This document shows, one piece after another, positions 1-64,000 of a stretch of 64,000 nucleotides of DNA; positions within the stretch are counted from its first letter, which is position 1; each line of letters begins with the position of its first letter. A program made the position numbers and the translations under genes. The notes beneath the pieces were generated by a model. It was not told the DNA's origin and ran no database searches. It saw nothing but the letters and a program-made list of their open reading frames with translations. Source of the stretch: a virus. Taxonomy: Duplodnaviria; Caudoviricetes. The DNA lies in the IMG/VR virus record IMGVR_UViG_3300011217_000001, positions 96,001 through 160,000 of that record. One strand, 5' to 3'.

Positions 1-1722
1 GCTAACCAGGACACGCGTCTGCTGTACGTCCCGGCTGAAATGGTGACCTACTTCGCCATCGACTACAACAAGTTCGGCATCGGTCGTTCGCTGCTGGAAG
101 ACACCAAGATCCTCGCAGGCATGCGCGCGATCTTGATGTTCGCCAACACGATGGGTTCGCTGCGTAACTCGGTGGGTCGTACGAAGCTGAACATCAAGCT
201 CGATGAACGTGACGATGATCCGGTGGACACCGTCGAGTTCATCATCGGCGAGTTCTCCAAGAACCGTCAGCAGGCTTACCCGCTGGGCGCTTCCAATCCG
301 TTGGACATCATCTCCTTCCTGCAGAACGCGGGTGTGGAAGTGGTGGTCAGTGGTAACGATGGCTACCCGAACACGGAAGTCAACGCAGAGGACTTCGCAG
401 CACAGGTCAACAAGCCGGATCTGGATCTGGACAACCTGCTGCGCAAGAACCACTCGCTGTCACTGGGTATCCCGGTGGAGATGGTGGACAACGCCCAGGG
501 TCCGGAGTTTGCGACCACGGCAGTGACCAACAACCTGCTGCTGACCAAGCGCGTGATGAAGACGCAGGAACAGTTCTGCCCGCATGTCACCGACTTCGTG
601 CAGAAGTACACCTACAACTCCGGCACGCTGCTGGATCGTCTGCGCAAGATCATCATCGACAACAAGGCCAAGCTGGGTGACGAGGTTCGTCAGTACATCG
701 CGTCCCACGGTCAGGAGCTGAACGTCGACAACGTGGTCAAGCTGTTCATTGATGCCATCATCTGTGAACTGCCGTCTCCGGACACGACCAAGGTCAAGGT
801 TCAGGTCGAGGCTTACAAGGAGTATCGCGAGGCGCTGGACGAAGTGCTGCCGGCCTACATCAGCAAGGAAATGTTCGATGCGGGCAATGACCAGAACACC
901 GACGTTGCCTCGGCCATCGAAGGACTGGTGGCGCTGACCAAGGCTCACTACCTGCGCCAGTACCTGCGTACCAACAACATCATGCCGGAACTGTTCGACC
1001 TGATGGAGCTGGACGAGAAGGGTGTTGGCAAGGTGGACATCTACGAGTCCTCGGCCGAGCACATGAAGGTGATGTACAAGGTCTTCGGCAAGTACATCGA
1101 CAAGATCCAGAAGCTTGTCGAGAAGCGTGAACCTGAAGACGAAACTCCGCCGGATGACACCCCGCCGGGTGGCGAGGAACCGGGCGCTGGCACCGACGAA
1201 TTCGGTATGGATACCGGAACCGAGGATAACCCTGACGAAACTCAGGATACCGGTGAGGAGGAGGAACAGCAGGAGGACGAAGGGCAGGAAGAAGAGGAGC
1301 AGGAGGAGGACACTGGTGAGGAGGAAGAGGCAGCGGATGATACCACCGATGCTGCTGACACCGGCGAAGCAGAGGAGGAAGCCTCCACTGAATCGATCGA
1401 CAACCTCTACCAGGAAGCCGACGATCGCACCTACTTCTACGATGCTGTGAGTCGTCCGATCAACCCGCTGCTGCGCGCTGCCCACAACATCGAGCCTGAA
1501 CTGATCGAAGTGAGGGACATGCGCTTCAACCTGCAGCAGGCTGGTTCGCTCTCCCCGCGTCTGGTCACTCGTGCCGACTACAGCTACCCGCTGATCGGCG
1601 TGCGTGAGGAAGATGGCCGTGTGGTCATCCTCGATGGCATGAAGCGTCTTGCTCATGCCAACACCGATGGCGCCTTCCGTCTGCCCGTCAAGCTCGTCTC
1701 GATGGAACAGGCCAAGCGTTAA
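1..1722 (+). CDS. Portal protein (phiKZ gp129-like), 5'-truncated by window edge, with acidic linker and C-terminal ParB/Srx-like domain
   Basis: Frame open from base 1 (ANQDTRLLYVPAEM...). YFAIDY..GIGRSLL segment and position next to the nvRNAP/capsid/helicase block match the phiKZ layout. C-terminal 'YPLIGV..DGRVVILDGMKRL' resembles ParB N-domain. Confidence 0.7.
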   Translation, partial: ANQDTRLLYVPAEMVTYFAIDYNKFGIGRSLLEDTKILAGMRAILMFANTMGSLRNSVGRTKLNIKLDERDDDPVDTVEFIIGEFSKNRQQAYPLGASNPLDIISFLQNAGVEVVVSGNDGYPNTEVNAEDFAAQVNKPDLDLDNLLRKNHSLSLGIPVEMVDNAQGPEFATTAVTNNLLLTKRVMKTQEQFCPHVTDFVQKYTYNSGTLLDRLRKIIIDNKAKLGDEVRQYIASHGQELNVDNVVKLFIDAIICELPSPDTTKVKVQVEAYKEYREALDEVLPAYISKEMFDAGNDQNTDVASAIEGLVALTKAHYLRQYLRTNNIMPELFDLMELDEKGVGKVDIYESSAEHMKVMYKVFGKYIDKIQKLVEKREPEDETPPDDTPPGGEEPGAGTDEFGMDTGTEDNPDETQDTGEEEEQQEDEGQEEEEQEEDTGEEEEAADDTTDAADTGEAEEEASTESIDNLYQEADDRTYFYDAVSRPINPLLRAAHNIEPELIEVRDMRFNLQQAGSLSPRLVTRADYSYPLIGVREEDGRVVILDGMKRLAHANTDGAFRLPVKLVSMEQAKR

Positions 1723-1730
1723 TAGGAACT

Positions 1731-1761
1731 GGGAGGCCCTTCGGGGCCTCCCTCTATGTCC
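1731..1761 (+). terminator. Hairpin plus TATGTC after portal gene
   Basis: GGGAGGCCC-TTCG-GGGCCTCCC then TCTATGTCC. Confidence 0.7.
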
Positions 1762-1853
1762 TGAAGACAAAAAAAAAGAAGACGGTAAAAAAGAGCCCAC
1801 CCCCCGGATAGGAGTGGGCTAAAGCGCCTATGTCACCAGGCGATATGAAGTTG

Positions 1854-2852
1854 TTAGGCGATCACGGTCTTGTCGTCGGTCAGATCAGCCAACGTCAGTT
1901 GCACGAACAGATGGTGCGCAACGTTGTTGGCGATACGACCATCATGTCCGCCGATCTCGCGCAGCTTGTTGGCAGCTGCAGTGAACTCGTTGGCCATCAG
2001 CTCATCGTACATGGCCTGGGTATGGAACGGAGTGAGGTCACTGTTGGAACCACTGACCAGATCGTTCAGGCTCAGCACGTACTTGCCGATGAGGTCATTG
2101 AGCAACTTGGTACGGCCTGCCAGCTTGTCGGACTTTGCCAACTTGGCAGGTTCTGCCACAGCACGAGCGATCAGGTCGTTGTAGTCGTCGACGTCGAGGA
2201 TGCTGTCCGGGTTGTCGGTATCCTCCTCGAAGAAGGAGTAGACCCAGTCACCCTCGGTACGGGAGTAGGTGATGGTGAAGCGGATGCCGTCGTTACGCAG
2301 CGCTTCGTTGAGCTTGACACGCAGCGGCAGGTTGATCTGGTCCAGCACGATGTCATGCATGCCACTCGGGACAGTGTAGACGGTCATGAAGAACGTAGTC
2401 TCACGTTCGCCCAGCTCGTCCTTCTTCTTGATCGTAATCGGAGTAATCAGGCCACTCTGGATGCGATCGACAACGCTGATCACGTTGTCATACAGCGGCT
2501 GCCAGTGGACTTCCAGCATGCCAAGGATGATCTTGGCCTGTTCGATGGACTGCACATCCGGATCGAGGTGAGCACGCATGTACAGGCCGGACAGGACCAG
2601 CTCCTGACGGATGGCGAAGGTTTCGTCTTCGGTGGGTTCGGTCTGGAACTCCACGGCAACGAATTCGCCAGGCAGACGCTCCTGCGCCTCCTCGGGACTG
2701 ACGACCAGACGGGTCTCCAGCTTGCGGTATTCCATCCGGTCGTTGAAATGGGCCAGACGGGCACCAATGGTGGCCATCAGGGGAGTACGATCGTAGACGG
2801 TGTTGGTATCGTCTTCGAGGGAGAACATCGGGGTATTCACGGACAACTCCAT
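1854..2852 (-). CDS. Hypothetical, possible virion head protein
   Basis: 332-aa ORF with phage-like codon use, SD (GGAG) near start, N-terminal S-L-E head-protease-type site. Confidence 0.65.
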   Translation of the reverse strand: MELSVNTPMFSLEDDTNTVYDRTPLMATIGARLAHFNDRMEYRKLETRLVVSPEEAQERLPGEFVAVEFQTEPTEDETFAIRQELVLSGLYMRAHLDPDVQSIEQAKIILGMLEVHWQPLYDNVISVVDRIQSGLITPITIKKKDELGERETTFFMTVYTVPSGMHDIVLDQINLPLRVKLNEALRNDGIRFTITYSRTEGDWVYSFFEEDTDNPDSILDVDDYNDLIARAVAEPAKLAKSDKLAGRTKLLNDLIGKYVLSLNDLVSGSNSDLTPFHTQAMYDELMANEFTAAANKLREIGGHDGRIANNVAHHLFVQLTLADLTDDKTVIA

Positions 2853-2861
2853 TTAGTAGAA

Positions 2862-2906
2862 GGCATAAAAGCAAACCCCCGCCACCGTCGCAGAACGGGG
2901 CGGGGG
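2862..2906 (-). terminator. Terminator hairpin
   Basis: CCCCCGCC...GGCGGGGG followed on minus strand by TTTGCTTTTATGCC. Confidence 0.65.
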
Positions 2907-2909
2907 ATA

Positions 2910-3075
2910 TGCAGGTTGTAACGTGGGAGGATTAGTCGCAGCGCCCCGGTGGAAGGTGGGGCGGTGCAAACGTCCTACTGGTCAACCGTCGTTAACCAGT
3001 GTAGCTGTGGCTACTGTCACGTCAGGAGCTTTGGCACTAGGAAGGAACCTTAGCTCCACATTATTGCATACTGCA
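2910..3075 (-). ncRNA. Candidate structured RNA (multi-helix junction)
   Basis: Closing stems plus four internal hairpins; G-U pairs favour the minus strand; no credible ORF. Confidence 0.45.
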
Positions 3076-3088
3076 GTTTCTTTTTACA

Positions 3089-5293
3089 TCAGCCCATGAT
3101 GTCGACAGGCGACGGCGACAGCACGTAGTGGCTGTTGTTGAAGAAGCCGACCTGCAGATCGTACACCACGTTGTCCTCGGTCACGAGGTAGCGGTGGCAG
3201 AACTCACCACCCACGATCGCCGTGCGCTGAAGCAGACGATCCAGCGAGCTGTGCAGGGCCGGGTACAGCTTCTCCGACACCACACCGCCATTGACCAGGG
3301 ACGGACCCATGTCCGCACTGGACCAGCTCAACAGCGTCACCGACTGGCGACGAGCGAAGACCAGCCAATGCATGCCGGCGCCGGGCTTGCCGTACTCTTC
3401 GGTGTAACGAGCCAGCTCGTCATCCTTGAGCACGCGCATCACGGCGTTGATCACTTCATCGACCTTGGAGTTCAGCAGGTTGGCAGCCGCCACACCGACA
3501 GCCGGCTTGGCCTGCATCGTCTTCAGCAGATCACCGAAGTCGTCAGCTGCGGTATCGATGGTCCAGCTCAGACCCATCGAGTTCTTCAGGACGTAGTTGA
3601 TGCGGGCGGTCAGAGCATCGTTGAGCTGATGCCACAGACGGACCGGCACATCTTCCTGACCCTGCAGCTGGCTGAACTTGGCCAGTGCGGCCTGCACGGT
3701 CTTTTCCTTGCCGATGGCCAGGAACGTACCGATCAGGTTGGCCTCGGTCAAGTGCGGGGTGAGGATGTCGATGTAGAACTCCTTGGGAGTGTCTTCACCG
3801 TCGTTCTCACCGTCCACCGACACCACTTCGGTCATTGCGATGGCCTGAGCCACCGACATGGCCGGAACCGTGGTTGCAACGTCGCCGATATCCATGTCGG
3901 CGCCGAACACCAGCTGGTTGAAGGCGTCTTCATCACCCTCTTCCGCACCTTCCGGCTTGACCGGCTCGGTGCCGACCATCTTTTCGCCCTTCTTGTGCAT
4001 GTTGGCCACCAGATCGTAGCGGGGATCCACACGACCCTGGCGACGCTGATGCTGCGCCTTGGTCTTGAGGTTGTCGTTGGTTTCCAGGTCCAGGTAGTCC
4101 ATGTCTTCGTTGCGCTCTTTCACGATTTCCTCGACACGACCATCCGGATAGATCCGGTGGAACTTGACGAAGAGGTTGGGGTCGTAGACCTGGGCGAACG
4201 GCTGCTCAGGGCTGAAGGTCTTCTTGTAGGTGCTCAGCACTTCCGGAATGACGAAGGAACCGTCTTCCAGATCGACGCGGTCATAGGGACGACCATTGCG
4301 GATGTTCTCGCGCAGGGTTGCATCCTTGTCCGATTCTGCTGCGCTCACGGTACGACCGGCACTACGATCGAACAGCTTCGGCATCGCCGGACCCTTCTTG
4401 GCGTCAGCCTTGCGCTGTGCTTCGTGGTTCTGGTAGTTGCTACCACGCGGCGAGGCATGCAGCTCTTCTTCCACCGCATGCAGGTCGTTGCCAGAGACCT
4501 CTTCCACTGCACTGGAGGAGAACTCACGGCTGCGATCTTCGCGCGGAGTGTCGCGACGGCTACGGCGATCTTCACGATCTGCACGATCGTTCTTGCTGTT
4601 GCTGGCACGAACCGCGCCAGCCATGCCGCCCCGACGGGTTGCCGTTGCTTCTTCTTCTTCATCGCGACGACGCCCACCGCTGTCACGATAGCCACGGGTG
4701 CCGTTGCCATGGTAACCGCCATCTTCACGACCACGGCCACGACCGCCACCACGACGATCATCACGGTCATCGCGGTCACGGCCGCGACCACCACGGCGAC
4801 TGCCACGGTTGAAGTCTTCGATGTCAGCGATCAGATCACGGCCATCTTCCATGGCATCATCGAGTTCACGACCCATGCGACCATCGACGTACTCATCCAG
4901 CTCGCGGTACTTCTCCACGTACAACGCCATGGTGAAGCGCACCACGATCTTGGTAGCCTTGCGCAGGGCCTCGTCGGCCTCCATGCGCTCGCCTTCGTAG
5001 AAGAAGAAGAAGGCTTCGGCAACCGACCCGACCAGACGGTCGTAGTCTTCGTTGTCGAATTCCTGGTCGGCCATCATGTTGTACAGGAAGTTGCGCAGCT
5101 CGTGACGGCCGTACTCTTCCTGCAGCTCACGCAGCACCGTGCCGGCGATCAGCGGCAGGTCGCGCTCGATGGCGCCGGGGACTTGGATATTGGGGATGTA
5201 GCGGTCCGGGATGCGCTCGGGCAGTCCACGGACGAAATAGCCTTTGTCGACAAACTCCGGGTCGACGGGAAGGCGGGAACGAGAACGTGACAT
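3089..5293 (-). CDS. Conserved phiKZ-like hypothetical protein downstream of nvRNAP beta subunit, with R/G/D-rich disordered segment
   Basis: 734-aa ORF in the core block; low-complexity RRGGRGRDRDD tract. Confidence 0.75.
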   Translation of the reverse strand: MSRSRSRLPVDPEFVDKGYFVRGLPERIPDRYIPNIQVPGAIERDLPLIAGTVLRELQEEYGRHELRNFLYNMMADQEFDNEDYDRLVGSVAEAFFFFYEGERMEADEALRKATKIVVRFTMALYVEKYRELDEYVDGRMGRELDDAMEDGRDLIADIEDFNRGSRRGGRGRDRDDRDDRRGGGRGRGREDGGYHGNGTRGYRDSGGRRRDEEEEATATRRGGMAGAVRASNSKNDRADREDRRSRRDTPREDRSREFSSSAVEEVSGNDLHAVEEELHASPRGSNYQNHEAQRKADAKKGPAMPKLFDRSAGRTVSAAESDKDATLRENIRNGRPYDRVDLEDGSFVIPEVLSTYKKTFSPEQPFAQVYDPNLFVKFHRIYPDGRVEEIVKERNEDMDYLDLETNDNLKTKAQHQRRQGRVDPRYDLVANMHKKGEKMVGTEPVKPEGAEEGDEDAFNQLVFGADMDIGDVATTVPAMSVAQAIAMTEVVSVDGENDGEDTPKEFYIDILTPHLTEANLIGTFLAIGKEKTVQAALAKFSQLQGQEDVPVRLWHQLNDALTARINYVLKNSMGLSWTIDTAADDFGDLLKTMQAKPAVGVAAANLLNSKVDEVINAVMRVLKDDELARYTEEYGKPGAGMHWLVFARRQSVTLLSWSSADMGPSLVNGGVVSEKLYPALHSSLDRLLQRTAIVGGEFCHRYLVTEDNVVYDLQVGFFNNSHYVLSPSPVDIMG

Positions 5294-5319
5294 TTTTGGC
5301 TTACTCCGCAGTTCTTGGC

Positions 5320-6942
5320 TTAACGCCGTTGGATTCTTTGTTGCACGTCATCCAGGATCGGACGAAGCGCGGGCGATCTTTCCACCAGTCCATCGTGGGA
5401 CAGGCGCACGTACACATTGGCGCGGTCCCGACCAGTGGGATCACTCTTAGACATATTTCGGAAACTACCCACCTCGGCCATGGAGGAGTGCAGCTGTCTT
5501 GCCGGGTCGCTCATGCTTCCCTTATTGCCACCACGACCACCCGTTGTACTGGTCTGGGCCACCAGACGCGAGGTAATCTTGAAGACCTTGTTGTCACCAG
5601 GGCACGTTACCGAAGTAACTTCGTTGTGCGTGGGCTGATTGAGCTGGAAGATCAGGTCAGTCCGCAGATTACGCCGAAGCTCGGCGTTGATCTCCTTGGG
5701 ATTCAAGATCGGCTTCTTCGAGTTGCGCAGGTTGAAGCTGAAGTTGTAGATCGCCTTGTTGATGTCAAAGACGATGTACCTCAGGATCACGAACTGCTTG
5801 CCGTACATGCTGGCAATGTCCTTTGCATTACCGGTCAGTCGGCCATGGAAGGTGTCGATCATGTGGAAGAACAGGTCATAGACCGTCTCCACGATCACTC
5901 CATCTTCCAGGAGCTTCTTGCGCGAGTTGCGATCCATGTAGGTGTCGAGCGATGCAAGGTGATCGTCCAACCGCTCCAGGATCTTACCCTCACTCTGGCC
6001 TTCGCCGAACAGGAAGATGCCGAGTGCGAGCTGCCATCGGGTGATGTCAAGTGCGAACTCCAGCGGGAACCGTTCGGGGAAGTGGTCGATGGCATAGAAG
6101 AAACTGCCGACCAGAATGTGCACAGCGTCCGAATAGTTCTCCCGAGGGATTGCCATGCGGATGTCCGAGACCGGATGACCGATCTTCAGACGAACCCCCT
6201 GAGGCTTGATCTGTGCCGAGGAGAAGATCACCCAGTCTTTCTTCGGGTAAGCCTCCTCAGTGATCGTTGCCGAGTCGCCCACGACGATGTTGGTGCCTCC
6301 GTACTGCTTGAAGGTCTCCTCAACGCCATAGCGACAGAACAGGTAGTGTGCCATCGTCGAGTTACCACGGATCGGCTGGCGGGCCAGTTCAGCTTTGCCC
6401 TCCGCCGTGTGGTTGTACAACGAGGCATGGATCAAGTGCGCGTCAACCTGAATGCTGTCACGCATGAAGGTGTAATACATTCGCTCGAAGGTGAGCTTGG
6501 CGCCTTGCAATGGAATGAAGATCGATGTGGCATTGATGCTGAATACCCTGTCCGCCAAAACAGGTGCTACTGCAAACAGCGAGCCACGCAGATACATCAG
6601 ACCGCCGTCCATGACGTTGGGCAGGAAGATGTACCTGGGGTCAAGAGGCTGACCCATGTAACTGAACATGTACTTGTTCAGGTGTGCGCTGGTCTTAGCA
6701 GTTTCCCAAGTCCTTTGGCTGTTGACGCGCTTGGTGATCTCCCTGAACGTCTCCCTCGGGGTACAGCGAACGAATCCGTCGTACTTCAGCCCTTCCGGGA
6801 AACCGGCGGCTGCCGTGCGGAAGATGTCATCCACCATCTTGTCCACATAGGGCACATGCTTGGTTGCCAGGCCGTTGGCAATGTCAGGGTTAAGTCGTGG
6901 AGTGACTTCCCTGAGCAGCCTGGAGTAATGTTTGTCCGTCAT
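5320..6942 (-). CDS. Non-virion RNA polymerase beta-like subunit, N-terminal part (phiKZ gp123-like)
   Basis: 540 aa; YIFLP..GGLMYLRGS and LHSSMAEVGS...PTGRDRANVY resemble RpoB N-terminal regions; synteny with capsid and helicase. Confidence 0.8.
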   Translation of the reverse strand: MTDKHYSRLLREVTPRLNPDIANGLATKHVPYVDKMVDDIFRTAAAGFPEGLKYDGFVRCTPRETFREITKRVNSQRTWETAKTSAHLNKYMFSYMGQPLDPRYIFLPNVMDGGLMYLRGSLFAVAPVLADRVFSINATSIFIPLQGAKLTFERMYYTFMRDSIQVDAHLIHASLYNHTAEGKAELARQPIRGNSTMAHYLFCRYGVEETFKQYGGTNIVVGDSATITEEAYPKKDWVIFSSAQIKPQGVRLKIGHPVSDIRMAIPRENYSDAVHILVGSFFYAIDHFPERFPLEFALDITRWQLALGIFLFGEGQSEGKILERLDDHLASLDTYMDRNSRKKLLEDGVIVETVYDLFFHMIDTFHGRLTGNAKDIASMYGKQFVILRYIVFDINKAIYNFSFNLRNSKKPILNPKEINAELRRNLRTDLIFQLNQPTHNEVTSVTCPGDNKVFKITSRLVAQTSTTGGRGGNKGSMSDPARQLHSSMAEVGSFRNMSKSDPTGRDRANVYVRLSHDGLVERSPALRPILDDVQQRIQRR

Positions 6943-6970
6943 CTCTTCCTCGGGCTAAGGATGGTTGTTG

Positions 6971-8092
6971 CTAATTCTTGTTGCTGAACATCGAGAACGC
7001 TTTTACGCCTGTGACGATTACACCAATCGCTGTCAGTATGGCTGGCACCGATTTCCAGAACTCAGTATGCTCTTTCCGGGATAGTGAGACCTCTTCAGAT
7101 CGTTCCTTCCTCAGCAGCATTTCCATGCTCCGGTGGTGGTTAATGAGATCAGATTCGCGTTTGATCTCGGTCAAGGTTTGGACGTTCTCCATGTCCTTTG
7201 TCTTGAACTGTTGTGTCGCCTCTTCCCGCTTACGCTCTTGTTCCGCCTTCCAGTCGCCGAGAGATTCGGCGTCACGATAGCTTCCATAGAGTCGATACTT
7301 CTTCCGTGCATCTTCGAGAGTGCACCACTCCAAGACCGGAGAGGATGGGAAGTTAGCACCCGCCGTAGCTGGCGGTCGCGTAAGGACATAAACGCCGTCA
7401 TCTACCCCCGGTACGCTCACAGGGTGGACGTCATGAATGACACCATTGAGATTCAGATACTGCGTGCCGTGCCTGCCGTTATTGTCGACTAGCTTGATGT
7501 TGAATCCGAAGTAGCCTTCTCGGGCTTCTTCTTTGTCTTTGGCATACAGTCGTTCGATATTACTTTCCACAGACCGCGGATGAACAATCACACTGTCCAA
7601 ATCTGCTTCCGAGAAGACCATGTCGACTTCACGGATATAGAACGCACCACCATTGTCCCTAAGGTCTTCCCGAGTGAAGGTGATGTGCAGACTGCGAGTA
7701 CGCCGGAACTTCTCCTGCATCTCTCGCGAATTGTCCAGTGCTTCGATCAGTGCTCTACGCACCCTAGTCTGATTTTCGGCTACTCCAGAAGATACTGAAG
7801 AGATGTCGACATTTACAGAATGATGCCATCTGTAGACGATAACGATCTCAAATACCCCGTCTACCCTCTTACGCGAATAAGAAGGTACACTCGCTTTAAC
7901 CCCCAATACATCAGTCGAATCAACGGTGATCCCGAGACCGTTGTGGAAACTGATGTCCTTACTGTACCAGGAAGGGTTTTCCGCAGCCATTCGCTTGTTT
8001 GATTCCACGCGCAGGTTCTCGCTCTCCCGAGTGACCACTGCACGGAATACTCTACCCATGGCATTCCCTAAAAAGTTGTATGGAACTTCCAA
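6971..8092 (-). CDS. Conserved phiKZ-like protein with C-terminal coiled coil and membrane anchor
   Basis: 373 aa between capsid and nvRNAP genes; hydrophobic C-terminus VPAILTAIGVIVTGV; start codon uncertain. Confidence 0.7.
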   Translation of the reverse strand: MEVPYNFLGNAMGRVFRAVVTRESENLRVESNKRMAAENPSWYSKDISFHNGLGITVDSTDVLGVKASVPSYSRKRVDGVFEIVIVYRWHHSVNVDISSVSSGVAENQTRVRRALIEALDNSREMQEKFRRTRSLHITFTREDLRDNGGAFYIREVDMVFSEADLDSVIVHPRSVESNIERLYAKDKEEAREGYFGFNIKLVDNNGRHGTQYLNLNGVIHDVHPVSVPGVDDGVYVLTRPPATAGANFPSSPVLEWCTLEDARKKYRLYGSYRDAESLGDWKAEQERKREEATQQFKTKDMENVQTLTEIKRESDLINHHRSMEMLLRKERSEEVSLSRKEHTEFWKSVPAILTAIGVIVTGVKAFSMFSNKN

Positions 8093-8126
8093 ATCGATTT
8101 GGTCGTAACTATCCTGTTACAACTCA

Positions 8127-8150
8127 ATGATGTATGGTTCAAGATTTTTT
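8127..8150 (-). promoter_or_regulatory. Early/middle-type phage promoter
   Basis: Minus strand AAAATCTTGA-ACCA-TACATCAT, variant of the recurring motif. Confidence 0.5.
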
Positions 8151-8157
8151 GCTTGAC

Positions 8158-8201
8158 GGCATAGAGGAAAAACCAGAGGGGAGGCCGAAGCCTCCCCTCT
8201 G
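8158..8201 (-). terminator. Capsid operon terminator
   Basis: CAGAGGGGAGGC-TTCG-GCCTCCCCTCTG then GTTTTTCCTCTATGCC. Confidence 0.8.
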
Positions 8202-8298
8202 ATCCACCGTACTGCCAGAAAGCAGGTAGAACTAGGTGTAACAGCTTTGAGTTGCCGGGTGGCGGATTTGCCTGACCCACCCGGCGTCCCCAAAACTA

Positions 8299-10587
8299 TC
8301 AGCCGCCGGTGCCGCCACCGGTGCCGCCGTTGCCGCCAGCACCCGGATCGGTGCCGTTGCCACCGGTGCCCGGGGCCGAGCCGTTGCCGCCGGTGCCGTT
8401 GCCGGCGTCCGGGGTCACGTCGGTGCTGTCCATGGCCAGGCTGGTCTTCAGGGTCAGCACCTTGTCCAGGTTCTTGACCTTGATGATCGCCATGATCGGG
8501 CAGTTGTTGAAGTGACGCGCACGCGGCTGGACCATCGCTTCCTTGATGGTGGCGCCGTTGCGGTTCACCATCACCGAGCTGGTCAGTTCCGGGATCCAGG
8601 CGAAGTTGCCGTAACCCAGCGGATCAGCGCCCTGCGCCGACGGACGGACGAAGAACATGACGATGTGGCCATCGACACGGCTGTCGACCGACACGGCCTG
8701 CTTGGCCTCGTCGAACACGGTCGCCCAGGTACGGGTATCGCCCTGCACCATCAGGTGACGGGTGATGACCTGGTCGGTGATCAGGCCCAGGATCGGCTTG
8801 TTGCCGGCGCCAGCGTGGGCGTCCAGCGCCTGCTGGTAACCCGACTGCTGGTACATGCGGTAGGTGATGTCACGCACCGCGTTGACCAGGCAGGCCGACA
8901 CGTCGAAGGCCTTGTCCCACGAACGGATGGAGTTGATTTCCTTCTCCAGATCCAGTTCCAGCTCTTCGTAGAACGGGGTCACCAGGAAGCGGCCCATGCC
9001 TTCCAGCGGAGCGATCGAGCCCTTGATCTGCGGGCCGGCCACGTAGTCACGCAGCGCGGCTGCGTAGTTGAACATGGTGGTGATCGCGTTGTTGCTGTTG
9101 CGGATGCGCACGGCGTTGGTCAGGGCCTTCAGGTCCGAAGCATCGCGCGAAGCGGTGATCGGGCTCGGGGCGCTGATCGGCGAACCCAGCGGGATCACGT
9201 AACGCTCGGTTTCCCACTGGACGTCCAGCTGCATGCCACGGGTGCGGCGGTTGCTGTTGGTGCGGTAGGCCTTCAGGTCGTAGCCGACGATCTTGGCATC
9301 GACGAGCTTGTCGACGATGGCCTTGCCGGCGCCGCTCTTCAGGTCGACCAGTTCGGAGTTCTCGTCCAGGATGGCGAAGACTTCGATTTCCGGCGCGTCC
9401 ACGCGGACGGTGCCGTACTGCACGTTGGCATCACCGAAGGCCTGCAGGCGCAGCTTGACGGTGTACTTGGCAGCTTCCAGGTCGGCCACGATGGCCGGCT
9501 TGACCTGGTCGACGGTCAGGGTGTTGGCGTTCAGCGGGATGCCGACGCTGGTGAAACGCAGCGACAGATCCTTGCTCTGGCCTTCGATGGTCTTCAGGAA
9601 GCTGTTCAGCGGCAGGCGGCTGACGTCGACCGGAATGGCGGTTTCGCCGGCGGCCAGCTGCACGTACAGGGTTTCCAGGGCCAGGCGGGCGTCCAGCGCG
9701 TCGCTGTTGTCCAGGATGTGGTTGGCCATCAGTTCCGGGTGAGCGGACAGACCGATGATTTCGTGCTTCTTGCGCACGGCCAGCGGAGCGGTGGTGATGT
9801 CGAAGCCCGACACCTGCACGACGCGCTCGCCCACGATGGCGGCGTCGACGAACGAGGCAGCGTTGCTGTCGTCTTCGGCCACGACCGGGTAGACGCGGGT
9901 TTCTTCGTCGGCCAGGATGGTGGCGTCACGGTGCGCGTCGATCAGGTTGCGCAGGTGCCAGTTGGTCTCGGTGCCGTCGGACTTGCGACGGATTTCCTTG
10001 TGGACCTGGTAGCGACCGACGGTCACGTCGATGGCAGCCTGGTCCGGGCCCACGACGATGGTCGGGTAGGCCAGCTCGGCGGCGTCGTCCTGGCGGGCGG
10101 CTTCGACGTTGAACTGGATGGAGTAGGCCATCGAGTTCTGCAGTTCGCGGTCGTCGAAGGCTTCCAGGGCCGGTTCGACGGTGTCGGTGTAGTCCAGCAG
10201 GCCGGCGGCGCCGAAGTTGCTGGCGTAGGACATGCGCACGCCTTCCTGCGACACGGCCTTCTTGGTCAGTGCAGCCTTGGCGTATTCGCCCGGGTTGGCG
10301 AAGGCCATGGCAACCATGGCGCCGGCGGTCTTCTGGGCGTCGGTCAGCTTGATGCTGGTGCCGCCTTCCAGGCCACTGTAGTGGCTTTCCAGCGAAGCCG
10401 ACACGTCCTGGGCAGTGCGCTCCAGGGAGGCGAAGGCGCTGTCATTCAGGCTCTCCATCGACAGGATGGCGTTGGTCGCTTCCTTGCCGCCGAAGTTGGC
10501 AGACTGGTTGGTGACCAGCGACTTCAGGTTGTCGATGCCCTGCTTGTAGGGGTTGTGCGGACGCGAGGCAATGTTGAGGCGCTGCAT
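8299..10587 (-). CDS. Major capsid protein (phiKZ gp120-like)
   Basis: 762 aa with very strong codon bias. Propeptide has S/A-X-E sites (SME, SLE, SQE, ALE|AFD). RTNSNRRTRG motif; synteny with helicase. Confidence 0.9.
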   Translation of the reverse strand: MQRLNIASRPHNPYKQGIDNLKSLVTNQSANFGGKEATNAILSMESLNDSAFASLERTAQDVSASLESHYSGLEGGTSIKLTDAQKTAGAMVAMAFANPGEYAKAALTKKAVSQEGVRMSYASNFGAAGLLDYTDTVEPALEAFDDRELQNSMAYSIQFNVEAARQDDAAELAYPTIVVGPDQAAIDVTVGRYQVHKEIRRKSDGTETNWHLRNLIDAHRDATILADEETRVYPVVAEDDSNAASFVDAAIVGERVVQVSGFDITTAPLAVRKKHEIIGLSAHPELMANHILDNSDALDARLALETLYVQLAAGETAIPVDVSRLPLNSFLKTIEGQSKDLSLRFTSVGIPLNANTLTVDQVKPAIVADLEAAKYTVKLRLQAFGDANVQYGTVRVDAPEIEVFAILDENSELVDLKSGAGKAIVDKLVDAKIVGYDLKAYRTNSNRRTRGMQLDVQWETERYVIPLGSPISAPSPITASRDASDLKALTNAVRIRNSNNAITTMFNYAAALRDYVAGPQIKGSIAPLEGMGRFLVTPFYEELELDLEKEINSIRSWDKAFDVSACLVNAVRDITYRMYQQSGYQQALDAHAGAGNKPILGLITDQVITRHLMVQGDTRTWATVFDEAKQAVSVDSRVDGHIVMFFVRPSAQGADPLGYGNFAWIPELTSSVMVNRNGATIKEAMVQPRARHFNNCPIMAIIKVKNLDKVLTLKTSLAMDSTDVTPDAGNGTGGNGSAPGTGGNGTDPGAGGNGGTGGGTGG

Positions 10588-10618
10588 TTCTGGGTTCCTT
10601 GACGGTGACGGTTTTGGT

Positions 10619-10696
10619 GAATAGGATCGGGCGAAGGACGATCACTTTCCCATAGAATATCCTCCTACGAGATTGTAACGCGCCCGACCCTGTCCT
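10619..10696 (-). promoter_or_regulatory. Structured 5' leader of capsid gene
   Basis: AGGGTCGGGCG/CGCCCGATCCT outer stem enclosing TCTCGTAGGA/TTCTATGGGA hairpin; TATG late-promoter-like motifs upstream. Confidence 0.45.
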
Positions 10697-10797
10697 TGGA
10701 CTGCCTCCACCTGCGGGGATAACCTGTCCATACCATACAGGAAATCACGCGCATTCTGGAGAATAGGCAAAAAGCCTAATGCGGTTGTCGGGCCTTA

Positions 10798-11307
10798 TTA
10801 GGCCGCTTGCTGATCGAGGGTGTGTCGCAGCCATGCACGAGCGCAGGGCTCGGTCATGAGCTCTTCGAACGGCATTTTGGTATTCAGGATCTTCATGACA
10901 TCGGTGTACAGTGAAGCCATGTCGGTGACGCCCACGGTGGAGGTCTGATAAATCAGCACCGTGTCTTCAGAGAATGGGTGACAAGACAGTACATACTTGC
11001 CCAGCTCTTCGGCGCTCTCCTTCATACGTTTGTCGGTAATCACTGCACGGAAGTCTTCACCGAGGTCCAAACGCTTGCGAGTTTCCTCGCATTCGTTGAT
11101 CGACGGGAGGAGATCGCTGCAGTGGAAGGAGCTGACGATCGGCGCAGGAAGGATGTCGTCCAGTCGGTAATTGAGTCCGACATAAAGTCTTACATCCTCA
11201 GGTGATACTATGCCCAAAAGTTGGGGGATGTTGACCAGTGCACTTCTGGGGAGGGACGCAGCCTCGATGGCGCGCATCATCCAGAGCGGTGCGAACAGCA
11301 TCTTCAT
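10798..11307 (-). CDS. Hypothetical protein (core block)
   Basis: 169 aa, SD GAGGA, between helicase and capsid genes. Confidence 0.7.
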   Translation of the reverse strand: MKMLFAPLWMMRAIEAASLPRSALVNIPQLLGIVSPEDVRLYVGLNYRLDDILPAPIVSSFHCSDLLPSINECEETRKRLDLGEDFRAVITDKRMKESAEELGKYVLSCHPFSEDTVLIYQTSTVGVTDMASLYTDVMKILNTKMPFEELMTEPCARAWLRHTLDQQAA

Positions 11308-11341
11308 CGCAAATCCTCTTTAAGAATAAGTGTTCATACAA

Positions 11342-12901
11342 ATGGATGCAAAACTACTCCTCGTAAAAGCGGTAACTCTGTTGTTCCGCGAAAGCCAGAT
11401 TGCCGACTACGGCTCTGGCTCTGACGATCTCATCCGTGAGACGCTGAACTCCATCAAGCTTCCTGAGTCCATGATCGAAACTGACCATGGCCGTGAGGTG
11501 ATGACGGGGCTGCGCGCAACAGTGCTCTGGCTCATTGACCGCAAAGCAGAGCGGTCAGTAGACAAGGAAGCATTGCTTCAAAGAATACGTGTGAACGTGG
11601 GTGACGAGACGTGGCTGTTTGATGCCATTGAGCAAGGCATCCGCGACCTCGACGACCAGGAAAAGATCCGTGACGAAGCGCTGTCCCATCGTCGAGACCT
11701 GATCCACTATCATCGCAACAATGCGGTGACCAACCTGGTCCGGTCTGCCTCCAGTACCCTGATGTTCAATTCGGGTAGTATTGACTGGCGCACCTACGTC
11801 CAGGACTTGATGGACAAGCTGGAACCTTATCGGAGCGATGCCACCGCTGTCATCGAGCAAGATGACAACGATCTGACCTTCGATGACATTACCAAGATTG
11901 CAGGCGCGGTTGAACGCGCGAAGGAAGAGAACCAGACCGACGGCGTCATGGTTGTCGGCTACCAAGGCTTCATGCGCATGCTCGGCCACCACAAGGGCCT
12001 GCGCCGTGGCGACATGTCTCTGGTGGGTGCGCTTCAGCACAAGTTCAAGTCGGGCTGGTGTAACGCTGTATTCGCCACAGCGTGCATGTTCAACACGCCT
12101 TACTTGAAGGACAAGACCAAGAAGCCGATGATGATGCTTATCTCCACCGAGGACAAGGTGAGTGATAAGCTGCTGTGGATGTTCAAGTTCATCAAGGAGA
12201 ATCTGGAGGGGGTCAAGGTTGACTCCACTCAGTTCACCTCCGCAGAGATTGCCGAGTACACGATCGGTAAGCTCACGCAGATGGGCTATGAAATCAACAT
12301 GGTCCGCGTCAACCCGTCGGACTTCTCATACGCCAGCTTGCAGGATCGTATCAATCGCTTCGAGGCAATGGGTTATGAGATCCACCTGCTGGTCATCGAC
12401 TACCTGGCCATGTTCAACAAGGCTGGTTGTACTCATGGTGCAACCGGCGCGGAGATCAAGGATCTGATCCGTCGTGTGCGTAACCTTGGCTCGGCCAAGG
12501 GTATCCACATCATGACCCCGCACCAGCTGTCCTCCGATGCAAAGCAGAAGCTGCGTGACGGTATCTCAGAATCGGACTTCGTCAAGGAAGTGGCGAACCT
12601 GGGTTACTGGGACGGTTGTAAGGGTATCGATCAGGAAGTCGATCTGGAGTACTACATCCACATCGTCAAGGTGGATGGAAGAGCTTACCTCACATTCCAG
12701 CGTGGTAAGCATCGAGGACTCATCGATCAGACAGACGATCGCGACATGTACTTCGCTCTACCGTTCCAGAAGATCGGAACGTTGCTGTGGGACTTCAACG
12801 GTAAGGACACCACCTTGCGCAAGCCAGGCGGTGGTGCGATCGGAACGAGTGAAGAAATGCCATGGTTTGATAGTTTCGAGATGAGCTCGATCGCCGCGTA
12901 A
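11342..12901 (+). CDS. DnaB-like replicative helicase (phiKZ gp118-like)
   Basis: GLRRG, atypical Walker A GALQHKFKS, LLVIDYL Walker B, TPHQLS, QEVD, RGKHRG. Confidence 0.85.
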   Translation: MDAKLLLVKAVTLLFRESQIADYGSGSDDLIRETLNSIKLPESMIETDHGREVMTGLRATVLWLIDRKAERSVDKEALLQRIRVNVGDETWLFDAIEQGIRDLDDQEKIRDEALSHRRDLIHYHRNNAVTNLVRSASSTLMFNSGSIDWRTYVQDLMDKLEPYRSDATAVIEQDDNDLTFDDITKIAGAVERAKEENQTDGVMVVGYQGFMRMLGHHKGLRRGDMSLVGALQHKFKSGWCNAVFATACMFNTPYLKDKTKKPMMMLISTEDKVSDKLLWMFKFIKENLEGVKVDSTQFTSAEIAEYTIGKLTQMGYEINMVRVNPSDFSYASLQDRINRFEAMGYEIHLLVIDYLAMFNKAGCTHGATGAEIKDLIRRVRNLGSAKGIHIMTPHQLSSDAKQKLRDGISESDFVKEVANLGYWDGCKGIDQEVDLEYYIHIVKVDGRAYLTFQRGKHRGLIDQTDDRDMYFALPFQKIGTLLWDFNGKDTTLRKPGGGAIGTSEEMPWFDSFEMSSIAA

Positions 12902-12904
12902 GGC

Positions 12905-12964
12905 AAAAAAAAAGAGTCAGGTCATAGCTCCAGCTACCCGCGAGGGTAGCTGGAGCCTATGCCG
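12905..12964. terminator. Bidirectional hairpin between convergent genes
   Basis: GCTCCAGCTACCC-GCGA-GGGTAGCTGGAGC with GTCATAG on left, CTATGCC on right, A-run beyond. Confidence 0.8.
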
Positions 12965-12965
12965 T

Positions 12966-13466
12966 TTAGATCTTGCGGAAGATGGTCGGGTCAAACTTGG
13001 GGTTGCGTTCGACACGGAAACGTCGACGGCCGTCATCGCTCAGGGCGATGGACAGGTTCATCTCATCGACCACGTTGGGGAGGTGAACTTCCAGCAGCGT
13101 GTGCATTTCCATCTTGCGCAGATGCTCATGCTCGGTCAGGTGGAACATCGCACGCTCCAGATCCAGCATCTGGTCTGCGGTGAGGGTGCGGGCCGGATGC
13201 TTTCCCTTGGGGCGATCAAAGGAACGCGTCGCGCTAACCAGCTGGCGCCCACGGTCATCATAGCTGGTCAGGACCAGCTTGTTGTGACCGACGGTGATGT
13301 GGAAGTAGGCCGTGCGGCGATCCACTTCCTTGTACATCTTTGCGATCTTGCGCCAACCGGCTTCGCATTCAGCCGTGGGGCAGAAGACGTTGTGGAAGAC
13401 CTTGGCCATAGCCAGGGCCATCTCACCGACGGACGGTTCAGTTGCGGCGACTGCGACTGCGTTCAT
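12966..13466 (-). CDS. Hypothetical protein
   Basis: 166 aa, SD AAGGAG. Confidence 0.7.
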   Translation of the reverse strand: MNAVAVAATEPSVGEMALAMAKVFHNVFCPTAECEAGWRKIAKMYKEVDRRTAYFHITVGHNKLVLTSYDDRGRQLVSATRSFDRPKGKHPARTLTADQMLDLERAMFHLTEHEHLRKMEMHTLLEVHLPNVVDEMNLSIALSDDGRRRFRVERNPKFDPTIFRKI

Positions 13467-13475
13467 GATGCTCCT

Positions 13476-13916
13476 TTACTTAGGTAGTTGGGCGGCGGTG
13501 TCCTTGTTCCAGAGGCGATAGTCTGTGAACTTGTGGTCACCACCAAGTTGGCGAGTGGGTGCTCCGTAGGGCGTGTACCAGTATCCCTTGTAGAGGAAGC
13601 CGGTGGTGTGAAGCCCGGAGCCGATGATGCGGGAGAAGATATCGCGGACAGCCGATGGGGGTAACTTGCTCTTGCCGGCCATCCAGCGGTTCTCGATACG
13701 GAACTTGATGTAGCGGTTGGGTTCAATGCCGTTTCCACGTATGTGGATCAGGCCGTCTTCTTCGTTTTCTTCGAAGTCATAGTCGAACATGCCGACCTTG
13801 CCACGAAGGACGAAATGCATGAACAGGAAGCCGATGTTCTTGGCCAACTGATCAAGGCTCTCGAAAAAGCGAGTGAAGAAATCGCGCATGGCGGGTTGTT
13901 TTATCATGACGGACAT
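13476..13916 (-). CDS. Hypothetical protein
   Basis: ATG after GAGGAAAGAG. Confidence 0.65.
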   Translation of the reverse strand: MSVMIKQPAMRDFFTRFFESLDQLAKNIGFLFMHFVLRGKVGMFDYDFEENEEDGLIHIRGNGIEPNRYIKFRIENRWMAGKSKLPPSAVRDIFSRIIGSGLHTTGFLYKGYWYTPYGAPTRQLGGDHKFTDYRLWNKDTAAQLPK

Positions 13917-13992
13917 TCGTCTCTTTCCTCCGTCCAATAGGAGAGGGGAGTAGTTCTCTACTCCCCTCCGCTAGACGTGTTGCGATCGATAC

Positions 13993-15438
13993 TTAGGCTT
14001 CGTTCAGAGCGCTGCCGTCGTTGTTGAGGTAGTTGTAGAGGGCAACGCCGGCGACGACGACACCCACGCCCACGCCGATGGCGATCAGGCGTTCCTTGCT
14101 GTGCAGGGTCTCAGTGACGACGTTCTTGACCTTGTTGGCCTGCCGGCGGATCTGAGTCTGGCCACGGGCCATGGTGCGGGTGCCGAAGTCCTTGGCGTCC
14201 TGCGCGAAGGTGGTCGGCTGATGGTCAGCGTTGGGACGACCAGCACCCTGGCTCAGCGGGATGGTGCGGACGTTGGAACGGGAGACGGTACGGGCGGTTG
14301 CGGACATGGTGGTTTCCTTCTTGCTCTTGGGAGTGGACTTGGTTTCTTGCTGGGGAGCTACTTCGAGTTCGTCTTCTTCAATGGGTCGGACGTACTCAGC
14401 CGTAGCCTTACGCTGGCCACGAGTGGCCTTGTAGTTCACCCGCACGACCAGTGCGTTGTCTTCGGTCGTGAGAGTAATCTTGGATCCCTTGTGATGCAGG
14501 GAGTCGAGCGGTGCTTCGATCAGCTCCGGATGCTTGGTGAGCAGATCGTCGAAGTAACCCATGGTGTCGAGGAAGCCCATGCGGACATAGCTCCCGATAC
14601 GACCATAGGTCGAGGCTTGGATGATGGCCTCTTCGAACTTGGCCAGGTTTGGATTGGCCAGTGCGTCCGGAGCATCTGCGATATCCAGCAGACTCTGGAA
14701 GCGTTCATCCACGTGCTTGAACATGGCTTCTTCTGCGCCGGCGTGCTGCTCGGTCGCCATGCTGATGAAGCCGCAGCGGAAGATCAACCCTTGCGCCGCG
14801 ATGCGACCCATGTAGTAGCCGCACATGCGTTCGAGCAGATCCTGCTCTTCCTTGCTGCGCTTGGGGTCTTCGCTCAGCTCGCTGAGGTTCAGCGAGAGTA
14901 CAAGACCGGTGAAGGTCAGCACTCGCGTACCCATCAGCACCGGCAGGTCCAGCAGTTCGTCGAAGATGTCCGGCTGTCGGTCCAGTCGGTCCATTGCCAA
15001 CATCACCGTGTCACCGCCGAACTTCAGACCTTCGGCCAGTTTCAGGAAGTTGATCGGCAGCCAGCCCTTTGGCGAACCCATCTCGACTTCCTTACCCTGA
15101 TAGCTGCTGCGCAGCGTGTCGGGGAAGATGGTCCATGCCAGTTGCAGCATACTGCGCACGTAGCTTTCGCTCACACCCAGGCCGTTGTAGATGTTGGCCT
15201 CGAAGGGAGCATGCTCGTGTACGAAGCTCAGATCGCGAACTCGCGGAGCGTAGCGGGTGAACAGGTCATGGATGGCCTGGTTGGTGTAGCGTTCGTTCTG
15301 GGCTGCGTCGGTCTCGATCAACTTGCGAGCAGCCTCTTTCTGTACCTGCGACACGCGCGGCGGCGGCGCCTTCTTCTTCGCTGCCTTCTTGGCAGCGGGC
15401 TTTTCAATAGGACGATGCTTGCGGGGACGGTACGTCAC
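13993..15438 (-). CDS. Hypothetical early protein with basic N-terminus and C-terminal transmembrane anchor; possible internal start at 14307
   Basis: 481 aa, GTG start after AAGGGAG; LIAIGVGVGVVVAGVAL tail. Confidence 0.7.
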   Translation of the reverse strand: MTYRPRKHRPIEKPAAKKAAKKKAPPPRVSQVQKEAARKLIETDAAQNERYTNQAIHDLFTRYAPRVRDLSFVHEHAPFEANIYNGLGVSESYVRSMLQLAWTIFPDTLRSSYQGKEVEMGSPKGWLPINFLKLAEGLKFGGDTVMLAMDRLDRQPDIFDELLDLPVLMGTRVLTFTGLVLSLNLSELSEDPKRSKEEQDLLERMCGYYMGRIAAQGLIFRCGFISMATEQHAGAEEAMFKHVDERFQSLLDIADAPDALANPNLAKFEEAIIQASTYGRIGSYVRMGFLDTMGYFDDLLTKHPELIEAPLDSLHHKGSKITLTTEDNALVVRVNYKATRGQRKATAEYVRPIEEDELEVAPQQETKSTPKSKKETTMSATARTVSRSNVRTIPLSQGAGRPNADHQPTTFAQDAKDFGTRTMARGQTQIRRQANKVKNVVTETLHSKERLIAIGVGVGVVVAGVALYNYLNNDGSALNEA

Positions 15439-15568
15439 GATGTTTCTCCCTTGGTGGTACGAAAGAAAAAGAAGAGCCTGAAAAACTACCCACCTATCAA
15501 CCGTTCCGGGATTGGAATGGTCGATAGGTAGATAGTCTAGAGGCGATTGGTTGTACTACTTCAACTAG

Positions 15569-15586
15569 GTGATGTATAGGTGAAAG
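15569..15586 (-). promoter_or_regulatory. Early-type phage promoter
   Basis: TTTCA-CCTA-TACATCAC, resembling the phiKZ early TATATTAC box. Confidence 0.7.
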
Positions 15587-15696
15587 TTTTTGGAATCGGT
15601 ATCCTAGAAGGGCATCTATTCTATGTGGGCGGGTCCAGATAACATCCGGACTTAGCCTACCACTGCGCACCCACCTTACTAGCTAGAGGTATCAAA

Positions 15697-16851
15697 ATGT
15701 CGCTCAATGACAAGAGCAAGGATCGCCTGCTCGCGTTGGTCAACGAAGAGAACGTGGATGAAATGATCTACGGTCCGCTGACCTTCGACGACGTCGACTT
15801 TGCCGAGCCGGTGGCCGATGCCACCCAGGGTGAAGAGGTCAACTCGACCGTCAAGATCACCGCCAAGGCGGAAAGCCGCTTCGGCGGCGAGGTCACCGCT
15901 GCCTACCAGCGTCTGGACCTGCAGAAGCTGTTCACCGACGCCGGCCTGCCGGAAGTGGAAGTCCGCGCTGTCGGCCTGACCAACTCCAGCGAAGTCGTGT
16001 CCGAGCTGAACGAAACCTTCGGTCTGGGCCTGGACGAGGACGACGTCGTCTTCGAAGCCCTGCCGACCGGCGAGTTCCCGCTGGAATATACCCTGAAGAC
16101 CAAGGCGACTTCGTTCGCCTGGATCGGCGAGCTGAAGCTCATCCTGACCGACGGCAAGCCGCCGCTGAGCTCGGTGATCGTCAAGACCGTCCTGAACGGC
16201 CTGAAGTACCCGACCGGCATCGTCTCGGGCCTGATCAAGCCGAAGGTGCAGCAGGACGTCTCGGTCAACGAAGCGTTCCAGACCGAAGATGGCAAGCTGT
16301 TCACCGGCACGGGCAACCCGTCGGACCACCTGGTCGCCAACAACAACGGCGAGCTGGAAGTGGCCATCGGCGCCCGCATCTGGAAGGACATCAACACCTT
16401 CGCTCCGGTCGATGGCGCCCTGCCGAAGTACAGCGTGGCCGTGCCGGAAGCCGGCGACTGGAACATCCCGTTCTCGATCGGCCTGCTGGACAAGACCCAC
16501 GGCGCCGCCGTGCTCGACCTGTACGCCGTCGAAGTGTTCATCCAGACCGCCGACCGCACCAAGGGCCTGCACCTGGTCGCCGTCAAGAACGCCGATGGCA
16601 GCCTGTCGCTGAAGGACGAAGCGGCCGGTGTGGACATCACCGACGCGTACTTCTCGGCCACCGGTGACCTGATCCAGGAAATCCAGCGTGCCTCGTTCTA
16701 CGCCGACGCCTTCCCGGGCGTTGCAGCCACCGAAACCGGCGCACTGCTGGGCGACTTCTACATCGCCGTGCAGGCTCGCCGCCTGGACTCCATCTGCCCG
16801 CGCGTGCTGGCGGCTGCCGAAGTCCACGTCACCGAAGCCACCTCCATCTAA
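15697..16851 (+). CDS. Virion structural protein (tail/baseplate-associated, phiKZ-like family)
   Basis: 384 aa with high codon bias; N-terminal 'YQRLDL...SFAWIG' domain shared with 17468-18034. Confidence 0.65.
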   Translation: MSLNDKSKDRLLALVNEENVDEMIYGPLTFDDVDFAEPVADATQGEEVNSTVKITAKAESRFGGEVTAAYQRLDLQKLFTDAGLPEVEVRAVGLTNSSEVVSELNETFGLGLDEDDVVFEALPTGEFPLEYTLKTKATSFAWIGELKLILTDGKPPLSSVIVKTVLNGLKYPTGIVSGLIKPKVQQDVSVNEAFQTEDGKLFTGTGNPSDHLVANNNGELEVAIGARIWKDINTFAPVDGALPKYSVAVPEAGDWNIPFSIGLLDKTHGAAVLDLYAVEVFIQTADRTKGLHLVAVKNADGSLSLKDEAAGVDITDAYFSATGDLIQEIQRASFYADAFPGVAATETGALLGDFYIAVQARRLDSICPRVLAAAEVHVTEATSI

Positions 16852-16868
16852 TCGACGGGGTGCCTGAG

Positions 16869-16910
16869 GGCATAGAGGAGGGGCTTCGGCCCCTCCTCTA
16901 TTTATGCCGT
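16869..16910. terminator. Bidirectional hairpin between convergent genes
   Basis: GGCA-TAGAGGAGGGGC-TTCG-GCCCCTCCTCTA-TTTATGCC. Confidence 0.8.
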
Positions 16911-17450
16911 TCAGTAGATCTGTACGATCATCAGTTCCATCATCAGGCGCAGTTGCGCGGCACCACGAGCGTAGCTGTTCAGCGACACTTCCAAGGCAGC
17001 GCCTCGGGAGACGTTGACCAGATCCTCACTGGCGTTCTGCACTACGCCGACCTTGCTGCCAGCTGCGAACACCACGTCAAAGCGATACTCGCCCAGGTTG
17101 ATCTGGAGAGCGACATCGGCAGTGGGTGCAGTGTTGAGCTTGAACACGCACGAGCTCAGTGCACGATCGACGATGATATCTTCGCCGATGATGGCACCGA
17201 ACAGCGGTTCGGCCTTCATCTCGTAACGAGTCAGGTCGTTGACGGAGAAGTTGATGTTGAAGCGACGCGACCCAGCGCGGTTGCGGATCTCTTCGAGCAT
17301 TGCACGCAGCGTGGGGATATTCCCGTCGTCCAACTCAACCACTTCATCGTCAGCGCCCTGGATGAACTGACGCAGGAGGAGGTTGCTGGCTTCGGTATCG
17401 GCGGCAGCTTCGTTGAGGCGCTGGATGACTTCTTCGGGGTTGGTGCTCAT
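16911..17450 (-). CDS. Putative tail-fibre-associated structural protein
   Basis: 179 aa, coiled N-terminus (..GNIPTLR) and beta-rich C-terminus. Confidence 0.55.
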   Translation of the reverse strand: MSTNPEEVIQRLNEAAADTEASNLLLRQFIQGADDEVVELDDGNIPTLRAMLEEIRNRAGSRRFNINFSVNDLTRYEMKAEPLFGAIIGEDIIVDRALSSCVFKLNTAPTADVALQINLGEYRFDVVFAAGSKVGVVQNASEDLVNVSRGAALEVSLNSYARGAAQLRLMMELMIVQIY

Positions 17451-17467
17451 CGGGGTTCCTTGGTTGT

Positions 17468-18034
17468 TCAGCCAGCGACAGGGATACCGCCACCGGGGGC
17501 GTTGTAGAAGATGTTGTACAGACCCGACCGGATTGCGGTCGATACATTGCCAGCAGCGCTCACCAGTTCATCCACAGGGACCGGGATGTAATCGAAGTGA
17601 GCCACGATCACGCCCTCGCCGTAGTAGGCGTACGAACCGTCCTTGGCCTTGACCTGAACGTTCAGCTGGTCGTAACCCTGGGACAGATCGAACACGCCAA
17701 CTGGTTCGATTTCAGACGTGGTGAAGTTGATGTCGTACAGCTCAGCGATGGAACCGATGAACTGTTCGAAGGTGACGTCCTTGGGCGTGAGGATGCTCAT
17801 CCCGCCAGCCTTGTCGATCACCTGCTGCAAATGCAGTCGCTCGTAGGAGAGACTAACATAGCCGCCGTACTCGAAAGCTGGCTTGGAGCGCACCCGCATT
17901 GCCGTGGTGGGTTCGCCGGGCACGACAGCGCCCGGCGCTTCCAGCGTCACCTGTTCATTGGTGAGGTTGAGGTCGTTGTCCTGGTTGATCAACTCCAGAA
18001 CGAGTTCCTGCGCCTCGATAGACAGGTCGGTCAT
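17468..18034 (-). CDS. Virion structural protein, paralog of 15697 N-domain
   Basis: LELINQDN...YERLHL...GSYAYYG. Confidence 0.6.
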   Translation of the reverse strand: MTDLSIEAQELVLELINQDNDLNLTNEQVTLEAPGAVVPGEPTTAMRVRSKPAFEYGGYVSLSYERLHLQQVIDKAGGMSILTPKDVTFEQFIGSIAELYDINFTTSEIEPVGVFDLSQGYDQLNVQVKAKDGSYAYYGEGVIVAHFDYIPVPVDELVSAAGNVSTAIRSGLYNIFYNAPGGGIPVAG

Positions 18035-18042
18035 GAATCACC

Positions 18043-18252
18043 TTAAACGCGTTGGATCTGGAGGAAAGCTCCGGACTCGGGTGGGATATTGATGTCAGGC
18101 TGGGCGTCCATGAGGATCTGGATACCCAGGGTGCTCACCAACATCGGAGAATCGTCAGTGACCATGATCATCGCACCGAGAGAGCTGACCAAGGCAGTGC
18201 CCTGGTCATCCTGCAGGAACATGGCACCCAGTGAAGAAACTCGGGCAGTCAT
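18043..18252 (-). CDS. Small protein with three VS(S/T)LG repeats
   Basis: VSSLGAMFLQDD / VSSLGAMIMVTDD / VSTLGIQILMD; SD GGAG. Confidence 0.6.
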   Translation of the reverse strand: MTARVSSLGAMFLQDDQGTALVSSLGAMIMVTDDSPMLVSTLGIQILMDAQPDINIPPESGAFLQIQRV

Positions 18253-18262
18253 GGCAAGCTCC

Positions 18263-19378
18263 TTAGCTCAGCGGGGAGACCAGGGTCAATTCCAGCGCTG
18301 CGAGATTTGCCGGAGTGAGCACATTCTGATCTTCGGTGGACCACAGCAGATCCGTACGGAATGCGGCCGTGTCGAAGAGCGTGTTGATACGCTTGTCCGG
18401 ATCGAGCGTCGTACCGGCCGGGCCGAATACCGTGGAGAGGACACGACGCGTGGACGCCTGATCCCGCTTACCGCGCACGAACAGCGACGCCGCGTAGGCT
18501 TTCTGGTGCGAAGGCAGGTTGAACTCCAAGCGATAACGATCGCCCAGGTTACCGAGGTCCGGGGAGCTGATATACTTGGTATCATCGCCAGTGTTGGGAC
18601 CGGTGACCAAACCCAGGTTGTCCTCACCTTCGGACGGCTTCCAGTTCTTCACCAGCGTCAGTGTCGGCTGGCGACTGATGACCATCTGCGGACCCAGACG
18701 GGTGTCGCTGACGTAGATATCACTGTAGGAGGCGGCCATGTTCCAGATGTAGTTGGAGCCGTTGCTACCGAGTGCGAACGTGGTGAACGGGCCGGTAATC
18801 GAACCGTTGAAGGTGGTGCCTATCTTCACACCGTCGATGTACAGTTCGAACGAAGCAGTACTTGAACCGGTGCGGAGCATCCTGAGCTCGATATAGTACT
18901 CCTGCCCATCGACGAACTGATAGGGGATGGAGTTGGTGGAAACGCCGAAGTACACCGTTCCTGCCGCCGGCGAGAATGCCAGGTACACGCCGCTATTGAT
19001 GGACAGGATGGAATACCACGTGTTCGGGTATGTCGCACCCACCGGATTGATCTTCTGCTTCTTGAAACGGAACCCGAATACGGTATTCTGACCATTGGTC
19101 CCGTGGACGCCGACAGGCAGCGGGAAGGTCGCTGCAACAGTGCCGCCCATCTGCTGTTCACCGGCCCACCAGGTGAGAGATTTGCGGCGGTTGGCACCCT
19201 TACCCATCTTGTATCGATCCAGATCGGACACACCGATGCTGTGATCCTTGCCGGCAGTGTTACCGATGGTCGGCTTGCTGGGATGGTTCAACAGACCCGC
19301 ACCGAGCAGGGGTCCGTTCTTAGTAGCATTGTCGCCGCTTCCGAACAGATCGAAACCGGTCATGAAGTAGATGGCCAT
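18263..19378 (-). CDS. Putative tail-fibre/receptor-binding protein, lectin-like beta sandwich
   Basis: 371 aa; MAIYFMTGFD start, YYIELR..FELYIDG, SDIYV..RLGP motifs. Confidence 0.55.
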   Translation of the reverse strand: MAIYFMTGFDLFGSGDNATKNGPLLGAGLLNHPSKPTIGNTAGKDHSIGVSDLDRYKMGKGANRRKSLTWWAGEQQMGGTVAATFPLPVGVHGTNGQNTVFGFRFKKQKINPVGATYPNTWYSILSINSGVYLAFSPAAGTVYFGVSTNSIPYQFVDGQEYYIELRMLRTGSSTASFELYIDGVKIGTTFNGSITGPFTTFALGSNGSNYIWNMAASYSDIYVSDTRLGPQMVISRQPTLTLVKNWKPSEGEDNLGLVTGPNTGDDTKYISSPDLGNLGDRYRLEFNLPSHQKAYAASLFVRGKRDQASTRRVLSTVFGPAGTTLDPDKRINTLFDTAAFRTDLLWSTEDQNVLTPANLAALELTLVSPLS

Positions 19379-19451
19379 TACTTTTCCCTTGGGGTGGAAG
19401 AGGGTTAGAACTCAGGGTCAACATAGGATAAGTTCCGGCCTTTTCGGGGAC

Positions 19452-19494
19452 AAAAAAAAAAGAGACGGCATAGCTGGGAGGTTTCCCTCCCAGC
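19452..19494 (-). terminator. Hairpin-TATGCC-T run
   Basis: Minus strand GCTGGGAGG-GAAA-CCTCCCAGC-TATGCCGTCTC then long T run. Confidence 0.75.
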
Positions 19495-19497
19495 CGT

Positions 19498-20166
19498 TTA
19501 TGCGTCGTTCTGCTTCAGCGTGAGAATGTCCCACACGTCAGCTCTGGTGCGATGGCGCTGATGAAGCTTGTGCTCCCACTCGATCTTGCCACCCTTCAGA
19601 CCAGTGGTGGTCAGGTCGGTCAACTGACTGGAGGAAAGAGGCGTCCAGTCCATGCCCTGGAGAGCAACTATGGTAGCGGTCTGATAGATCGCCGGCATCG
19701 GATCAGGGGTGAGCAGGTCAGCCGGGAACATGGTCAGGAACTGGCCCTGCAAACCGATGAACAGCTCGTGCACTCCGCCAAGGTTGACGAAGCTACCGAT
19801 GTGCTGGACTTCACCCTTGTCATCCCAGTCGCCGCGAATCCGGTACAGCTTGGTCGGAGTCAGGACGAAGAAGTCGATTGCGTTGTGGCGGATCTTGCCC
19901 TTGTCGAACATGGGTAGTTCTGCCAACGGCGCTGCATCGAGCAGGCCTTCGTTGATGGCCTCAGCGAAGTCATGCGCTCCATGGAAGATCGGTTGCTCGG
20001 GGATGTGCAGCGATCCCACTGCGTAACCGGCGGCAACGATTGCCTCACCATGGAACTTGAAATCATCCTCGCCCCGACGATGGTACAAGGCGCTGATGTT
20101 GATGGATTGAATCGGGGCCACGATTCGCGTAGCCCCACCATCGTTCTTGATGTAAATCAGACTCAC
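19498..20166 (-). CDS. Hypothetical protein, possibly degenerate Ntn-fold paralog
   Basis: 222 aa, ATGA-coupled to upstream HslV-like gene. Confidence 0.6.
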   Translation of the reverse strand: MSLIYIKNDGGATRIVAPIQSINISALYHRRGEDDFKFHGEAIVAAGYAVGSLHIPEQPIFHGAHDFAEAINEGLLDAAPLAELPMFDKGKIRHNAIDFFVLTPTKLYRIRGDWDDKGEVQHIGSFVNLGGVHELFIGLQGQFLTMFPADLLTPDPMPAIYQTATIVALQGMDWTPLSSSQLTDLTTTGLKGGKIEWEHKLHQRHRTRADVWDILTLKQNDA

Positions 20167-20852
20167 GGAGAAACTCCCAGACGCTCGTAGAGCTGCGTGT
20201 TGTCGGTCCTGCGCCTACCACCCATCAGAACCCTGTCTTTGCCGTCAGCAGCCCCTGTGAAGCTGATACAGGCACTATGTAGGGCTTGGGTGATTGCAGC
20301 ATCGGAATTGAGGATACTGAAGGCCGTAACCAGCGGACCATTCTTCCCTTGCGGGTTCATGGTGACGCCAATCAACGGACCTCCTGCATTGGGATACATC
20401 TTGCATACCAATGCGGTTACTTCCGGTGCTTTCATCGAGGTGCGCTTGAGCAGCTTCATTGCAAACGAAGCCCCCGAGCCCATGGCGAACGGAGCGTCCA
20501 CCGACTGGATGCTCATCTTCACACCCTTGTAGGATGCGAGGTAGAGACCATTGACGGTGAGGATCAGCAGCTTCCCAGGCTTGGCATTGAATGCCTTGAA
20601 CTTGGAGGACTGGACGGCCAGCTTGCGCAACTTACCCTGGATGAGGTAGGAGAGCATGAACTCACTTGTCTTCACGTTACCGCAGCGGGCAGCTGCGATA
20701 ACCTTGGCACTTTCGAAGACCACTTCCTTGTCCGCCAGCGAGACCAGCTTGGGGTGACTGTCGTTGGTCTTGACAGCCACGCCAGAACGGATCGTGCTGC
20801 GTCGTGAGTCACCGACCAGCGTGAGATCAGAGTCGACGACTACGATACTCAT
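20163..20852 (-). CDS. HslV/proteasome-beta-like Ntn hydrolase
   Basis: M-SIVVV...GDSR, FAMGSGASFA, C-terminal GG motif. Confidence 0.6.
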   Translation of the reverse strand: MSIVVVDSDLTLVGDSRRSTIRSGVAVKTNDSHPKLVSLADKEVVFESAKVIAAARCGNVKTSEFMLSYLIQGKLRKLAVQSSKFKAFNAKPGKLLILTVNGLYLASYKGVKMSIQSVDAPFAMGSGASFAMKLLKRTSMKAPEVTALVCKMYPNAGGPLIGVTMNPQGKNGPLVTAFSILNSDAAITQALHSACISFTGAADGKDRVLMGGRRRTDNTQLYERLGVSP

Positions 20853-20853
20853 G

Positions 20854-21504
20854 TCAGTGGATCCTTTTGGGCTTGGATTTGGTCTTCTTGTTCTTGTTCG
20901 CCTTGCCGGCACGCTTGCGTCCCTTGGCACGAGCGATCTGCAACTGAGCCTGCAGACCGAATGCGCCTGCCACGCCGGACAGGCCACCGTTGCGGTACTG
21001 TCCACCCAGCGGCGGAAGCTTACCGGTGCGCTTCTCGTAGCAGGTGATGACCTTCTCGATAGAGGCCGGGAAGAAGGAAACCTTCACCCCATCCGGCTCA
21101 CCTGCAGCGATCGGAGAGTTCTGCTCACTGCTCAGGAGCATCAGTGCGATCTCGCCATCGAAGGGCGGCAGTTCGTGACGCATGGTGAACTCGGCCATGG
21201 CAACGGTCATCTGGTACAGCAGAGCTGCGCCGGTGCGGTTGAAGCCTTCGGCATCTTCGGGGTGGAAGATGGTCTCGTAGGGAACGCCGACGGTGTGGAC
21301 ACCCTTGTCGTTCTCATACAGGAACACGGCCATGGAGGGTTTGATTTCGATATCCCCCAGGGTGACCATCTTCATGTACTTCATGTCGTGCTCCTGACGA
21401 TCAGCCAGCAGCTTGACACCCGCAGCCCATCCGTTGGAGTGACCGCCGTGCTCCCGACGCCCGGCGTCGGTGTTGAGTACGGTAATTGCGTTGATACGGT
21501 CCAT
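20854..21504 (-). CDS. Hypothetical protein with basic C-terminus
   Basis: 216 aa in coupled operon. Confidence 0.65.
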   Translation of the reverse strand: MDRINAITVLNTDAGRREHGGHSNGWAAGVKLLADRQEHDMKYMKMVTLGDIEIKPSMAVFLYENDKGVHTVGVPYETIFHPEDAEGFNRTGAALLYQMTVAMAEFTMRHELPPFDGEIALMLLSSEQNSPIAAGEPDGVKVSFFPASIEKVITCYEKRTGKLPPLGGQYRNGGLSGVAGAFGLQAQLQIARAKGRKRAGKANKNKKTKSKPKRIH

Positions 21505-21519
21505 GGTTCTTGTTACTCG

Positions 21520-22092
21520 TTAGGAAGGAAGAAGGGGCGATTGGTAGTTGCGGTTTACAAACATCGAGTCACCGGTGACCTCCACCTCGAACTCAACGTA
21601 GATGTCGTTCTCGGGCAGACTGGCTACCATCTCGTTCAGCGGACTGAGCATGCGCCATTGGTCTTTCTTGGCATCAAAGCCCAGGATCAGGTTCTCCGAC
21701 ACAGTGCGGATATCAGCAGGCGTCAGGGGACGCGTCGGACCTTGGAGCATTTCACCGATGCAGCGCATGTAGTCGGGATCGGTGTAGTCTTCGTACCAAG
21801 GTTCGTAGGTGCCCCTCAGTACGAACTTGCTCCCCTCAACCCTACCCCTGATAAGGTTGACCATGTTTTCGAGGTTGGCCGCCTGGAAGTACGATCCCAG
21901 ATACTGACGGATGTAGTTCGAACGATCCGTCAGCTTACTCAGGCCGTGCAGGTAAGCGCTCTTGAGCACCACCTGCATGTGGTCCTCGGCCTGCTTGATC
22001 AGCTTGTCAGCGGACACTACGTTGAGCAGGCACTGTTGGAAGATGACGTCTGTTTCCGCAAACGCCGAGGTAAGGCGTGGATCTTTACGCAC
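21520..22092 (-). CDS. Hypothetical protein
   Basis: 190 aa, SD AAGGAG. Confidence 0.6.
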   Translation of the reverse strand: MRKDPRLTSAFAETDVIFQQCLLNVVSADKLIKQAEDHMQVVLKSAYLHGLSKLTDRSNYIRQYLGSYFQAANLENMVNLIRGRVEGSKFVLRGTYEPWYEDYTDPDYMRCIGEMLQGPTRPLTPADIRTVSENLILGFDAKKDQWRMLSPLNEMVASLPENDIYVEFEVEVTGDSMFVNRNYQSPLLPS

Positions 22093-22095
22093 AAC

Positions 22096-23205
22096 TTACT
22101 CCTTGAAGAACTTGAGCTTGGTAGCGCGCTCGTAGTTGCGGATGAGATTGAAGAGCGGCTCCACCGGGCTATCGTCGACGGGCGCTCCGGTGGTCCAACT
22201 GCCGGTTTCCATGTCGACTGTCAGACGCGATGCTTCAATGATGCGTTGGTCCAAGGTGGTGAGAGTCGGACCTACCATCGCAGTCCAAAGGATCGCAGCT
22301 TCCAGATCCTTGGTGATGTTGTAGTTCGCAGCTGAACTGAGCTGGTACTCAGCCGGGATGAAGTCCGTGCCGATCCCAGAACACTTGCAGTGCTGGATGA
22401 AGTCGCCGATGGTCTTGGAGAAGCGCAGACCCTGGATAACCGGACGCGCCTGGTCGCGGATGTTTTCAGGTGCCCTGCTCGACAGGTATCTGAGATCCTT
22501 GTTATTGCAGGCCAGAAGATAACGAACGTCGTCTTCGAAGATCGGCGAATCGCTCTTCATGTAACCGGGGATATAGGCCGCCATCGTTTCCTTGTGACGG
22601 TGGTCGTTCCAGTGGGTCAGGAGCCGTACGTTGTAACGAGAGAGCGCGTAGTCGATCATGAACTGCCATGCGCTGACGCCGACAAGGCCCTTCGGTCCTT
22701 CCTCGTGACGTTCGAGATTGTGGAACATCCCATCCATCTTAACCACCCAGAACGGGTTGACGTTGTGGACCCATCCTGCCTTGGTGATATTGGCGAGCAC
22801 CGTGTAGGGATTGTGGACCACCTTACCATGGATCACGGTATGATCGACCATCAGGTACATGTCGATCAGCCGGCCGAGGAGTGCGTCCTTGGTGCGGGTC
22901 AGTCGAAGGTGGAGGCCACGCGTATGGAGGAGTTGCTTGCACGGACGCAGTGCGAACTCGATATCGTCGTGTCGGTCCGCTGCTGCATTGATCGCCAGGG
23001 TCGGCATCATGCTCATACCGCTCGGGTCGTCGAGCGCGCTCCATCGAATCGTCAGATTGTGGGTACGCGTACATTCGGCCAACGCCTCTTCCACGGTCTC
23101 CATCACCATTTCGCGATAGAACTTGCGCTTGGTAAAGGGCATCTCGGTGTAGGGGACGTTCTGCTCGGTGATCTTGTCGTTGGCGCGTTCGAGGAAACCT
23201 TTCAA
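22096..23205 (-). CDS. Hypothetical protein
   Basis: 369 aa, TTG start overlapping upstream stop. Confidence 0.65.
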   Translation of the reverse strand: MKGFLERANDKITEQNVPYTEMPFTKRKFYREMVMETVEEALAECTRTHNLTIRWSALDDPSGMSMMPTLAINAAADRHDDIEFALRPCKQLLHTRGLHLRLTRTKDALLGRLIDMYLMVDHTVIHGKVVHNPYTVLANITKAGWVHNVNPFWVVKMDGMFHNLERHEEGPKGLVGVSAWQFMIDYALSRYNVRLLTHWNDHRHKETMAAYIPGYMKSDSPIFEDDVRYLLACNNKDLRYLSSRAPENIRDQARPVIQGLRFSKTIGDFIQHCKCSGIGTDFIPAEYQLSSAANYNITKDLEAAILWTAMVGPTLTTLDQRIIEASRLTVDMETGSWTTGAPVDDSPVEPLFNLIRNYERATKLKFFKE

Positions 23206-23762
23206 GTTGAATCTCCGTTGATAATGGGTTTGTAGTTGCGAGGGCTGTTGATGACAAAGCTCTGGAACTTGCCGTCTTCGGTTTTCTTGAAGGTCGACAA
23301 TGCCAGAGATTCCAACTGACCCAACTCGGGATAGCGGGCGTACGCTTGCTCACGTAGCAACTCGGCAATATCGCGCGGGTCGTAGTCGTCGGTATCCAGA
23401 CCTTCCCGGTGATCCCAGGAGATCATCATGTCCAACAGGGTGCCATCGGGCAGACGGGCAGTTGCCACGTAGAAGCCTTCAGGCATTGCGGGTGTACTTT
23501 TGCCGTCTGTGGGGAAGTCAGTACGGTCATACTCGGCGGTAAGATCGGTGAGGAAGAACAGACCACGGATCTTGTCACGACGCTGCTCATCTGCGATCGC
23601 TTGCCTGATGCGCTCGAAGAGATGCTCGCGGGCCGTCTTGTATCCCAGCTTGTAACAATGGGCCGGTTCTGTCCCATCGGACATGGTGTCCAGTTCATAC
23701 TGCGAGTCCAGCTCGATATCTCGCAGCACATGTGCAGAGATCTTTAACGGCACGGTGGGCAT
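23202..23762 (-). CDS. Hypothetical protein
   Basis: 186 aa, SD AAGGAG. Confidence 0.7.
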   Translation of the reverse strand: MPTVPLKISAHVLRDIELDSQYELDTMSDGTEPAHCYKLGYKTAREHLFERIRQAIADEQRRDKIRGLFFLTDLTAEYDRTDFPTDGKSTPAMPEGFYVATARLPDGTLLDMMISWDHREGLDTDDYDPRDIAELLREQAYARYPELGQLESLALSTFKKTEDGKFQSFVINSPRNYKPIINGDST

Positions 23763-23780
23763 ATATCTCCTTAGGGTTCG

Positions 23781-24182
23781 TTATTCGAACTCCCCGTAGT
23801 AGTGGTACGGAAGGTTGTACTTCAAGGAAATCTCCTTGAAGATATCGTTGAGCAGATGGCGGTGGCAGAAGTGGCCGGGAGTGCAGTAGCAGGAAATCAC
23901 GTAGACGCACTTGCGCTCCATGATCTCTTTCCACTGCCGGCGCTTCTGATTCCAGCTGGCCACCATCATGCGACGGTAGTCGCGGGTGTAGTCAGCTTCG
24001 GTGTAGGTAACGTCCGTATACGGCAGGACGCCATCTTTCACCCCGCGCACCATGTCCCAGGTGGGGGCGAAGATACTGTAGATCGGTGGCGCGGAACGCA
24101 CCGAGGTATCCATCAGGATGAGGCCAGCCTCGTTGAGCCTGTACGAGCGATCACGAGAGATCTGGCCTGTCATGGTTTCCAT
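23781..24182 (-). CDS. DUF488-like protein
   Basis: FAPTW...Y...Y and CYC..FCHRHLL motifs. Confidence 0.6.
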   Translation of the reverse strand: METMTGQISRDRSYRLNEAGLILMDTSVRSAPPIYSIFAPTWDMVRGVKDGVLPYTDVTYTEADYTRDYRRMMVASWNQKRRQWKEIMERKCVYVISCYCTPGHFCHRHLLNDIFKEISLKYNLPYHYYGEFE

Positions 24183-24191
24183 GAGACTCCC

Positions 24192-24623
24192 TTAGAATTG
24201 TGGATCGTAGTAGACGGTAAGGAACACACCTTTCTTGGTAAATGCGTCGAACTCGTAGGAGCATATCCTCGCATCGAATGGATCGATGTAAGGGCGCAGG
24301 CTATCAGTCACCTTCTCAAAGACCTCCAAGATGAGCTGATAGTTGCGCTCCACAATCTCTTCTGATTCTCGCTGGCCAGCATTCTCTCCGGGGTCTTCAT
24401 CGGAGTAGATGTAACTGATCAGTTGCTCGATTGTCAGATCTTCAATGGACGCAAAGTTCTTCTGCCAGTCGGAGTAGACCAGCCAGTACTTCAGGACGAT
24501 GTGGTAAATGATCTCCCAGTCGAGGTGAGCCTCGGCCAGGATCTTCACCAGACGTCGCCCCACTACAGCAGAGCCCGCAGGCTCTATGTAGAGTTTAGTC
24601 GAGGTCATCGAATTCCCGGACAT
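24192..24623 (-). CDS. Hypothetical acidic protein, paralog of 24595-25026
   Basis: 143 aa. Confidence 0.65.
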   Translation of the reverse strand: MSGNSMTSTKLYIEPAGSAVVGRRLVKILAEAHLDWEIIYHIVLKYWLVYSDWQKNFASIEDLTIEQLISYIYSDEDPGENAGQRESEEIVERNYQLILEVFEKVTDSLRPYIDPFDARICSYEFDAFTKKGVFLTVYYDPQF

Positions 24624-25026
24624 CGATAATCACCCTTCGCTCTTCAACAATCGGATCTACGTGGACAGGATCGCGATACTCGTCCTGTGCAAACGTATCC
24701 CGCATCAGTGGTCCCAGCACAGGCGCTACTTCGTCATAGACGCGTAGGAGCCCTTTGCACATCATCTCGGTAAGCTCATCACGCAGATGTTCGGAGGAGT
24801 TCACCAGATCCTGATCGTAGCGATCGAAGAAATACTCCTCCAGCCAATCGGCTACTTCGTTGTACAGTTCGTGCTCTGCGTCGTTCTCGTTCGCATAACG
24901 CAGCTCACGCCAGTTGTAGAAGTAGGCGTGAATGAACCAGTCCGGCTCGATGGAGTGCTCGTACAGACGGCGGATCGTTTCACGACCCACCGTAGCGACC
25001 AGATCAATCGGAACCGCCAGCTTCAT
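24595..25026 (-). CDS. Hypothetical acidic protein, paralog of 24192-24623
   Basis: 143 aa. Confidence 0.65.
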   Translation of the reverse strand: MKLAVPIDLVATVGRETIRRLYEHSIEPDWFIHAYFYNWRELRYANENDAEHELYNEVADWLEEYFFDRYDQDLVNSSEHLRDELTEMMCKGLLRVYDEVAPVLGPLMRDTFAQDEYRDPVHVDPIVEERRVIIDVREFDDLD

Positions 25027-25027
25027 G

Positions 25028-25477
25028 TCAGTTGGGATTTTCGATGATCATCGGGCCGTCCATCACGGCATCTTCCGGCTCGGCGCCGTCGTCCTTGATG
25101 AACAGGGCGAAGTACTTACCCGTCAGCTGACCGGACAGCAGGACGAAGTTGTTGAGCATCAGCGAGGTCTCGCGGATGTGCTTGTCGATCTCGTTCTTCA
25201 GTTCCTGCGCCATGTCCATCGGAGCGTAGTACAGCAGCACTGCCGGCCAGTTCAGGCGATTGCCCTTGACCAGCTTCGGATCGATCTTGACGAACCCACG
25301 ATGGGTCTGCAAACCGCCGATGGTGGAAGCGGTCTGTTCCTTATCCAGGGTCACATCGATGACTTCAGTCGGGCCCGGAGCATAGAACGGCTTCAGGGCA
25401 GCGGCTACGTCTTCCACGTCGAAGTGATCAATGTTTCCGTCCAGGGTGAAGACGGTGATGGTGCGAGTAATTGTCAC
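25028..25477 (-). CDS. Hypothetical protein
   Basis: 149 aa, SD GAGGAG, first gene after early promoter. Confidence 0.7.
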   Translation of the reverse strand: MTITRTITVFTLDGNIDHFDVEDVAAALKPFYAPGPTEVIDVTLDKEQTASTIGGLQTHRGFVKIDPKLVKGNRLNWPAVLLYYAPMDMAQELKNEIDKHIRETSLMLNNFVLLSGQLTGKYFALFIKDDGAEPEDAVMDGPMIIENPN

Positions 25478-25544
25478 GGTGGTTCTCCTCTCTTAAAGAA
25501 TGATTCTGGTCTATCCAGATTAACGTAAAGGTTGACTCTGCTAG

Positions 25545-25561
25545 GTAATGTAGGTTTGAAA
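25545..25561 (-). promoter_or_regulatory. Early-type phage promoter
   Basis: TTTCA-AACC-TACATTAC. Confidence 0.75.
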
Positions 25562-25573
25562 AGCCTTTAATGC

Positions 25574-25610
25574 GGCATAGAGGAGGGGCGCGATGCCCCT
25601 CCTCGTATGT
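25574..25610. terminator. Hairpin flanked by TATG motifs
   Basis: GGCATA-GAGGAGGGGC-GCGAT-GCCCCTCCTC-GTATGT. Confidence 0.7.
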
Positions 25611-25612
25611 TG

Positions 25613-26992
25613 TTAACGACCCTTCAGCAGGGCGATGCGATCGCGTGCAGCTTCCATGCCCGCGTCGATGCGCGAGGACAGCTTCTTGACGAACTCCAGC
25701 GAGATCATGGTGTTGGGATCTTCGGTGGGGTAGGTCTTGGAGAGAGCGGTCTGCTCGGAGAGCGCGCGTGCTTCGTCCAGCAGCGGAGCAGTGCGTGCAT
25801 CGTCCATCATCTCGACAGGGGTCAGCACACCGATTTCACTGCCGAGTGCTTCCACGCGGTCAGCCATCTCCTGCATGTCCACCAGATAGCTCTCCACAGC
25901 CACCAGGTCATCCATGCGGTAGTTCTCGGTGTAGTACACCCGACCGGCTTCGGAGATGCGCCAGACGCCTTCCTGCTCGCCAGGTTCAACCAGACCACGG
26001 TTGCGCAGGTTCTCCAGCTCCTGGCAGATCTGCTCGTTGCCGTCGTTGACGATCATGTCGCCAGCGAACAGCTCGCTCAGGTGTGCCCGCTGGGCTTCGC
26101 TGATGTCACCCTCGACGTCGGCAGCGGCGACGGTGCCATCGGGGTCGGACCTGAAGGATTCGGTGGCAGGGGCGCCGTCTTCGGTTCCCTTGCCTTCGTC
26201 CTTCGAATCATCACCTTCAGCGGAACCTTCATCGCCACCCTCCGACTTGTCCTCGGTGTCCGGCTTCTCTTCGCCGGTCTGATCAGGCTTCCGCTCGCCT
26301 TCATCCGGGTTCGGGGTCTGGCTGCCATCTTCGCCTTCCGGCTCGGAGTCAGTACCGCCCTGGTTCGGCTTGCCCAGATCGCTGGCGCCGGCCAGGTACT
26401 GGTTGCCCAGGATGAAGACCGTGCGCATCAGCTCTTCGATCTTCTTGTGCTCTTCTTCCGTACGGTTCTTGTACTGGTTGACGATCACATCGGTGCAGGT
26501 GACCGGAAGCTTGGGCACGGCATCGACCGGCTCCTTGACTTCCATCTCGATCTTGCACCATTCCTCGAAGGTGCCGTCGGGCTTGACGTAAACGTCAACT
26601 TCCCAGACGTTCTGCGATTCGGGGATCTCGAAGATGTAGCGAACCTTGTTGCTGCCACCGGTGGCCAGCTTCTTGACGAACTCGAAGATGTCCTTGGTGA
26701 CTTCCAGTTCGACTTCGTCCTTGGCGTCCTCACCGGGAGTGATGACCTTGATGCACTGGACGTAACGCTCACCCTGGTAGCGGCGCACACGCACGCATCC
26801 CGGGTAGGGGTTCTTGTCACCGGCTTCGACACGGATCTCCCACTGCTCGTGGGTTTCCTTGCCTGCCGCCCGCTCCAGCTCGGTGAAGTCGGTCAGCTTG
26901 CCGTAGAAGACGTACTCCAGCTCTTTCTGAGCTGTGCCGTTTGCCTCTTCAGCCTCCATGGAGGCGAAAAGGTCGTGGAGACTGTTGGTCAT
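25613..26992 (-). CDS. CYTH (triphosphate tunnel)-like domain protein with acidic linker and head-protease sites
   Basis: ELEY (ExE), RVRR, KVRY, WEVDVY, KIEMEV motifs; SME, ATE, SLE sites. Confidence 0.65.
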   Translation of the reverse strand: MTNSLHDLFASMEAEEANGTAQKELEYVFYGKLTDFTELERAAGKETHEQWEIRVEAGDKNPYPGCVRVRRYQGERYVQCIKVITPGEDAKDEVELEVTKDIFEFVKKLATGGSNKVRYIFEIPESQNVWEVDVYVKPDGTFEEWCKIEMEVKEPVDAVPKLPVTCTDVIVNQYKNRTEEEHKKIEELMRTVFILGNQYLAGASDLGKPNQGGTDSEPEGEDGSQTPNPDEGERKPDQTGEEKPDTEDKSEGGDEGSAEGDDSKDEGKGTEDGAPATESFRSDPDGTVAAADVEGDISEAQRAHLSELFAGDMIVNDGNEQICQELENLRNRGLVEPGEQEGVWRISEAGRVYYTENYRMDDLVAVESYLVDMQEMADRVEALGSEIGVLTPVEMMDDARTAPLLDEARALSEQTALSKTYPTEDPNTMISLEFVKKLSSRIDAGMEAARDRIALLKGR

Positions 26993-27103
26993 GAAAGTGC
27001 CTCTGGGAGTGAGCAAAGCAGGCCTTTGCCCGCTATAGCATAGTCGTACTGGCAAAGAAAAAAGATCGAGGAGATTACCCTCCCCTTACAGGGAGGGCGT
27101 TTA

Positions 27104-27556
27104 TTAAGGGGCTTCCTCGTAGTTGTAGATAGTCTGCAGCAGGTCGGCGGCGGCACAGACGAAGCAGCACTTGTTGAAGATACGTCCGGATGCAATCAGA
27201 CGCTTCACGTTGACAAATGCGTACACCACGCGACCTGTAGGATTGAGAGGATTGACTCGGAAGTTGAACAAGGCTACCAGAGTGAACAGCGTCCCATCGA
27301 AGGCAGGCGTCAGCAGGTTCTGGTTAGCCAGAAGCGGCTGCCACTGGATCATGTTGTCCGGGAACAGTTCGCCCGCCGGACCAAACTTCAGATCCTCCTT
27401 CAATTGCCTGCCCATCTCAGGAGGAAGGTACAGACACTCCTTCAACGGTACGGTTGCCTTCACCGAACCATGCATTTTCTTTACGTCCCCCGGATCTGTT
27501 ACGAACAAGAATGACCCGTCGTAACTCGTCTGTGGGGGAGCCATCGGTAGCTTCAT
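27104..27556 (-). CDS. Hypothetical protein
   Basis: 150 aa, SD GGAG. Confidence 0.6.
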   Translation of the reverse strand: MKLPMAPPQTSYDGSFLFVTDPGDVKKMHGSVKATVPLKECLYLPPEMGRQLKEDLKFGPAGELFPDNMIQWQPLLANQNLLTPAFDGTLFTLVALFNFRVNPLNPTGRVVYAFVNVKRLIASGRIFNKCCFVCAAADLLQTIYNYEEAP

Positions 27557-27565
27557 GTGTCTCCA

Positions 27566-27901
27566 CTAGCCGCGCAAACGCGGCGCGATAACCAAGGTGT
27601 AGTAGTTGGGGTAATACTCCGACTCCACCCGGCGACGAATGGTGGTCTTGGTAACCCCGTAGTCGTCCGCTGCTTCCTCGAAGGATTCATAGCGTTGACG
27701 ACCGATCACAACTTTGTAACGACCCGGTACATGTGTCATCTCAAACGTACGGGCTTCTTCATCATCCGCCCACTGATAGTCACTGTACAGTGGGTCTTTG
27801 GAGTTGACGCGACGGCGAGCTTCTGCAACCGGGATGCGGTGTTGATTTGCCAGGGTGAGGCAGTTCAGATACAGCTTACCGCGATAGGTGACTTGACGCA
27901 T
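27566..27901 (-). CDS. NUMOD1/IENR1-like DNA-binding protein, two repeats, no nuclease domain
   Basis: VTYRGKLY...RRRV and VVIGRQRYESFEEAADDYGVTKTTIRRRV. Confidence 0.6.
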   Translation of the reverse strand: MRQVTYRGKLYLNCLTLANQHRIPVAEARRRVNSKDPLYSDYQWADDEEARTFEMTHVPGRYKVVIGRQRYESFEEAADDYGVTKTTIRRRVESEYYPNYYTLVIAPRLRG

Positions 27902-27915
27902 TCTTACATCTCCGT

Positions 27916-28083
27916 TTAGAACGCCTTGGAAATCTCGTTGGCAAAAGACGCCTGGCTGTTGCTGTATTCCACAGCAGCACCAGAGGACTTGTTGGCCTGC
28001 ATTTCAGCGTAGGCCGAGAAACCGACAGCAGACAGCATAAGGACGGCCAGCGCAAAGCCAGCCAGTTTGGTAATGATTTTCAT
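27916..28083 (-). CDS. 55-aa signal-peptide/membrane peptide (not in ORF track)
   Basis: MKIITKLAGFALAVLMLSAVGFSAYA|EMQ..., directly after early promoter. Confidence 0.65.
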   Translation of the reverse strand: MKIITKLAGFALAVLMLSAVGFSAYAEMQANKSSGAAVEYSNSQASFANEISKAF

Positions 28084-28128
28084 GGGAGCTTCCCTGCTAG
28101 AGTGAGTTAGATGTACTACTTCATCTAG

Positions 28129-28146
28129 GTTATATAGAACTGAAAA
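28129..28146 (-). promoter_or_regulatory. Early-type phage promoter
   Basis: TTTTCA-GTTC-TATATAAC. Confidence 0.75.
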
Positions 28147-28188
28147 TCATTGGGATGAGGGGTTTTACCCCCTCTCCCATTATGTCGC

Positions 28189-29316
28189 TTAGCCGCGTTC
28201 GGCCACTTCAATACCGACGGCCTGCATCGAAAGAGCGACGTCTGCAGGGGTCATGTAGTGCAGGCCCTCCTGACGGATGCCGAGCAGTCGTTCGATCTGT
28301 TCGCGCAGGAACGGCGCCATGATCTTCTGGTCAATGCCCTCGGTGCCGTACTGCGGACAGTACTCGAAGATGCCCCACTTGTGGTCAGCGGTGATGAACA
28401 GGTCCACCGAGTTCAGGGGGATCTTCAGCTCCTGAAGTACGGTGCTGACTTCGTTGAAGACCGTGCTCAGTTCGTACTGACCGGCAGGCTTGGCCTCGTC
28501 CAGGAACCAGGTAACGCCGGTGGCCTGCTTGTGATCGAAGTTGTTGCTGTCCTGATGCAGCGGCAGGGTATCGCGCTTTCGCTTGAACGTCAGAGCGATC
28601 TTCGACTCATGGTCCAGGATCAGACGATACTCGGCTACGACATTGGACACCTGCTCCTGTACGAAGAAGCCCTGTTCGGCCAGAGCGACCAGACCTTCGT
28701 CAATGTCGCCGTGACCGATGTGATACTCCACATGCGGTTTGAGCGATTCCAGACTGGTCAGGAAATCTTCCTTCTTGGCCGCGCCCTTGATCAGGACCAT
28801 CAGCGCCGCCGGGGTGACCTTGTCCATGTCAGCCACGATCTGCCCGATACCGCGAGCACCATCGATCGGCTTGACTACCACGCGACCATGGATCTCACTA
28901 CCGAAAGTGGAGTTGCGCTTGTCAGCGAACTGGGTGCTATAGATGCGTGGGCTGATGAAGTCCTTCACTTCCGGCAGACCACGAACAACGGCAGCCATGC
29001 GCAGCGTCATGGCAACCTTGCTCTCGCGCTTCATGTAGTGCACACCATCGGCGTACTCTTCCAGGTGCGCATTGTTGCGGCGTGTATCCGAATCAGTACC
29101 GCCGCCGCTGATGAACGTTGCTCCATCGGTGAGGATGGTCAGGTCGGAGTTCTTCACGACCATGTTGTTTTCGTCGATCACGTAACGGAAGTCGTTCGTG
29201 GCGACAATGCGCGTCTTGCCATCGGCCGCAATCCACTGCGGCGGAAGATGCTGATACTGGGTCAGCAGATGCGAGACGGCCACCACAAGGGTGCGTTCGA
29301 TTTTGGGATTGGTCAT
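28189..29316 (-). CDS. ATP-grasp (RimK-like) ligase
   Basis: VVVKPIDGARGIG, FFVQEQV, EYRL, VDLF...IFEYC. Confidence 0.7.
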   Translation of the reverse strand: MTNPKIERTLVVAVSHLLTQYQHLPPQWIAADGKTRIVATNDFRYVIDENNMVVKNSDLTILTDGATFISGGGTDSDTRRNNAHLEEYADGVHYMKRESKVAMTLRMAAVVRGLPEVKDFISPRIYSTQFADKRNSTFGSEIHGRVVVKPIDGARGIGQIVADMDKVTPAALMVLIKGAAKKEDFLTSLESLKPHVEYHIGHGDIDEGLVALAEQGFFVQEQVSNVVAEYRLILDHESKIALTFKRKRDTLPLHQDSNNFDHKQATGVTWFLDEAKPAGQYELSTVFNEVSTVLQELKIPLNSVDLFITADHKWGIFEYCPQYGTEGIDQKIMAPFLREQIERLLGIRQEGLHYMTPADVALSMQAVGIEVAERG

Positions 29317-29343
29317 TATCGTGGCAAAGAAAAAGGTTGAGTG

Positions 29344-29757
29344 TTACTTGTCCGCCGGAACGACGGTGGTGATGAAGTGCTGTCCATTGGCGAAATGGAT
29401 CATCACGAACACACACGTGCGCTTGCGCTTACCGCGCTCGCGGATACCGTAGACGCCGGTGGGGGTGAAGATCTGTGCGCTCGGCAGCTTCTGGCGGGGC
29501 AGGGTGGAAACGATCGACTGGTCGAGGTCGACACCCTGGACGCGATGGCCGACGATCTCTTCGAGCTTGGTCAGGGTGTCCTTGTCGCTGAGATGCATCT
29601 TCAGCCACGGGCGCACTGCGGAGTAGGTCGTCTTGTTGGACGGAGCGCCACGCAGGATCAGCCGGTTGATCTGCTCCGCCTGATCGTGGGTGAGGAGGCT
29701 GGGCTCCTTGACGACAGGACGCGCAGGCAGGTGAGTTGCAACACGGGAAAGAGCCAT
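29344..29757 (-). CDS. Hypothetical protein
   Basis: 137 aa, SD AAGGAG. Confidence 0.65.
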   Translation of the reverse strand: MALSRVATHLPARPVVKEPSLLTHDQAEQINRLILRGAPSNKTTYSAVRPWLKMHLSDKDTLTKLEEIVGHRVQGVDLDQSIVSTLPRQKLPSAQIFTPTGVYGIRERGKRKRTCVFVMIHFANGQHFITTVVPADK

Positions 29758-29808
29758 GAATCTCCTTTCTAAGGTAGGGGAGGGGAGCCCGAAGGCTCCC
29801 CTCGTTTC

Positions 29809-31971
29809 TTACTTCTTCTTCGCAGCCTTCTTGGCTGCTACCGGCTTGCCCAACTTGGCCAGCTTGTTCGGCTTGGCTTCGGTCGTGGCAGTCTTCTCGT
29901 TGGTAGCACGCAGACGCACCCGGTAGGTCTTGCCACCTTCGGCCGCGACCAGGAACACGCGGGTCTTCGGCCATTCCGACGGTGCCGGAGTGATCAGCGA
30001 ACCCACGCCACGCGGGATGCGGCAGGACTTGCGCAGAGCAGCCGCCGTCAGCTTCTTGTCGCGCGGGTAGTTGTCGCCAACGTCCACGTCAACCTTGACG
30101 GTGCTGACGCTTTCCTTCGCTTTCGGCTTCTTCGGGTCATGGCGGAACAGGCCCATCTGCGGGTCGTACTTCTCCGGCAGGTGGAGGCGGCGGAAGCTGG
30201 CAACCACCGTTCCGTCCTTGGAGGTGTGGAAGGCCGCCATCATGTCTTCCTTGATGTAGACGGTAGCTTCTGCTGCGAGAGTACCTGCGGTGATCGAATC
30301 CCACATCTTGAAGGCATCGGACGGATTGCCAATATCGCCGGAGCCGATGTGGCTGTTGATGGTATCCATCGCCGACTTGACGTCGTTGTGGAAGTTCGCC
30401 ACGGCACGCTTGGCCGGACCAGCCGGGATCTGCTGGTAACTGGCCGACAGGACCGCCTGGGAAGCGCCGATGGTCACGCTGGCAGTCAGGATGCCTTCTT
30501 CAGCCTTCACCGACACAACCGGTTCAGGGATCTCGAAGGACAGCAGGCGCTGCTGCAGATCCGCCTGGCACGCCTCGATGATGCTTGCGAACGAGTCCGC
30601 ATCGAAGTTGGCCGAATCCTGACGGATGGCGGCCACGTAGCCGGCGATGTTGGTGGTCAGCTTGTTGATCAGGACGTGACTCGGGCCGCTGAGGAAATCG
30701 ACCTTCACCCCCTGACCCACGAGCACCACGCCATCGGGCTGCGGCATGTTCACTTCCTCGAAGAGGCCGCGGACATTGTCCAGCTGGTGGATGGTCGGAT
30801 CGAACGACAGGAGCACGCGTGCCGGAACATCGTTCTGATCACGTACCACAGCGCTGACACTGACAGCCAGGCCCTGTTCGGTGACCGTATAGATGTCGTT
30901 GTTGAACCACTGACCAGGGCGAGCGCCGTTGCCGACCTGCGCTTCCATCGCCACCTTCACCAGGTTGTGCCAGACCTGCTTGGTGAGCTTGGCCAGACGT
31001 ACCAGCGTGCTGTAAGGAGCGGCCGGCGGACGCTCGAAAGTGAGCACCTGACGCTCCTCGGCGAAGTAGACGTCCACCTGGATCTGCGTCGTACGGACGA
31101 CCACGTCGATCTTGATCAGACCTTCGCGACCGAAGCGGTTCTTGATCAGCTTGGCGAGCGTGTCGGAAATTGCGGCGCGGTCCAACGCCACTTCCACAGC
31201 AGTCTCCCTCGGGTCGATCGGATAGCTTTCCCGCAGGTCAGCCATGTACGCCTTGACGTCTTCCAGCACGCCTTCCCGGATATCTTCGCGCACCTTCGGC
31301 ACTTCGACCAGACCGACCTGATGACGAGCCATGTCGTTGGAGGCCGGCGTTTCCTGGTAGGCTTCCTGGTCACGCTCGTTGCGCATCATGCACACGATGT
31401 TTTCCGGACCGTACAGGATGTAGGTGCGCTCGAACGGCTCGGCGCTGAACAGGCCGAAGACGGTGATTTCGATCTTGGACACCCGGCCGCCCTTGCGCTC
31501 GATGTTCAGGCGCGGGTGCTTGTACTGGGTGAAGGTCGGGGTAACCAGCGAGGCCAGGTTGTTGTCAACCAGGTTTTCCAGTGCGTCGTCAGTGGAGGAC
31601 GTGGACAGCAGGCCGATGGCGCGGATCGAGGATTCGATCTTGCTCCAGAAGTCGCCACGGTCGCGGATGGGGTGATCGGAAGGCTCGCCGCTGATGACGG
31701 TGTCGCCGTCATGCTGCCAGTTCCAGTGACCTTCATCGAACAGCGGGCCATCGTAGAGCGAGTCGGTTACCACGACCGGCACGTTCTCCATGTTGGCCTG
31801 AGCCGTGGAGTAGTTGATCAGATCATCGCGGGAGGCCAGCATGACATCCATGCCGGAGCTCTGCAAGGCCGCTGCGATCAGGCGAGCCACGGAGGACTTG
31901 CCAGCGCCGGGTCGGCCAGTGATTTCCACGGTCAGAGGGTTCTTTTCGCGGGAGTACTTGATATTGGACAT
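29809..31971 (-). CDS. Multidomain protein: N-terminal P-loop mini-domain, repeated alpha/beta units, Lys-rich tail
   Basis: ITGRPGAGKS Walker A; AAKKAAKKK end. Confidence 0.7.
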   Translation of the reverse strand: MSNIKYSREKNPLTVEITGRPGAGKSSVARLIAAALQSSGMDVMLASRDDLINYSTAQANMENVPVVVTDSLYDGPLFDEGHWNWQHDGDTVISGEPSDHPIRDRGDFWSKIESSIRAIGLLSTSSTDDALENLVDNNLASLVTPTFTQYKHPRLNIERKGGRVSKIEITVFGLFSAEPFERTYILYGPENIVCMMRNERDQEAYQETPASNDMARHQVGLVEVPKVREDIREGVLEDVKAYMADLRESYPIDPRETAVEVALDRAAISDTLAKLIKNRFGREGLIKIDVVVRTTQIQVDVYFAEERQVLTFERPPAAPYSTLVRLAKLTKQVWHNLVKVAMEAQVGNGARPGQWFNNDIYTVTEQGLAVSVSAVVRDQNDVPARVLLSFDPTIHQLDNVRGLFEEVNMPQPDGVVLVGQGVKVDFLSGPSHVLINKLTTNIAGYVAAIRQDSANFDADSFASIIEACQADLQQRLLSFEIPEPVVSVKAEEGILTASVTIGASQAVLSASYQQIPAGPAKRAVANFHNDVKSAMDTINSHIGSGDIGNPSDAFKMWDSITAGTLAAEATVYIKEDMMAAFHTSKDGTVVASFRRLHLPEKYDPQMGLFRHDPKKPKAKESVSTVKVDVDVGDNYPRDKKLTAAALRKSCRIPRGVGSLITPAPSEWPKTRVFLVAAEGGKTYRVRLRATNEKTATTEAKPNKLAKLGKPVAAKKAAKKK

Positions 31972-32040
31972 TGCTTGCTCGTTTTCTCTTGTGTGCGATT
32001 GTGGTGGTAGCCTCCCGAAAGAGGCTACCGGTTCTACTGC

Positions 32041-32379
32041 TTAACGCTTGCTGCGGAAGACTGCAGTCAGCTTGACATCATCGGTGTCGTCGATGCGTTC
32101 AAGGGTAACCGAGTCAACACCACGGCGCTTGGTCGCCGAATGCTTGCTGCTTTCGAAGTAGCGAGCATGGGTGATTGCGCTATCGAAGATGGCATCACTG
32201 TAGTGGTCATCGTCGAAAGTGGCGAGCATGTTTTCGATGTGCGCTCTGCGGGTGGGTGGTTTCGGGTTGTCCGAACCCACCGAGCGGATACCGTTACACG
32301 CCCTGCTCAGTTCGCGCAGCCGCGGGATATCGATGGACGGGGTATCGTCGTCCTCGTCCTCTTCATCCACGACCCGCAT
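32041..32379 (-). CDS. Paralog-array protein
   Basis: RGVDSVTL...DVKLTAVF. Confidence 0.65.
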   Translation of the reverse strand: MRVVDEEDEDDDTPSIDIPRLRELSRACNGIRSVGSDNPKPPTRRAHIENMLATFDDDHYSDAIFDSAITHARYFESSKHSATKRRGVDSVTLERIDDTDDVKLTAVFRSKR

Positions 32380-32759
32380 CAGCTTTCGCCGAAGCCCGGC
32401 GTACCCGGCAGCTGCTCGATCTTGACCGGACCATATTCGGCGGTCACGCGGACGCGGTTGCCCGGCAGTTCTTCGATTTCGACCGAGTCCACTTCGCGGC
32501 GGATCTTGGGCTGCTTGGTCCAGTCGCGACCGTAGCCGCTGGCCGCCTGCTGGGCCGCGTTCAGGGTCTGGTGACGGATGTGCGAACCGACGTTCTCGGA
32601 CAGCAGGCCTTCGATACGGGCACGGCGCAGCTTGCCGTCTTCACGCTGACCTGCGGCGATGCGGTCGGCGTTGATATCGAAGCGCGCATTGGCAAGGGCG
32701 CGCTCTTCGATCGGCTCGTCCTGTTCGGTGACGTAAACCGGCTTCTTGGAATTGGACAC
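32379..32759 (-). CDS. Paralog-array protein
   Basis: REVDSVEI...RVRVTAEY. Confidence 0.65.
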   Translation of the reverse strand: MSNSKKPVYVTEQDEPIEERALANARFDINADRIAAGQREDGKLRRARIEGLLSENVGSHIRHQTLNAAQQAASGYGRDWTKQPKIRREVDSVEIEELPGNRVRVTAEYGPVKIEQLPGTPGFGES

Positions 32760-33067
32760 TACTTCTGCTCCAGATAAAGCGAAAGGGAATCGAGGACGAT
32801 GACAGAATGCTCACCTCCCTCGGGTTGATCCGGCAGAACCGGAACCTGGGGCGTCACGACCATGCGCGACTTGAGGCGTTCACAGAACTTTTCAACGATG
32901 GCCTTCTCTTCGTCCACGTTGATACCGAGGGACATAGCCACACGGCGCAGTTCTTCCACGTCGGTAGGCGGTGCAAAACGCGCACCGATCGGGTGACCAT
33001 AGATGAGTCCCTTGCCGATGTTGTCACACAGCTTGGGGCTTTTCACAGGTTGGAACGTGAGGGACAT
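32759..33067 (-). CDS. Hypothetical protein
   Basis: Start reassigned to MSLTFQ, immediately after upstream stop. Confidence 0.6.
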   Translation of the reverse strand: MSLTFQPVKSPKLCDNIGKGLIYGHPIGARFAPPTDVEELRRVAMSLGINVDEEKAIVEKFCERLKSRMVVTPQVPVLPDQPEGGEHSVIVLDSLSLYLEQK

Positions 33068-33068
33068 G

Positions 33069-33353
33069 TCAGTCCTTGCTCTTGGGTTTGAACGTGGCTC
33101 GCACCACGACCGTGTCGCTGAAGTTGCGCTGGATTTCGATCCGATCCAACCCACGGTAGTTATCTTCGCCGAAGGCAGCGTTGATGTGACCGTTGATGAT
33201 GTCCTGCGCGTAGCTCTGGTCCAGAGTGGTCCCAGCTGCGAGCATGTTCTCAAGGTTGGACTTGCGCAGGCCGGTGGAAAGACGCGTGGGGTTGGCGATA
33301 TCGCTCAGGTCGATGAGTTCGACCAAGTTGACGTCGTCGTTCGCCTCGTCCAT
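33069..33353 (-). CDS. Paralog-array protein
   Basis: RGLDRIEI...TVVVRATF. Confidence 0.65.
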   Translation of the reverse strand: MDEANDDVNLVELIDLSDIANPTRLSTGLRKSNLENMLAAGTTLDQSYAQDIINGHINAAFGEDNYRGLDRIEIQRNFSDTVVVRATFKPKSKD

Positions 33354-33673
33354 CAGCTGCGTTCCTTCGGTGCGAAGCGCGCGTGCAGATCGACGGTGTC
33401 GTCGCTGTTGTGGCGCAGCTCGATCGATTCCACGCCACGGTGGTCGTCGCGGCCGGTAGCCATGTCGACCGCGCAGGAGAGCATGTCTTCGCCACGATCG
33501 GCGGCCAGGCCGGTATCGGTGGCCAGCAGGTTGGAGATCTTGGCACTGCGATCGGTGATGCCCGGCAGCGGCTTGTCCAGCATCGGCAGGACACCGTCCA
33601 CGAACAAGTAGAGCTCCGACCCCTTTTCCAGGTTGGCGTCGGCGGCCTTGCGGGTACGTTCTTCTTTGGACAT
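33353..33673 (-). CDS. Paralog-array protein
   Basis: RGVESIEL...TVDLHARF. Confidence 0.65.
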   Translation of the reverse strand: MSKEERTRKAADANLEKGSELYLFVDGVLPMLDKPLPGITDRSAKISNLLATDTGLAADRGEDMLSCAVDMATGRDDHRGVESIELRHNSDDTVDLHARFAPKERS

Positions 33674-33688
33674 GATGCGTGTTACTCC

Positions 33689-34540
33689 TTAGTCGACAAG
33701 TTCAAGGATAAGACCGACCACTTCCAGCTTGCTGCGCTTGCCACGCAGAAGCGGGATGTTGGTGATGGCATAGTCGATCGTGTGGTGAGAGCAGTCGATG
33801 GACAGGGACAGATGCACTGCCACTTCCATCGGTTCTGCGAGGAGACCGAACGCTGAAAGCCCCGGTGGCGGTAGTGATGGCGAACGCGCGCCCGATGGCG
33901 AGAGGAACACAATGTCATCATCAAGCTGCTCATGACTACGGATGACCTTGCGGACCTGAGTCTCTGCCTCGATGCACATTGCTGGCGCTTTGAGGACGAT
34001 CGGACTATCGAGACGAACAGCAACCTCGCGGGACGACTCGATGATTTTCAACACCATGGCAGTGACAGCCATGGACTTACCGACTTGACAGTAGGCCTCG
34101 GTGGGAAACAAGAACGGCTGCGGACCCTGGGTCTTGCGTTCGGCATCCAGGAACATCAACCCCTTGTCCGGGATCTCGTAACTGGGCGGGTCCATGGTCC
34201 ACGTCGGGGCATCGCCAGTGCCGGCACGTACCAGGAAGCTGCGCTCACCAATTCCCTGTTGACCACGACCGACGAAGTGTTCGAGGAGATCTTCCTGCCC
34301 TTCATCAGACCGTGTCCAACTCGGACGCGAGTCCTGCCTGAGGTACACGCGGTTCTTGTCGAAGTTGTTGGAGAGGAAGGCGGCGATCAAGGACGCGAGA
34401 TCTTCCTTCATGCCACCGTGTCCACCTTCCACGGTGATGGTCATGAGGCTGTGAGCCTGCAGTTCCTCGACGGCCTTCACCAACGTCTGCGGAACGTGGA
34501 CCTTTGTCGGTTGTTCGGTGGATTCCGGAGTATCAGCCAT
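33689..34540 (-). CDS. Hypothetical protein with degenerate P-loop-like segments
   Basis: ITVEGGHGGMK and CQVGKS; start MADTPES. Confidence 0.6.
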   Translation of the reverse strand: MADTPESTEQPTKVHVPQTLVKAVEELQAHSLMTITVEGGHGGMKEDLASLIAAFLSNNFDKNRVYLRQDSRPSWTRSDEGQEDLLEHFVGRGQQGIGERSFLVRAGTGDAPTWTMDPPSYEIPDKGLMFLDAERKTQGPQPFLFPTEAYCQVGKSMAVTAMVLKIIESSREVAVRLDSPIVLKAPAMCIEAETQVRKVIRSHEQLDDDIVFLSPSGARSPSLPPPGLSAFGLLAEPMEVAVHLSLSIDCSHHTIDYAITNIPLLRGKRSKLEVVGLILELVD

Positions 34541-35315
34541 TGTTACCCCCGAAGTGACCGGACAGCTTCTTCTGCCAGTCCTGCAGTTCGGCACTGCTGG
34601 CAGACGGACCTTCCATCTTCTTCACCGCCGGCTTTTCATGGAACACCGGCTTGGGCGCATTGCGCTCGTGGAACTTCGGATCCGGTTCCTGCCCACGACG
34701 AGGCTTGCTCACCTCGATCGGACGACCAGACATGCTGGTGGCCAGTTCACGACCCGGGCCCGGCTTACGCTCGGTACGGGGACGATCGTTCGGACGGGAC
34801 TGACGCGGCTCACGGGAGCGGTCCTTCCGCAGCGCCTTGATCGACTTGCTGCGCACCTTGCCGTCCACTTCGTTCAGGGCGGTGACGGTGGCTGCGTTGA
34901 GGATGGTCTTGCTGCCCAGCAGCTGACCTTCCAGGGTCTGGATGCGGCGCTTGGTCACATCGTCCAGCGCCGAGAAGTAGATCACCCACTTCTCCATCAG
35001 TTCGGCCCAGTGGAAGTCGCCGATGCTGTGGTCCTGCACGATGGTGATGAAAGCGACCGGGTCACCGTTGCCATTGCGATCCAGTTCTTCCAGGAACTTG
35101 GTCGTCTCATCGCCACGATGGCGACCGAAGTTGGTATTGAAGATGCGCTCCAGGCCGACGGCTTCGTCGGCGGCAGCGTCATGATCGAGGAAGCTGGCAT
35201 CAACCGTATCCGATCGGTGACCGGAGGTCGTGAAGACCTGGTTGAAGTTGCGGCGCTGGGCTTCGGCCAGTGCGGCATCGCGGGAATTGGAAACGATCCA
35301 GTGGTACTGTGGCAT
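34533..35315 (-). CDS. Hypothetical protein with basic disordered C-terminus
   Basis: 260 aa, head of coupled operon. Confidence 0.65.
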   Translation of the reverse strand: MPQYHWIVSNSRDAALAEAQRRNFNQVFTTSGHRSDTVDASFLDHDAAADEAVGLERIFNTNFGRHRGDETTKFLEELDRNGNGDPVAFITIVQDHSIGDFHWAELMEKWVIYFSALDDVTKRRIQTLEGQLLGSKTILNAATVTALNEVDGKVRSKSIKALRKDRSREPRQSRPNDRPRTERKPGPGRELATSMSGRPIEVSKPRRGQEPDPKFHERNAPKPVFHEKPAVKKMEGPSASSAELQDWQKKLSGHFGGNNG

Positions 35316-35443
35316 TGTGTTCTCTCGTGTTCAGTTGGGTGCGCTGGTTCCAGCATCGGATGAAACAGGGCTAGCGGTTTTTACACCAGCGTCTTGTTAC
35401 GGCATAAAAGCCGAGGGGGAGTTACCCCCTCGGCAGACCAGGA

Positions 35444-35761
35444 TTAGAAGCCGTGACGCTTCAGCGCTTCGTCGATGTCCTTGCCCGAGTAGACCAAGTC
35501 GTGATTCTCCGAGTCTTCTTCGTTGATCTCGGTGAGGGTCAGTTCACTGGTCTCCAGCGCGAAGGTGCGCTGGCTCAGGTTGTCGGTGCCGATGGCGGCG
35601 CGGAAGTGCTGCAGGTCGGCCTTCATGGCCAGCCAGTCACCATCCTGCTCCTTCGTCAGCTCGTTGGCTTCGGACACGATGTTGACATCGTACTGACCCA
35701 GTTCGCGGATCAGGAAATCGTTGTCGTCAAGTGCGTAGTACGTGGGTTTGCCGTTGTTCAT
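35444..35761 (-). CDS. Hypothetical acidic protein
   Basis: Start MNNGKPT after hairpin. Confidence 0.65.
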   Translation of the reverse strand: MNNGKPTYYALDDNDFLIRELGQYDVNIVSEANELTKEQDGDWLAMKADLQHFRAAIGTDNLSQRTFALETSELTLTEINEEDSENHDLVYSGKDIDEALKRHGF

Positions 35762-35841
35762 GGTCTTGGTTTCGGTTGTCGCAGCAGAAGGGAATAGACC
35801 CCCCACTCCCTGCTGCAGGAGTGGAGGGTAGAAACTGGGGG

Positions 35842-36438
35842 CTATCGCCTGGCGTAGAAGCGATGATTGCCGATGGTCGCAACGTAGCGTTCATAGCGCA
35901 GTTGCCGGTGGGCTGCCTTGTTCCGGAAGAACAGGCTGTCGTCAATGGGGTTGGGGACAGATCGTGTCAGGACGTCGCGGCTCACTTTCATGGCCATTGC
36001 GTAGCGGTCCTGCTCGCGGATCTTCAGGTTCATCCCAACCCAGTTGTACTCGTATTTACCCTGGTATTTGGTGTGGATCACTCCACAGATGGATTTTGGA
36101 TAAGCTGGATGCGCTGCGCGGTTGAGGGTCAGATACCCTACGGCGCGCATTCCTACTTCACTTTCACCCTTGGCTTCGTGATAGATCGTCCGTGCCATGC
36201 ATTGGATCTCGGCATCGGTGAGCTTCACAGTGTAGCGTTCGTTAAGCGGTATGATTGGAACGGGGAGCTCCACAATCGGGAGCGGATCAACTTCAATGTT
36301 GACCGGAAGAATCACGGCCTCGACAGGCGCCATGACAACGTTGCTGGTGACAACTTGCTGCTTGGGCTGGAAGAGGGTACAGGCGCTCAGGCTCAGTACG
36401 ACCGACATTACCAGCAGGGACTTGATCAGGTTGAACAT
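35842..36438 (-). CDS. SleB/Hydrolase_2-family cell-wall hydrolase, predicted lipoprotein
   Basis: Lipobox LSLSAC; CMARTIYHEAKGE, NRA..YPKSICGVI, IGNHRFY. Confidence 0.85.
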   Translation of the reverse strand: MFNLIKSLLVMSVVLSLSACTLFQPKQQVVTSNVVMAPVEAVILPVNIEVDPLPIVELPVPIIPLNERYTVKLTDAEIQCMARTIYHEAKGESEVGMRAVGYLTLNRAAHPAYPKSICGVIHTKYQGKYEYNWVGMNLKIREQDRYAMAMKVSRDVLTRSVPNPIDDSLFFRNKAAHRQLRYERYVATIGNHRFYARR

Positions 36439-36629
36439 TGGAGCAAACTCTAGCAGGGATATTCCTGCCACAGATCTCTCCCTTTTCGCATGCAGGAGTT
36501 CACTGTGGAGGCGCTAAGTACATTGTTTCAGGGTCTCTATTTGGAAGTTTGGAGAAATTACGCTGGCCTACAAAAGATAGACCTCATGACCCTAGGGAGC
36601 TTCAGCTTTTGAAAGCATGACTCCCTTAG

Positions 36630-36646
36630 GTAATGTAGGTCTATTT
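36630..36646 (-). promoter_or_regulatory. Early-type phage promoter (variant)
   Basis: AAATA-GACC-TACATTAC. Confidence 0.55.
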
Positions 36647-36667
36647 CCTGTTTGTTTCTTCAAGCTG

Positions 36668-36946
36668 TCAGCCCGCGTTACGGGCTGATTCGAAGCTGTC
36701 CCAGTCACTATCGGTGGCAACGCGCTTCTCCAGATCGACACGATCGGGAAGCTGTCCACCGCGATGACGCCCATCGTCGCTCACCAGAGAACCGAGCAGA
36801 CCGCTGGAGTCTGTGTGGGTATAGCCGCAGATGCGGCACTTGTATTCCTTGCCGATGACTTTGGTCTTCGTACCGAAGTGACCAATGCCATCAGTTACTT
36901 CCAGATCTTCCCGACCATGTTGGCAGGAGGTGTTTCGAGTGTTCAT
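36668..36946 (-). CDS. Small zinc-ribbon-like protein
   Basis: CQH...YKCRICG. Confidence 0.55.
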   Translation of the reverse strand: MNTRNTSCQHGREDLEVTDGIGHFGTKTKVIGKEYKCRICGYTHTDSSGLLGSLVSDDGRHRGGQLPDRVDLEKRVATDSDWDSFESARNAG

Positions 36947-37051
36947 TTTGGTTGGCCGGTATGTCTCCAAATCATTCTGGTGAGGGGTCGTCTTTTACAA
37001 CCAAAAGAAAATGTCGAGCATAGAGGGAGGCCCCGAAGGGCCTCCCGTCTG

Positions 37052-37426
37052 TTATTCAGCGCTGGGAGCGTTCTCGCCGTAGAAGACGGGAACAACCAGG
37101 CACAGGCCCTGATCAGAACGCATGATCTGCGAACCGATGACGCCGACTGCGTCACGAGCGATGTCTTCGAGGATCTTCAGTAGCAGGGGATCTTCCTGCG
37201 CTGCCGTGGCAGTGCCGAAGCTGAAACCGCTCATGACCGTGATCGGGATGATCAGCGATGCCTGCTCTGCCGAATAGAACTTCACGATCGTCGGGGCATC
37301 GGTCAGGATGCATTTGAGCTGGCCTGCGAAATCGCTGGCAGCTTCGTAGCGCTTGATGGGCAGCGTAGCGCCTTGCTCGGAAGCCAGGGCAATCACTGCA
37401 TCGAAACGGATCTTCTCGTCGCTCAT
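37052..37426 (-). CDS. Hypothetical protein
   Basis: ATGA-coupled start MSDEKIR. Confidence 0.6.
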   Translation of the reverse strand: MSDEKIRFDAVIALASEQGATLPIKRYEAASDFAGQLKCILTDAPTIVKFYSAEQASLIIPITVMSGFSFGTATAAQEDPLLLKILEDIARDAVGVIGSQIMRSDQGLCLVVPVFYGENAPSAE

Positions 37427-37920
37427 CGGCGTTTGGTCTTCGGTGGTGGTGGGAGTGGGGTGGCTTCCAATTCCTGCCACTCGCGCAGGATCTTGGCGTC
37501 TTCGCCATAGCGCGGGAAGCCGGGCTGGAAGAAGATGGCTTCGTCGTTCTTGAGCGCAGCTTCGATGGCGTCGTAGTCCCCGGCCATGTGCGAGATGCCC
37601 GAGGGCTGGCGATCCAGATGGACCAGCTCGGGGTTCTGCAGCATGACGATGAAGGACTGCTCACGGATGGAGTTCTGCGGGAACTTGGCCGTGAGGAAAC
37701 GCCCTTCGCCGACCTTGAGCAGCATGACGAATTCGCCATGGGAAAGGTAGTCGGTATGGGACAGTTCCCTGGCGTAGCGACGTGCGCCAGCACGGATGCG
37801 ATCCACGATCAGATCACGCTGGTCGGCCAACTGTTGATCACGCGAACGCCAGCCCTGTTGACTACGGGGCACTTCCCAGTCGACCTTGCGACGCTGACCG
37901 TAGCTGTAGTAGTGACTCAT
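37423..37920 (-). CDS. Hypothetical protein
   Basis: 165 aa, coupled. Confidence 0.65.
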   Translation of the reverse strand: MSHYYSYGQRRKVDWEVPRSQQGWRSRDQQLADQRDLIVDRIRAGARRYARELSHTDYLSHGEFVMLLKVGEGRFLTAKFPQNSIREQSFIVMLQNPELVHLDRQPSGISHMAGDYDAIEAALKNDEAIFFQPGFPRYGEDAKILREWQELEATPLPPPPKTKRR

Positions 37921-38333
37921 GTGGCAGCCTTTTCCCTTTTCTTCTTGGCGCGATAGGTTTCGATGTATCCCCGCTGCTTTTGCAAACGCAGGGTGTGAGC
38001 TGCTGTGTCTTTGTACGTGGATCCATCCGCCAGTTTCAGGTAGCAGTCCGGGCGAGCAGGGTCTTGCATCCAGTGGCGGATACGAGCACTACTGACCTTG
38101 TGTACGCGAGCGGCGATCTTGCTAAAACGATATTCAACGCCATCAATCACCCAGCGGCACCCAGCGAACGACATGGCCGGTTTAGTGGCCTCATTGAGCT
38201 TACGCCAGCCTGAGGTCTCGGGCGTCTTACAGAGCTTGTTGAGGACGTTACGTTCGATGCCGGTTGCTTCTACTGCGGCAGTGATGCTTTCATACACCAC
38301 CCCGGCATGTTCTACTTTCACTCGATTGTGCAT
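37917..38333 (-). CDS. NUMOD1/IENR1-like DNA-binding protein, two repeats
   Basis: VEHAGVVYESITAA..GI and VIDGVEY...AAR..V. Confidence 0.6.
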   Translation of the reverse strand: MHNRVKVEHAGVVYESITAAVEATGIERNVLNKLCKTPETSGWRKLNEATKPAMSFAGCRWVIDGVEYRFSKIAARVHKVSSARIRHWMQDPARPDCYLKLADGSTYKDTAAHTLRLQKQRGYIETYRAKKKREKAAT

Positions 38334-38339
38334 GACGGC

Positions 38340-38894
38340 TTACAGATACTCTTCGGGCAGTGGTCCGTAGATGAGCTTGGCCATCGTACCCAGTACGCGT
38401 CCGGATTCGCCATTGGCTACATTACCGTGGAAATCCATCGCGTAGGAGAAGCCGATCTCGTTCCACCACAGTGCCACGTTGAAGCACGGGCACGCCTTCG
38501 GCACGCCCAGATCACGATGACCGATGATGCTCTCGATCTTGTAGGTCAGCTGCAGGTTCCAGATCTTGAGCGCAAGGGCACGCATCTGTGCCGGAGTGTA
38601 GTTGGCCGTCGGCTTGTTCTGTTCATCCACCCCGCCTTCCAGAGCCACGGCCACGGAGATGCGGTTGACCAGGGGTTCGTGCGCACCCATCATCGGCAAC
38701 GGGCGACAATGGTGCACCTTGCCATCGCGAGTGATGATGAAGTGATAGCCCGTGGTAGCGAACTGACGCGCCCTGTGGTTCTTTTCCACCCACTTGACCA
38801 CGTCAGGGAACTGCTCCGGATAGGTCGCCGTGCAATGCACGACAACCATGCGGATGTCTTCTTTCTTCATTACTTCCATCGTAGGCTGAGCCAC
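38340..38894 (-). CDS. N-acetylmuramoyl-L-alanine amidase (T7 lysozyme-like, Amidase_2)
   Basis: VVHCTAT, GYHFII, GAH, GHRDL, KACPCF zinc-ligand motifs. Confidence 0.9.
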   Translation of the reverse strand: MAQPTMEVMKKEDIRMVVVHCTATYPEQFPDVVKWVEKNHRARQFATTGYHFIITRDGKVHHCRPLPMMGAHEPLVNRISVAVALEGGVDEQNKPTANYTPAQMRALALKIWNLQLTYKIESIIGHRDLGVPKACPCFNVALWWNEIGFSYAMDFHGNVANGESGRVLGTMAKLIYGPLPEEYL

Positions 38895-38897
38895 GTC

Positions 38898-39269
38898 TTA
38901 CTCCCTTGGGTAGATACAGTCAGTGTCGCCATGCCCAGCGGCCTGGGCGAGTTTGTCTCGGTCGAGCCATTCGCACAGAACGCGCAGCGATGCAACCATC
39001 GGCATGACCCCGCCACAGACCAGGATCAATGGGACCAGGTAAGGGTCATAGGCGCCATTCATCTCCCCATTGAAAACAGCATGGATGAACGCCGCATTGC
39101 CGATGGGGAGCAGGATCAGCGGCGCTGCCATGTGGATCACCAGGGCGTCAATGCAACGACTTGCGCCGTTGTTGCAGAGGATTCGATTGTTGGCCCAGAA
39201 GATTGCGGTCAACTGGACCATCATCGTCAAGAACACGATGGCGTCTGCGATGAACAGATACTTGAACAC
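38898..39269 (-). CDS. Three-TM membrane protein
   Basis: Three hydrophobic segments; immediately upstream of amidase. Confidence 0.55.
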   Translation of the reverse strand: MFKYLFIADAIVFLTMMVQLTAIFWANNRILCNNGASRCIDALVIHMAAPLILLPIGNAAFIHAVFNGEMNGAYDPYLVPLILVCGGVMPMVASLRVLCEWLDRDKLAQAAGHGDTDCIYPRE

Positions 39270-39278
39270 GACCCTTCC

Positions 39279-39797
39279 TTATTTGCGCAGTTCGTCGAGG
39301 TTGAACGGGTTCAGTGCCTGGCCGGAGAGGTTACCAGCCAGCAGCTGAGCCATCGGATTGCAGCTGCGGATATCCTGGTCAGCACGAACCAGCATGCACA
39401 GCGTCTGGGTATAGACACCGGCCACATTGGTGACGAAGAAGACGCTGTAGGGAATCTCCTTGTACTTCTGTAGCTGGTTCATGTTCCCATACACGGTGGC
39501 GTTGCCGATCTCGAAGATATCGGTTTCCACGTAGATGGTGGCGTGGACACGCTCCATGGCCAGTCGAGCCACTTCAGCGCGGACGTACTCCGCTTCGCGC
39601 TGAGCGATCTCGGTCTTGGAGAGCGTCTCCTTGGAGGTCTCCAGATCTTCCAGCACCTTGACCGTAGCATTGGCGCGCATGACGTCCCAGCTGATACGTT
39701 CACCCAGCGGGGCGATGCGGTCGATATTGTCCAGCTGACTTGCATCGTTGACGATCAGGAAATACAGCCGCTTGGGATTGCGAGTGGTTTCTTCCAT
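39279..39797 (-). CDS. Hypothetical protein
   Basis: 172 aa, SD AAGGGAG. Confidence 0.7.
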   Translation of the reverse strand: MEETTRNPKRLYFLIVNDASQLDNIDRIAPLGERISWDVMRANATVKVLEDLETSKETLSKTEIAQREAEYVRAEVARLAMERVHATIYVETDIFEIGNATVYGNMNQLQKYKEIPYSVFFVTNVAGVYTQTLCMLVRADQDIRSCNPMAQLLAGNLSGQALNPFNLDELRK

Positions 39798-39878
39798 GGT
39801 ATTTCTCCCTTGGTGACTATAGGAAAAGCAATTCTTGTTATTAAATACGGCGGGAGGAAACCCCTCCCGCCTATGCCG

Positions 39879-40484
39879 TCAGTGACTTCCCCAGACTTGC
39901 CCGGCCTGCGACTGGAAGTCCATACGGATCAGTGAGCGATCGTGATACATCCACACAGTGAATGCTCCTTTCACGTCACTCGGTTCAAGCCACATCTCAA
40001 CTCCGGTACGGAACAGCGCGTACAGGAAACGACGCATGGCAGCCCCATGACTGTACCACTTACGTTCATCAGGCCCAGCGCCCCCACACCACTTCTCAAC
40101 TTCCATCTTGAATGGTTCGTCAGAACTGGTCGGGGAGTAGACAATCGCCTTCTCGTGCCGGGGCGGCATGTCACCCTTGGTATTGACAAGAGTAACGTTG
40201 AGCACCTTGAGCATGTCCATACTGCCCAGACCATGCAAACTCAGGAACCACATACGACGCCCCGGTACACGCAGGTTGTGGTAGATGTGGGTCGAATAGC
40301 TGGTGGGCTTATAGAAGTACTCGGCAAAGCGCATGAACAGTGGCGCAAACCACATCGGCAGTTTCTCCGACATCAGTGTCCGGAGAAACTCTTCCTGTCG
40401 CCAGAGGACGTCCACGGGGAGGTCGGCCATCCAGCTTGCGGAGTTTACAACGATGTGACGTTGAACTTGGCTCTTCTTCTTCAT
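39879..40484 (-). CDS. Hypothetical protein
   Basis: 201 aa, coupled. Confidence 0.6.
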   Translation of the reverse strand: MKKKSQVQRHIVVNSASWMADLPVDVLWRQEEFLRTLMSEKLPMWFAPLFMRFAEYFYKPTSYSTHIYHNLRVPGRRMWFLSLHGLGSMDMLKVLNVTLVNTKGDMPPRHEKAIVYSPTSSDEPFKMEVEKWCGGAGPDERKWYSHGAAMRRFLYALFRTGVEMWLEPSDVKGAFTVWMYHDRSLIRMDFQSQAGQVWGSH

Positions 40485-40957
40485 TCGTCGCCGCTCTCAT
40501 CCACGAACTCGTTGGTCAGATCAAATCCGATAATGCGCTGGATCTTCGACCAACGTACCCCTTCGCCAGTTGGACTTGGTTCGGTACGCCCAAAGAAACG
40601 CATGGCCAGAATGACCACGTCATCGACATGGTTGTCCAGATGTTCGACCATTGCCTGGCCCATCGGACCGGTGGGTTGGATGATCCCGTAGATGGCATCC
40701 TCACGGATATCCACCGACACGACTGCCAGGGCTACCGACAAGTCGTTGATGTATCCCTGTCGATGAATGCGCTCGGACATGGACATGCGTTCGCTGATCA
40801 GGGGTGGTCCGTATTCACCACGGATCAGATTGTTGGTCAGCCGCTCCTTGAAAGGCAGGCCAATATCTTCGTTGAAGAACTCATCGAACACCTGTTTACT
40901 TACGCCGTTGTTCTCATCGAACTTCAGCAGACGTGCTGCGTACTGCTTGGTTTCCAC
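40481..40957 (-). CDS. Prohead protease (phiKZ gp175/S80)-like paralog, probably inactive
   Basis: LIRGEYGPP, GIIQPTGPMG, LAMR, IIGFD; His and Ser positions substituted. Confidence 0.6.
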   Translation of the reverse strand: METKQYAARLLKFDENNGVSKQVFDEFFNEDIGLPFKERLTNNLIRGEYGPPLISERMSMSERIHRQGYINDLSVALAVVSVDIREDAIYGIIQPTGPMGQAMVEHLDNHVDDVVILAMRFFGRTEPSPTGEGVRWSKIQRIIGFDLTNEFVDESGDE

Positions 40958-40969
40958 GGTACTTCTCCC

Positions 40970-41503
40970 TTAGGTGTTCTTTTCGTAGTAATAGGACGGC
41001 AGTGCGATCTTCGCGTACTGCCCCTCGAAGCTAACCAGGATGACCCAGCTGTTGAGGAACTCGCCCTCAAAGAGCTTGAGGTAATGTACGGTTACATGCA
41101 GTCCGCCGAAGACGCGACCGAGATGGCGTTGCATCGTGGCCAGTTCGGTATCCAGGACTTCAGCGGGGCGCCCTGCACGCTTGATGATCGCGGTAATCAT
41201 GTCAACTACCAGACGACCGGCCTGCGGCAGGATGTCAAAGCAGACCTCGTTGTTGAGGACATGCTGCTTCTCGGTGTTGAGCCGGAGGCGGACGGTCTTG
41301 CGGTCGGAATTGGGGAACAGCTCAACGGTGACAGTGCCGTCGATCTGCTTGGCAAGATCGTGATCTTCCTGATAGAACCGTAGCGCTGGAAAACGACTGC
41401 GCAGCAGGCCGTAGATCACGGGCAGGGAGATTTCCTCGCCAGTGTCCAGCAGCTCGAAGCAATCATTCTCGGGGGCATACTTTTGGGTGTTGTGACTTGC
41501 CAT
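40970..41503 (-). CDS. Hypothetical protein
   Basis: 177 aa. Confidence 0.65.
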   Translation of the reverse strand: MASHNTQKYAPENDCFELLDTGEEISLPVIYGLLRSRFPALRFYQEDHDLAKQIDGTVTVELFPNSDRKTVRLRLNTEKQHVLNNEVCFDILPQAGRLVVDMITAIIKRAGRPAEVLDTELATMQRHLGRVFGGLHVTVHYLKLFEGEFLNSWVILVSFEGQYAKIALPSYYYEKNT

Positions 41504-41569
41504 CTGTTTCTTTTCTCTCGTGATTAATCGTGATGGTACGTGAGTACGGCGACGAGTAACTTTTGCTAC

Positions 41570-42136
41570 TTAGTTCTTGCGGCCGCGCCGCTTGATACGA
41601 CGACGGTTGCGGATCTTGTCGCGTGCTTTGTAGGTCGTGTAGTTCAGGTCAATGTAGTCGTCCAAACCTGCGCGCTTCACGATGTCCGCTATGCTCTCGA
41701 ACTTCCGCTTCTTCATCGCCTCTCGGGCAAGGAGGTTCCTGCGTATGGCAGCCTTCAGCACATCGGCTTCCAACGGCCCACCCGAGGGAATGCTTGCGGT
41801 ATGGTGATCACCCAGGATGTGCATGACCATCTCCAGGGTGCGATCCTTCCCATGTCCCATGAAAGGATTGAGTCGAATACCGCTGAAGGCAGCCGGGGAG
41901 ATATCCTTGGGAGCGGTAGCTACCAGCTTTGCCATGTCGCGCGGCAACCCGGCAACCTTCTCGAAGTAGTACGCAGGATCGGTACGCATGCGTTCCAGGA
42001 TCAGCTCCTTGTCGAGGTAGCCCAGCTCCGGATCGAAGATGTCCAGCTTGTCGACATGTTCGCTGTTGGCCTCCAGCCTGCGCTCCTGAGCAAGAGACAT
42101 GCGGAAGGGTACGGGTTCGTTCATTTGTTCATCCAA
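41570..42136 (-). CDS. Hypothetical protein with basic tail
   Basis: 188 aa; ERMRTDPAYYFE segment. Confidence 0.6.
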   Translation of the reverse strand: MDEQMNEPVPFRMSLAQERRLEANSEHVDKLDIFDPELGYLDKELILERMRTDPAYYFEKVAGLPRDMAKLVATAPKDISPAAFSGIRLNPFMGHGKDRTLEMVMHILGDHHTASIPSGGPLEADVLKAAIRRNLLAREAMKKRKFESIADIVKRAGLDDYIDLNYTTYKARDKIRNRRRIKRRGRKN

Positions 42137-42390
42137 AGGTTCTTGCCGCTGGGGCAGGTGTACTCAAAGTAAGTGATCTGCACTGGGGCGACTGAGTACT
42201 TGTCATCCGGTGCCGCTTTAGATTGCACGAACTGGGTAGTGCTCTTACCCGTAGTCGTACACCCCATGGCTTCCAGCAGGTTGGCTTCGTCCTTCGGTGC
42301 TGTCGGAAGGTTTGCCAGATAGAACAGCAATCCGAAAACTACAGCTACAACCATCAGACTCAGGCACGCCTTAATGGCTTTCGTGCTCAT
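42121..42390 (-). CDS. Small membrane-anchored protein
   Basis: N-terminal TM segment, Cys pair. Confidence 0.65.
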   Translation of the reverse strand: MSTKAIKACLSLMVVAVVFGLLFYLANLPTAPKDEANLLEAMGCTTTGKSTTQFVQSKAAPDDKYSVAPVQITYFEYTCPSGKNLWMNK

Positions 42391-42533
42391 TTCCCTTTCC
42401 TCTCCTTGACCTTCTTATCTTCGGCTACGAACTCCTTTGCAACTTTCTGCGGTATATTGTTACGCTCTGCGAAGTCCTTGTCGTGAGCGGCTGCACGCAT
42501 GAAGCGAGCTTGCTTTTCACTCTTGGAAGGCAT
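42387..42533 (-). CDS. Small basic protein (PSKSxKQARFM type)
   Basis: 48 aa, SD AAGGAG. Confidence 0.65.
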   Translation of the reverse strand: MPSKSEKQARFMRAAAHDKDFAERNNIPQKVAKEFVAEDKKVKERKGK

Positions 42534-42584
42534 CGTCGTTCTCCTTAGGGCATAGCCGGAGAGGTTACCCCCTCCGGCCACAGG

Positions 42585-43424
42585 TTAGATCAGAGGCAGC
42601 TGGATACCACGCTGACCCATGTACTTACCACCTCGGTCGGCGTAGCTGGTCTCGCATTCTTCCTCGCCACGGAAGAACAGGAACTGCGCGATACCGGTGT
42701 TGAGGTAGATACGTGCGGGGATCGGGGTCAGATTAGCGACTTCGATCACTACATTTCCCGCGAAACCCGGTTCGATCGGCGTAGCGTTGATCAGCACACC
42801 GGCACGGGCGTAGGTGCTCTTGCCGATGCACAGCGCAACCACATCGCGGGGCATGTGGAAGTATTCGCGAGTAACACCCAGACCGTAGCTGTGTGGCGGC
42901 AGCAGGATGTACTTCAGGCCGCTCTTCGGGCAAGTGCGGACCGTGGCGTCAACGAGACATTCCTCGTCGAACTCCATCGGATCGATCTCGGAAACGTTCA
43001 TACCGGAGAAGATCTTGAAACCGGCCTCATCCAGCGTCACGTCGTAGCCGAAGCTGGTCGTGCCGTAGGAGATGACCCGCTGACCGAACCTGACCATGTT
43101 CGGGTTCTTGAGCTGGTCTGGCAACTTGCGGACCTGCCCCGGTTCGAACGGTGCGATCATCGGACGCCAGTCCTCGACGTACTTCTCAGCGATCTCCTTG
43201 ACCCTCCGCACCCTGGTCGAGAAGTATTCGTTCTCAGCCAGTATGTCCTGTGGACCAAGACGCGCGCCCTTTGGGAAAAGTCTCGGATAGCTTTCCTCGT
43301 AGACTTCATCCATCTCGCTCTTGATCGTCTCCAGATCTGGAGCGGAGCAGAGGTTGCGAATGGCAACGTCGTTGAGGATACCGGTCTTACAAGCCTTGCT
43401 GACCGAAGCTGCTTGCTGGTTCAT
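42585..43424 (-). CDS. dcd: dCTP deaminase
   Basis: ISYGTTSFGYDV, GKSTYARAG, TPIEPGF.G, GIAQFLF, SYADRGGKYMGQRG. Confidence 0.93.
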   Translation of the reverse strand: MNQQAASVSKACKTGILNDVAIRNLCSAPDLETIKSEMDEVYEESYPRLFPKGARLGPQDILAENEYFSTRVRRVKEIAEKYVEDWRPMIAPFEPGQVRKLPDQLKNPNMVRFGQRVISYGTTSFGYDVTLDEAGFKIFSGMNVSEIDPMEFDEECLVDATVRTCPKSGLKYILLPPHSYGLGVTREYFHMPRDVVALCIGKSTYARAGVLINATPIEPGFAGNVVIEVANLTPIPARIYLNTGIAQFLFFRGEEECETSYADRGGKYMGQRGIQLPLI

Positions 43425-43440
43425 TTGAGTCCTTGAATCA

Positions 43441-43983
43441 CTAGATGCGGGTAACCCAGCCGTCAGGCTTCAGGGTTGCGAAGGGGTTGGTCATGTCACG
43501 ACCCTGGTAGCCGTGGAACAGGCGGGGTAGGTCAGTGCGAACGTAGAACTTGCACGACATACCGATACCGTGAGGGCGGCAGGGTTCGACGAAGAAACCA
43601 GTCAGCTGTTGCAGTAGACGTGTCAACGGACCTTCTTCATGCTCGTTGTACATCAGCTGCTCAGGCAGGGTGATGATGGTAGGGTGATTGGTGCGAGTGG
43701 TGACCGAACGATCCAGCAGATCAGCCATCTTGTTGTTCAGCACCCGCACCACGCTATGCAGCATCTGCGCCTTGACTTCGCTACCGATCGGATTCTTCAG
43801 CGGCTTGGTCTTGCGAGCGTTGGAGTCAGCATAGAGCTTCTGCATGCGCTCTTCTTCGCGCCTCATTTCAGCCTGTGCCTGATGACGCTGACGGAAGAAC
43901 TCATTGAAGACTTCTTCCTGATAGCTGTACGGACCATCGCTCGGATCAGGTCCACGTCGATTGTCACGGCTACGGTTAAACAT
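43441..43983 (-). CDS. Hypothetical protein
   Basis: 180 aa. Confidence 0.6.
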   Translation of the reverse strand: MFNRSRDNRRGPDPSDGPYSYQEEVFNEFFRQRHQAQAEMRREEERMQKLYADSNARKTKPLKNPIGSEVKAQMLHSVVRVLNNKMADLLDRSVTTRTNHPTIITLPEQLMYNEHEEGPLTRLLQQLTGFFVEPCRPHGIGMSCKFYVRTDLPRLFHGYQGRDMTNPFATLKPDGWVTRI

Positions 43984-43986
43984 AAA

Positions 43987-44415
43987 TCACCACTGGGTTC
44001 GTTGAACGCCGGTGCGGAACTCTTCCAGACCCGGGATACGGATCTCTTCCCACAGCTCACGTTCGTGCGGTTCGTATTCGGCATACACACGCGTGTTCGC
44101 CGTCACAGAGCGGATGAAGTCACCCACTCCATGAATTAGTTCGGGGGAGTTGTGGCCATCGCGGAAAGCGAAGTCGGCTAGGTAGATTCCCCAGTCAACT
44201 TCACGAGCCACCAGGATCAGTCCCACAACCTGCTGAGTGGGACCATAGATCACCGCCCTCAGATCAGTCAGGACGTAGCGATCCCCTTCATCGGACTCGC
44301 GCAGGTAGGTAAGCATCCCGCGTTCGTCATGATGGATGGAGTTGATGCCACGTTCAGCCATCAGGTTGAGGAACTCCACGTCCCCTACTTCGCGGAAGTC
44401 GTAAAGACTGTCCAT
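43987..44415 (-). CDS. Hypothetical protein, weak GNAT-like pattern
   Basis: 142 aa, SD AAGGA; VVGLILV...IYLADFAF. Confidence 0.6.
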   Translation of the reverse strand: MDSLYDFREVGDVEFLNLMAERGINSIHHDERGMLTYLRESDEGDRYVLTDLRAVIYGPTQQVVGLILVAREVDWGIYLADFAFRDGHNSPELIHGVGDFIRSVTANTRVYAEYEPHERELWEEIRIPGLEEFRTGVQRTQW

Positions 44416-44424
44416 GGTGATTCC

Positions 44425-44949
44425 TTATTTGACTACCTTCAGGAAAGGTCGGCCTTGGGTCTTGCTGGGGGTTTCCTTGGTGGGAAGCTTGCCAGCGTTG
44501 AGGTTTTCAATGTACTCGTTCAGAGCCGGGTTGTTACCCAGCGACATGCCCCTGCCGGACTCTTCCAGCATGAACGCCGACAGAATCGAATCGACGTCGA
44601 CGATGGCATCGAAGTGTTCGCCCTTGGAACGCGCAGAGAACAACAGCAGACTCACCGGGTCGTGCGGCTGCGGGTCGTCACCTTCACGGTAGAAGGTCAG
44701 ACCACGCGTAGCCTGCTCGCCGAGGTTCAGGACGATGATGGAGATCTCCGCACCCGGAGTACCGTCATCGTTCTCCAGTCGCTGTTTCTGGACCGGCAAC
44801 GTACTGGGCAGCTGATTGCCTTCCCAGTTGGCGACGATGCAGATATGGGGCGATCCACCCATGGCGAAGATCCAGTTGTACAGACCTTCGATGACGAAGC
44901 CGGCAGTGCCGATGTGCGGGTTGATCTGGTTATCACTACGCTTATTCAC
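44425..44949 (-). CDS. sspB: SspB-like ClpXP adaptor
   Basis: GLYNWI...PHI, IVLNL..A...L, FSAR..G, E.GRGM, C-terminal RPFLKVVK; GTG start after GGAG. Confidence 0.8.
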   Translation of the reverse strand: MNKRSDNQINPHIGTAGFVIEGLYNWIFAMGGSPHICIVANWEGNQLPSTLPVQKQRLENDDGTPGAEISIIVLNLGEQATRGLTFYREGDDPQPHDPVSLLLFSARSKGEHFDAIVDVDSILSAFMLEESGRGMSLGNNPALNEYIENLNAGKLPTKETPSKTQGRPFLKVVK

Positions 44950-45005
44950 GTCTTTCTCCGTGGTTACAATAGATTGGTTAGATGCGTTGGGGATTACTCT
45001 GTTCG

Positions 45006-45022
45006 ATAGTGTAGGTTTGAAA
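45006..45022 (-). promoter_or_regulatory. Early-type phage promoter upstream of sspB-dcd operon
   Basis: TTTCA-AACC-TACACTAT. Confidence 0.6.
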
Positions 45023-45201
45023 TACACTGGAATACGGCATAGGGGAAGAGCCGAAGCTCCTCCCCCAATACTCAGCCACATTCACCCTTGAGGGTAAGTG
45101 TCAGCATGTCAGCGAATCTGCAGTTCGCCTCGTGCTGCGCCTCTAACAGCGCCTCGGACACATCTTCTTTTTCTTTGGTTTCTTCGTCCATCACTCAAGC
45201 C

Positions 45202-45471
45202 TCATCCGAAAAGGATCAAGCCATTACGAGTCTGGATTGCACCTTGCAGCCAGTCACCTTTTTCGGTCGCATGCGGACCGACATCGAAGCCATGCTTGCG
45301 AAGCATTGCGATGGCATCGCGGTTGGGTTGACCCTCCCCGTCGATAAGTACTTCCTCGGCGAGATAGATGATCTCCGGCTGGAGCATCTTCAGTGCCGTG
45401 ATCGGCGACTGCTGATACGTACGCAGCTGTTCAACGAGATCACCCAAGGGGTCTTTGTGGTTCGTCCCCAT
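45202..45471 (-). CDS. Hypothetical protein
   Basis: 89 aa. Confidence 0.6.
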   Translation of the reverse strand: MGTNHKDPLGDLVEQLRTYQQSPITALKMLQPEIIYLAEEVLIDGEGQPNRDAIAMLRKHGFDVGPHATEKGDWLQGAIQTRNGLILFG

Positions 45472-45540
45472 TGTCAGAGTTCCTATCGGGTCTGTCGATT
45501 ATGGCAGGTACTACCCTGCCATAGGATTGGGGACGTTTAG

Positions 45541-45578
45541 GGCATAGCGGAGGGGGCATGAGCCCCCTCCGTATGTCG
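45541..45578. terminator. Hairpin flanked by TATG motifs
   Basis: GGCATAG-CGGAGGGGGC-ATGA-GCCCCCTCCG-TATGTCG. Confidence 0.7.
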
Positions 45579-45586
45579 CTGACGAA

Positions 45587-47296
45587 TCAGCGATACTGCC
45601 TGAGCATCTTGCGGGCCATCGCGTTGTACGAGTACAGGATGAACTTGAACATCCGCATGTTGTCAGTCGTGACGCGGTAACGCATCTCGCTGCTCAGCTT
45701 CAGCGCACGCTTCACGTAGAAGCGCTGGTCGCGGTCGCCCTGGAAGCCCGGGGTGGACAGCATGTGCACTGCGGTGTTGAAGATGGCAACACCGGCCGGA
45801 CCCAGCACGTAGGTCTTCAGGTATTCCAGAGCCGAGCGCTTGCGGCTGAAGCCCTGGGCGACCTTCAGGAACGCACGGGTGATCGCACCGATCTTCTCCG
45901 GCGGCAGCACCGGAACGAGGATGCGGCCCACGCGGGTGCCGTCGGAGTCTTCAAACATCCGGGTGGGGATGTTGAAGCTGGCGTACTTGTCCAGGAACTG
46001 GGTCGTACGGTCCGTACCGTCGTAGGTCGTGGACTTGTTCTCGAACATGCGGCGACCACCCGGGATCGGGTACTGCAGCTGCGCCTCGGTCAGGGCCGAG
46101 CGCGGATCACGCCACTTGCCCGGCAGGGCCGCCCAGCGACGCTGGAACTCGACGTCGGTGATCTTGTTCAGACCACTGACCAGGCCGATGTTGGTCTGGT
46201 AGGCGTCCTTGGCCACGTCCACGAAACGACCGGTGACGTACTCGGCCAGCTGGGCGTAACCGATCAGGTGACCGGCCAGGTCCGTCGGCAGTTCGCCGTT
46301 GCGGTGCAGCGAGGACATGTTGACGACGACTTCGGCCTTGCGCGGCTGGCGCTGGGACGGGGTGTCGGCGACCTTCTTCATCAGGCGACCCAGCATGAAC
46401 GCGCCGGTTTCGATGGCGTTGTAGAACGCCACGTCGCGACGGATCAGGGCTGCCAGCGCACGCTTGGCGATGTTTTCCTGGGAGATCACCAGGTTGCCGC
46501 GCATCTGGTCGATGGCTTCGGTGGACACCAGCAGCTTGCCGTTGTCAGCCTTCTCGTAGGACAGCTTGACGGCCGGGGTGTTGTACACCGCAGCGATGGC
46601 TTCCAGCGCGACTTCGGCTTCTTCCACCGCAGCTTCGTCGGCGAAGCCGCCTTCTTCGTTGACGGTTTCCACGGCGCCCTGGAATTCGTTCAGGGTGTCG
46701 TTGGCTGCTTCGGCTTCGGATTCGCGCTCACCGGTTTCGATGATGGCTTCTTCTTCGTCCATCAGCTCTTCGGTGGAGACCTCGGTCTCGTCCTCGGCGG
46801 CGGCCAGTTCCGCTTCTTCTTCAGCGGCGGCAGCGGCGTCGGCTTCGGTAGCGCCATCGTCGAAGTTCTCTTCTTCCACGTCGCCGTCTTCGTCGACCGG
46901 TTCACCTTCGGCCGCTTCCTCGTCGAACGATTCGGTGGTGAGCTGGTAGTTCAGGCCGGCGATCAGGTTCTGGGCGCGGGCCGATTCCACGGCGACCTGC
47001 GGACCCATCACGTTCAGGCGTTCGACGATCTCGTCGCTGACACCCTGCAGGCCCTCGGCGTCCTCGAAGGACTCCATGGCCGGTGCCTTGTTCAGGGGCA
47101 GGAGTTCACGAGCGCCAGCGCGCAGGGCGATGGCCAGGAACGGGGACTTGCCGCCGTTCTTCTTCAGCTGTGCACCCACCGACTCCATGGCCGGGAGGAT
47201 ACGACGGACGGAGCGGTCGACGTGGATCAGCTGGGCGGAATCGGCGACTGCCTGTTCCAGCTTCTCACGTGCAACACGCTGCTGCAGAGTCTTCAT
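45587..47296 (-). CDS. Internal head protein with acidic propeptide (phiKZ inner-head type)
   Basis: Many S/A-X-E sites (AME x2, AVE, STE x2, ALE, SQE), Glu/Ala-rich N-half, strong codon bias. Confidence 0.75.
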   Translation of the reverse strand: MKTLQQRVAREKLEQAVADSAQLIHVDRSVRRILPAMESVGAQLKKNGGKSPFLAIALRAGARELLPLNKAPAMESFEDAEGLQGVSDEIVERLNVMGPQVAVESARAQNLIAGLNYQLTTESFDEEAAEGEPVDEDGDVEEENFDDGATEADAAAAAEEEAELAAAEDETEVSTEELMDEEEAIIETGERESEAEAANDTLNEFQGAVETVNEEGGFADEAAVEEAEVALEAIAAVYNTPAVKLSYEKADNGKLLVSTEAIDQMRGNLVISQENIAKRALAALIRRDVAFYNAIETGAFMLGRLMKKVADTPSQRQPRKAEVVVNMSSLHRNGELPTDLAGHLIGYAQLAEYVTGRFVDVAKDAYQTNIGLVSGLNKITDVEFQRRWAALPGKWRDPRSALTEAQLQYPIPGGRRMFENKSTTYDGTDRTTQFLDKYASFNIPTRMFEDSDGTRVGRILVPVLPPEKIGAITRAFLKVAQGFSRKRSALEYLKTYVLGPAGVAIFNTAVHMLSTPGFQGDRDQRFYVKRALKLSSEMRYRVTTDNMRMFKFILYSYNAMARKMLRQYR

Positions 47297-47362
47297 TGAA
47301 AGGGGTTCCTTGAGGGCTAAAATCCGCCGCAGCAAACTGCGGCGTCATATATTAGCTGGCGC

Positions 47363-47860
47363 TCACGCACCCACGGCAAGGTCAGCGATCAGGTTCTTCA
47401 GCTTGTCAGGCAGAGGAAGCCTTGCTACCAGTCGATTGGCGAGGAGGATGTTGTCGCGGCCATAGATGCTGGGCATATACAGATCGACGTTCAGGCCGTC
47501 TTCGACGGTGTCAATCTCCACGTTCCACGCATCCCTGCTACTGCCGTAGTGGTTGCTGTAAGCACGCAGCACGGTGCCAGCGCCGGGACGTACCCAGCGA
47601 TCACCATCGTAGAACTCCTGCGACTCGCCGCAGATGAAGGACGTGCCATCCATCAGGGTGACCTTGATGGCAGGCGCCTTGCGCTCCACCAGGTCGATAG
47701 CACGCAGACCGGCGATCATCGGCATAGCGTCATCGCCGCGATCACGCTTCATGGCCATGAAGGTCGGCAGTGCGATACCAGCGTCCTTCCAGCTCTTGAC
47801 CTGCCACATGGACAGATCGGTTCGGCCGGCCAGTTCAGTGTTCAGGTCAAAGCCATACAT
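47363..47860 (-). CDS. Stand-alone degenerate Hint (intein-like) domain protein
   Basis: GFDLNTEL (block A), KVTLMDGTSFICGESQEF (block B), LY...NILLANRLV (F/G). Confidence 0.55.
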   Translation of the reverse strand: MYGFDLNTELAGRTDLSMWQVKSWKDAGIALPTFMAMKRDRGDDAMPMIAGLRAIDLVERKAPAIKVTLMDGTSFICGESQEFYDGDRWVRPGAGTVLRAYSNHYGSSRDAWNVEIDTVEDGLNVDLYMPSIYGRDNILLANRLVARLPLPDKLKNLIADLAVGA

Positions 47861-48561
47861 CAGCGGATCCCTTTCCTGACCAGTTCGACGTGGTTGCGGT
47901 TGGAGTAGAAGACGAAGGGACGCCCGATGGCGTCGATGGTCAGCAGGACCAGGTTGTGGCGTTCCGGCGAACCCGGGGCCGAGATCGGCGTTGCCAACAC
48001 TTCCTTGACGATGGCGTGGATGGCGTGCTGGATCTTGGTGCCGCCGATACCACGAGGCAGGACGACCAGGTCACGCACTTCCAGATCACCCGCGGAGTTC
48101 TCCTTGGTGTTCCACACGGTCAATACGTTGGTCAGCTCGTGCAGCATCTCGCGCTGCTCAGCCGTGCTGCGCTCTTCGTGCAGCATCTCGATCACTTCGA
48201 AGTTGAAGATGGCCGAGTTCCACAGGACCGAGCGGAAGAAGGGTTCGATGCCGTCCTTCAAGATCTTGTAGCTGCCACCGTTGAAGTTGTCGTTGACCAG
48301 CAGCAGGTCCACGTCAGCCTTGTCCGCTTCCCTCGGCGGCTTGGTCAGATCGACCACTGCCTTCGAACCGGATTGGGCGCTGTAGTCTTTGCCGAACAGC
48401 TCCTCGGCAAACGGTCGCGCATCACGCGGGACGAGGCTGGCAGCGATCTCTGCGCCAACCGGACGATCGTAGTTGAGGACCAACTCGACGATCTTCAGCA
48501 GCATCTTCGATGCCGCGATATCGCCGTGTTCACGGCTATAGTTATTGAGGGTCGTTTGCAT
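47860..48561 (-). CDS. Hypothetical protein
   Basis: Start MQTTLNN after GGAGGAG. Confidence 0.7.
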   Translation of the reverse strand: MQTTLNNYSREHGDIAASKMLLKIVELVLNYDRPVGAEIAASLVPRDARPFAEELFGKDYSAQSGSKAVVDLTKPPREADKADVDLLLVNDNFNGGSYKILKDGIEPFFRSVLWNSAIFNFEVIEMLHEERSTAEQREMLHELTNVLTVWNTKENSAGDLEVRDLVVLPRGIGGTKIQHAIHAIVKEVLATPISAPGSPERHNLVLLTIDAIGRPFVFYSNRNHVELVRKGIR

Positions 48562-48602
48562 GTTTGCTCCTCCCTTCACTCCCACCCATACAGGCTACGG
48601 CA

Positions 48603-48797
48603 ATGAAAGGCAAAAAGGAGGCACAGCCGGCGGAGAAGACTCGCGCTGAGCTGGCCCACGTGAAAGAAGTGGAAGGTGACAAGTATCCCTTCCATGTGAT
48701 CAACACCGAAAGTGGCGCGATGTTGGCCCGCTTCCCCAAGCAGGAAGATGCGGACCGTTACATCAATGAAGTACCGATTGACCGGCTGGTTGCGTAA
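48603..48797 (+). CDS. Small hypothetical protein, lone plus-strand gene
   Basis: 64 aa followed by plus-oriented hairpin-TATGCC. Confidence 0.5.
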   Translation: MKGKKEAQPAEKTRAELAHVKEVEGDKYPFHVINTESGAMLARFPKQEDADRYINEVPIDRLVA

Positions 48798-48833
48798 GTA
48801 AGGGGAGAGCTGGCGGGCTCTCCCCTTATGCCG

Positions 48834-49637
48834 TTAGCTCAGCTCGGGCGTGGTGCCAGCTTGTTCCTGCGCCTTCTCGGCGATGTATTTCTCGTGCCAG
48901 TCCGAGAGCTCGACGATGAAGACACCTTCTTCACCCAGGAAGTAGCCGGCTTCGCGCAGGAGACGCTTCTGGACAGCCATCTCCTGGGTAGCCATGTACA
49001 GCTTCAGGGTGATCGGCCATTCGGAAACCGGCACGGAGTTGTTGGGCTCGTTGCCGCAGCGCAGCTTCAGTTCCTGCTTGATGATCTGCTCGATCATGTC
49101 ATCGAAGCGCGGTTCCTTGAAGTTGACCGACTTCAACCACTTGCCCTTCAGGTAGACCTTACCGTCGGTGCCGGTGACGGTTTCGGTGACCTTGGTGACG
49201 TAGACCGTTTCACCCTGGTATTCCTTCTTGATGAAGAAGGTTTCCACGCCCAGGCGGGTGTACTTGGTGCGGGTGTCCAGCAGGTCATCCATGTTCTTGT
49301 CGAACTTGGAGAACTGGCTTTCGTTCACCCGACGCAGCACTTCGGCAGCATCGAAGCCGTAGCGGCCGGCCAGGCCGATGATGGTGAACAGGCCATCGCC
49401 CACGCCGTCGATGATCTCGTGCAGGTCGTTGGCAGCGATGCCGTCGCGCAGCTCGTCCACTTCCAGATCGATGATATCCATCTGGTGCTGCGCGGAGCGG
49501 TGGCCCTGCTTGCGCACATTGCCGGCCAGCTCGTTGATGGCGTAGACCTGCTCGAACATCTTGGAGGCGATGGAGAGGTGCATCGCATCGGAGGCGATCT
49601 TGGGGGACATGGGCTTGGTGTTGTTGTCGGCGTTCAT
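48834..49637 (-). CDS. MazG-like all-alpha NTP pyrophosphatase (DR2231/dUTPase-type)
   Basis: EVDEL...EIIDGVGD, VNESQFSK, DGKVYLKGKWLKS. Confidence 0.75.
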   Translation of the reverse strand: MNADNNTKPMSPKIASDAMHLSIASKMFEQVYAINELAGNVRKQGHRSAQHQMDIIDLEVDELRDGIAANDLHEIIDGVGDGLFTIIGLAGRYGFDAAEVLRRVNESQFSKFDKNMDDLLDTRTKYTRLGVETFFIKKEYQGETVYVTKVTETVTGTDGKVYLKGKWLKSVNFKEPRFDDMIEQIIKQELKLRCGNEPNNSVPVSEWPITLKLYMATQEMAVQKRLLREAGYFLGEEGVFIVELSDWHEKYIAEKAQEQAGTTPELS

Positions 49638-49645
49638 GGGCTTGC

Positions 49646-50932
49646 TCAGTTGGCCTTGGTGATGTGACGCAGGAGGGAACGCTCGAACAGCTTGCTCAGA
49701 GCGCTGTCTTCGGCGACGGGAGTGCACTGGCCCCAGACCAGTACGGAGGTTTCCTTGCCGAGTGCGGACATGGCAACCACCTCGGTGAACGGCAAGTCCA
49801 TGAACGGATGGTCGTCATCCAAGGAAACTTCGCCGTGACGCAGGGCTTCGTCGATCAAATCAGCAGCGCGTTCCGGGGTCAGAACGAATGCGCTGTTGTC
49901 GCCGTATGCGCCGGCGTCGGTGATGGTCCAGCGGTTGGTTTCCGGATCACGCTTGATCGTGCGAGCGATCTGGCAGCTGCAGTAGGCCGACTTACGCTCC
50001 CACTTCAGGTCGTAGCCTTCGATCTGGATATGGAAGCCCTTGACGGTGGCCAGTGCGTGGACCAGATATTCCACCGCATCCGTGCGAGTGTTGATCGGAG
50101 TACCACCACGAGCCAGCTTCGGGCCGAGACTGGTCTTGCCGGTAGCACCTTCGAACAGGTACTTCTCGATCTGCCCCTGCTCACCCATGGTGCAGTTCTG
50201 GCGCATCGTGGAGTAGAGGATGTTGAAGATCTGCTGGTTCCAGGTCAGGCGATCGAAGAACTCGGGGTTCTCTGCAGCCTTCAGGACCATCGCGCAGCGC
50301 TTCTCTTCCACCAGGCGATAGAAGCCGTACTTACCGGTCTGGCGCATGCGTTCCTGCTGCTCGCCGGTCAGGTTGTTCACATCGACCACTTCACCGTCAA
50401 TGGTGAAGGTGCTGGGGCCGTGTTCCATGTCGATCTTCGGGAAGACGTACTTGGTCGCACTGGTGAGGATCTCGAAGCCGCTTTCCAGGACACCGCGCGG
50501 ATCAGGCGGAGTGACGGCGCTGACCTTGAAGCCTCGTTCGATCGGACCAACATCCGCCTTGACGTTGACGTCGAAGCTGGAAGGGTCAGGGAAAATGCCC
50601 AGGCTGTTGAAGCGGCTGCTACCGCGCATGCCTTCGCTGTCACGGTAGACGTCGACGGCCAGAGTCTGGAACGGCTTGCCGGCTTCGCCGTACAGCGAAT
50701 GCGCCTTCACCTTGACGGTGTGGTTCTTCAGGTAGTCGGAGATGATCGCCAGTGCATCATGGCGGACGTAGAAGTTGCCGTGGACGAGGATCGGATCGGT
50801 GTCGATCTTCTCGCCGGGCTCGTGGCTGATCAGCTTCAGTACTTCTTCCAGCACGCTCGGTGGTTCACCGTCCAGCAAGAACAACAGATGCTGGATCAGG
50901 TTGGTTTTCTGTTCGTGGGACAATTCGGACAT
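49646..50932 (-). CDS. Hypothetical protein
   Basis: 428 aa from MSELSHEQ. Confidence 0.7.
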   Translation of the reverse strand: MSELSHEQKTNLIQHLLFLLDGEPPSVLEEVLKLISHEPGEKIDTDPILVHGNFYVRHDALAIISDYLKNHTVKVKAHSLYGEAGKPFQTLAVDVYRDSEGMRGSSRFNSLGIFPDPSSFDVNVKADVGPIERGFKVSAVTPPDPRGVLESGFEILTSATKYVFPKIDMEHGPSTFTIDGEVVDVNNLTGEQQERMRQTGKYGFYRLVEEKRCAMVLKAAENPEFFDRLTWNQQIFNILYSTMRQNCTMGEQGQIEKYLFEGATGKTSLGPKLARGGTPINTRTDAVEYLVHALATVKGFHIQIEGYDLKWERKSAYCSCQIARTIKRDPETNRWTITDAGAYGDNSAFVLTPERAADLIDEALRHGEVSLDDDHPFMDLPFTEVVAMSALGKETSVLVWGQCTPVAEDSALSKLFERSLLRHITKAN

Positions 50933-51034
50933 TGGACTTGCTCTTCCAAGTGAATAAGGTTTGTACATACCACTGACCCCGGATTTTAAATTTGACAGCA
51001 TAGAGCAGGAGGCCGAAGCCCCCTGCCTAGCTGA

Positions 51035-51436
51035 TTACTTGACGATGAACAGCGCCGGTCGTTTGCCACGCTCGGGCTTCTGTCGAGGACGATCCAGATA
51101 CATCGGATCATCGTAGAGGTCTTCTTCGTCGATCAGGTCGTTGTCAAACCGGATCATACCGTCATCGCCGCGATAGCCCACACGGTAGGCTACGCTGTTG
51201 TGGAAGTTGACCACGCCTACGATAACCACAGCAACAGCTGCATCGGGCAGATCTTCAGGCTTGGGGTTCACGTTGCCCATGAAGATACCCATCCATGCGT
51301 CGTCACCGATGCTGTACTTGGCTTCGCGGGTGTTGGCGAAGATCTCGGCAGGACTGAAGGTGAAAATCTCCTGCTTGCTGATCAGCACCTGAGCTTCGGC
51401 CTCTACGGCCTCAAACTCGTTTTCAAAGTCACTCAT
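51035..51436 (-). CDS. Hypothetical acidic protein with SspB-like ClpX-binding tail
   Basis: C-terminus RGKRPALFIVK. Confidence 0.65.
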   Translation of the reverse strand: MSDFENEFEAVEAEAQVLISKQEIFTFSPAEIFANTREAKYSIGDDAWMGIFMGNVNPKPEDLPDAAVAVVIVGVVNFHNSVAYRVGYRGDDGMIRFDNDLIDEEDLYDDPMYLDRPRQKPERGKRPALFIVK

Positions 51437-51804
51437 TACTTGCTCTTCTTGTCTTCGGTAAGAACCGGAGGCGCGATGCCATACTTGGCAAATGCTGCCT
51501 CGATGATTGCCCGGTTGGCCTTGTACCAGTATTGCCAGGCTTCGATGATGTCCCCGCGCGCCACAGCCTCGGCGTTGTTGGGGAGCATCACTGCCGCGAT
51601 GTCGCTGAGCTTGGGCTCACGCCCCTTGCTGCCAACCGGAATCGGTTGCAGTTCGGGACGTACCTTCATCATCTCATCAGTTACCTGCGGCAGGTTTTGC
51701 TGCGGGCTTGGGCTTTTCGAGCGATTGGTTGTACAGCCGAGCAAGCCCAGCAGTACCAGCGCTAGCAACGTCATCAGACGGACCGATGCTTTTGCGGATT
51801 TCAT
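51436..51804 (-). CDS. Outer-membrane spanin (Rz1-like lipoprotein)
   Basis: Lipobox LLGLLGC, Pro-rich linker, overlaps i-spanin 3' end. Confidence 0.7.
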   Translation of the reverse strand: MKSAKASVRLMTLLALVLLGLLGCTTNRSKSPSPQQNLPQVTDEMMKVRPELQPIPVGSKGREPKLSDIAAVMLPNNAEAVARGDIIEAWQYWYKANRAIIEAAFAKYGIAPPVLTEDKKSK

Positions 51805-52216
51805 TGATCAACTCCTCCTTTTCCTTGACCTTCTGTTCAGAGGCCAGCAACTTCAGGCGCAGTTCGGCCATCAGTTCCTTTTGCCCCACGTCCACTTCCC
51901 CGGCGACCTTTTCGCCGGAGCTGATCCAGTCCCCGTAGTCCTGCTTGAACTTGCGCAGCTCTTCGGATGTTTCCTTCAGCTGTCGGTTGGCTTCGGTCAG
52001 TGCAACCGTATCCAACTTGAGCTGGGCAGCGGCACCGCGATCGTAGATGTGATCGTAGATGCGCATGACGCCCATGACCAGCCCGTAGGCGATTGCAGCG
52101 AGGATTACCAGGGCGAGGATCTTCTTCCAACCGCCCTTGATGAACCAGGTCACCGCCTTGCCGAGTTTGACGCCGATTCCAATTGCAGTCACCATATCAA
52201 GTCCTCCCATTGTCAT
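51677..52216 (-). CDS. Inner-membrane spanin (Rz-like)
   Basis: N-terminal TM segment, coiled coil, ARLYNQS end motif. Confidence 0.7.
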   Translation of the reverse strand: MTMGGLDMVTAIGIGVKLGKAVTWFIKGGWKKILALVILAAIAYGLVMGVMRIYDHIYDRGAAAQLKLDTVALTEANRQLKETSEELRKFKQDYGDWISSGEKVAGEVDVGQKELMAELRLKLLASEQKVKEKEELINEIRKSIGPSDDVASAGTAGLARLYNQSLEKPKPAAKPAAGN

Positions 52217-52286
52217 AGCATGATGACAAAAAAGAAAAAGATGCGGGAATTACCCTAGCCCCGAAGGGCTAGGGCTTTATGTCCGC

Positions 52287-53228
52287 TTACTTGGGAAGCA
52301 CCGAGAGGTAACCGGTATCGCGCTGGCGACCGAAGCGACGCAGGTCTTCACGAGCCACTGAGGCCGCTTCAAAGCTGTACTGCTTGATCAGGTCGTAGAG
52401 CGCCTGCGGGGGATCTTCGCCACGGTTGAACTGGATCACGCGATTGATCTTGTTGTACAGCTCGATCAGTTCGCTGTTCATGCGTGCGTACTTGCCGCGA
52501 TGCAGCAGGTGGCTGAACTCCAGGTCCGGGTGAATGCCGGTGAGTTCTTCCAAGATCGGCTGGATCTCGAAAGCACGGGCGGAGAACACGCCGCGTTCCA
52601 GGAAACTCTGCATTGTCGGGAAGGCATTGGCGAGTCGACGGGTCAGCGTGGCGCCGGCGCGATTCAGGTGAACCGGCGTAGCCGAGCGGTTGGTCGAGTT
52701 GGCCACACGGTTAGCGCGGTAGATCTCGGCGAAGGCGTACTTGTTGTTACCGGTCATGACCAGGTTGTGACGCATCAGCAACGGCAGGGACTGGCGCAGC
52801 TTGGCGATGTTGAAGCTCAGGTAGTCATGTTGGCCGAAGGTACGCGATTCCCACAGCTTCCAGTCCGGTGCACCGAAGATCAGCAGTTCATCCGGAGTCA
52901 ACACACCGATGGCCGGGAACTTGTCCACGCTGGCGCCGCTGTAGGTGTAGTAGGTTTCAAACAGCAGCATGCCGTTGGTCACCACGTAGCGCAGCTCGTC
53001 CTGCACTTCCAGTGGGTTGCGATGCATGTTGGTATCGGCGCGAGCCTGTACACGCACGCCGTAGGGTAGGAACTGCGGATGGGCGAACTCGACTTCACCG
53101 TAGCTGTAGTAGCCCTCGATATGCGATTCGAAGTCGCAGTTGGGGTCGTCCCATAAACCACTCGGGATGCCATTGACGTCATGCCAGGCGGCGAATTCGA
53201 TTTTCTGGGTCAACTGTACAGCAGTCAT
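52287..53228 (-). CDS. Hypothetical protein
   Basis: 313 aa, SD GGAG. Confidence 0.7.
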   Translation of the reverse strand: MTAVQLTQKIEFAAWHDVNGIPSGLWDDPNCDFESHIEGYYSYGEVEFAHPQFLPYGVRVQARADTNMHRNPLEVQDELRYVVTNGMLLFETYYTYSGASVDKFPAIGVLTPDELLIFGAPDWKLWESRTFGQHDYLSFNIAKLRQSLPLLMRHNLVMTGNNKYAFAEIYRANRVANSTNRSATPVHLNRAGATLTRRLANAFPTMQSFLERGVFSARAFEIQPILEELTGIHPDLEFSHLLHRGKYARMNSELIELYNKINRVIQFNRGEDPPQALYDLIKQYSFEAASVAREDLRRFGRQRDTGYLSVLPK

Positions 53229-53299
53229 GGTGTTTCTCCATTGGGGTATTGCTCGAAGGAAAGGGCGGGGTTAGCCCCCGCCCCGAGAGGGTGGGTCAG

Positions 53300-53833
53300 T
53301 TACTTGGGCATTTCAGCGACAACGCCGTGGACGACGTCATGGAGGTGGCCGAGCAGGTAAAGCGGGCCAAAGCGCGTGTTGAGTTCCTCGCGCTCCTTCG
53401 GGGAGATGTACTGATCCAGGGCAATCGGGGTGCCCCTGGGACCACTGTCAGCCGCGAAGCCGTGACCGACGATCTTGATTTCTTTCTTGAAAGCTGTGAT
53501 CAGGTCGAACACCTCGCGGGCCAACTTCATGGCCTGCAGCTTGCGCTTGTACTCGACCATCAGCAGATTGTTGGTCAAGATGGTTTCGCTGGCTTCCAGT
53601 TCGATCTTCAGACGGCCATCGAAACCGTGCACGCGCAGCTTGCTACTGATGGTAGCGGTAGGGAACTCCGGCTTGTTGTCGGCGGAGAAGTGCGTGGTGA
53701 GACTTGCCTCACGCGGCCCATCTTCCACCATCATCGAGCGCAGCTTATCTGCGATTTCCTTGGTGCGGACCGGATCGGTGTAGGCGTTGACTTCGATCGA
53801 AATGTTCTGGGACAGCTGCGACTTGTTGTTCAT
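53300..53833 (-). CDS. Hypothetical protein
   Basis: 177 aa, SD GGAG. Confidence 0.7.
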   Translation of the reverse strand: MNNKSQLSQNISIEVNAYTDPVRTKEIADKLRSMMVEDGPREASLTTHFSADNKPEFPTATISSKLRVHGFDGRLKIELEASETILTNNLLMVEYKRKLQAMKLAREVFDLITAFKKEIKIVGHGFAADSGPRGTPIALDQYISPKEREELNTRFGPLYLLGHLHDVVHGVVAEMPK

Positions 53834-53883
53834 TGTATCTCCACGGGACGTTGGTTTTTAGTGTTGCAAGAAGGGTTGGGGTG

Positions 53884-54420
53884 TTACGCTTGTACGGACT
53901 GGTTGTCCACTGTCTTGGTAAGGCTGGTCAGAAGGGATCCCAGCTTGTCGAGTGCGACGTAAGTCTTTTCTGCGATCTGGGCTGCTTCGTCGAGGGAGTC
54001 GGCCTTGATATAGCCTACGGCACCCTCGACCTTATACTTGCGACCGTGTGGCACACGACGGCGCCAGCGCTTGTTGACCATAGTGAGGTAGCCTTCGAGT
54101 ACCTTCACGGACGACCCGTCTGGCGTGTAGGCCTTGGTCCAATGGCCGGTCTCTTTGAACTCCTCGGTCGTCTTACCCACGATCAATCGGGTAAGGTCCG
54201 TCTTGATACTTCCCCACGGATAAATGAACTTGATCTCGCCCTTGTACTTCCAGGTGATCATCGTGGTGTTCAGGGTGAACGCCGTGGCTCCGGTGGTCAC
54301 TGGACCCATCATCGCAGCCATTGAGGTGGCGTAGAAGAAGAGCGGGGTCATGATAAGCCAGCCGTGCTTGCTCTTACAGACGCAGAGCAAGGGTGCCAGC
54401 GTGAGTACGAACTTCCTCAT
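53884..54420 (-). CDS. Hypothetical protein
   Basis: 178 aa, ATGA-coupled to 54417-54581. Confidence 0.55.
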   Translation of the reverse strand: MRKFVLTLAPLLCVCKSKHGWLIMTPLFFYATSMAAMMGPVTTGATAFTLNTTMITWKYKGEIKFIYPWGSIKTDLTRLIVGKTTEEFKETGHWTKAYTPDGSSVKVLEGYLTMVNKRWRRRVPHGRKYKVEGAVGYIKADSLDEAAQIAEKTYVALDKLGSLLTSLTKTVDNQSVQA

Positions 54421-54581
54421 GCTTCATCCTCTTCGAATTCGAACTCGGGACCAGAGAGCATGGTTACTGGTTCGTCAACTTCCTCTTCGACGAACTCAAT
54501 GTAAGCCTGGCCAAACTTCTCGCGGAAGTGCAGATCAAGGAAAGAGCCGGGCTTACACTTGGTGAACTTCGGGCTGTACAT
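54417..54581 (-). CDS. 54-aa acidic protein (not in ORF track)
   Basis: MYSPKFTKC...EFEEDEA, SD GGAG. Confidence 0.55.
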   Translation of the reverse strand: MYSPKFTKCKPGSFLDLHFREKFGQAYIEFVEEEVDEPVTMLSGPEFEFEEDEA

Positions 54582-54614
54582 TGAAACTCCATTGTGGTCT
54601 TACTGATAGAAAAG

Positions 54615-54645
54615 GGCATAAAGCCCACTCCCGAAGGAGTGAGCC
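54615..54645 (-). terminator. Hairpin-TTTATGCC ending the ncRNA candidate
   Basis: GCTCACTCC-TTCG-GGAGTGGGC-TTTATGCC. Confidence 0.75.
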
Positions 54646-54654
54646 TATATGCTT

Positions 54655-54893
54655 AGAATAAACCGCCACCCCAACCTAGCGGAAGAGTCAGGCAACAACG
54701 CCGCATTCGATTCAGCCCGAGCAAGTAGGCCTTCGCGAGGTGGGGCGATGAAGCAGGGTACGTGCTGCGCTTGAACTCCGACTATGGCTCTCCCTATAGA
54801 GCTTTCCCGGACACGAACGGGATAGATGATCAGCACGCATGGCCGTGCTTACATTCGGGATATCGGAGGAGCTGCAGTGCACGCTGACTTGTA
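54655..54893 (-). ncRNA. Candidate ~240-nt structured RNA with possible pseudoknot
   Basis: Between a promoter motif and a terminator; several helices; only a weak 63-aa ORF. Confidence 0.5.
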
Positions 54894-54894
54894 C

Positions 54895-54911
54895 AGATTA
54901 TAGGTCTGAAG
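54895..54911 (-). promoter_or_regulatory. Promoter (early-type variant, also contains TATAAT)
   Basis: CTTCA-GACC-TATAATCT. Confidence 0.55.
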
Positions 54912-54921
54912 GTGTAGCAAA

Positions 54922-55176
54922 TTACGCCACGCTCCGCAGTCGGATGTAGTCGTAATATGCCGGCCAGAACTTGTCGACCGCCTTGATGGCAGTGACGAAG
55001 AACAGGACCAACTGCACCGCCAACACCAGCCACTTGTAGGGACCGAAGACGCTGGCATGGGGAAGGATGAGTCCCATCGAGAAACAGATGATCATCATCA
55101 GGGCTGCGTAGAGCAGGAACGAGTTGCGCTTGCGGGTGTACCTTGCGGTAAGCCGCTTGAAGGTTTTGCTGGCCAT
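54922..55176 (-). CDS. Two-TM membrane protein
   Basis: 84 aa, two hydrophobic helices. Confidence 0.65.
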   Translation of the reverse strand: MASKTFKRLTARYTRKRNSFLLYAALMMIICFSMGLILPHASVFGPYKWLVLAVQLVLFFVTAIKAVDKFWPAYYDYIRLRSVA

Positions 55177-55185
55177 GGGAACCTC

Positions 55186-55725
55186 TCAGGGAAGAATGGG
55201 CGGAGCCTTGCAGACACCCATGGTGTCCTTCAGGTCGATGACGATATTCGAGCGCGTATTGGTGAGGATCGAAACCTCGGCATGTTCCTCGCTGAAGAAC
55301 ACGCACGCCCGGTTCCTCGCAAGAGCCTGTTCGGACAGAGTACGCGGATCCTTCTGGCTGTACGTGACCTCAAATTCGTCGAAACGATAGTGGTGCGAGT
55401 TGATCAACGAACGATTGTCGCAGATGTTCTTCATCGCCGCATGCAGGATGTTGATCGCTGCATCCGTCAGCGTCTGAGCCAGAAGGAGCTCCGTCTCATC
55501 GCTGGTATTGATGAAGAAGCTGTCCGAGCTCCCCTCAATTTCAAGGACACTAAGGTACTCGTTGTCGATCTCCGTCTCCTTGTCGATGATCATAAAAGAA
55601 AGAGAGACGTGATCGTGCGAGGTGGTGTCGATAACCGTAAGGCTACCGTCACTGCAGAGCGTGTTGATGTTGGCGCCGACCTGCAGATTGAGGACAGCCT
55701 TGTAGCGCGGGGTCTTGTTGTTCAT
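55186..55725 (-). CDS. Hypothetical protein
   Basis: 179 aa, SD GGAG. Confidence 0.65.
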   Translation of the reverse strand: MNNKTPRYKAVLNLQVGANINTLCSDGSLTVIDTTSHDHVSLSFMIIDKETEIDNEYLSVLEIEGSSDSFFINTSDETELLLAQTLTDAAINILHAAMKNICDNRSLINSHHYRFDEFEVTYSQKDPRTLSEQALARNRACVFFSEEHAEVSILTNTRSNIVIDLKDTMGVCKAPPILP

Positions 55726-55792
55726 ACGTATTTCTCCGTTGGGGTACTACGAAAGGGAAGAGGGCAGAACCGGAGTCCTGCCCTCTGGGGTG

Positions 55793-56335
55793 TTACAGCG
55801 TGGCGAAGGCCGACTTGCAGTCAATCACCATGGTGGGATCAGGCTGACCGGCGGTATACATGCCGATCTGCTTGTCCTTGACCGATTCGTTCTGCGCGAA
55901 CTCACGCAGCTTCTCGATGGAGATGACGTTGTCACCTTCCTCGTGGTGCTCGTCAACCATGAACTTGGTCGAGCTATTCAACAGCGCGTTGTGGACCGGG
56001 TTCTCATCCAGTTCACCAACGCCGATGAAGATCTCGCTGTGGGTGATGCGGTGCAGTTCCTTGAAGTCCGGACTGTTGAACAGGAAGCGGACCGACAGGG
56101 CGATGATGTCGCGGAAGCGCTCGGCTTCGTGTTGATCGATGATGTTGGTGAAGATCTCATCGATCACGAAGATACCACGGTAGTCCTTCGGGTCTTCGTA
56201 GTTGATCGGGTCCAGATCGAACAGGACGTGAGCGAACAGGTCGGTGGCGCGATCAAAGAACATGATGCGACCCGAACGATGCGCCGTTGCCTTGGCGCGG
56301 CTGATTTCCAACGTTGCGACGTAATCGCCCCACAT
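55793..56335 (-). CDS. Hypothetical protein
   Basis: 180 aa, SD GGAG. Confidence 0.7.
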   Translation of the reverse strand: MWGDYVATLEISRAKATAHRSGRIMFFDRATDLFAHVLFDLDPINYEDPKDYRGIFVIDEIFTNIIDQHEAERFRDIIALSVRFLFNSPDFKELHRITHSEIFIGVGELDENPVHNALLNSSTKFMVDEHHEEGDNVISIEKLREFAQNESVKDKQIGMYTAGQPDPTMVIDCKSAFATL

Positions 56336-56426
56336 AAGTGAAACTCCATTGATTTTGAAAGAAAGGCGGAGGGGTTACCTCCGCCATACATGGTACAGCA
56401 GTGTACAGCCAGATACAACTCTTATT

Positions 56427-56867
56427 TCAGGTGCCGATGAACTTTTCCCTCGGCCAACTTACCGCCAGGCAGTTAGCGATGAGGTAGTCACTCCAGTGGC
56501 TTCCAGAAACCTTGATGAGCCGTTCATCCTCGATCTGTATATGGTTCAGTACAGTCGCAGGCAGCTCGTCGAGCAGTTCAGGGCATATGCAGCGAGGACT
56601 GAGCACCCCAAGCAGGGCGCCCAGTTCCAAGCCGTTCAGACCTTCGTACTCAAACTTCTTCAAAGTACAGAACTTCATGACGTCGATTCTCCCGTCCCGG
56701 TCTGCGTGCTGCATACCGAGAACAGGGATCTCACACGTCAACTTCAGGACGGGCACATTTTCCGTGCTACAGTGCAGGTTCCTGAAGTACAAGTTGCCCT
56801 CAAACGAGTGGGTCACGTAGAACTCACGCGACTGAGGAACAACCTTCTCACAAACACCAACGTCCAC
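56427..56867 (-). CDS. Hypothetical protein
   Basis: 146 aa, SD AAGGAG. Confidence 0.55.
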   Translation of the reverse strand: MDVGVCEKVVPQSREFYVTHSFEGNLYFRNLHCSTENVPVLKLTCEIPVLGMQHADRDGRIDVMKFCTLKKFEYEGLNGLELGALLGVLSPRCICPELLDELPATVLNHIQIEDERLIKVSGSHWSDYLIANCLAVSWPREKFIGT

Positions 56868-56903
56868 TGTTATCTCCTTATACGCGTTGTTGGTGGGTAC
56901 TGC

Positions 56904-57944
56904 TTAGAAAGCGATCTCCGAAAGCTTCTGCTTCAGATTGCCGCTGGAGGTGTAGGTCTGCCCTGCCAGGTCGGTGAGGACCAGCGGGATATCCTTCAGC
57001 TCGCTGTTGGCATTGCGCAGACGCTTGCACAGATCACCGATGGTGGAACCTTCCGGCATCTTCTGGATCCACTGCTTCACGCCAGAGCGCATGCTCGGAC
57101 GTTCACGGAAGACCACACGCAGCCCATCGACCTTGTAGATCTCTTCTTCCAACTGACGCAGGGTCAGACCGTTGGAGGACTGGGAGACCTTCTTGGCAGC
57201 TGCGCCCTTGGTGATGAAGGTCAGCTTGAAGCCCAGGTTCTTGGCGATTTCCTGGGCACGACGACGACCGCCCGATGCAACGGTCTGGGTGACGCTGACC
57301 GGCTTCTGCAGAGCGAAGTAGTGCTTGATCATCGCAGCCTTGCCGATGCCCAGCTTTTCAGCGAAGTCGCTGATCGCGGCGCGCGGGGAGATGGTGATCG
57401 GGGTCAGTTCCTTGGCTTCAGCAGCCGGCTTCTTGGTACGGCGGTTGCGGGTAGCCTTGGAGAAGGCATCAACCAACTTGCCAGCTTCATGAACAGCGGG
57501 CTTGACGTGGGTGACCTTGAAGCCTTCGACCTTGCCGATAGCGTTGAGCACCTTGACGATGTTCTTCACTTCCTTGATCTTGACCGTACCGGTGACGGTC
57601 GTACCGTGACGGAACAGGCGGCTCACCAGACCACTCGGACGCATGCCCAGGATCTTCGCCAGTTCGGCGATCGTGGTGTCGTCGATGACGGTGACTTCCT
57701 GGACGAGCTTGATGTCCTTCGCCTTCGGGGCGGTGAACCCCTTACCGAGGACGACCGAGCCCTTGTTGATTTCCCGCTTGAGCTTTGCCAGTTCCTGACG
57801 CAGCTTGAGCGGAACTTCCCTGCCGGCTTCCTTCAACTTCTTGGAACGCAGGGCGAGCTTCTTACGACGGGCAACCAGCTCGTAGTACTCGGCGGTATCA
57901 TTGACGGTCTTGACATTCTTCTTTTCAACAGCTTTCTTGTTCAT
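56904..57944 (-). CDS. Basic protein with two IF2 N-terminal-like (IF2_N) domains
   Basis: TTIAELAKILGMRPSGLVSRLFRHG and AISDFAEKLGIGKAAMIK...TQTV...AQEIAKNLG; start MNKKAVEK. Confidence 0.6.
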   Translation of the reverse strand: MNKKAVEKKNVKTVNDTAEYYELVARRKKLALRSKKLKEAGREVPLKLRQELAKLKREINKGSVVLGKGFTAPKAKDIKLVQEVTVIDDTTIAELAKILGMRPSGLVSRLFRHGTTVTGTVKIKEVKNIVKVLNAIGKVEGFKVTHVKPAVHEAGKLVDAFSKATRNRRTKKPAAEAKELTPITISPRAAISDFAEKLGIGKAAMIKHYFALQKPVSVTQTVASGGRRRAQEIAKNLGFKLTFITKGAAAKKVSQSSNGLTLRQLEEEIYKVDGLRVVFRERPSMRSGVKQWIQKMPEGSTIGDLCKRLRNANSELKDIPLVLTDLAGQTYTSSGNLKQKLSEIAF

Positions 57945-58018
57945 TCTTGTTACTCCATTTATTGGAAGGGAAATAAAAGAGCCGCCGAAATGACGGCTCA
58001 GTTTGTTGCATGCTGCGG

Positions 58019-58225
58019 TTAGCGACGCGCCATATAGCGGTCGGCAAGCACAGCGGCACCGACTACGACGACGCAGAAGGCCATTGCTCCTCCGACGACG
58101 AGCTGGGTGTCTTTCTCCTTGGCCGTTTCGACGATGGCCGAACCAAGGCGCTTGATGAAGGGCTTCTTCGCCGGGGTGATGCGACGACGAGCGACGTTGG
58201 TGTTGTTTGCTTTGGGCTTTGCCAT
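58019..58225 (-). CDS. Small basic membrane-anchored early protein
   Basis: 68 aa, SD GGAG, first gene after promoter. Confidence 0.65.
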   Translation of the reverse strand: MAKPKANNTNVARRRITPAKKPFIKRLGSAIVETAKEKDTQLVVGGAMAFCVVVVGAAVLADRYMARR

Positions 58226-58282
58226 GGTGTTTCTCCATTTGAGTGATAAGGGATGAGGTCTTTTGAATGGAACCTCACAGGA

Positions 58283-58300
58283 GTTATATAGGGTTGAAAA
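58283..58300 (-). promoter_or_regulatory. Early-type phage promoter
   Basis: TTTTCA-ACCC-TATATAAC. Confidence 0.75.
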
Positions 58301-58321
58301 TCAATGGAATCGACATTTTGC

Positions 58322-58362
58322 GGCATAGAGGAGAGGGGCGACCCTCTCCTCCATTTATGCCC
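58322..58362. terminator. Hairpin flanked by TATGCC on both sides
   Basis: GGCATA-GAGGAGAGGG-GCGA-CCCTCTCCTC-CATTTATGCC. Confidence 0.75.
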
Positions 58363-58363
58363 T

Positions 58364-58798
58364 TCAGGGCTTGCGTACCTCGATCAGGTGCGGTGCCAGG
58401 TAGAGATGGCACAAGTGATTCACCACCTCGTAGTCGGTGTCCACGTTGGCCTTGTCGTGCAGGTAGCGCGATGTCCGCAGGACCAGTTCCTTGGTGGTCT
58501 CATCATCCACCAGCAGAACGATGTTGCCAGCACGCTGATCGGGGAACAGGCCATGGTCCGTACCGTCGGCCTTGGAGACATTCTCCAGCTCATCCTTCAT
58601 GAGCCACGGGAACGTCTTGACGAACAGCTGTGGCCTTGTCAAGACGAACCACAACAGACGCAGGTGGTTGATCCGATTGGACGTGTCCATCGGTTCTTCC
58701 TTGGGCGCGATGAACACCTTGAAGAACACGAACAGACCGATGCCGGTGAAGAACAGGCCGGCGAGCGCCAGTACCATCTTGAACAGGCCGAAGAACAT
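58364..58798 (-). CDS. Membrane protein
   Basis: N-terminal TM segment; DTSNRINHLRL motif. Confidence 0.65.
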   Translation of the reverse strand: MFFGLFKMVLALAGLFFTGIGLFVFFKVFIAPKEEPMDTSNRINHLRLLWFVLTRPQLFVKTFPWLMKDELENVSKADGTDHGLFPDQRAGNIVLLVDDETTKELVLRTSRYLHDKANVDTDYEVVNHLCHLYLAPHLIEVRKP

Positions 58799-59226
58799 CA
58801 GGCTTCCTTGGTTTCGGAGGGAATGGATTCCAGCAGACGCAGCAGGTCGGCATGGAACTCCGGATCAGCCGCTGCACGTTCTGCTGCAACTTCAGCCAGC
58901 TTGGTGTAGCCCAGTTCGGAGATCAGAGCGTCGTGGTTCTCCAGCTCCTTCAGGCGCTTGTGCATGAACTCCATGTAGGTGTTCAGGTGGTAGGAGCAGG
59001 CGTAGATGTCCCAGCGGTTGTTGCCGCGATAGATCGGCCAGAACCAGACCACTGCCGGATAACCGAAGCGTACGACGCCGGTGTATTTCAGCTTGGCGCC
59101 AGAGTCACGCAAGCCGCTCTGCTTGAGCGCCTGCTGCTTGGCTTCTTCGTACCCTTCGGCACTGCGGACCAGATAGCGACCTTCACCGAGGTAGCTGCAC
59201 TGGCGCTTGTTGGTTCCGGCGTTCAT
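58798..59226 (-). CDS. Hypothetical protein
   Basis: 142 aa, coupled. Confidence 0.65.
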   Translation of the reverse strand: MNAGTNKRQCSYLGEGRYLVRSAEGYEEAKQQALKQSGLRDSGAKLKYTGVVRFGYPAVVWFWPIYRGNNRWDIYACSYHLNTYMEFMHKRLKELENHDALISELGYTKLAEVAAERAAADPEFHADLLRLLESIPSETKEA

Positions 59227-59654
59227 GCCTGCTCCCCTGCGGATTTGATTTCGACCCCGGTATCGGGTGGTTGTACAACGCGGATGACCTCGAATGCCTT
59301 GCCGAGATCGCCGAGTGGCTGTTGGTCGTCGGACTCCAGCGGCGGAGACGGCGGCTCGCCGCAGAAGCCACCTTCGATCCAGTCCTTCATGGCTGGGAAG
59401 GTGTAAACGTCACCTTCGCCATTGCGGCACTTGTCGCGATAGCACATCACGTCGCGATAGCCGTTCTCCAGAATGACTGGACCTTCGAAGAGTTCGTCGT
59501 GGTCGGGCAGCTTCATCGTGGACTGCGCCCAGCTCCACGCGCCCAGGTAGGACTTGCTGCTCATCAGTCGCTGATGCAGGATCATGACAAACTGCTTAGC
59601 CTGCCAACCATGCTCGAAAGTCTTGAGTAGTACGAAGTGTTTCAACATTGCCAT
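59223..59654 (-). CDS. Hypothetical protein
   Basis: Start reassigned to MAMLKHF, downstream of terminator. Confidence 0.6.
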   Translation of the reverse strand: MAMLKHFVLLKTFEHGWQAKQFVMILHQRLMSSKSYLGAWSWAQSTMKLPDHDELFEGPVILENGYRDVMCYRDKCRNGEGDVYTFPAMKDWIEGGFCGEPPSPPLESDDQQPLGDLGKAFEVIRVVQPPDTGVEIKSAGEQA

Positions 59655-59712
59655 GATCCTGGTTAGCTGCGTAAATGGGCGTAAGCGCCCCATATAGTGG
59701 GCAGAAAACCGG

Positions 59713-59757
59713 AAAAAAAAAAAAAAAGACATAGAGGGAGGGGCCGAAGCCCCTCCC
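59713..59757 (-). terminator. Hairpin-TATGTC-T15
   Basis: GGGAGGGGC-TTCG-GCCCCTCCC-TCTATGTC then 15 T. Confidence 0.8.
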
Positions 59758-59763
59758 GTCCAC

Positions 59764-60471
59764 TTAGTGCAGCACGATGTACGTGGTGCCCTTCGGATAG
59801 ATCACCTGCAGCTGACCGATCAACCCACGGATTGCTTCTTCCGGATCACGGATCGACCTGGGCGGCTTGCGCATGTCGATGATCAGGAACTTGGGATTGA
59901 ACTTGAAGCCCTTCGGGAAGATCGGCGAAAGGTAGACCTCAGACTTGGTGAGTCCCGCGTCCTTCACCACGTCCTGCACGAGATCGAAATCGACATTGGT
60001 GGTGACGGAGAACACCGCTTCGTTGGTGAAGATCGAAGCCAAGGTGTGCAGTGCGTTTTCCGGCACGTTGCGGAAATCGTGACGCTCCCAGTCCGGAGTC
60101 ATCTTCAGCTTGGAGAGCTTCTGGAAGAACTCGTGCTTGCCCACCACGTCGGTGACGTGAGCCATCTTGGTGGTGAGCAAGGAGATGCCGCCGTCGATCA
60201 ACATCAACCGCGGACGATCCTTTTCCTGCGGCTTGGGGTAGATGCTCAGGGTCATCCACTCGTCGTCGCGGGTCAGGATACGCATCTGCAGATCCATCGC
60301 CGTCACCATGCGGGTCAGGCATTCGAGGTTCTTGGTGTGGGCCAAGTACTCGAATTCGCGCTCGCCCATCGACAGGCGCTGCCAGAAGATGCCCGCTTCC
60401 ACGCCCAGGGTGAAGGCTTCGTCCTGGATAGGGAAGGAGACCAGCAGCGCGTAGTCGGTCGAGCCGGTCAT
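59764..60471 (-). CDS. Hypothetical two-domain protein
   Basis: 235 aa; AFTLGVEAG N-domain, internal RPRLMLIDGG. Confidence 0.65.
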   Translation of the reverse strand: MTGSTDYALLVSFPIQDEAFTLGVEAGIFWQRLSMGEREFEYLAHTKNLECLTRMVTAMDLQMRILTRDDEWMTLSIYPKPQEKDRPRLMLIDGGISLLTTKMAHVTDVVGKHEFFQKLSKLKMTPDWERHDFRNVPENALHTLASIFTNEAVFSVTTNVDFDLVQDVVKDAGLTKSEVYLSPIFPKGFKFNPKFLIIDMRKPPRSIRDPEEAIRGLIGQLQVIYPKGTTYIVLH

Positions 60472-61664
60472 GCCTTACCCCCGATCAACTTGTTGGCTGC
60501 CGCTGCGACCATCTGGTGCAGTCGCTCCAACGCCTCGTCCTTGTAGATGATGGAAACTTCACCCCGCGAGACCGTCAGGGTCGGAGTAGCGCGGCCCACC
60601 TCATCGACACTGGCGATACTTTCTTCGAGCTTGTCGAGGATAGCTTCCACGATATGGGGCGGGAAGAACGTGCGCATGGAATCCAGTGCACGAGTGAAAC
60701 GATCCTGGCGAGAGTTCTCACTCTGTACCGCCACGCGGCCGTCTGCGAATCTGAAGACCGTATAGTAGAAGGTTTCACCCTTCAGGAGTTCGTCCACGTA
60801 CGTGACGACGAGCTGCCAGTTGCCGTTGATGCGGCGACCATCGAGAGAGACCTTGACCGTGTTCCCGAACTTCTTGGTGAAGTGCGTGACGAGATAACTC
60901 AGGAACACGACGTCATTGGGAGCGGTGCCCATTTCGGATACCAGACCGTAGGCGCTCTTGATGGCATCTGCGATGTACTTGTCCACGCTGCGGTGGTAGC
61001 ACTCCAACCGCCGGAAGATGTAGCTTTGAGCCTTCTCGCCGAACACCTCGTTGGCTTCAGTGGTGAAGGTCCAGTATTCGTTTTCGAAGCTGCCAGTGAC
61101 CTTGACGTGGATGTCGAAGTCGCGGGCAATCGCACTGGAGATCTTTTCCGGCATCGTCGTACCGGCCGCGATGTCCAGGAGCACGCCGGCCTTCTCGGCT
61201 TCAGCGATGACGTCGACAATGATGTCTTCGACGCTAGCGCGGTTGGCGTACTGGGCCTGCTTGACCGTGAACAGCTTTCCGGTCTCGTGGAAGACGAAAC
61301 CATGGCGCCGCAGGCGCTGATCCAGGACCGCGCGATATTCGACCATGGCGGGGATCTGGTCCGCGATGTCTTCGATCTCGTTGCCCTGGAGCAACTTGAA
61401 GTCTTCGTGGTCTTCGGCCTCGCGATAGAACTCACGCAGCTTCTCAGTGCGATCATGGAGCTGAGCGCGCTCACCGATCAGACGTTCGACGTGCGGCTCG
61501 ATGTTGGCCGGGATATTGCCGATGGCGATGTAGGCCTGCTCGAAGGTTTCCTTCGGTGACCACGAGGTGTAGCCATCGGCGTACTTGACTGCGTAGCCGG
61601 GCTTGCCGTCCTTCTCCTGTTCCCAGGCGAGGATGATCTTGGTTCCAACGTAATGCTGCGTCAT
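60468..61664 (-). CDS. Multidomain protein: GTK/DGYxSWSPK domain plus crAss001_48 (Y16Q)-like helical domain; candidate anti-defence protein
   Basis: YVGTK...GYAVKYADGYTSWSPKETFEQAY; PHVERLIGERAQL...Q..AM.EY..VL..R. Confidence 0.6.
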   Translation of the reverse strand: MTQHYVGTKIILAWEQEKDGKPGYAVKYADGYTSWSPKETFEQAYIAIGNIPANIEPHVERLIGERAQLHDRTEKLREFYREAEDHEDFKLLQGNEIEDIADQIPAMVEYRAVLDQRLRRHGFVFHETGKLFTVKQAQYANRASVEDIIVDVIAEAEKAGVLLDIAAGTTMPEKISSAIARDFDIHVKVTGSFENEYWTFTTEANEVFGEKAQSYIFRRLECYHRSVDKYIADAIKSAYGLVSEMGTAPNDVVFLSYLVTHFTKKFGNTVKVSLDGRRINGNWQLVVTYVDELLKGETFYYTVFRFADGRVAVQSENSRQDRFTRALDSMRTFFPPHIVEAILDKLEESIASVDEVGRATPTLTVSRGEVSIIYKDEALERLHQMVAAAANKLIGGKA

Positions 61665-61792
61665 TTCTTGTTCTCACGGTTCTTGTAAACGTAGCGGGCG
61701 GCGCTGATCAGATTGGGCAAAACCCATCCAACCACGATGACGGCATAAATCACTTGTGATGCAATGAAAGCTTGATGCGGTGTCACGTCCAT
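61661..61792 (-). CDS. 43-aa single-TM peptide (not in ORF track)
   Basis: MDVTPHQ...VIYAVIVVGWVLPNL...KK, ATGA-coupled. Confidence 0.5.
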   Translation of the reverse strand: MDVTPHQAFIASQVIYAVIVVGWVLPNLISAARYVYKNRENKK

Positions 61793-61843
61793 CTCCCTTT
61801 CGGTATAAAGCCCCCACCTTTCGGCGGGGGCAATCATTACTAC

Positions 61844-62599
61844 TTACACTTGGTCAAGGCAGCGGACCATGGCTTCCTTGATTCTCTTCAGCACTTCTTC
61901 TGGGGGGCGTTTGTCGATGTGCTTTACTTCGCACCAGATTTCGACAAGGGCATCGAGACCGGGATCGAATGCTGCGGTGTCATCCCGCAGTCCGAACAGT
62001 TTCTTGCGCATTGCCTTGTCAGGAGTCGTTTCCTTGACCAGCTCAAGCCACATCTCCCGACTGGCGCGCGGCACCAATCCAGTCAGCGCCTTGGACGCTT
62101 TGGAGAATGCATTGCGGATCAGGATGCCGTTATTTACCGGTGCGGACGGGAAGTCGTAGCTGTGCACCGAAAAACGGCCAGTGGCCGGCACGAACACGCC
62201 GCTCCTTACCTGCAGATGAATGGACTTATAGATCCCGGGATCGGGGTAGAAAACAGATACCGGTCGCGGGACTGACATCGGGTACGGTCGGAGATCGGAG
62301 AAGCGATTGGGGGAACGACCATACTCGACAATCATGCCAGGCAGGATCTCGTACACCCTACGGGAGGTCGCCACGTACCCCAGCAGGAAGTGCTTGTATC
62401 GCGCTATGTCGAATCCGACCTGCACTCGCTCGTCGGTCAGGGGGAGTGTGGTCAGTCTCAGTGACATGACTTGATCTCCAAAGGAGAGGTTTGTCATCAT
62501 CCACTTGTGCATTTCCTGGATGTCAATCTTTTCATTGACAGACTCCGTCAGAACGAGGAGGTCTTCCAGGTTACGCGACTTTTCCAAATTCAGCGACAT
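61844..62599 (-). CDS. Hypothetical protein
   Basis: 251 aa. Confidence 0.65.
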   Translation of the reverse strand: MSLNLEKSRNLEDLLVLTESVNEKIDIQEMHKWMMTNLSFGDQVMSLRLTTLPLTDERVQVGFDIARYKHFLLGYVATSRRVYEILPGMIVEYGRSPNRFSDLRPYPMSVPRPVSVFYPDPGIYKSIHLQVRSGVFVPATGRFSVHSYDFPSAPVNNGILIRNAFSKASKALTGLVPRASREMWLELVKETTPDKAMRKKLFGLRDDTAAFDPGLDALVEIWCEVKHIDKRPPEEVLKRIKEAMVRCLDQV

Positions 62600-62707
62600 T
62601 CTCTTTACCTTTTAGTGCGACGATGAACCCTTGCGATTGGACCAATGTCCGGTTGCCTCGGGCGGAACCCCACCTACCCTCGTCGATAGATAGGTGGGGC
62701 TTTGAAA

Positions 62708-63151
62708 CTAGGTTGCTGGTTGCTCGGTAGTACGGGTGGAAAGCACATGGGAATGTGCCAAGAAAAGCGAGGCTCCGAGGTCGCTCTCATGGAGTCGGGC
62801 CTGCTGAAGCATGTCGATCAGCTTCTGGTCGGGTTCGGCCTTCTTCTGCTCCAGCTCCATGAGGTCAGTGAGGATGCTCAGTCGATACTGAGAATCCGTC
62901 GAGGCCGACAGAAGAACTCCTTCGAGCGGAAGGAAGATCGGCTTGATGTTGTGCGGCCAACGTGGCTCGCGCTCCTCTTGCAACTCGGCCAGATTTGTCG
63001 CCACTTCTTTCGGAAAAGGAACATCATCACGGCTGTCCTGGAGAATCTCATCCATGGACTGCATGAGGTCTTTCAGGTACTTCCGGTTGCGGAAGGCCAC
63101 CAAAACAATGATGACCATCAACCCAACTGCAATGTATGCTGCAATTTCCAT
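62708..63151 (-). CDS. Membrane-anchored hypothetical protein
   Basis: Start MEIAAY, N-terminal TM segment. Confidence 0.6.
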   Translation of the reverse strand: MEIAAYIAVGLMVIIVLVAFRNRKYLKDLMQSMDEILQDSRDDVPFPKEVATNLAELQEEREPRWPHNIKPIFLPLEGVLLSASTDSQYRLSILTDLMELEQKKAEPDQKLIDMLQQARLHESDLGASLFLAHSHVLSTRTTEQPAT

Positions 63152-63171
63152 GTCCCTCTCCCTACATGTGG

Positions 63172-63411
63172 TTAGCCTGGCAGTTTGACTGAGGCTCCAT
63201 AATGGACAACCCAAGCAGTCAAAAACTGCAAGCGTTTCTCCTCAGCGACGATCTGTTCCCTCACCCACTCTTGTTGGATGGGGTCCATCTCCTCGTAGGA
63301 AGAGGATGCCATGTAGGTTTTTAGGTACTGCAGGAAGTGCTTGGCCCGAATGTACTCAGACTGCTGTCGATCGCGGAATTCGATCTCCTGCCAGGTGTTA
63401 GGCTGCTTCAT
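63172..63411 (-). CDS. Small helical protein, weakly crAss001_48-like
   Basis: FRDRQQSEY...L..Y....YEEM...Q...EQ......FL. Confidence 0.5.
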   Translation of the reverse strand: MKQPNTWQEIEFRDRQQSEYIRAKHFLQYLKTYMASSSYEEMDPIQQEWVREQIVAEEKRLQFLTAWVVHYGASVKLPG

Positions 63412-63553
63412 CGTCCTTATCCTTCCGCTTGAACTTGGACTTGATCCACGCCCAGATCTCTTCCTGGTTACCCAGTACAAAGACCATGACCGACATGACC
63501 ACGACAAAGGTCGCTATCGCAAGCCACGACTCCTGGTCAGTTGCAATCGCCAT
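63398..63553 (-). CDS. 51-aa single-TM peptide (not in ORF track)
   Basis: MAIATDQESWLAIATFVVVMSVMVFVLG... Confidence 0.5.
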   Translation of the reverse strand: MAIATDQESWLAIATFVVVMSVMVFVLGNQEEIWAWIKSKFKRKDKDDEAA

Positions 63554-63564
63554 ACACTCGTTAC

Positions 63565-63999
63565 TCATACACCTACCAAGATGACCAAGGGCTGAGGGGC
63601 TGCGCAGTTGACCGCATAGCGCAGGATGGCTGGGATGAACGTGGGCAGTGCCTCCATGTCCCCATTGCGCTGATAACGTGTGGAGATCAACAGCACATCA
63701 TCCACAAACACGCGGCGGATCCCCTCATCACCTGCGGAGTGGATCTCATAGCGCTTAGGGTTGAGGATTGCAGGCGGCAACGGCGGCAGCTTGCGATAGA
63801 TCTTCTCCATGAACTCATCAGCGTCCAGGATCGTGATGTCATTATCGCTCTGGCCATTCTCCACCAACAGAGTAGCCATCTTGTTACGACACGGTACAGA
63901 GGAGACGATGATCATGTCCCCCGGTCGAGCAAGCTTAGCAATGGCGCTGCTCCTACCTGTGCTCTTGGGTCCACCATAGCGCACGGTACGATAGGAGTA
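63565..63999 (-). CDS. P-loop-like protein, 5'-truncated by window edge
   Basis: GGPKSTGRS Walker-A-like, VFVDD Walker-B-like. Confidence 0.55.
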   Translation of the reverse strand, partial: YSYRTVRYGGPKSTGRSSAIAKLARPGDMIIVSSVPCRNKMATLLVENGQSDNDITILDADEFMEKIYRKLPPLPPAILNPKRYEIHSAGDEGIRRVFVDDVLLISTRYQRNGDMEALPTFIPAILRYAVNCAAPQPLVILVGV

Positions 64000-64000
64000 G

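Follow-up and report, generated by a model that had tools for sequence, protein, structure and literature searches.

The locus examined here raises the question of why a jumbo-phage portal protein continues past its acidic C-terminal tail into a second folded domain of the ParB/Srx type, and what such a domain could do at the portal of a virion. The window (the whole stretch of 64,000 nt that was analysed, positions 96,001 to 160,000 of IMG/VR record IMGVR_UViG_3300011217_000001) is open in + strand frame 1 from its first base to a TAA at 1720-1722, and these nucleotides (window 1-1722, +) form the 3' part of an ORF of 1045 aa (P0001). The coordinates of a first-pass annotation of this DNA were correct, with the sole amendment that the portal-fusion gene is truncated by the window's left edge, its start lying 1416 nt upstream (G000:C1:94585). 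The features are listed below, with a slash marking the putative cut.

1..1125, + strand: C-terminal half of the portal body, residues 473-847, comprising stem/clip, wing end and helical crown (phmmer to PDB, phrog_3004)
1126..1392, + strand: acidic disordered portal C-tail, residues 848-936 (composition, AF2)
1375..1398, + strand: invariant junction E-E-A-S-T-E/S-I, candidate prohead-protease site (relatives, AF2)
between 1392 and 1393, + strand: putative cut in EEASTE/S
1393..1719, + strand: ParB/Srx-fold domain (PHROG 17560), residues 937-1045 (phrog_17560, AF2, Foldseek, VIA-align)
1633..1647, + strand: D-G-M-K-R, the ParB/Srx phosphate-binding loop as it reads in the fused domain (alignment A1)
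1720..1722, + strand: stop codon TAA, followed by an in-frame TAG
1731..1752, no strand assigned: GC-rich hairpin (9-bp stem, 8 GC pairs) in the gap that separates the portal gene from the convergent gene downstream of it

The hairpin is a likely terminator. RNA-library contigs span 1314-1583, and as DNA can occur in such libraries they were not counted as a sign of transcription. Separate expression of the domain from an internal start was considered and rejected, there being no Met between FGMD in the tail (about residue 873) and the domain.

A phiKZ-type portal with the acidic tail of its family

When searched against the PDB with phmmer, residues 1-847 matched the phiKZ gp129 portal (PDB 9xpe, 12 chains) with an E value of 3e-122, Goslar gp36 (11ed) at 4e-107 and 36za at 2e-104, and phrog_3004 also matched the portal body (E 1e-121). 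By homology, then, the N-terminal part is a portal, as had been proposed, and specifically one of the phiKZ/Goslar (T4 gp20-like) type. As phiKZ gp129 has been solved as a dodecamer (PMC13250141), the portal described here would, by analogy with its homologues (PMC13250141; Goslar preprint), likewise be a dodecamer at the unique capsid vertex. In the solved relatives the model spans from near the N-terminus to the crown, which is the lumen-facing top of the portal, and the tails are disordered and, for Goslar, unmodelled (Goslar preprint).

The 90 aa that follow the portal body (residues 848-937, window 1126-1395) include 29 Glu, 14 Asp and a single Lys/Arg, i.e., 48% Asp/Glu, and an AF2 prediction of residues 700-1045 rendered residues 860-936 as coil with pLDDT below 50. 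The first-pass annotation had read this Glu/Asp tract of about 90 aa as a linker; its existence is borne out by the 43 acidic residues in 90 aa, but it is not a special linker, being the C-tail common to portals of this family. A disordered acidic C-tail of 60-330 aa is present in every portal of the gp129-type family, with similar tails in DT01, RTH11, RP31, 201phi2-1, phiKZ and upwards of 100 metagenomic portals. In four relatives of the fused portal the tail shows a pN of 0.18-0.32 with in-frame indels, and its length and sequence differ from one relative to the next while the frame is always kept. Both phiKZ gp129 and Goslar gp36 are homologous to the fused portal along the whole body and carry a helical crown and then an acidic disordered C-tail, as here, but they stop after that tail (at 896 and 969 aa, respectively), whereas the fused portal adds a folded domain of 109 aa. 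The ParB/Srx domain is an addition at the end of a family-typical acidic portal tail, and in the model this tail of about 90 residues looks like a flexible tether from which the domain would fold independently.

The added domain has a ParB/Srx fold

The last ~109 aa (residues 937-1045, 12.5 kDa) are modelled by AF2 with high confidence (pLDDT 90.7, pTM 0.82) as a single ParB/Srx domain, in which a family-specific N-terminal part bearing YQE (1408-1416) precedes the ParB/Srx core (about 1489-1719) and in which YPLIGV...DGRVVILDGMKRL is found. The structural matches of the model agree with the first-pass assignment of this region to ParB/Srx. In a Foldseek search of the PDB the top 50 matches were all ParB/Srx, but with E values of at least 5.7e-3, and VIA-align returned just 12 PDB chains with Z>=2, of which 11 were ParB/Srx, with Z scores of 8.2 for sulfiredoxin, 7.5 for KorB, 7.3 for SerK and 6.6 for SbnI. 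A BFVD match was EL gp75, which is named "ParB/Sulfiredoxin domain-containing". In profile comparisons phrog_17560 matched the domain (E 3e-9), and the PHROG 17560 family profile in turn reached solved SbnI (E 4.4e-6). On these grounds the predicted fold is ParB/Srx and the family is the phage-specific PHROG 17560.

Pfam and NCBIfam scans of the fused domain gave no match at E<=1, and phmmer of the single domain sequence against the PDB returned only noise. Members of PHROG 17560 matched Pfam ParBc_2 only below threshold (best 0.0067), and matched the SbnI/SerK NCBIfam models only over the N-domain (best 2e-5, with bit scores of 13-24 against cut-offs of 350-380). An hhalign comparison of the profile of alignment A1 with P1 DdrB, the prototype of the "DdrB-like ParB" family of PMC5512222, returned a probability of 0.7% in what is a weak test given its single-sequence target; as no similarity was detected, we have not assigned the domain to that family.

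Alignment A1, from which P0003 and P0023 were left out as RTX/repeat proteins and false positives of the representative search, has D84, G85 and R88 invariant or nearly so (G85 and R88 fully), with DGxHR as the family consensus. The DGxxR-type motif that had been noted from the sequence is indeed there as DGMKR, which aligns with DGVHR of SbnI; in canonical ParB the loop reads GERR. H87 is replaced by K in every portal-fused copy, and the fused copy departs from the family at two further nearly invariant positions (W48F, and R60, which is shifted) and sits on a branch of length 1.73. Given this long branch and the changed residues, the fused copy may not have the same activity as the solo members, or may have less of it.

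The core fold and the D/G-G-x-H/R-R phosphate loop are common to the domain and to SbnI/SerK kinases, sulfiredoxin, the ParB/KorB/Noc CTPases and Osa, the nearest relatives in sequence being the SbnI/SerK N-domains. In contrast to these proteins, the domain lacks the second domain of SerK and SbnI (free-serine kinases of two domains and ~245 aa), the catalytic Cys context of sulfiredoxin, and the HTH and dimerisation domains of the ParB clamp, the protein ending 109 residues past the junction. The YQE hairpin-helix element at its N-terminus, which is specific to the family, further sets it apart from ParB/Srx members of known chemistry. The fused domain is probably a nucleotide-binding module. 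The first-pass annotation had also allowed for DNA binding, which finds no backing in a domain without an HTH and with a pI of 5.7 (family median 6.3), and non-specific DNA binding is unlikely.

Distribution and selection of the fusion

The same portal-domain fusion was found in-frame in phage Xoo-sp14, two metagenome contigs and three IMG/VR contigs, giving at least six independent sequences that carry it. An independent contig of 232 kb at depth 21 spans 900-1800 with seven substitutions and no indel within the ORF. The in-frame recurrence in other sequences and this independent contig show that the fusion is not an assembly artefact. A stop codon in the linker, which would have spoken against a true fusion, was not seen, the frame being open in all seven fused sequences.

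Across 104 codons, six pairwise comparisons gave a domain dN/dS of 0.12-0.22 at dS 0.4-0.74, i.e., the domain is under purifying selection as strong as that on the portal body, and the GC content of the domain region is like that of the rest of the portal gene. The fusion is nevertheless rare: among 212 phage records it was found in one, and among 106 database portals in four, in keeping with the earlier remark that it is no standard portal feature. Sister portals of 920-937 aa with 55-57% identity are without the domain, and a single-sequence scan for related loci retrieved only the close fused clade. Conserved and under selection, the fusion is thus limited to a small, Xoo-sp14-like clade among the Xanthomonas jumbo phages, a clade that retains a separate canonical solo paralogue of the domain.

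The same domain on other virion proteins

Members of the PHROG 17560 family occur on their own, as proteins of ~110-130 aa, and also as one module of a virion protein. In phages RP12 and RP31 the domain sits on the N-fragment of the virion RNAP beta' subunit (ORF39, the phiKZ gp180 orthologue), and RP31 ORF39 has been detected in virions by LC-MS/MS; PA5oct gp343, another carrier, is a structural protein by MS. The fused domain matches this group structurally with a TM of 0.86 and an rmsd of 1.4 A, and in both cases, as in the portal, the domain is C-terminal on a virion protein. The carriers are different, a vRNAP subunit in one case and a structural protein of 249 aa in the other, neither has an acidic tether, and both keep the canonical DGxHR where the portal copy has DGMKR. 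Metagenomic proteins add further architectures, namely Phage_portal_3+InPase+GNAT+domain, MuF+domain+T7-like RNAP, domain+MuF, and domain+cell-wall hydrolase. The domain is also joined to LigD-PE and ligase modules, which indicates that a role in the head or in ejection is not the sole context of PHROG 17560. Nothing informative was seen around the gene for P0004, which is the nearest solo relative, and BcepF1, an example of a portal-InPase protein from the literature, gave no match to the family.

These arrangements recall the polyvalent proteins (PMC5512222), among which portal-PBECR, portal-2H and portal-InPase fusions as well as ParB/Srx domains have been described. Like them, the fused portal combines a head anchor with an unrelated, enzyme-like module that also occurs solo and is shuffled among virion proteins in other fusions, and on this basis it belongs with them. 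Unlike them, it has only two modules, joined through a 90-aa acidic tail, and its gp129/gp20-like family, that of the nucleus-forming jumbo phages, is unrelated to the portals in that study. The concept of effectors on portal or MuF modules is therefore not new (PMC5512222). We found no mention of a portal-ParB fusion in that work or in the other literature searched.

The tail-domain junction and the head protease

The stretch across the border between tail and domain reads ...EEASTESIDNLYQ..., with A-S-T-E-S at 1381-1395. The first-pass annotation had proposed a head-protease site here, and the phage does encode a homologue of the phiKZ gp175-type head protease (G000:C1:28702-29379, - strand; E 2.5e-34, 34% identity, open frame of 259 aa). 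The prohead protease of the phiKZ type is specific for S/A/G-x-E (PMC10052503), here present as S-x-E with Ser at P1', and a putative cut at STE/S (residues 934-937) would be expected to leave SIDNLYQEADDR as the new N-terminus. The motif carries little information, however, since the fused portal has 21 copies of S/A/G-x-E, 8 of them in the tail, and its presence alone proves nothing. More suggestive is the fact that EEASTE/S is identical in 7 of 7 fused sequences while the tail preceding it diverges, and that in the AF2 model it sits exactly where the disordered tail meets the folded domain; an invariant, unstructured EEASTESI amid a fast-evolving tail suggests a recognition site. STES also stands near the end of phiKZ gp129 (...EDESTES, four residues before its C-terminus), but it is absent from the family's other portals and we put it down to chance in a Ser/Thr/Glu-rich tail. 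In RP31 ORF39 an A-L-E/G precedes the domain, though the domain stays attached there, the fusion being unprocessed (75.2 kDa predicted, 74 kDa on the gel). We regard release of the domain by the prohead protease at the putative EEASTE/S site as about equally likely to occur or not.

What the portal-borne domain may do

The explanation we favour is that fusion to the portal gets a putative phosphate/nucleotide-binding ParB/Srx module packaged, the portal being its built-in vehicle into the capsid, as in polyvalent proteins that carry effectors on portal or MuF. The solved relatives suggest that the crown and C-terminus of the portal face the capsid lumen, in which case every virion would have twelve copies of the domain in its head, at the portal vertex. 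The module would then act at the interface of portal and DNA end or early in infection, on an NTP, a DNA end or a protein as candidate substrates; it may either be freed at EEASTE/S by the gp175-type protease and exit along with the DNA, or keep its tether. That the domain is cargo, as the first-pass annotation had suggested, is plausible and had been anticipated in the polyvalent-protein literature (PMC5512222). The explanation as a whole, from fused gene and lumen-facing domain to portal as vehicle, we consider moderately probable.

Should the domain never be cleaved, its twelve copies would stay on the portal tails within the head and have a part in assembly, packaging or ejection; possibly they would nucleate or hold internal proteins, or the DNA end that is packaged last, at the portal, or sense nucleotides or the headful state. 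The homologous domain that remains on the vRNAP subunit in RP31 virions fits this, as do the low information of the cleavage motif, the purifying selection, which is as strong on the domain as on the portal body, and the solved relatives' portals, modelled from near the N-terminus to the crown with disordered tails. However, the invariant EEASTESI beside a fast-evolving tail suggests a recognition site, the domain lacks DNA-binding features, and close portal relatives function without it, so that it is not a core portal function. This purely tethered role thus seems possible but rather doubtful.

The most far-reaching reading is that, as the head matures, the gp175-type protease would cut at EEASTE/S and free exactly twelve copies of a nucleotide-dependent ParB/Srx enzyme in the capsid, which would enter the cell with or before the genome as a first-wave effector of a nucleus-forming phage. 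The freed copies would lie at the portal beside the DNA end that is ejected first; they could act on host nucleotides, DNA or defence signalling, or on the incoming genome end before the early vesicle or the phage nucleus has formed. The homologues fused to vRNAP and to MuF would then be one and the same weapon, borne by different carriers. In this specific form we think it unlikely.

That the domain is merely a solo gene read through into the portal gene, neutral or decaying and functionless, might be argued from the narrow distribution, the three substituted positions and long branch, and the canonical solo paralogue that the phage retains. In contrast, the low dN/dS, the seven sequences without a stop or frameshift despite many indels in the adjoining tail, the conserved D, G, R, P and YQE motif with a confident fold, and the GC content shared with the remainder of the gene already disfavour this reading, and we hold it to be very improbable. 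Finally, a Rosetta-stone reading in which the portal-borne domain recruits the phage vRNAP to the portal vertex could draw on the RP12-like vRNAP fusion, on the metagenomic protein with the domain between MuF and a T7-like RNAP, and on the window phage's own gp180 homologue being without the domain, but fusions to GNAT, InPase, hydrolase and ligase modules fit a promiscuous effector and not a dedicated adaptor, and we give it hardly any credence. A predicted complex of the phage's gp180-type vRNAP subunit and the domain scored 0.01, which is below the mark and weighs neither way.

Implications for jumbo phages

Nucleus-forming jumbo phages survive the first minutes of infection on capsid-carried content alone. 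A folded, selected, enzyme-like domain on the lumen side of the portal would be an addition to their known packaged proteins. It is also a tractable case, with a copy number expected to be fixed at 12, a predicted location, a candidate release site and a cultivable isolate in Xoo-sp14. The finding links the portal fusion, the virion-RNAP fusion of RP12/RP31 and PA5oct gp343 as one shuffling module, PHROG 17560, whose biochemistry is worth determining. Finally, a folded passenger at the C-terminus is tolerated by gp129-type portals, a property of use where cargo is to be engineered into the heads of jumbo phages.

A portal protein extended by an acidic tail and a folded domain

The window corresponds to G000:C1:96001-160000 in a 230-kb virus record. 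Frame 1 of the plus strand is open from window base 1 to a TAA at 1720-1722. Once the upstream DNA was fetched, the start of the gene was placed 1416 nt upstream of the window, giving a product (P0001) of 1045 aa. The parts of this protein and a second copy of its C-terminal domain are as follows:

P0001 residues 1-847, plus strand: portal body, from matches to solved jumbo-phage portals
P0001 residues 848-936, window 1126-1392, plus strand: acidic tail, from composition and AF2 disorder
P0001 residues 937-1045, window 1393-1719, plus strand: folded domain, from AF2, Foldseek, a structural aligner and the family profile
G000:C1:167275-167598 (L007:1480-1842), outside the window, minus strand: solo copy of the domain, 120 aa, with DGLHRL and pI 9.7

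The identification of the N-terminal part as a portal in the first-pass annotation is borne out, as residues 1-847 match the dodecameric phiKZ portal gp129 (PDB 9xpe, E 3e-122; assigned as the portal in a structural atlas, PMC13250141), gp36, the portal of Goslar (E 4e-107), and one more jumbo-phage portal. The closest isolate, Xanthomonas phage Xoo-sp14 (82.5% nucleotide identity across 4 kb), is counted among the chimalliviruses in the PicA study, and its 1044-aa orthologue of P0001, gp126, is annotated solely as a "putative virion structural protein".

Residues 299-302 of P0001 (L003:5479-5490, upstream of the window) read A-T-E|S and align to A-T-E|T of phiKZ gp129, making them a candidate N-terminal maturation site by analogy with the cut reported to remove a 254-residue propeptide from SPN3US portal gp81. 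Downstream, two GC-rich hairpins (window 1731-1752 and 1794-1820, the latter with a minus-strand T-run after it) separate the portal gene from a convergent minus-strand gene (1854-2852) and are likely terminators for both. Long antisense ORFs of 446-720 aa (window 460-1800, minus; 1830-2921, 3128-5290 and 5287-6987, plus) are most likely by-products of high GC and codon bias and not genes; the annotated genes of Xoo-sp14 sit only on the opposite strand.

The fusion is real, maintained and rare

The fusion of portal and domain is real and maintained. The in-frame architecture that had been proposed recurs in Xoo-sp14, two metagenome contigs (SRR5431750 and JGI 3300028185) and three IMG/VR contigs, among which is a 234-kb genome that bears terminal repeats. 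Window 900-1800 is also spanned by an independent contig (232 kb, depth 21), which shows seven substitutions, six at third codon positions and one Asn to Ser, and no indel in the ORF. The dN/dS of the domain is 0.12-0.22 at dS 0.4-0.74, that of the portal body is likewise 0.12-0.23, and GC content is uniform along the gene.

The view that such a fusion is not a standard portal feature also holds. The C-terminal half of the portal has homologues in 212 phage records, of which just Xoo-sp14 runs on into the domain, and the domain profile matches 4 of 106 portal homologues (E<=1e-30, from a 5.8-billion-protein set), all four belonging to the clade of Xoo-sp14-like fused sequences. The nearest portals outside this clade (55-57% identity, 920-937 aa) are without the domain.

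The acidic tail is ancestral

Asp and Glu make up 48% of residues 848-936, with one basic residue in total. When residues 700-1045 were modelled with AF2 (pTM 0.36), the crown helices were confident and 860-936 formed coil with pLDDT <50. Among four fused sequences the tail has pN 0.18-0.32 and numerous in-frame indels. The first-pass annotation took this stretch for a linker, but all phiKZ-type portals examined (L011-L014; P0178-P0264) end in acidic low-complexity tails, roughly 60-330 residues long and probably disordered; in some, the last residues form a short patch that is basic or rich in Pro. Portals of 1062-1191 aa were found, the DT01 portal (L011) being 1191 aa, and their added length is a longer acidic low-complexity tail. 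The "linker" is therefore the ancestral tail of gp129-type portals, and what is new is the folded domain that follows it.

The domain has a ParB/Srx fold

Modelled alone from a 40-sequence alignment, residues 937-1045 gave pLDDT 90.7 and pTM 0.82. Foldseek against the PDB placed ParB/Srx proteins (Noc, SbnI, ParB, sulfiredoxin, free serine kinase, PadC and KorB) in all of its top 50 positions, with E-values of 6e-3 at best and otherwise weaker. An independent all-against-all structural aligner returned Z>=2 for just 12 of 48,161 chains, 11 of them ParB/Srx (plant sulfiredoxin 8.2, KorB 7.5, SerK 7.3, human Srx 7.0, PadC 6.8, SbnI 6.6), the matches spanning residues 36-112 of the domain model. 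The family profile matches solved SbnI at E 4.4e-6, placing VVLDGxHRLxKA against VIDGVHRY, and H. pylori ParB at 0.07. Together these agree with the earlier ParB/Srx-like assignment of the last ~110 aa.

The initial ~35 residues (YQE motif, hairpin and helix) are family-specific. The window copy retains Y9, E11, D65, P69, D84, G85 and R88, substitutes K for the nearly invariant H87 and F for W48, and has its Box-I-like Arg displaced by one position; canonical ParB (GERR) likewise has a basic residue at the position equivalent to H87. Pfam and NCBIfam scans gave no match for the window copy, and family members reach just sub-threshold ParBc_2, SbnI and SerK matches in curated libraries, which do not cover this family. 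Its sole name is PHROG 17560, "unknown function". Recurrent sub-threshold links to PF23719, "Antitoxin VapB-like" of Actinomycetota, were also seen (P0018 and Atlas clusters; E 0.0017-0.0046, Atlas TM 0.74).

Possible release and probable position of the domain

Among the genes of the phage is one for a protease homologous to gp175, the head protease of phiKZ (E 2.5e-34), in keeping with the earlier premise of a phiKZ-type protease, and related proteases cleave after A/S/G-x-E with Ser favoured at P1' (PMC10052503). EEASTESI lies at the exact border between disordered tail and folded domain and is the same in 7/7 fused sequences although unstructured. Against cleavage, S/A/G-x-E occurs 21 times in the whole protein and eight times in the tail, and the known cleavage of the SPN3US portal is N-terminal (PMC10052503). 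The virion RNA polymerase fusion of phage RP31 carries A-L-E|G immediately ahead of YQE, and was observed in virions at 74 kDa versus 75.2 kDa predicted; it is therefore uncleaved. Weighing these points, we regard release at the putative site EEASTE|S as plausible, with the chances about evenly balanced.

In the Goslar portal (969 aa) the crown, residues 778-923, sits at the portal top, within the capsid, and the model leaves out the final ~45 residues. By homology to solved portals, the tail and domain of P0001 would face the capsid lumen and, because the portal is dodecameric, a virion would carry twelve domains on flexible tethers. The suggestion of a DNA-binding cargo found no support: the domain is not basic (pI 5.7; family median 6.3) and is without an HTH. 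On these grounds an enzymatic role, or one in binding nucleotides or phosphate, seems likelier to us than non-specific DNA binding.

A module shuffled among different proteins

Some 40 relatives of the domain were found in 1.84 billion representatives (best E 4e-9), the majority solo proteins of 110-130 aa. In the fused relatives it adjoins Phage_portal_3+InPase+GNAT, MuF, GNAT, cell-wall hydrolase or LigD-phosphoesterase/ligase modules, or has MuF on one side and a T7-like RNA polymerase on the other. It also forms the C-terminus of the "RNA polymerase beta prime" protein of RP12, RP31 and FLC, an orthologue of the virion RNAP subunit phiKZ gp180 (37% identity) that was detected in RP31 virions by LC-MS/MS (PMC5468394), and of PA5oct gp343, structural by ESI-MS/MS. 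The annotation of this protein in Ralstonia phage RP31, ORF39 (L004:3330-5324, plus strand), a virion RNA polymerase beta' N-fragment orthologous to phiKZ gp180, is silent on the added domain. Profile scans found no copy in phiKZ, 201phi2-1, DT01 or RTH11. Phage EL gp75 is a solo member; a weak second match in EL (NC_007623, 21595-21735, minus strand; E 4.5e-4), broken by three TAA codons, may be a decayed copy.

Each of three Xoo-sp14-like genomes holds two copies, one portal-fused and one canonical solo (DGLHRL), and in the genome studied here these are just 24% identical. The solo copy adjoins a thymidylate-synthase-like gene and is kept in Xoo-sp14 (MT939492:26202-26534) and the third complete genome. 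The fused copies group tightly in a maximum-likelihood tree, at the end of a long branch (1.73), and the resident solo gene is not their sister.

Occurring solo and shuffled onto varied proteins, the PHROG 17560 domain behaves as described for the modules of polyvalent proteins, which are predicted to be packaged and injected and whose catalogue includes portal-PBECR, portal-2H and portal-InPase fusions as well as ParB/Srx domains (PMC5512222). Comparison of the family profile with the single P1 DdrB sequence, prototype of the polyvalent ParB subgroup, detected no similarity. The portal-domain fusion is a new, narrowly distributed case of a known theme, that of effector-like modules on head-anchoring proteins.

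Follow-up and report, generated by a model that had tools for sequence, protein, structure and literature searches.

The window analysed here, a 64,000-nucleotide stretch of DNA from a Xanthomonas-type jumbo phage, opens within an ORF of 1045 amino acids in which a phiKZ-type portal protein is joined to an additional C-terminal domain, referred to below as the module. The start of this ORF, at G000:C1:94585, precedes the window by 1416 nt, and the 3' part of the ORF occupies window positions 1-1722 on the plus strand as a single open frame. The features of the locus were as follows, given in window positions except for the first line and with residues numbered in the 1045-aa ORF.

L006:4585-7722 (= G000:C1:94585-97722), plus strand: full portal-module ORF
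1-1125, plus strand: portal body, residues 473-847 of the 1045-aa ORF (phmmer against PDB; phrog_3004)
1126-1392, plus strand: acidic disordered C-terminal tail of the portal, residues 848-936, the linker in this protein (composition; tails of homologues)
1381-1395, plus strand: A-S-T-E|S, candidate prohead-protease site, scissile bond between 1392 and 1393 (S-T-E fits S/A/G-x-E)
1393-1473, plus strand: family-specific N-terminal extension of the module, residues 937-963, with Y-Q-E and a predicted beta-hairpin (alignment A2, AF2)
1474-1719, plus strand: ParB/sulfiredoxin-fold core of the module, residues 964-1045 (AF2, Foldseek, VIA-align, A2 profile)
1633-1647, plus strand: D-G-M-K-R, equivalent of the ParB/Srx phosphate-binding loop, which is D-G-x-H-R in the family (translation, A2)
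1720-1722, plus strand: stop codon of the portal-module ORF

The module (residues 937-1045, window 1393-1719) contains YPLIGV and DGRVVILDGMKRL. An initial annotation had described a portal-like body, a Glu/Asp tract, a protease-type motif and a distinct C-terminal domain at this locus, and all of the features that it described were found in the sequence where it had placed them.

Portal body, acidic tail and integrity of the reading frame

Residues 1-847 constitute a portal of the phiKZ gp129 type. In phmmer searches against PDB the closest match was phiKZ gp129 (9xpe_M, E 3e-122, residues 60-203 and 256-937), the Goslar portal gp36 (11ed_J, E 4e-107) and the chain 36za_o8 (E 2e-104) were also matched, and the match to phrog_3004 had an E value of 1e-121. 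The homology spans the wing, stem, clip and crown of structurally proven dodecameric portals, gp129 and gp36 both being dodecamers (PMC13250141; bioRxiv 10.64898/2026.04.21.720040), and the match to 9xpe_M bore out the earlier identification of the N-terminal part as a portal. In the Goslar portal the crown and the C-terminus are located at the top, on the capsid side. Comparison with phiKZ gp129, Goslar gp36 and SPN3US gp81, which are Chimalliviridae-type portals with a T4 gp20-like fold, revealed homology throughout the portal body, and a long N-terminal region and an acidic C-terminal tail are common to these three proteins and the portal studied here. However, those three end at the acidic tail (about 896-970 aa), whereas the portal studied here continues for another 109 residues that make up a folded ParB/Srx module, and the phiKZ genome is without any copy of the module that this phage has on its portal.

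Residues 848-937 (90 aa) include 29 Glu and 14 Asp, corresponding to 48% D+E, 1% K+R and 2% hydrophobic residues. A D+E content of at least 25% in the last 60 residues was also found in 104 of 116 non-fused portal homologues, so that the acidic linker proposed in the initial annotation stood as a Glu/Asp tract of about 90 residues but not as a special linker, and the tract is, as the tails of the homologues show, the native C-terminal tail of phiKZ-type portals. Its sequence diverges through in-frame indels among the four fused orthologues. The C-terminal end of phiKZ gp129 (...ESTES) aligned to ...ASTES of the portal studied here; this alignment falls in low-complexity sequence and was counted as no evidence of a conserved site.

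The same uninterrupted ORF was present in Xoo-sp14 and in the database proteins P0044, P0045 and P0046, as well as in a 232,020-bp air-metagenome contig and in wastewater contigs bridging the linker-module junction, and the air and wastewater assemblies contained neither an indel nor a stop within window positions 900-1722. The linker frame was intact, as the earlier reading had supposed, with no stop or frameshift in any independent assembly, and the fusion of portal and module is genuine and not an assembly error. Given that the tract is GA-rich and of low complexity and has Shine-Dalgarno-like GAGGAGG strings, one could imagine that a GAG/GAA-rich stretch had been misassembled or missequenced in such a way that two genes were joined, or that the module is translated from an internal start. 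This is hardly credible, since the same frame, without any indel, recurs in Xoo-sp14, in P0044-P0046, in two assemblies from air metagenomes and in a contig from wastewater that covers 1060-1511, and since no ATG, GTG or TTG occurs between Met874 and the module. The closest codon that might serve as the start of a separate module is an ATC, which lies some 17 nt from the SD-like GAGGAGG; such a start was considered and rejected.

In comparison with Xoo-sp14, dN/dS was 0.14 for the module and 0.11 for the portal body, and in the air-metagenome strain 3/3 module substitutions were synonymous; the module is under purifying selection. Among about 120 portal homologues a module was found on only four (P0002, P0044, P0045 and P0046), which are at least 85% identical to each other. 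The fusion is restricted to one narrow portal clade, and the initial annotation was correct in stating that it is not a standard portal feature. P0046 (788 aa) had the look of an N-terminally truncated portal, but it starts at a Leu aligned to residue 254, which probably is a gene-call artefact. Origin of the portal-fused module by duplication of the stand-alone copy in the same genome was not supported, the two being 25% identical and located in different parts of the module tree, in which deep nodes are weakly supported. In the nearest non-fused relative the genes that follow the portal gene are on the opposite strand, and no split intermediate, in which a separate module gene would directly follow that of the portal, was seen there.

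Fold and family of the module

The module matched phrog_17560 (E 3.2e-9, profile positions 4-107 of 119), and an exhaustive HMMER search gave 39 credible homologues after two of the 41 matches (P0003 and P0026) had been discarded as RTX or other repeat proteins matching through Gly/Asp stretches. These matches, together with the low dN/dS, identify the domain as real and not as a product of chance. A word-indexed homologue search with the module alone as query found nothing. Single-sequence AF2 prediction of residues 925-1045 was unusable (pLDDT 35.8), and a model based on an alignment of 40 sequences was used instead (pLDDT 89.5, pTM 0.80), in which the N-terminal extension has strands 17-20 and 23-26. 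When this model was compared with PDB using Foldseek, the best 50 matches were all ParB/Srx proteins. With VIA-align only 12 of 48,161 chains gave Z>=2 and at least 10 of these 12 were ParB/Srx proteins, the best matches being sulfiredoxin 6ky4 (Z 7.7, rmsd 2.7 over 75 residues), SerK 5x0b (Z 7.1) and KorB (Z 6.7). The profile of the family alignment A2 matched SbnI in PDB with E values of 4e-6, 9e-6 and 9e-6, and ParB 4umk with 0.08. The model, both structure searches and the profile match to SbnI all agree with the original suggestion that the last ~110 residues have a ParB/Srx fold, and residues 937-1045 form a ParB/Srx-fold domain. The copy in the window matched no Pfam family at E<=1, was unmatched by PF02195 and had no match in NCBIfam; its relatives gave only sub-threshold matches to ParBc_2 (three members), SerK or SbnI, and the scores against the NCBIfam SerK and SbnI models were far under their cut-offs.

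In A2, Y10 and E12 are nearly invariant and D85, G86, H88 and R89 are nearly invariant or invariant, and the family signature reads Y-Q-E ... A-D-x-S-x-P ... D-G-x-H-R-L. The portal-fused copy keeps Y, E, R61, D66, P70, D85, G86, R89 and L90, and has Phe in place of W49 and Lys in place of H88, both near-invariant in the family; the Lys was found in all four portal-fused copies. The DGxxR motif that had been pointed out earlier is present as DGMKR at 1633-1647, with R1021 aligning to the invariant family R89 and to DGVHR of SbnI, but the form that is nearly invariant in the family is DGxHR and this copy departs from it. With 23-36% identity to other members the portal-fused copies are the most divergent of the family, and their branch in the module tree is very long (1.89 substitutions per site). 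Given the long branch and the loss of two near-invariant residues, the copy may have altered or lost the ancestral activity. A GERRxR box is absent from the module and from A2, and neither an HTH nor a C-terminal dimerisation domain follows the module, the protein ending 24 residues past DGMKR. With a variant DGMKR motif and with no GERRxR box and no HTH, we therefore infer binding of nucleotides or DNA by the module and do not assert it.

The free serine kinases SbnI and SerK and sulfiredoxin, which gave the best profile and structure matches, have the strand-loop-helix arrangement in common with the module, and in these proteins D-G-x-H-R binds nucleotide phosphates. However, only about 50-80 residues align, at 11-19% identity, and the module has neither the C-terminal domains of SbnI/SerK nor the Cys of Srx. 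The N-terminal CTP-switch domains of ParB, Noc and KorB have the same fold, but the module is without their GERRxR box, HTH, dimerisation domain and ParA partner.

The phrog_17560 family is mostly stand-alone, with about 25 solo homologues found; EL gp75 (UniProt Q2Z106, 'ParB/Sulfiredoxin domain-containing protein') is a stand-alone member, and the genome studied here also carries a canonical stand-alone paralogue. The members in EL, RP12/RP31/FLC1-1B and PA5oct belong to the same family as the portal-fused module (E 3e-9 to 7e-53 against the PHROG), and TM values between module models of phrog_17560 members were 0.81-0.84. Stand-alone members are located mostly amid non-structural genes (ThyA, dCMP deaminase, helicase) and not amid head genes, which indicated that the family is not intrinsically a virion component, and the gene neighbourhoods of four of them had no consistent structural context. 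Fusions to vRNAP beta'N were found in RP12, RP31 and FLC1-1B, the carriers being orthologues of phiKZ gp180, which is annotated as 'structural head protein', and the module is also carried by PA5oct gp140, a virion protein according to its annotation, which is based on ESI-MS/MS. As in the portal, the module of the RP12-like phages and PA5oct is located at the C-terminus of a virion protein, although the carrier is a different one. Metagenomic sequences had the arrangements Phage_portal_3+InPase+GNAT+module, Mu_F+module+T7-like RNAP and module+Mu_F, and further fusions involved a LigD phosphoesterase and a Chlorella-virus-type ligase OB domain. Since they lie in different clades of the module tree, the fusions to the portal and to vRNAP are independent, and by the sequence evidence the module has been attached to head-packaged proteins at least three times (two portal families, MuF and vRNAP). 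Repeatedly attached in this way, the module is a strong candidate for a factor that acts early and is directed at DNA or nucleotides.

The candidate head-protease site

The S-T-E|S at the module boundary is one of eight S/A/G-x-E motifs in the disordered linker, and this number is not above chance, given that composition-preserving shuffles contained 6.2 +/- 1.8 such motifs. The segment EEASTESI is invariant in the four orthologues and the remaining linker is variable. In SPN3US, phiKZ and 201phi2-1 the reported portal cleavages take off propeptides at the N-terminus; a cut at the C-terminus was not reported (PMC10052503). Of the head-protease site put forward in the initial annotation, the agreement of S-T-E|S with the motif stood, but as a motif match only, with the motif frequency in the linker at chance; cleavage of the portal at this position is therefore plausible but unproven. 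A gp175-type protease gene is present in the same genome (G000:C1:28702-29379, minus strand, 34% identity to phiKZ gp175, E 2.5e-34) and was located with phiKZ gp175 as query after a profile search of the genome with PF03420 (T4 gp21 protease family) had given no match. Because the nearest non-fused portals terminate exactly in A-x-E, a cut at STE|S would restore a native-like portal end. An A-x-E immediately before the module was found in 3/3 vRNAP fusions, compared to about 16% of the other family members; many members of the family have a Glu two positions ahead of the conserved Tyr, and this goes some way towards explaining the A-x-E in the vRNAP fusions.

Possible roles of a portal-borne module

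PhiKZ-like jumbo phages must deliver their DNA and a number of proteins safely to the cell before a phage nucleus exists. The explanation that we tentatively prefer is that the portal serves as a packaging vehicle for the ParB/Srx module, which would act at or just after ejection and would probably be released by the protease. A module of the phrog_17560 family has been joined to the end of the portal's native acidic C-terminal tail, and such a fusion would be a simple loading route, with the cargo attached to a tail that faces the lumen. Since the portal crown faces the capsid interior, 12 copies of the module would be placed inside the head, beside the end of the DNA that is the first to leave; this lumenal location is probable from the structures of the Goslar and phiKZ portals. 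The portal would act in the manner of the portal- or MuF-anchored 'polyvalent' virion effectors and carry a module that handles nucleotides or nucleic acids. The gp175-type prohead protease would cut the acidic tail, the invariant S-T-E|S at the module boundary being the best candidate site, and a cut there would give a 12.4-kDa protein with the neo-N-terminus SIDNLYQEADDR, starting where the stand-alone homologues start, which is 1-8 residues before the conserved Tyr. It is by inference that we propose cleavage and release, ejection and activity of the module. The favoured activity would be an NTP-dependent reaction, either phosphotransfer or hydrolysis, or else the introduction of nicks at DNA ends, because the nearest solved relatives are the SbnI/SerK kinases and because family members are fused to LigD phosphoesterase and DNA ligase. 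The idea of a cargo has support from comparison between phages, in that the module has been independently fused to other head-packaged proteins.

A serious rival, which we consider somewhat unlikely, is that the module is never cut off but remains attached above the crown by its 90-aa acidic leash and has its function inside the head, where it could hold or sense the terminal DNA, gate the channel or contact inner-body or ejection proteins during assembly or at the start of ejection. The portal crown faces the DNA, related phages are without a reported C-terminal portal cleavage (PMC10052503), the motif density of the linker is at chance level, and the N-domains of ParB, Noc and KorB, which are nucleotide-switched DNA clamps, are among the structural matches; in addition, the fused copy has a long branch and an altered motif, both suggestive of neofunctionalisation once the fusion had formed. 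On the other hand, the module has no HTH, other DNA-binding domain or GERRxR box, motifs of the protease type abound in the linker, which lies in the compartment where the protease is at work, and a role specific to the portal would be impossible for the same module on vRNAP beta'N, MuF or a T7-like RNAP.

The heads of phiKZ-like phages are heavily proteolysed, with removal of long portal and capsid propeptides (PMC10052503), and the module might in the same way serve assembly only, aiding prohead nucleation or recruiting a further component before being cut off and degraded or expelled ahead of packaging, so that it would be absent from virions. The invariant STE|S at the module boundary would fit this, as would the resemblance to the nearest non-fused relatives of the portal end left by the cut, but a folded, conserved, enzyme-like ParB/Srx domain with stand-alone homologues in metabolic contexts would be an odd scaffold and the related fusions are on proteins that stay in virions (phiKZ gp180 as an annotated head protein; PA5oct gp140 by MS), and we regard the proposal as improbable. 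It is very improbable that the module is a neutral or degenerating accretion, formed when a stand-alone gene was fused via stop-codon loss and having no present function. The replaced near-invariant His and Trp and the long stem branch could be read in this way, and the canonical stand-alone copy in the same genome could provide the function; however, the dN/dS of the module (0.14) is near that of the portal body, the frame has been kept across several in-frame linker indels in four lineages, the module changes in the air-metagenome strain are all synonymous, and the signature residues K, R, D, G, P, Y and E have been retained.

A more specific form of the preferred explanation, in which the portal is the packaging vehicle, is that in this chimallivirus lineage the prohead protease cuts at S-T-E|S and thereby frees, inside the head, twelve copies of a phosphotransferase- or NTPase-like ParB/Srx enzyme, which depart together with the leading end of the DNA and have either this end or nucleotides as their target; with all of these particulars it is rather unlikely. 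If true, the freed module could serve protection or healing of the DNA end, or counter host defence, in the early infection compartment, and it would be the first example of an ejected enzyme that is borne by the portal and released by a protease. A function would then also be at hand for an uncharacterised ParB/Srx family that is repeatedly attached to jumbo-phage virion proteins, including the virion RNA polymerase. As Xoo-sp14 is a cultured phage with a host that is tractable in the laboratory, the predictions of cleavage, packaging and activity are directly testable, and such experiments would also show the role of the acidic portal tail.

Polyvalent effectors fused to portals or MuF and head-packaged ParB domains are known (Iyer, Burroughs, Anand, de Souza, Aravind 2017, PMC5512222). 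The layout is the same as that of the portal studied here, a head-incorporation domain fused to an effector that also exists solo, ParB/Srx domains are among the effectors (PMC5512222), and metagenomic relatives of the module sit in textbook polyvalent proteins. Unlike these, the portal studied here has a single effector domain, which is carried by a phiKZ-type portal on the disordered tail of that portal itself, and release would need the prohead protease and not an in-built zincin peptidase. [quoted passage not shown] DdrB-like ParB is a distinct family in that study, its clade being marked by an extra helix with a conserved Tyr and by Asp/Asn at the end of strand 2 (PMC5512222), whereas the module is without any Pfam match. 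The T4 internal proteins and Alt have a life history like the one proposed here, with prohead entry, a cut after Glu and delivery together with the genome. However, the T4 cargo is directed by a short capsid-targeting sequence at its N-terminus, which is bound to the scaffold core, and not by a covalent portal fusion, and T4 gp20 itself is unprocessed (PMC5694885).

The portal-module reading frame

The source virus record is 230,357 bp long and about 99% complete, with the window at its positions 96001-160000, and its closest cultured relative, Xanthomonas phage Xoo-sp14, which has been classed as a chimallivirus (bioRxiv 10.1101/2024.03.21.585822), shares 91% amino-acid identity across the portal gene. 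The reading frame begins 1416 nt ahead of the window and its product (P0002) is 1045 aa long. Translation bore out the coordinates of the initial annotation exactly and placed the parts of the fusion as follows:

window 1-1722, + strand, 3' part of the portal-module ORF
window 1126, + strand, residue 848, start of the acidic tract
window 1381-1395, + strand, A-S-T-E-S
window 1393-1719, + strand, last domain (the module)
window 1633-1647, + strand, DGMKR

The N-terminal part was correctly recognized as a portal, as P0002 matched phiKZ gp129 (PDB 9xpe chain M, 12 chains; E 3e-122), the Goslar portal gp36 (11ed; 4e-107), a third 12-chain virion protein (36za; 2e-104) and phrog_3004 (1e-121). Both gp129 and gp36 are dodecameric portals in the published phiKZ (PMC13250141) and Goslar (bioRxiv 10.64898/2026.04.21.720040) structures.

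The same uninterrupted ORF was found in Xoo-sp14 gp126 and in three database proteins (P0044, P0045 and P0046). The linkers of these orthologues differ by several in-frame indels, and EEASTESI..LYQEADDR and the module are nearly invariant. Two air-metagenome runs gave a 232,020-bp contig that, like wastewater contigs bridging 1060-1511, carries no indel or stop in window 900-1722, so that the linker is open in every one of these sequences. The air-metagenome strain has seven substitutions, and all three within the module are synonymous. With Xoo-sp14 as the reference, dN/dS was 0.14 in the module and 0.11 in the portal body, rising to 0.34 over the N-terminal 255 residues, and no start codon was found near the linker-module junction. 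These comparisons indicate that the fusion is real and under selection. For window 900-1900, the near-identical phage in air differs by 7 substitutions per kb and the wastewater run yielded 100% identical contigs; one single-base insertion falls at window 1768, in the intergenic sequence after the portal stop.

A Pfam search with the last 109 residues gave no match; the same residues matched phrog_17560 (function unknown) at 3e-9, and HMMER, run exhaustively against 1.8 billion representatives, returned 41 matches, 39 of them credible. The family is about 110 aa long, and its alignment (A2) is nearly invariant at Y-Q-E near the start, a Trp, R61, A-D-x-S-x-P and D-G-x-H-R-L. The A2 profile matched SbnI, a ParB/Srx-fold kinase, at 4e-6 and ParB (4umk) at 0.08. 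In a Foldseek search with the AF2 model built from A2 (pLDDT 89.5, pTM 0.80), all of the top 50 PDB matches were ParB/Srx proteins (Noc, ParB, KorB, PadC, SbnI, SerK, sulfiredoxin, 1vk1 and Atu1540). An independent all-against-representatives structural alignment gave Z>=2 for 12 of 48,161 chains, at least 10 of them from the ParB/Srx superfamily (best Z: Srx 7.7, SerK 7.1, KorB 6.7), and BFVD matches included an RP31 'RNAP beta prime' protein (TM 0.84) and phage EL Q2Z106, already labelled 'ParB/Sulfiredoxin domain-containing protein' in UniProt. Given these concordant profile and model-based results, the assignment of the ParB/Srx fold, suggested for this domain from the outset, is solid. 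A canonical ParB it is not, since the GERRxR box, HTH and dimerisation domain are absent from it.

The acidic tail and proposed release of the module

Residues 848-937 are 48% Asp+Glu and nearly devoid of hydrophobic or basic residues. The initial annotation had treated this tract as a linker. However, among 120 portal homologues retrieved, 116 were non-fused (median length 926 aa), and in 104 of these 116 Asp and Glu make up at least 25% of the last 60 residues, after which the protein terminates. The tract is therefore the portal's own tail and not a new element. The C-terminus of phiKZ gp129 (896 aa) lies four residues past ...ESTES, which HMMER pairs, within low-complexity sequence, with ...ASTES of P0002. 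The module itself is no standard portal feature, as the annotation had held: its HMM was found in 4 of about 120 portals, at least 85% mutually identical, and the next relatives (about 50% identity, 920-937 aa) terminate in the acidic tail. In another portal subgroup (P0052, P0053, P0055, P0059, P0062 and P0076) the tail is followed by a different small appendage, a conserved basic peptide (about GGGALAEFLERxKRxRxDNH), which suggests that attachments at the portal tail recur.

Since the Goslar C-terminal crown (residues 778-923 of 969) is on the capsid side at the ring top (bioRxiv 10.64898/2026.04.21.720040), the C-terminal appendage of P0002 should by homology hang in the capsid lumen. We propose that the portal would act as a covalent loading device, by which twelve modules would be hung on the acidic tail inside the prohead lumen, would most likely be freed by the prohead protease and would exit with the leading DNA end. 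The main rival is that the module is never cut off and works as a tethered accessory at the portal inside the head.

The phiKZ head maturation protease gp175 has a homologue in the genome (E 2.5e-34). The cleavage motif is A-x-E in SPN3US, with analogous after-Glu motifs in phiKZ and 201phi2-1 (PMC5694885, PMC10052503), and S-T-E↓S fits the wider S/A/G-x-E form. However, 8 such motifs fall within the 92-residue linker region, where composition predicts 6.2 +/- 1.8. The portal cleavages documented for this group take off long propeptides at the N-terminus (PMC10052503). The boundary site is favoured because it is invariant beside a variable linker, and because cutting there would release a protein starting where stand-alone homologues start and leave a portal end like those of the four nearest non-fused portals (P0047-P0050), all ending A-A-E or A-T-E, whereas only 5 of the 116 non-fused portals have a [SAG]-x-E C-terminus. 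In addition, A-x-E directly precedes the module in 3/3 fusions to virion RNA polymerase (vRNAP) subunits versus about 16% of other family members, which is partly explained by Glu being common at that position. On this sequence evidence cleavage at S-T-E↓S is plausible, with about even odds. The initial interpretation was largely right: the fusion was confirmed, the acidic tract proved ordinary for this portal family, and the protease site stays a candidate.

Portal residues 1-305 (L006:4585-5500, upstream of the window) evolve faster (dN/dS 0.34), and five [SAG]-x-E motifs in the N-terminal region (residues 181, 188, 207, 223 and 301; e.g. V-A-T-E↓S at 301) are candidates for long propeptide cleavage as in SPN3US (ATE-161, AQE-254).

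Other fusions and a possible role

RP12, RP31, FLC1-1B and FLC4-3B carry the module at the C-terminal end of a 664-aa protein, the first 490 residues of which are the orthologue (37% identity, 3e-99) of phiKZ gp180, the vRNAP beta'N subunit, annotated 'structural head protein'; several records name the orthologue 'virion-associated RNA polymerase beta' subunit'. PA5oct has the module at the end of gp140, which its annotation lists as structural on the basis of ESI-MS/MS. Metagenomic fusions were as follows.

Metagenomic proteins carrying the module
Phage_portal_3 + InPase + GNAT + module, 1625 aa
Phage_Mu_F + module + T7-like RNA polymerase, 1518 aa
module + Mu_F
LigD 3'-phosphoesterase + module, two proteins
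module + Chlorella-virus-type DNA-ligase OB domain
module + GNAT
module + cell-wall hydrolase
ParBc_2 + module, P0023, 481 aa

P0023 thus holds two different ParB/Srx domains in tandem, a ParBc_2-like domain and then the phrog_17560 module, and was placed with the vRNAP-fused clade. The metagenomic fusions follow the same domain grammar as the 'polyvalent proteins' described by Iyer et al. 2017 (PMC5512222), who interpret portal and MuF domains as anchoring in the head effectors that are injected with DNA; these effectors include ParB/Srx domains of the DdrB-like family, and P1 DdrB is processed and head-packaged. The present arrangement varies a known theme, virion effectors of the ParB/Srx superfamily anchored through a portal or MuF domain, here in a phiKZ-type portal, a fusion of which we found no description in the literature searched.

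Most probably the module is an enzyme that depends on nucleotides and acts on DNA ends or nucleotides, given that the ParB/Srx phosphate loop is retained as D-G-M-K-R, that the nearest solved relatives are kinases, and that it is fused to enzymes that process DNA ends, to RNA polymerases and to other early effectors. Portal-fused and vRNAP-fused copies fell in different, well-supported clades of a maximum-likelihood tree, so these fusions have independent origins. A very long stem of 1.89 changes per site leads to the portal-fused clade, whose sister is not the same genome's stand-alone copy. This long branch and the His-to-Lys and Trp-to-Phe changes suggest that the portal-borne copy may have changed function.

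Copy number and neighbouring genes

Xoo-sp14 and the source phage have two copies each (one portal-fused, one canonical stand-alone), RP12, EL and PA5oct one each, and phiKZ none. The stand-alone copy of the source phage (L008:1471-1833, - strand, about G000:C1:167254-167616, outside the window; 120 aa) has YSE, STF, Trp and DGLHRL and immediately precedes a 407-aa thymidylate synthase homologue (phrog_160, E 5e-103). Another stand-alone member (P0024) is two genes from a dCMP deaminase, and these neighbours hint at a link to pyrimidine nucleotide metabolism. Other stand-alone neighbourhoods (two phage-like contigs, one apparently bacterial and one too short to judge) held no structural genes, and stand-alone members are not generally located in structural modules.

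Genes near the portal were:

window 3089-5293, - strand, 734-aa ORF, phrog_15010 and phrog_36323, function unknown
window 5320-6942, - strand, 540-aa ORF, phrog_2943 'polymerase', E 1e-154
L006:732-1781, + strand, upstream of the window, phrog_1037/phrog_2935 paralogous virion-structural domain
L006:1841-4636, - strand, upstream of the window, phrog_1037/phrog_2935 paralogous virion-structural domain

The 734-aa protein has an Arg/Gly/Asp-rich, RGG-box-like low-complexity tract of ~80 aa (RGGRGRDRDDRDDRRGGGRGRGRE...), unusual for a portal-adjacent phage protein. The 540-aa ORF, three genes from the portal, is probably a split RNA polymerase subunit typical of phiKZ-like phages. In a relative (L010), the equivalents of the two L006 flanking genes carry DUF7941, a family that the Goslar preprint (bioRxiv 10.64898/2026.04.21.720040) brings up in relation to the presumed inner-body proteins of phiKZ.

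Follow-up and report, generated by a model that had tools for sequence, protein, structure and literature searches.

Why does the portal protein of a nucleus-forming jumbo phage run on, beyond its acidic tail, into a further folded domain, and what becomes of that domain in the head? The question is raised by the first gene of the window, the whole 64,000-nt stretch of viral DNA that was analysed, taken from a virus record (G000) of 230,357 nt with Xanthomonas phage Xoo-sp14 as a near relative. Markers of the Chimalliviridae are present in the genome: chimallin (gp54 homolog, E 5e-24) and split RNA polymerases (homologs of gp55, gp178 and gp180). The portal frame begins at genome position 94585, 1416 nt ahead of the window, and continues as a single open frame to window position 1722 (Table 1). 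Its product matches phiKZ gp129 (9XPE, E 3e-122) and Goslar gp36 (11ED, E 4e-107), and by sequence comparison the homology takes in the wing, stem, clip and crown of the solved portals, which bears out the first-pass annotation in calling the N-terminal part a portal. The phiKZ protein is dodecameric (PMC13250141), and the portal encoded here probably also forms a dodecamer at the head vertex. It resembles gp129, gp36 and SPN3US gp81 in being homologous over residues about 55-937, in having protease motifs in the N-terminal region and an acidic C-terminal tail, and in the gp128-type gene that lies head to head with the portal gene (here a gp128 homolog at G000 91841-94537). It differs in what follows the tail: the tails of those portals have no folded domain behind them, and only the Xoo-sp14 clade has one. 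Further upstream, at G000:C1:85072-91781 (L001), is a series of tandem paralogs, four of which begin with MD(V/I)CPLAK; their counterparts in a sister phage (L011) match DUF7941, a filament family described for Goslar.

Table 1. Features in and directly behind the 3' part of the portal gene, in window coordinates.
Feature	Window position	Strand	Remarks
3' part of portal gene	1..1722	+	full ORF G000:C1:94585-97722, 1045 aa; residues 473-1045 in window; phrog_3004
C-terminal half of folded portal body, ending in crown	1..1125	+	alignment to gp36
Acidic low-complexity tail	1126..1380	+	ancestral to phiKZ-type portals
ASTES, predicted head-protease site after Glu936 (codon 1390-1392)	1381..1395	+	invariant in clade; cleavage predicted
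ParB/Srx-fold domain, phrog_17560	1393..1719	+	109 aa, 12.5 kDa, pI 6.1; purifying selection
YQE	1408..1416	+	Tyr and Glu family-invariant and retained
Leu993	1561..1563	+	Arg in 58/58 other family members
DGMKR, GxxR motif	1633..1647	+	residues 1017-1021; Lys1020 for the His of 58/58 others
GC-rich hairpin	1731..1752	.	directly 3' of portal stop

The existence of the fusion itself is confirmed: the open frame is uninterrupted in this genome, in its relatives and in an independent contig. Xoo-sp14, an isolate genome, possesses an equal fused ORF that is annotated just as a putative virion structural protein, and the same fusion is found in P0004-P0006 and L008-L010. An independent contig of 232,020 nt (run X1) covers positions 700-2000 unbroken with eight substitutions, of which none creates a stop; in run X3, positions 1060-1511 are covered unchanged by one contig. 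No stop codon interrupts the linker in either contig or in the relatives. Contigs of the RNA runs X4 and X5 were short and are no evidence of expression. EL, Huxley and the window's own genome each have the domain as a separate gene, which would suit an error of assembly or gene calling that joined two genes. Such an error has next to no probability, given that the fusion is in frame both in an isolate and in several assemblies made independently, and that no in-frame start codon with a ribosome-binding site lies ahead of the domain. The latter also rules out an internal translation start. Read-through into a neighbouring gene is ruled out by Xoo-sp14 and by the X1 and X3 contigs, and at the two sister-portal loci covered no gene for the domain lies downstream.

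Portals were surveyed among the best 120 of 203 matches, which range from 574 to 1829 aa in length. The idea that the acidic tract is a special linker is not borne out: an acidic tail of about 50-290 aa ends all 115 complete unfused portals among these best 120 of 203, and the tract is the ordinary portal tail of these relatives. In the window's portal it comprises residues 848-936 (window 1126-1392), 89 aa that include 43 Asp or Glu and one basic residue; between more distant members of the clade, tail identity is 61-73%, with indels. The crown of Goslar gp36 is formed by residues 778-923 of 969, at the top of the ring (PMC13742148). Alignment to gp36 places the acidic tract at and after the crown end, and therefore the tail and the domain should point into the head interior. 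Only four of the best 120 of 203 portals have a tail that runs on into a folded domain, all in the Xoo-sp14 clade, and a hidden Markov model of the domain found no match in the other 116. Alignment with other portals thus upholds the fusion as unusual among phiKZ-type portals. The broader statement that it is not a standard portal feature stands for that group and falls for phages at large: cargo on the portals of other phages is known (PMC5512222), and the domain itself occurs on an unrelated portal, P0020.

In the portal tree, the fused portals group as a single clade (SH-aLRT 100) whose sister group is the unfused portals P0047-P0050; these terminate in A-x-E followed by the stop. At two of the sister loci, a hairpin resembling that of the window lies directly 3' of the stop, and no gene for the domain is nearby. 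A single in-frame insertion directly ahead of the stop codon is the simplest history. The near-identical genome of run X1 contains a second matching copy of the window's hairpin (1731-1758) at another place, and the hairpin may be a repeated regulatory element. The C-terminus of phiKZ gp129 is STE↓S (the arrow marks a possible cut, here and below) plus four residues; like this protein, the unfused portals P0053, P0069, P0072 and P0092 have T-E-S near the tail end and then a short peptide. Trimming at the C-terminus may therefore be more widespread among portals.

The proposal of a ParB/Srx fold for the last 110 or so residues was upheld by an AlphaFold model, Foldseek, a wide structural search and a profile match to SbnI. 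The domain matches phrog_17560 (E 3e-9), and a 42-sequence profile matches SbnI (E 4e-6) and ParB (E 0.06). For the model of the domain (AF2, pLDDT 89.6), all 50 listed Foldseek matches in the PDB are ParB, Noc, Srx, SerK or SbnI-type proteins, none of them at E 0.001. The wide structural search ranked a sulfiredoxin highest (6KY4, Z 8.2, rmsd 2.7 A over 75 residues), followed by KorB and SerK; 11 of its 12 top rows are of the ParB/Srx type, and the unrelated row has Z 2.0. The best viral counterparts, themselves predicted models, are the extension of the RP31 beta-prime subunit (TM 0.88) and EL gp75 (TM 0.83). A Pfam scan of the domain alone gave no match, and other family members have weak matches to ParBc_2, ParB_N and VapB-like families; an Atlas label, no more than a lead, reads 'VapB antitoxin'. 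The core fold (Z 7-8) and the GxxR phosphate motif are shared with sulfiredoxin, SerK/SbnI and the N-terminal CTPase domain of ParB, all of which lack the extra N-terminal hairpin-helix with Tyr-x-Glu. Unlike sulfiredoxin, the window's domain has no catalytic Cys in the motif, and unlike SerK it has no SerK C-terminal domain. It also differs from ParB in having neither a helix-turn-helix nor a C-terminal dimerisation domain (the protein stops 24 residues past GxxR) and no parA neighbour; without those two domains it is not a partition protein, and specific DNA binding, as first suggested, is unsupported. A homodimer prediction with a score of 0.04 speaks neither for nor against a dimer.

The 58 other members of the family show no variation at seven positions: Tyr, Glu, a first Arg, Pro, Gly, His and a last Arg. 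The fused copy retains Tyr-x-Glu, Pro and D-G-x-x-R, but R993L and H1020K are found in all four fused sequences, against Arg and His in 58 of 58 others, and the portal-fused copy is alone in the family in missing this pair. The changed Arg precedes an ADxxxP segment, and the changed His belongs to DGxHR; in canonical ParB, a basic residue stands ahead of the Arg (GERR). Five more positions, conserved in 48-57 of the 58, are altered solely in the fused clade, where W981F (Trp in 57/58 elsewhere), Y957R (Tyr in 54/58) and changes of a Gly, a Ser and a second His are seen. The reading of DGxxR as a sign of nucleotide binding, made in the first-pass annotation, is thus doubtful for the fused copy, in which two family-invariant residues are replaced; nucleotide binding in an altered form may persist, GxxR being retained (PMC12704722).

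The remodelling appears to have been rapid and then to have ended. On the stem branch, the domain accumulated 2.5 substitutions per site versus 0.53 in the portal body, as estimated from separate trees with unlike sampling. Among more distant clade members, dN/dS is 0.13-0.22 in the domain versus 0.12-0.23 in the portal core, and the fused domain is 87% identical to that of Xoo-sp14, versus 62% between the stand-alone paralog and its Xoo-sp14 ortholog. A burst of change that then gave way to conservation points to a new role more than to decay, and with family-invariant residues exchanged and the altered sequence subsequently fixed, the nucleotide chemistry of the family has probably been lost. 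The stand-alone paralog, of 120 aa and pI 9.7 (G000:C1:167254-167616, minus strand; L007:1471-1833), has the family Arg and His intact and is encoded directly upstream of a thymidylate synthase-like gene. Origin of the fused domain from this paralog or from the RP31 beta-prime extension is unsupported: in the domain tree the fused copy does not group with either, although its long branch is placed unreliably.

The head protease of phiKZ-type phages recognizes S/A/G-x-E. In its plain form this motif is uninformative, occurring 13 times per 1000 aa and eight times in the portal tail. A scan of about 64,000 aa yields only 12 instances of the narrower pattern S-[M/T/L]-E-S, five of which belong to the portal, capsid protein and protease; of [S/A]-x-E-S there are four instances in the portal and two in the N-terminus of the capsid protein. 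STE↓S behind the tail, which the first-pass annotation had read as a head-protease site, thus fits the rare motif that the phage has in its own capsid protein, portal N-terminus and protease. The other portal [S/A]-x-E-S sites, at 181, 223 and 301, are in or near the region of the SPN3US portal cuts, ATE-161 and AQE-254, both of which are N-terminal (PMC10052503). When the tail was shuffled, [S/A]-x-E-S fell in the last 12 residues in 0.5% of shuffles, and ASTES is invariant across the clade although the flanking tail drifts. A head protease gene is present at G000 28663-29430 (minus strand; PF20034, E 5e-71; gp175 homolog, E 2e-35), and its product has SLE↓S at 202, the same position at which SPN3US gp245 cleaves itself, AQE-203 (PMC10052503). 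Cleavage after Glu936 by this gp175-type protease is likely on the strength of these motifs. Processing at the C-terminus has a precedent in T4 Alt, which is cut near that end. In SPN3US, about 80% of the head proteins remain uncut (PMC10052503), and the Goslar portal is modelled from residue 5 (PMC13742148); it retains its N-terminus, and therefore portals are not always processed. The site may be no more than a tail end retained from the ancestral portal, like that of phiKZ gp129. Two other genes of the window, both on the minus strand, relate to head processing. One, at 40481-40957, is a second, shorter gene resembling head maturation proteases (phrog_3014, E 1e-10; partial PF20034, E 1.5e-6). 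The other, at 45587-47335, encodes a protein of 569-582 aa with three A-x-E-S motifs near the N-terminus and no PHROG match, a candidate processed head or ejection protein.

Members of phrog_17560 elsewhere (EL gp75, Huxley gp11, PA5oct, the RP12/RP31 extension) have an equal domain, often behind a protease-like motif. In the Ralstonia phages RP12, RP31 and FLC, the domain is C-terminal on the beta-prime subunit of the virion RNA polymerase (gp180 homolog), behind AVE↓S and ALE↓G. The phiKZ head packages the virion RNA polymerase and a helicase, and the polymerase is injected (PMC13282480). PA5oct gp343 is annotated as a structural protein detected by ESI-MS/MS. A Glu two residues ahead of the invariant Tyr is found in 18 of 43 members versus a background of 6%, a comparison whose p-value is overstated by the relatedness of the members. 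Many stand-alone members begin with M-x-L-x-E ahead of Tyr-x-Glu, a leader that is absent from EL gp75, Huxley gp11 and the paralog in the window's genome. The family seems to behave like head cargo in unrelated phages, judging from these sequence contexts. A literature search of incomplete coverage found no described function for phrog_17560 and no description of it as cargo.

Several other carriers were noticed. An intact domain, unmentioned in the annotation, forms the C-terminus of the N-terminal beta-prime subunit, behind two protease-like motifs, in RP31 (L003:3330-5324), RP12, FLC1-1B, FLC4-3B and P0039. In P0171 (L028:2340-4655), a chimallivirus SNF2/DEAD helicase has the domain at its C-terminus, behind VE↓S and SME↓D. 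In P0016 (L024:5001-5750), and also in P0164-P0166, the order is domain, SME↓ and GNAT acetyltransferase, with a gene for a PhuZ-type tubulin nearby. The unrelated portal of P0020 (L021:5001-9878) is a DUF1073-type polyprotein that unites the domain with a pyrophosphatase and a GNAT domain, and the MuF proteins P0011 and P0014 also contain the domain; R-x-D motifs recur at the domain borders in P0020 and P0014 and are perhaps sites for another protease. A gp180-like beta-prime tail in P0030 (L025:385-1983) has two ParB-like domains and a third domain (phrog_29772), which by eye could be ADP-ribosyltransferase-like; they are set apart by ALE/ANE motifs, and the upstream frame is interrupted by an intron or frameshift.

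These features suggest the following course of events. A small gene of this head-carried family, encoding a ParB/Srx fold, joined the 3' end of the portal gene in frame, once, in the ancestor of the Xoo-sp14 clade, as the single clade of fused portals shows. If the acidic tail exits the crown on the inside of the head, as the Goslar structure implies, the twelve copies of the domain would begin their existence inside the prohead, where the gp175-type protease most likely cuts after Glu936 and would set free a folded 12.5-kDa protein starting with SIDNL. Remodelling after the fusion replaced the invariant Arg, the His and several other conserved residues before the new sequence became fixed. 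The released domain would probably be without the nucleotide chemistry of the family, a non-catalytic or re-specified binding module that may act in head maturation or, ejected with the DNA, after ejection; the intact paralog in the same genome may retain the original activity. This is the reading that we favour, at what we judge to be an even chance: twelve copies enter the prohead on the portal tail, the protease releases them, and they then serve, within the head or once ejected, as binders that are non-catalytic or re-specified. A wider version is tentative and stands clearly below it: phrog_17560 could be a widespread and so far undescribed virion-delivered module, repeatedly joined to any head protein at hand (portal, virion RNA polymerase, helicase or MuF) behind the motif of the local prohead protease, with the portal of this clade loading twelve copies of a repurposed pseudo-enzyme. 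Once released and ejected, these might, for instance, bind a host defence or act as a decoy for it.

Two other fates of the domain are each unlikely, to a similar degree. One is that it is released as a still active nucleotide-binding enzyme or sensor that serves as an early host effector, as was proposed for the DdrB-like ParB domains of polyvalent proteins. GxxR, Asp, Tyr-x-Glu and Pro are retained under purifying selection, the replacement of His by Lys may compensate for the lost Arg, and the co-passengers of the domain elsewhere are effector-like (GNAT, pyrophosphatase, LigD phosphoesterase, cell-wall hydrolase); moreover, ParB folds bind several NTPs, with a specificity that is unreadable from sequence (PMC12704722). 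Against an active effector stand the alteration, only in the fused clade, of the two positions invariant in all 58 other members and of the five further conserved ones, and the presence of an intact paralog in the same genome. The other is that the domain stays attached, STE↓S being the relic of a former C-terminus, and that the twelve copies, tethered over the crown, assist in nucleating the prohead core, retain ejection proteins or touch incoming DNA. Loss of pocket residues followed by conservation suits such a structural role, no C-terminal portal cleavage is described in the literature covered, and S/A-T-E-S also stands near the tail end of portals that lack the domain, phiKZ gp129 and several others among them. 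Yet ASTES is invariant amid a freely varying tail, it matches the sites in the other head proteins of this phage, and other carriers of the domain also have a protease-like motif at the boundary, all of which favours release.

Release need not imply a function: the domain might be nearly neutral, a C-terminal propeptide that is removed and thrown away and that is folded only to spare portal assembly. The 115 relatives among the best 120 of 203 do without the domain, and its pocket residues are lost, but its dN/dS matches that of the portal core, its identity to the Xoo-sp14 copy far exceeds that of the paralog, and truncated copies, sought among the clade sequences, were not found. We consider this reading quite improbable, well below either an active or a tethered domain.

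If the domain is loaded and released as we favour, the locus bears on an open question, namely how nucleus-forming jumbo phages select and load the proteins that they inject: it suggests that the acidic C-terminal tail of a chimallivirus portal can be a cleavable loading point that delivers an exact copy number. This is testable in Xoo-sp14, which is a cultured isolate. The locus also draws attention to a ParB/Srx family, as yet uncharacterised, whose members appear among the head cargo of phages unrelated to one another, and the intact and remodelled copies in one genome are a ready-made pair for finding the ligand of the family. A literature search of incomplete coverage returned no report of portal-borne cargo in Chimalliviridae; the principle of portal-borne cargo is already known, and its case on a chimallivirus portal was not found reported.

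Close known systems also include the polyvalent proteins and the internal proteins of T4. Effector domains on portal and MuF proteins, among them PBECR, 2H and pyrophosphatase domains on portals, were described by Iyer et al. 2017, together with head-packaged ParB-like domains such as that of P1 DdrB, in an account without mention of phiKZ (PMC5512222). The fused portal resembles these polyvalent proteins in that an enzyme-like domain is joined to a head protein, portal or MuF, for packaging (PMC5512222); it differs in having a single cargo domain, in being a chimallivirus portal, and in having the motif of the phage's prohead protease in place of a built-in peptidase. With the capsid-targeting sequence and internal proteins of T4 it would share the principle that an attached part carries the cargo into the prohead, where a protease then frees it by a cut after Glu. 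In contrast to T4, the carrier here is the portal itself, with the cargo at its C-terminus, and the copy number would therefore be fixed at 12.

What the first reader, a model, noticed from the sequence alone, without database searches (positions are those of the whole stretch)
51035..51436. Non-SspB protein carrying a near-perfect ClpX-binding (XB) tail: candidate new protease adaptor or decoy
Seen: a small acidic beta-rich domain, a linker, then RGKRPALFIVK. Known: E. coli SspB ends RGGRPALRVVK and this peptide docks on the ClpX N-domain. Inference: a modular target-binder plus XB tail would act as a phage-encoded degrader or ClpX competitor. With SspB, the HslV-like pair and the inactive head protease, this suggests an undescribed proteostasis-hijacking system.
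Basis: partly seen in the sequence, partly recalled or inferred. Interest (0 to 1): 0.78.

Follow-up and report, generated by a model that had tools for sequence, protein, structure and literature searches.

The report
Phage barrel protein with ClpX-docking tail
A small protein of giant Xanthomonas-type phages joins a beta-barrel unrelated to SspB to a conserved copy of the peptide that the bacterial adaptor SspB uses to dock on the ClpXP protease, so the phage may use it to redirect or block the host's protein-destruction machine (untested).

Summary
The 133-aa gene is real (orthologue of Xoo-sp14 gp61) and has the lowest dN/dS, 0.04-0.07, of about 28 neighbouring genes. It ends RGKRPALFIVK: 8 of 11 residues match the E. 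coli SspB ClpX-binding (XB) peptide, and host-family SspBs share its GKRP. Orthologues only 23-30% identical, in three further jumbo-phage lineages (LucasX, RTH11, a 296-kb contig), keep P-x-L-x-x-V-[KR] at the C-terminus behind a variable linker. Scored against bacterial SspB tails, the gene ranks 2 of 240 here (after the phage's own SspB), 1 of 295 in LucasX and 1 of 338 in RTH11. The folded part is not SspB; a low-confidence model gives an SH3/Tudor-type barrel of no named family. Docking on the ClpX N-domain is likely (about 0.7) but not shown. Adaptor (0.42), self-turnover tag (0.17), decoy (0.13) and non-ClpX roles (0.28) remain open, and no cargo is known. The gene always follows the spanin genes and lies 2-6.5 kb from a phage sspB. 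The proposed wider system with HslV-like and dead-protease genes is unsupported. The scan had not reported this family, but noted XB-like tails on other non-SspB phage proteins elsewhere.

The parts
51035..51436 (-). 133-aa gene (orthologue of Xoosp14_61, LUCX_191 and RTH11 WJJ55000): small beta-barrel protein with C-terminal XB-like tail
   Evidence: dN/dS 0.044-0.065
51038..51067 (-). XB-like tail, residues 124-133; P127, L129, V132 invariant in four lineages
   Evidence: codons differ synonymously among close relatives
51068..51106 (-). Pro/Arg-rich linker, residues 111-123, variable in length and sequence, low model confidence
51107..51325 (-). predicted SH3/Tudor/KOW-type small beta-barrel, residues about 38-110; invariant G44, W48, I72, Y84, G87; proposed partner-binding domain
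   Evidence: Z 4-5.2, low-confidence model
51326..51436 (-). acidic N-terminal arm, residues 1-37; replaced by a further ~95-aa domain in LucasX and the 296-kb-contig lineage
51436..52216 (-). overlapped two-component spanin-like pair directly upstream (51677-52216 membrane anchor plus coiled coil; 51436-51804 lipoprotein); this adjacency holds in all four lineages
44425..44949 (-). phage SspB homologue with its own XB tail (ends GRPFLKVVK), 6.1 kb downstream; context, not shown to act with the target

Best explanation
A phage-made ClpX-tethering protein that most likely acts as an adaptor with a new cargo-binding domain. Shown: the gene is real and strongly conserved, has a folded non-SspB domain, a flexible linker and a C-terminal peptide that copies the host SspB XB tail and is kept in four distant lineages. 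Inferred (about 0.7): the tail docks in the adaptor groove of the host ClpX zinc-binding N-domain as SspB's does. Inferred (0.42 overall): the SH3-like barrel binds a specific host or phage protein and holds it at ClpXP so that it is unfolded or degraded. No cargo is identified. Because the gene sits directly behind the spanin genes, it may be expressed late.
For: Tail score and rank in three proteomes. Invariance of P, L and V at 23-30% overall identity, with the linker diverging. Xanthomonadaceae-family SspBs end GKRP-[FHR]-LRVVK, sharing GKRP with the target. Whole protein under the strongest purifying selection among neighbours, so the barrel surface is constrained too, as expected for a partner-binding domain; a bare decoy would not need this. 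Domain-linker-tail layout matches SspB (PMC8138137). XB fused to a bait is enough to degrade an untagged target in E. coli (CLIPPERs, PMC12373786). SH3-like barrels act in AAA+ protease adaptors (HspQ, PDIP38; PMC7647994). A phage sspB lies 2-6.5 kb downstream in all four lineages.
Against: No cargo and no experimental data. Position -4 is F, Q, S, S in the four lineages but K, R or T in all 39 sampled bacterial tails. LucasX and RTH11 tails end in R and score only 4.8 and 6.5 bits, below the bacterial range. XB-like ends also occur on unrelated viral ORFs, so the motif is not exclusive to adaptors. The fold call rests on one model of mean pLDDT 57 and Z-scores of 4-5.
Confidence: 0.42

Rival explanations
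1. Not ClpX-related: the tail is an exposed terminal beta-strand used for self-assembly or for docking on another phage or host protein (for example in the spanin/late operon), and resembles XB by convergence.
For: Systematic loss of the basic residue at -4 and K-to-R at the terminus in two lineages. Similar ends on unrelated viral ORFs, including a terminase-small-subunit-like and a resolvase-like one (names by eye). Tightest conserved linkage is to the spanin gene. In the model the tail partly lies along the barrel (aligned range to residue 133), though at pLDDT under 50.
Against: The match covers spacing, terminal position and upstream [RK]-P, and here GKRP, identical to host-family SspB. 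Top rank in three proteomes. The barrel pattern appears complete by about residue 110 without the tail.
Confidence: 0.28
2. Self-turnover tag: the tail tethers the protein itself to ClpXP so that it is short-lived or remodelled; the barrel has a separate job (nucleic-acid or protein binding) that must be timed.
For: XB fused to eGFP causes steady ClpXP-dependent loss of the fusion (PMC12373786). Several substrates (UmuD, MuA, lambda O, FtsZ) contact the ClpX N-domain directly (PMC3983244). Small barrels often bind nucleic acids or RNA polymerase (rows).
Against: Phage proteins can use simpler pore degrons. The protein is strongly acidic (pI 4.4), which disfavours nucleic-acid binding. The layout copies an adaptor rather than a substrate.
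Confidence: 0.17
3. Decoy or competitive inhibitor: it occupies the ClpX N-domain and blocks N-domain-dependent degradation, for example of antitoxins whose loss triggers anti-phage defence, or of FtsZ.
For: Free XB peptide inhibits degradation of FtsZ, lambda O and SspB-delivered substrates (PMC3983244) and of antitoxin MqsA (PMC8808172). CmdTAC defence fails without ClpX (10.1101/2024.02.24.581848).
Against: Inhibition in those papers used 10-150 micromolar peptide. A decoy does not explain strong selection on the whole barrel. The phage also keeps an SspB homologue with its own tail, which suggests it uses ClpXP rather than blocks it.
Confidence: 0.13

Closest known systems
SspB (E. coli and Xanthomonadaceae; PF04386, PRK11798; ZBD-XB complex PDB 2DS8 as cited in PMC12373786)
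   Same: Folded domain, flexible linker, C-terminal [RK]-P-x-L-x-x-V-K tail.
   Different: No SspB domain; barrel instead; non-basic residue at -4; oligomeric state unknown.
Phage-encoded SspB homologues (pf16 gp18, PMC5587285; RAY gp039, 10.1101/2023.02.24.529968; Xoosp14_69)
   Same: Phage genes thought to engage host ClpXP; one lies near the target in all four lineages.
   Different: They are SspB-fold proteins; the target shares only the tail.
HspQ/YccV and PDIP38 (SH3-like barrel adaptors of Lon and of mitochondrial CLPX; PMC7647994)
   Same: Small SH3-like barrel in a protease-regulating role; HspQ (5ycq) is among the tied fold matches, Z 4.5.
   Different: No detectable sequence relation (hhalign probability 0.7%). 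PDIP38 docks through the barrel itself; here docking would be through a tail.
CLIPPERs, engineered XB-linker-bait degraders (PMC12373786)
   Same: Same design logic: XB anchor, linker, binder.
   Different: Synthetic; the target would be a natural counterpart, unproven.
Phage ClpS and ClpP in jumbo phages (PMC7824862)
   Same: Phage co-option of Clp proteolysis.
   Different: Whole captured host genes for ClpAP; no XB-tailed orphan domain described in the passages read.

Membership tests
SspB | SspB substrate-binding domain (PF04386 / PRK11798) | tested here: not met
   No Pfam or NCBIfam match for the target or its orthologues, while the phage SspBs match PRK11798; profile comparison with phage SspBs 0.1%
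SspB | C-terminal XB motif P-x-L-[KRT]-x-[VI]-K | tested here: met
   13.4 bits, within the bacterial range, except F at -4; P, L, V invariant in four lineages
SspB | Flexible linker between domain and tail | tested here: met
   pLDDT under 50 for 110-133; length and sequence vary
SspB | Binds the ClpX zinc-binding domain and speeds degradation of a cargo | not testable with these tools
   Needs binding and degradation assays
SspB | Homodimer | not tested
   No job spent on it
HspQ / YccV-like | Sequence match to the YccV-like family | tested here: not met
   No Pfam match for any of 7 members; hhalign to E. coli HspQ 0.7%, 11 columns
HspQ / YccV-like | YccV-type SH3-like barrel | tested here: inconclusive
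   HspQ Z 4.5, rmsd 3.0, 57 aligned, tied with many other barrels
Small beta-barrel fold (SH3/Tudor/KOW/chromo) | Four- to five-stranded barrel with a short helix before the last strand | tested here: inconclusive
   Most listed matches are such barrels, best Z 5.2; model mean pLDDT 57, core 58-73; a domain-only model failed (pLDDT 39)

The most novel reading that the evidence does not exclude
A natural phage-encoded targeted degrader: Xanthomonas jumbo phages grafted the host's ClpX-docking peptide onto an unrelated SH3-like binder, creating a new ClpXP adaptor that removes a chosen host protein (such as a defence factor) or times a late phage step. It would be one example of a wider habit of putting XB tails on unrelated viral proteins.
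Probability: 0.35. Interest if true: 0.82.

Novelty: new variant of a known kind. Interest (0 to 1): 0.6.

Why it matters
Few ClpX adaptors are known, and the phage cases found in the literature searched are captured SspB or ClpS genes. An XB tail on an unrelated binder would show that phages build their own adaptors from a portable docking peptide, the design recently engineered as bacterial degraders. It would name a directly testable route of host takeover or counter-defence in jumbo phages that are candidates for crop biocontrol, and the tail gives a simple screen for further such proteins.

Tried and rejected
Complex prediction of X. campestris ClpX residues 8-64 (2 copies, 2 Zn) with residues 100-133 gave no answer: scores 0.17 and 0.11 against a mark of 0.32, controls not folded. 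This is not evidence either way. CLPX_XANOR was not held. The domain-only model failed. No family in Pfam, PHROGs or NCBIfam and no PDB sequence match. Atlas feature hits were all under 0.9 (DUF3104, DHFR_2) and Atlas shape hits under TM 0.45 by query. P0006 (2400-aa cadherin repeats) rejected as a compositional match. No family member found in Ralstonia phage FLC4-3B, Erwinia phage AH06 or three Xanthomonadaceae-type genomes, nor beyond known lineages in IMG/VR or metagenomes; the GTDB alignment scan errored. No paralogue in the three phage genomes. No sigma-70 promoter or T-tailed terminator on the gene's strand. Pfam Tubulin found nothing in the genome; nucleus-forming status was not tested here. 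Papers on XB residue requirements (10.1002/pro.306, PMC1693814, PMC263758) were not held, so the effect of F at -4 could not be checked. Literature searches found no description of this protein or of a non-SspB phage XB adaptor.

Full report
Setting. The window is part of a 230,357-bp phage genome, a close relative of Xanthomonas oryzae phage Xoo-sp14; the target is 94% identical to its hypothetical protein Xoosp14_61. LucasX is published as the closest neighbour of Xoo-sp14 (PMC9009655).

Observation. The ORF at 51035-51436 (-) encodes 133 residues ending RGKRPALFIVK. E. coli SspB ends RGGRPALRVVK, the XB peptide that binds the ClpX N-domain (PMC3983244). Only two ORFs in the genome end in a loose version of the motif: this one and the phage's SspB homologue at 44425-44949, which matches NCBIfam PRK11798. 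I built a matrix from 39 distinct bacterial SspB C-terminal 7-mers. The target scores 13.4 bits (bacterial range 11.8-22.7) and ranks 2 of 240 called genes; the third scores 3.6. Five SspBs from the Xanthomonadaceae-type genomes searched end KRP-[FHR]-LRVVK, four of them with GKRP as in the target.

The gene is real and constrained. Close relatives are 91-94% identical with an invariant tail. Against three of them dN/dS is 0.044-0.065 at dS 0.66-0.98, the lowest of about 28 neighbouring genes each time, and tail codons change only synonymously.

Distant orthologues carry the decisive evidence. A full-library search found a 211-aa protein at 30% identity (P0007) on a 296-kb phage-like contig. 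It led to P0009, LucasX LUCX_191 and RTH11 WJJ55000. They end RPRLQVVK, RPQLSIVR and KPKLSVVR. Eight columns are invariant across the family: five in the folded core and P, L, V of the tail. Mean pairwise identity between lineages is 0.54 in the tail, 0.30 in the core, 0.16 in the linker and 0.15 in the N-terminal arm. The orthologue has the best XB-like terminus of 295 called genes in LucasX and of 338 in RTH11, although at only 4.8 and 6.5 bits. One difference is systematic: position -4 is F, Q, S or S, where all sampled bacterial tails have K, R or T. I could not obtain the papers that would say whether this matters.

Fold. No family library or PDB sequence matches. AlphaFold2 on five rows gives mean pLDDT 57 with strands at 46-51, 66-78, 81-89 and 95-97 and a disordered end from 110. 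Structure searches return mostly SH3/Tudor/KOW/chromo-type barrels, best Z 5.2, none standing out. HspQ is among the ties (Z 4.5) but shows no sequence relation. The domain is not SspB. So: probably a small beta-barrel of no named family, with low confidence.

Neighbourhood. In all four lineages the gene lies directly after the spanin-like gene or genes; here the upstream stop overlaps its start, while in LucasX a predicted terminator lies between them. A phage sspB follows 2.2-6.5 kb downstream and dCTP deaminase further on. The S80 protease paralogue at 40481-40957 is real but its matches in LucasX and RTH11 lie over 150 kb away. The HslV-like pair at 19498-20852 has no relevant Pfam match and was not tested further. 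I do not support a multi-gene system.

How common are such tails? A DNA pattern for R-P-x-L-x-V-V-K-stop gave 9 IMG/VR hits against 2 and 0 for scrambled patterns. Two are SspBs and most others end unrelated ORFs; none belongs to this family. Numbers are small: this hints that XB-like ends recur on other viral proteins, and also warns that the motif alone does not make an adaptor.

Mechanism. Shown: a conserved folded domain, flexible linker and conserved XB-like terminus. Inferred: the tail docks on the ClpX zinc-binding domain (about 0.7). Three outcomes then have precedent. XB plus a bait degrades an untagged target, and XB on eGFP slowly degrades the fusion itself (PMC12373786). Free XB peptide blocks turnover of FtsZ, lambda O and MqsA, and ClpX is needed for CmdTAC defence. 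I favour the adaptor reading (0.42) because the barrel is as tightly constrained as the tail among close relatives, the layout copies SspB, and SH3-like barrels serve in other AAA+ adaptors (PMC7647994). Rivals: non-ClpX docking or assembly strand 0.28, self-turnover tag 0.17, decoy 0.13.

Novelty. Phage SspB, ClpS and ClpP genes are published. I found no paper on this protein or on a phage protein joining an XB tail to a non-SspB domain (the library is incomplete). Earlier scan notes describe XB-like peptides on other phage proteins in other genomes; these are unchecked and not counted as support. It is not a member of SspB; it most likely works like one. Verdict: new variant of a known kind, interest 0.6.

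Noticed in passing
window 51436-52216 versus L009:9270-9992, L012:14236-14913, L017:8130-8810: Spanin architecture switch. One 225-240-aa ORF in LucasX, RTH11 and L009 matches both window ORFs. In RTH11 and L009 a short lipobox ORF is embedded in the +1 frame, whereas here the lipoprotein frame carries the C-terminal segment that belongs to the membrane-anchored subunit there.
   Followed up: partly
L012:17917-18483 (LucasX sspB) and L017:12493-13032 (RTH11 sspB): These phage SspBs lack the gamma-type tail and end in a V-x-x-x-x-D-F-R or V-x-x-V-D-F-R plus basic pattern, which from memory resembles the alphaproteobacterial SspB tail. In these phages the barrel protein holds the best gamma-type tail.
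   Followed up: partly
P0007 residues 80-90 and P0010 residues 86-97: The longer orthologues have an extra ~95-aa N-terminal domain followed by NVVQFADF or NVCSLIDF, similar to that second tail type; the extra domain has no match in the window's genome or RTH11.
   Followed up: partly
window 51005-51026: GC-rich hairpin with a UUCG loop on the minus strand just after the stop, without a T run; not called by the terminator scan.
   Followed up: no
L170:9972-10250, L178:3861-4562, L173:1004-1336, L175:1235-1411, L177:1042-1305: Unrelated viral ORFs ending in XB-like tails; candidates for a wider screen, some may be chance.
   Followed up: no
L165/L167 (G025:C1 about 971700-973100): A Xanthomonadaceae-type genome has a 332-aa ORF ending KPPLRVVR after a Gly-rich linker, with the same ending repeated several times nearby.
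   Followed up: no
window 40481-40957: Peptidase S80 paralogue (Pfam E 3e-6; 30% to a second copy elsewhere in the genome) with GEYGPP and LAMR where catalytic His and Ser are expected from memory.
   Followed up: partly
   Followed up: partly
window 48834-49727: MazG-like nucleotide pyrophosphohydrolase (PHROG 671, E 7e-18), annotated only as hypothetical in Xoo-sp14.
   Followed up: no
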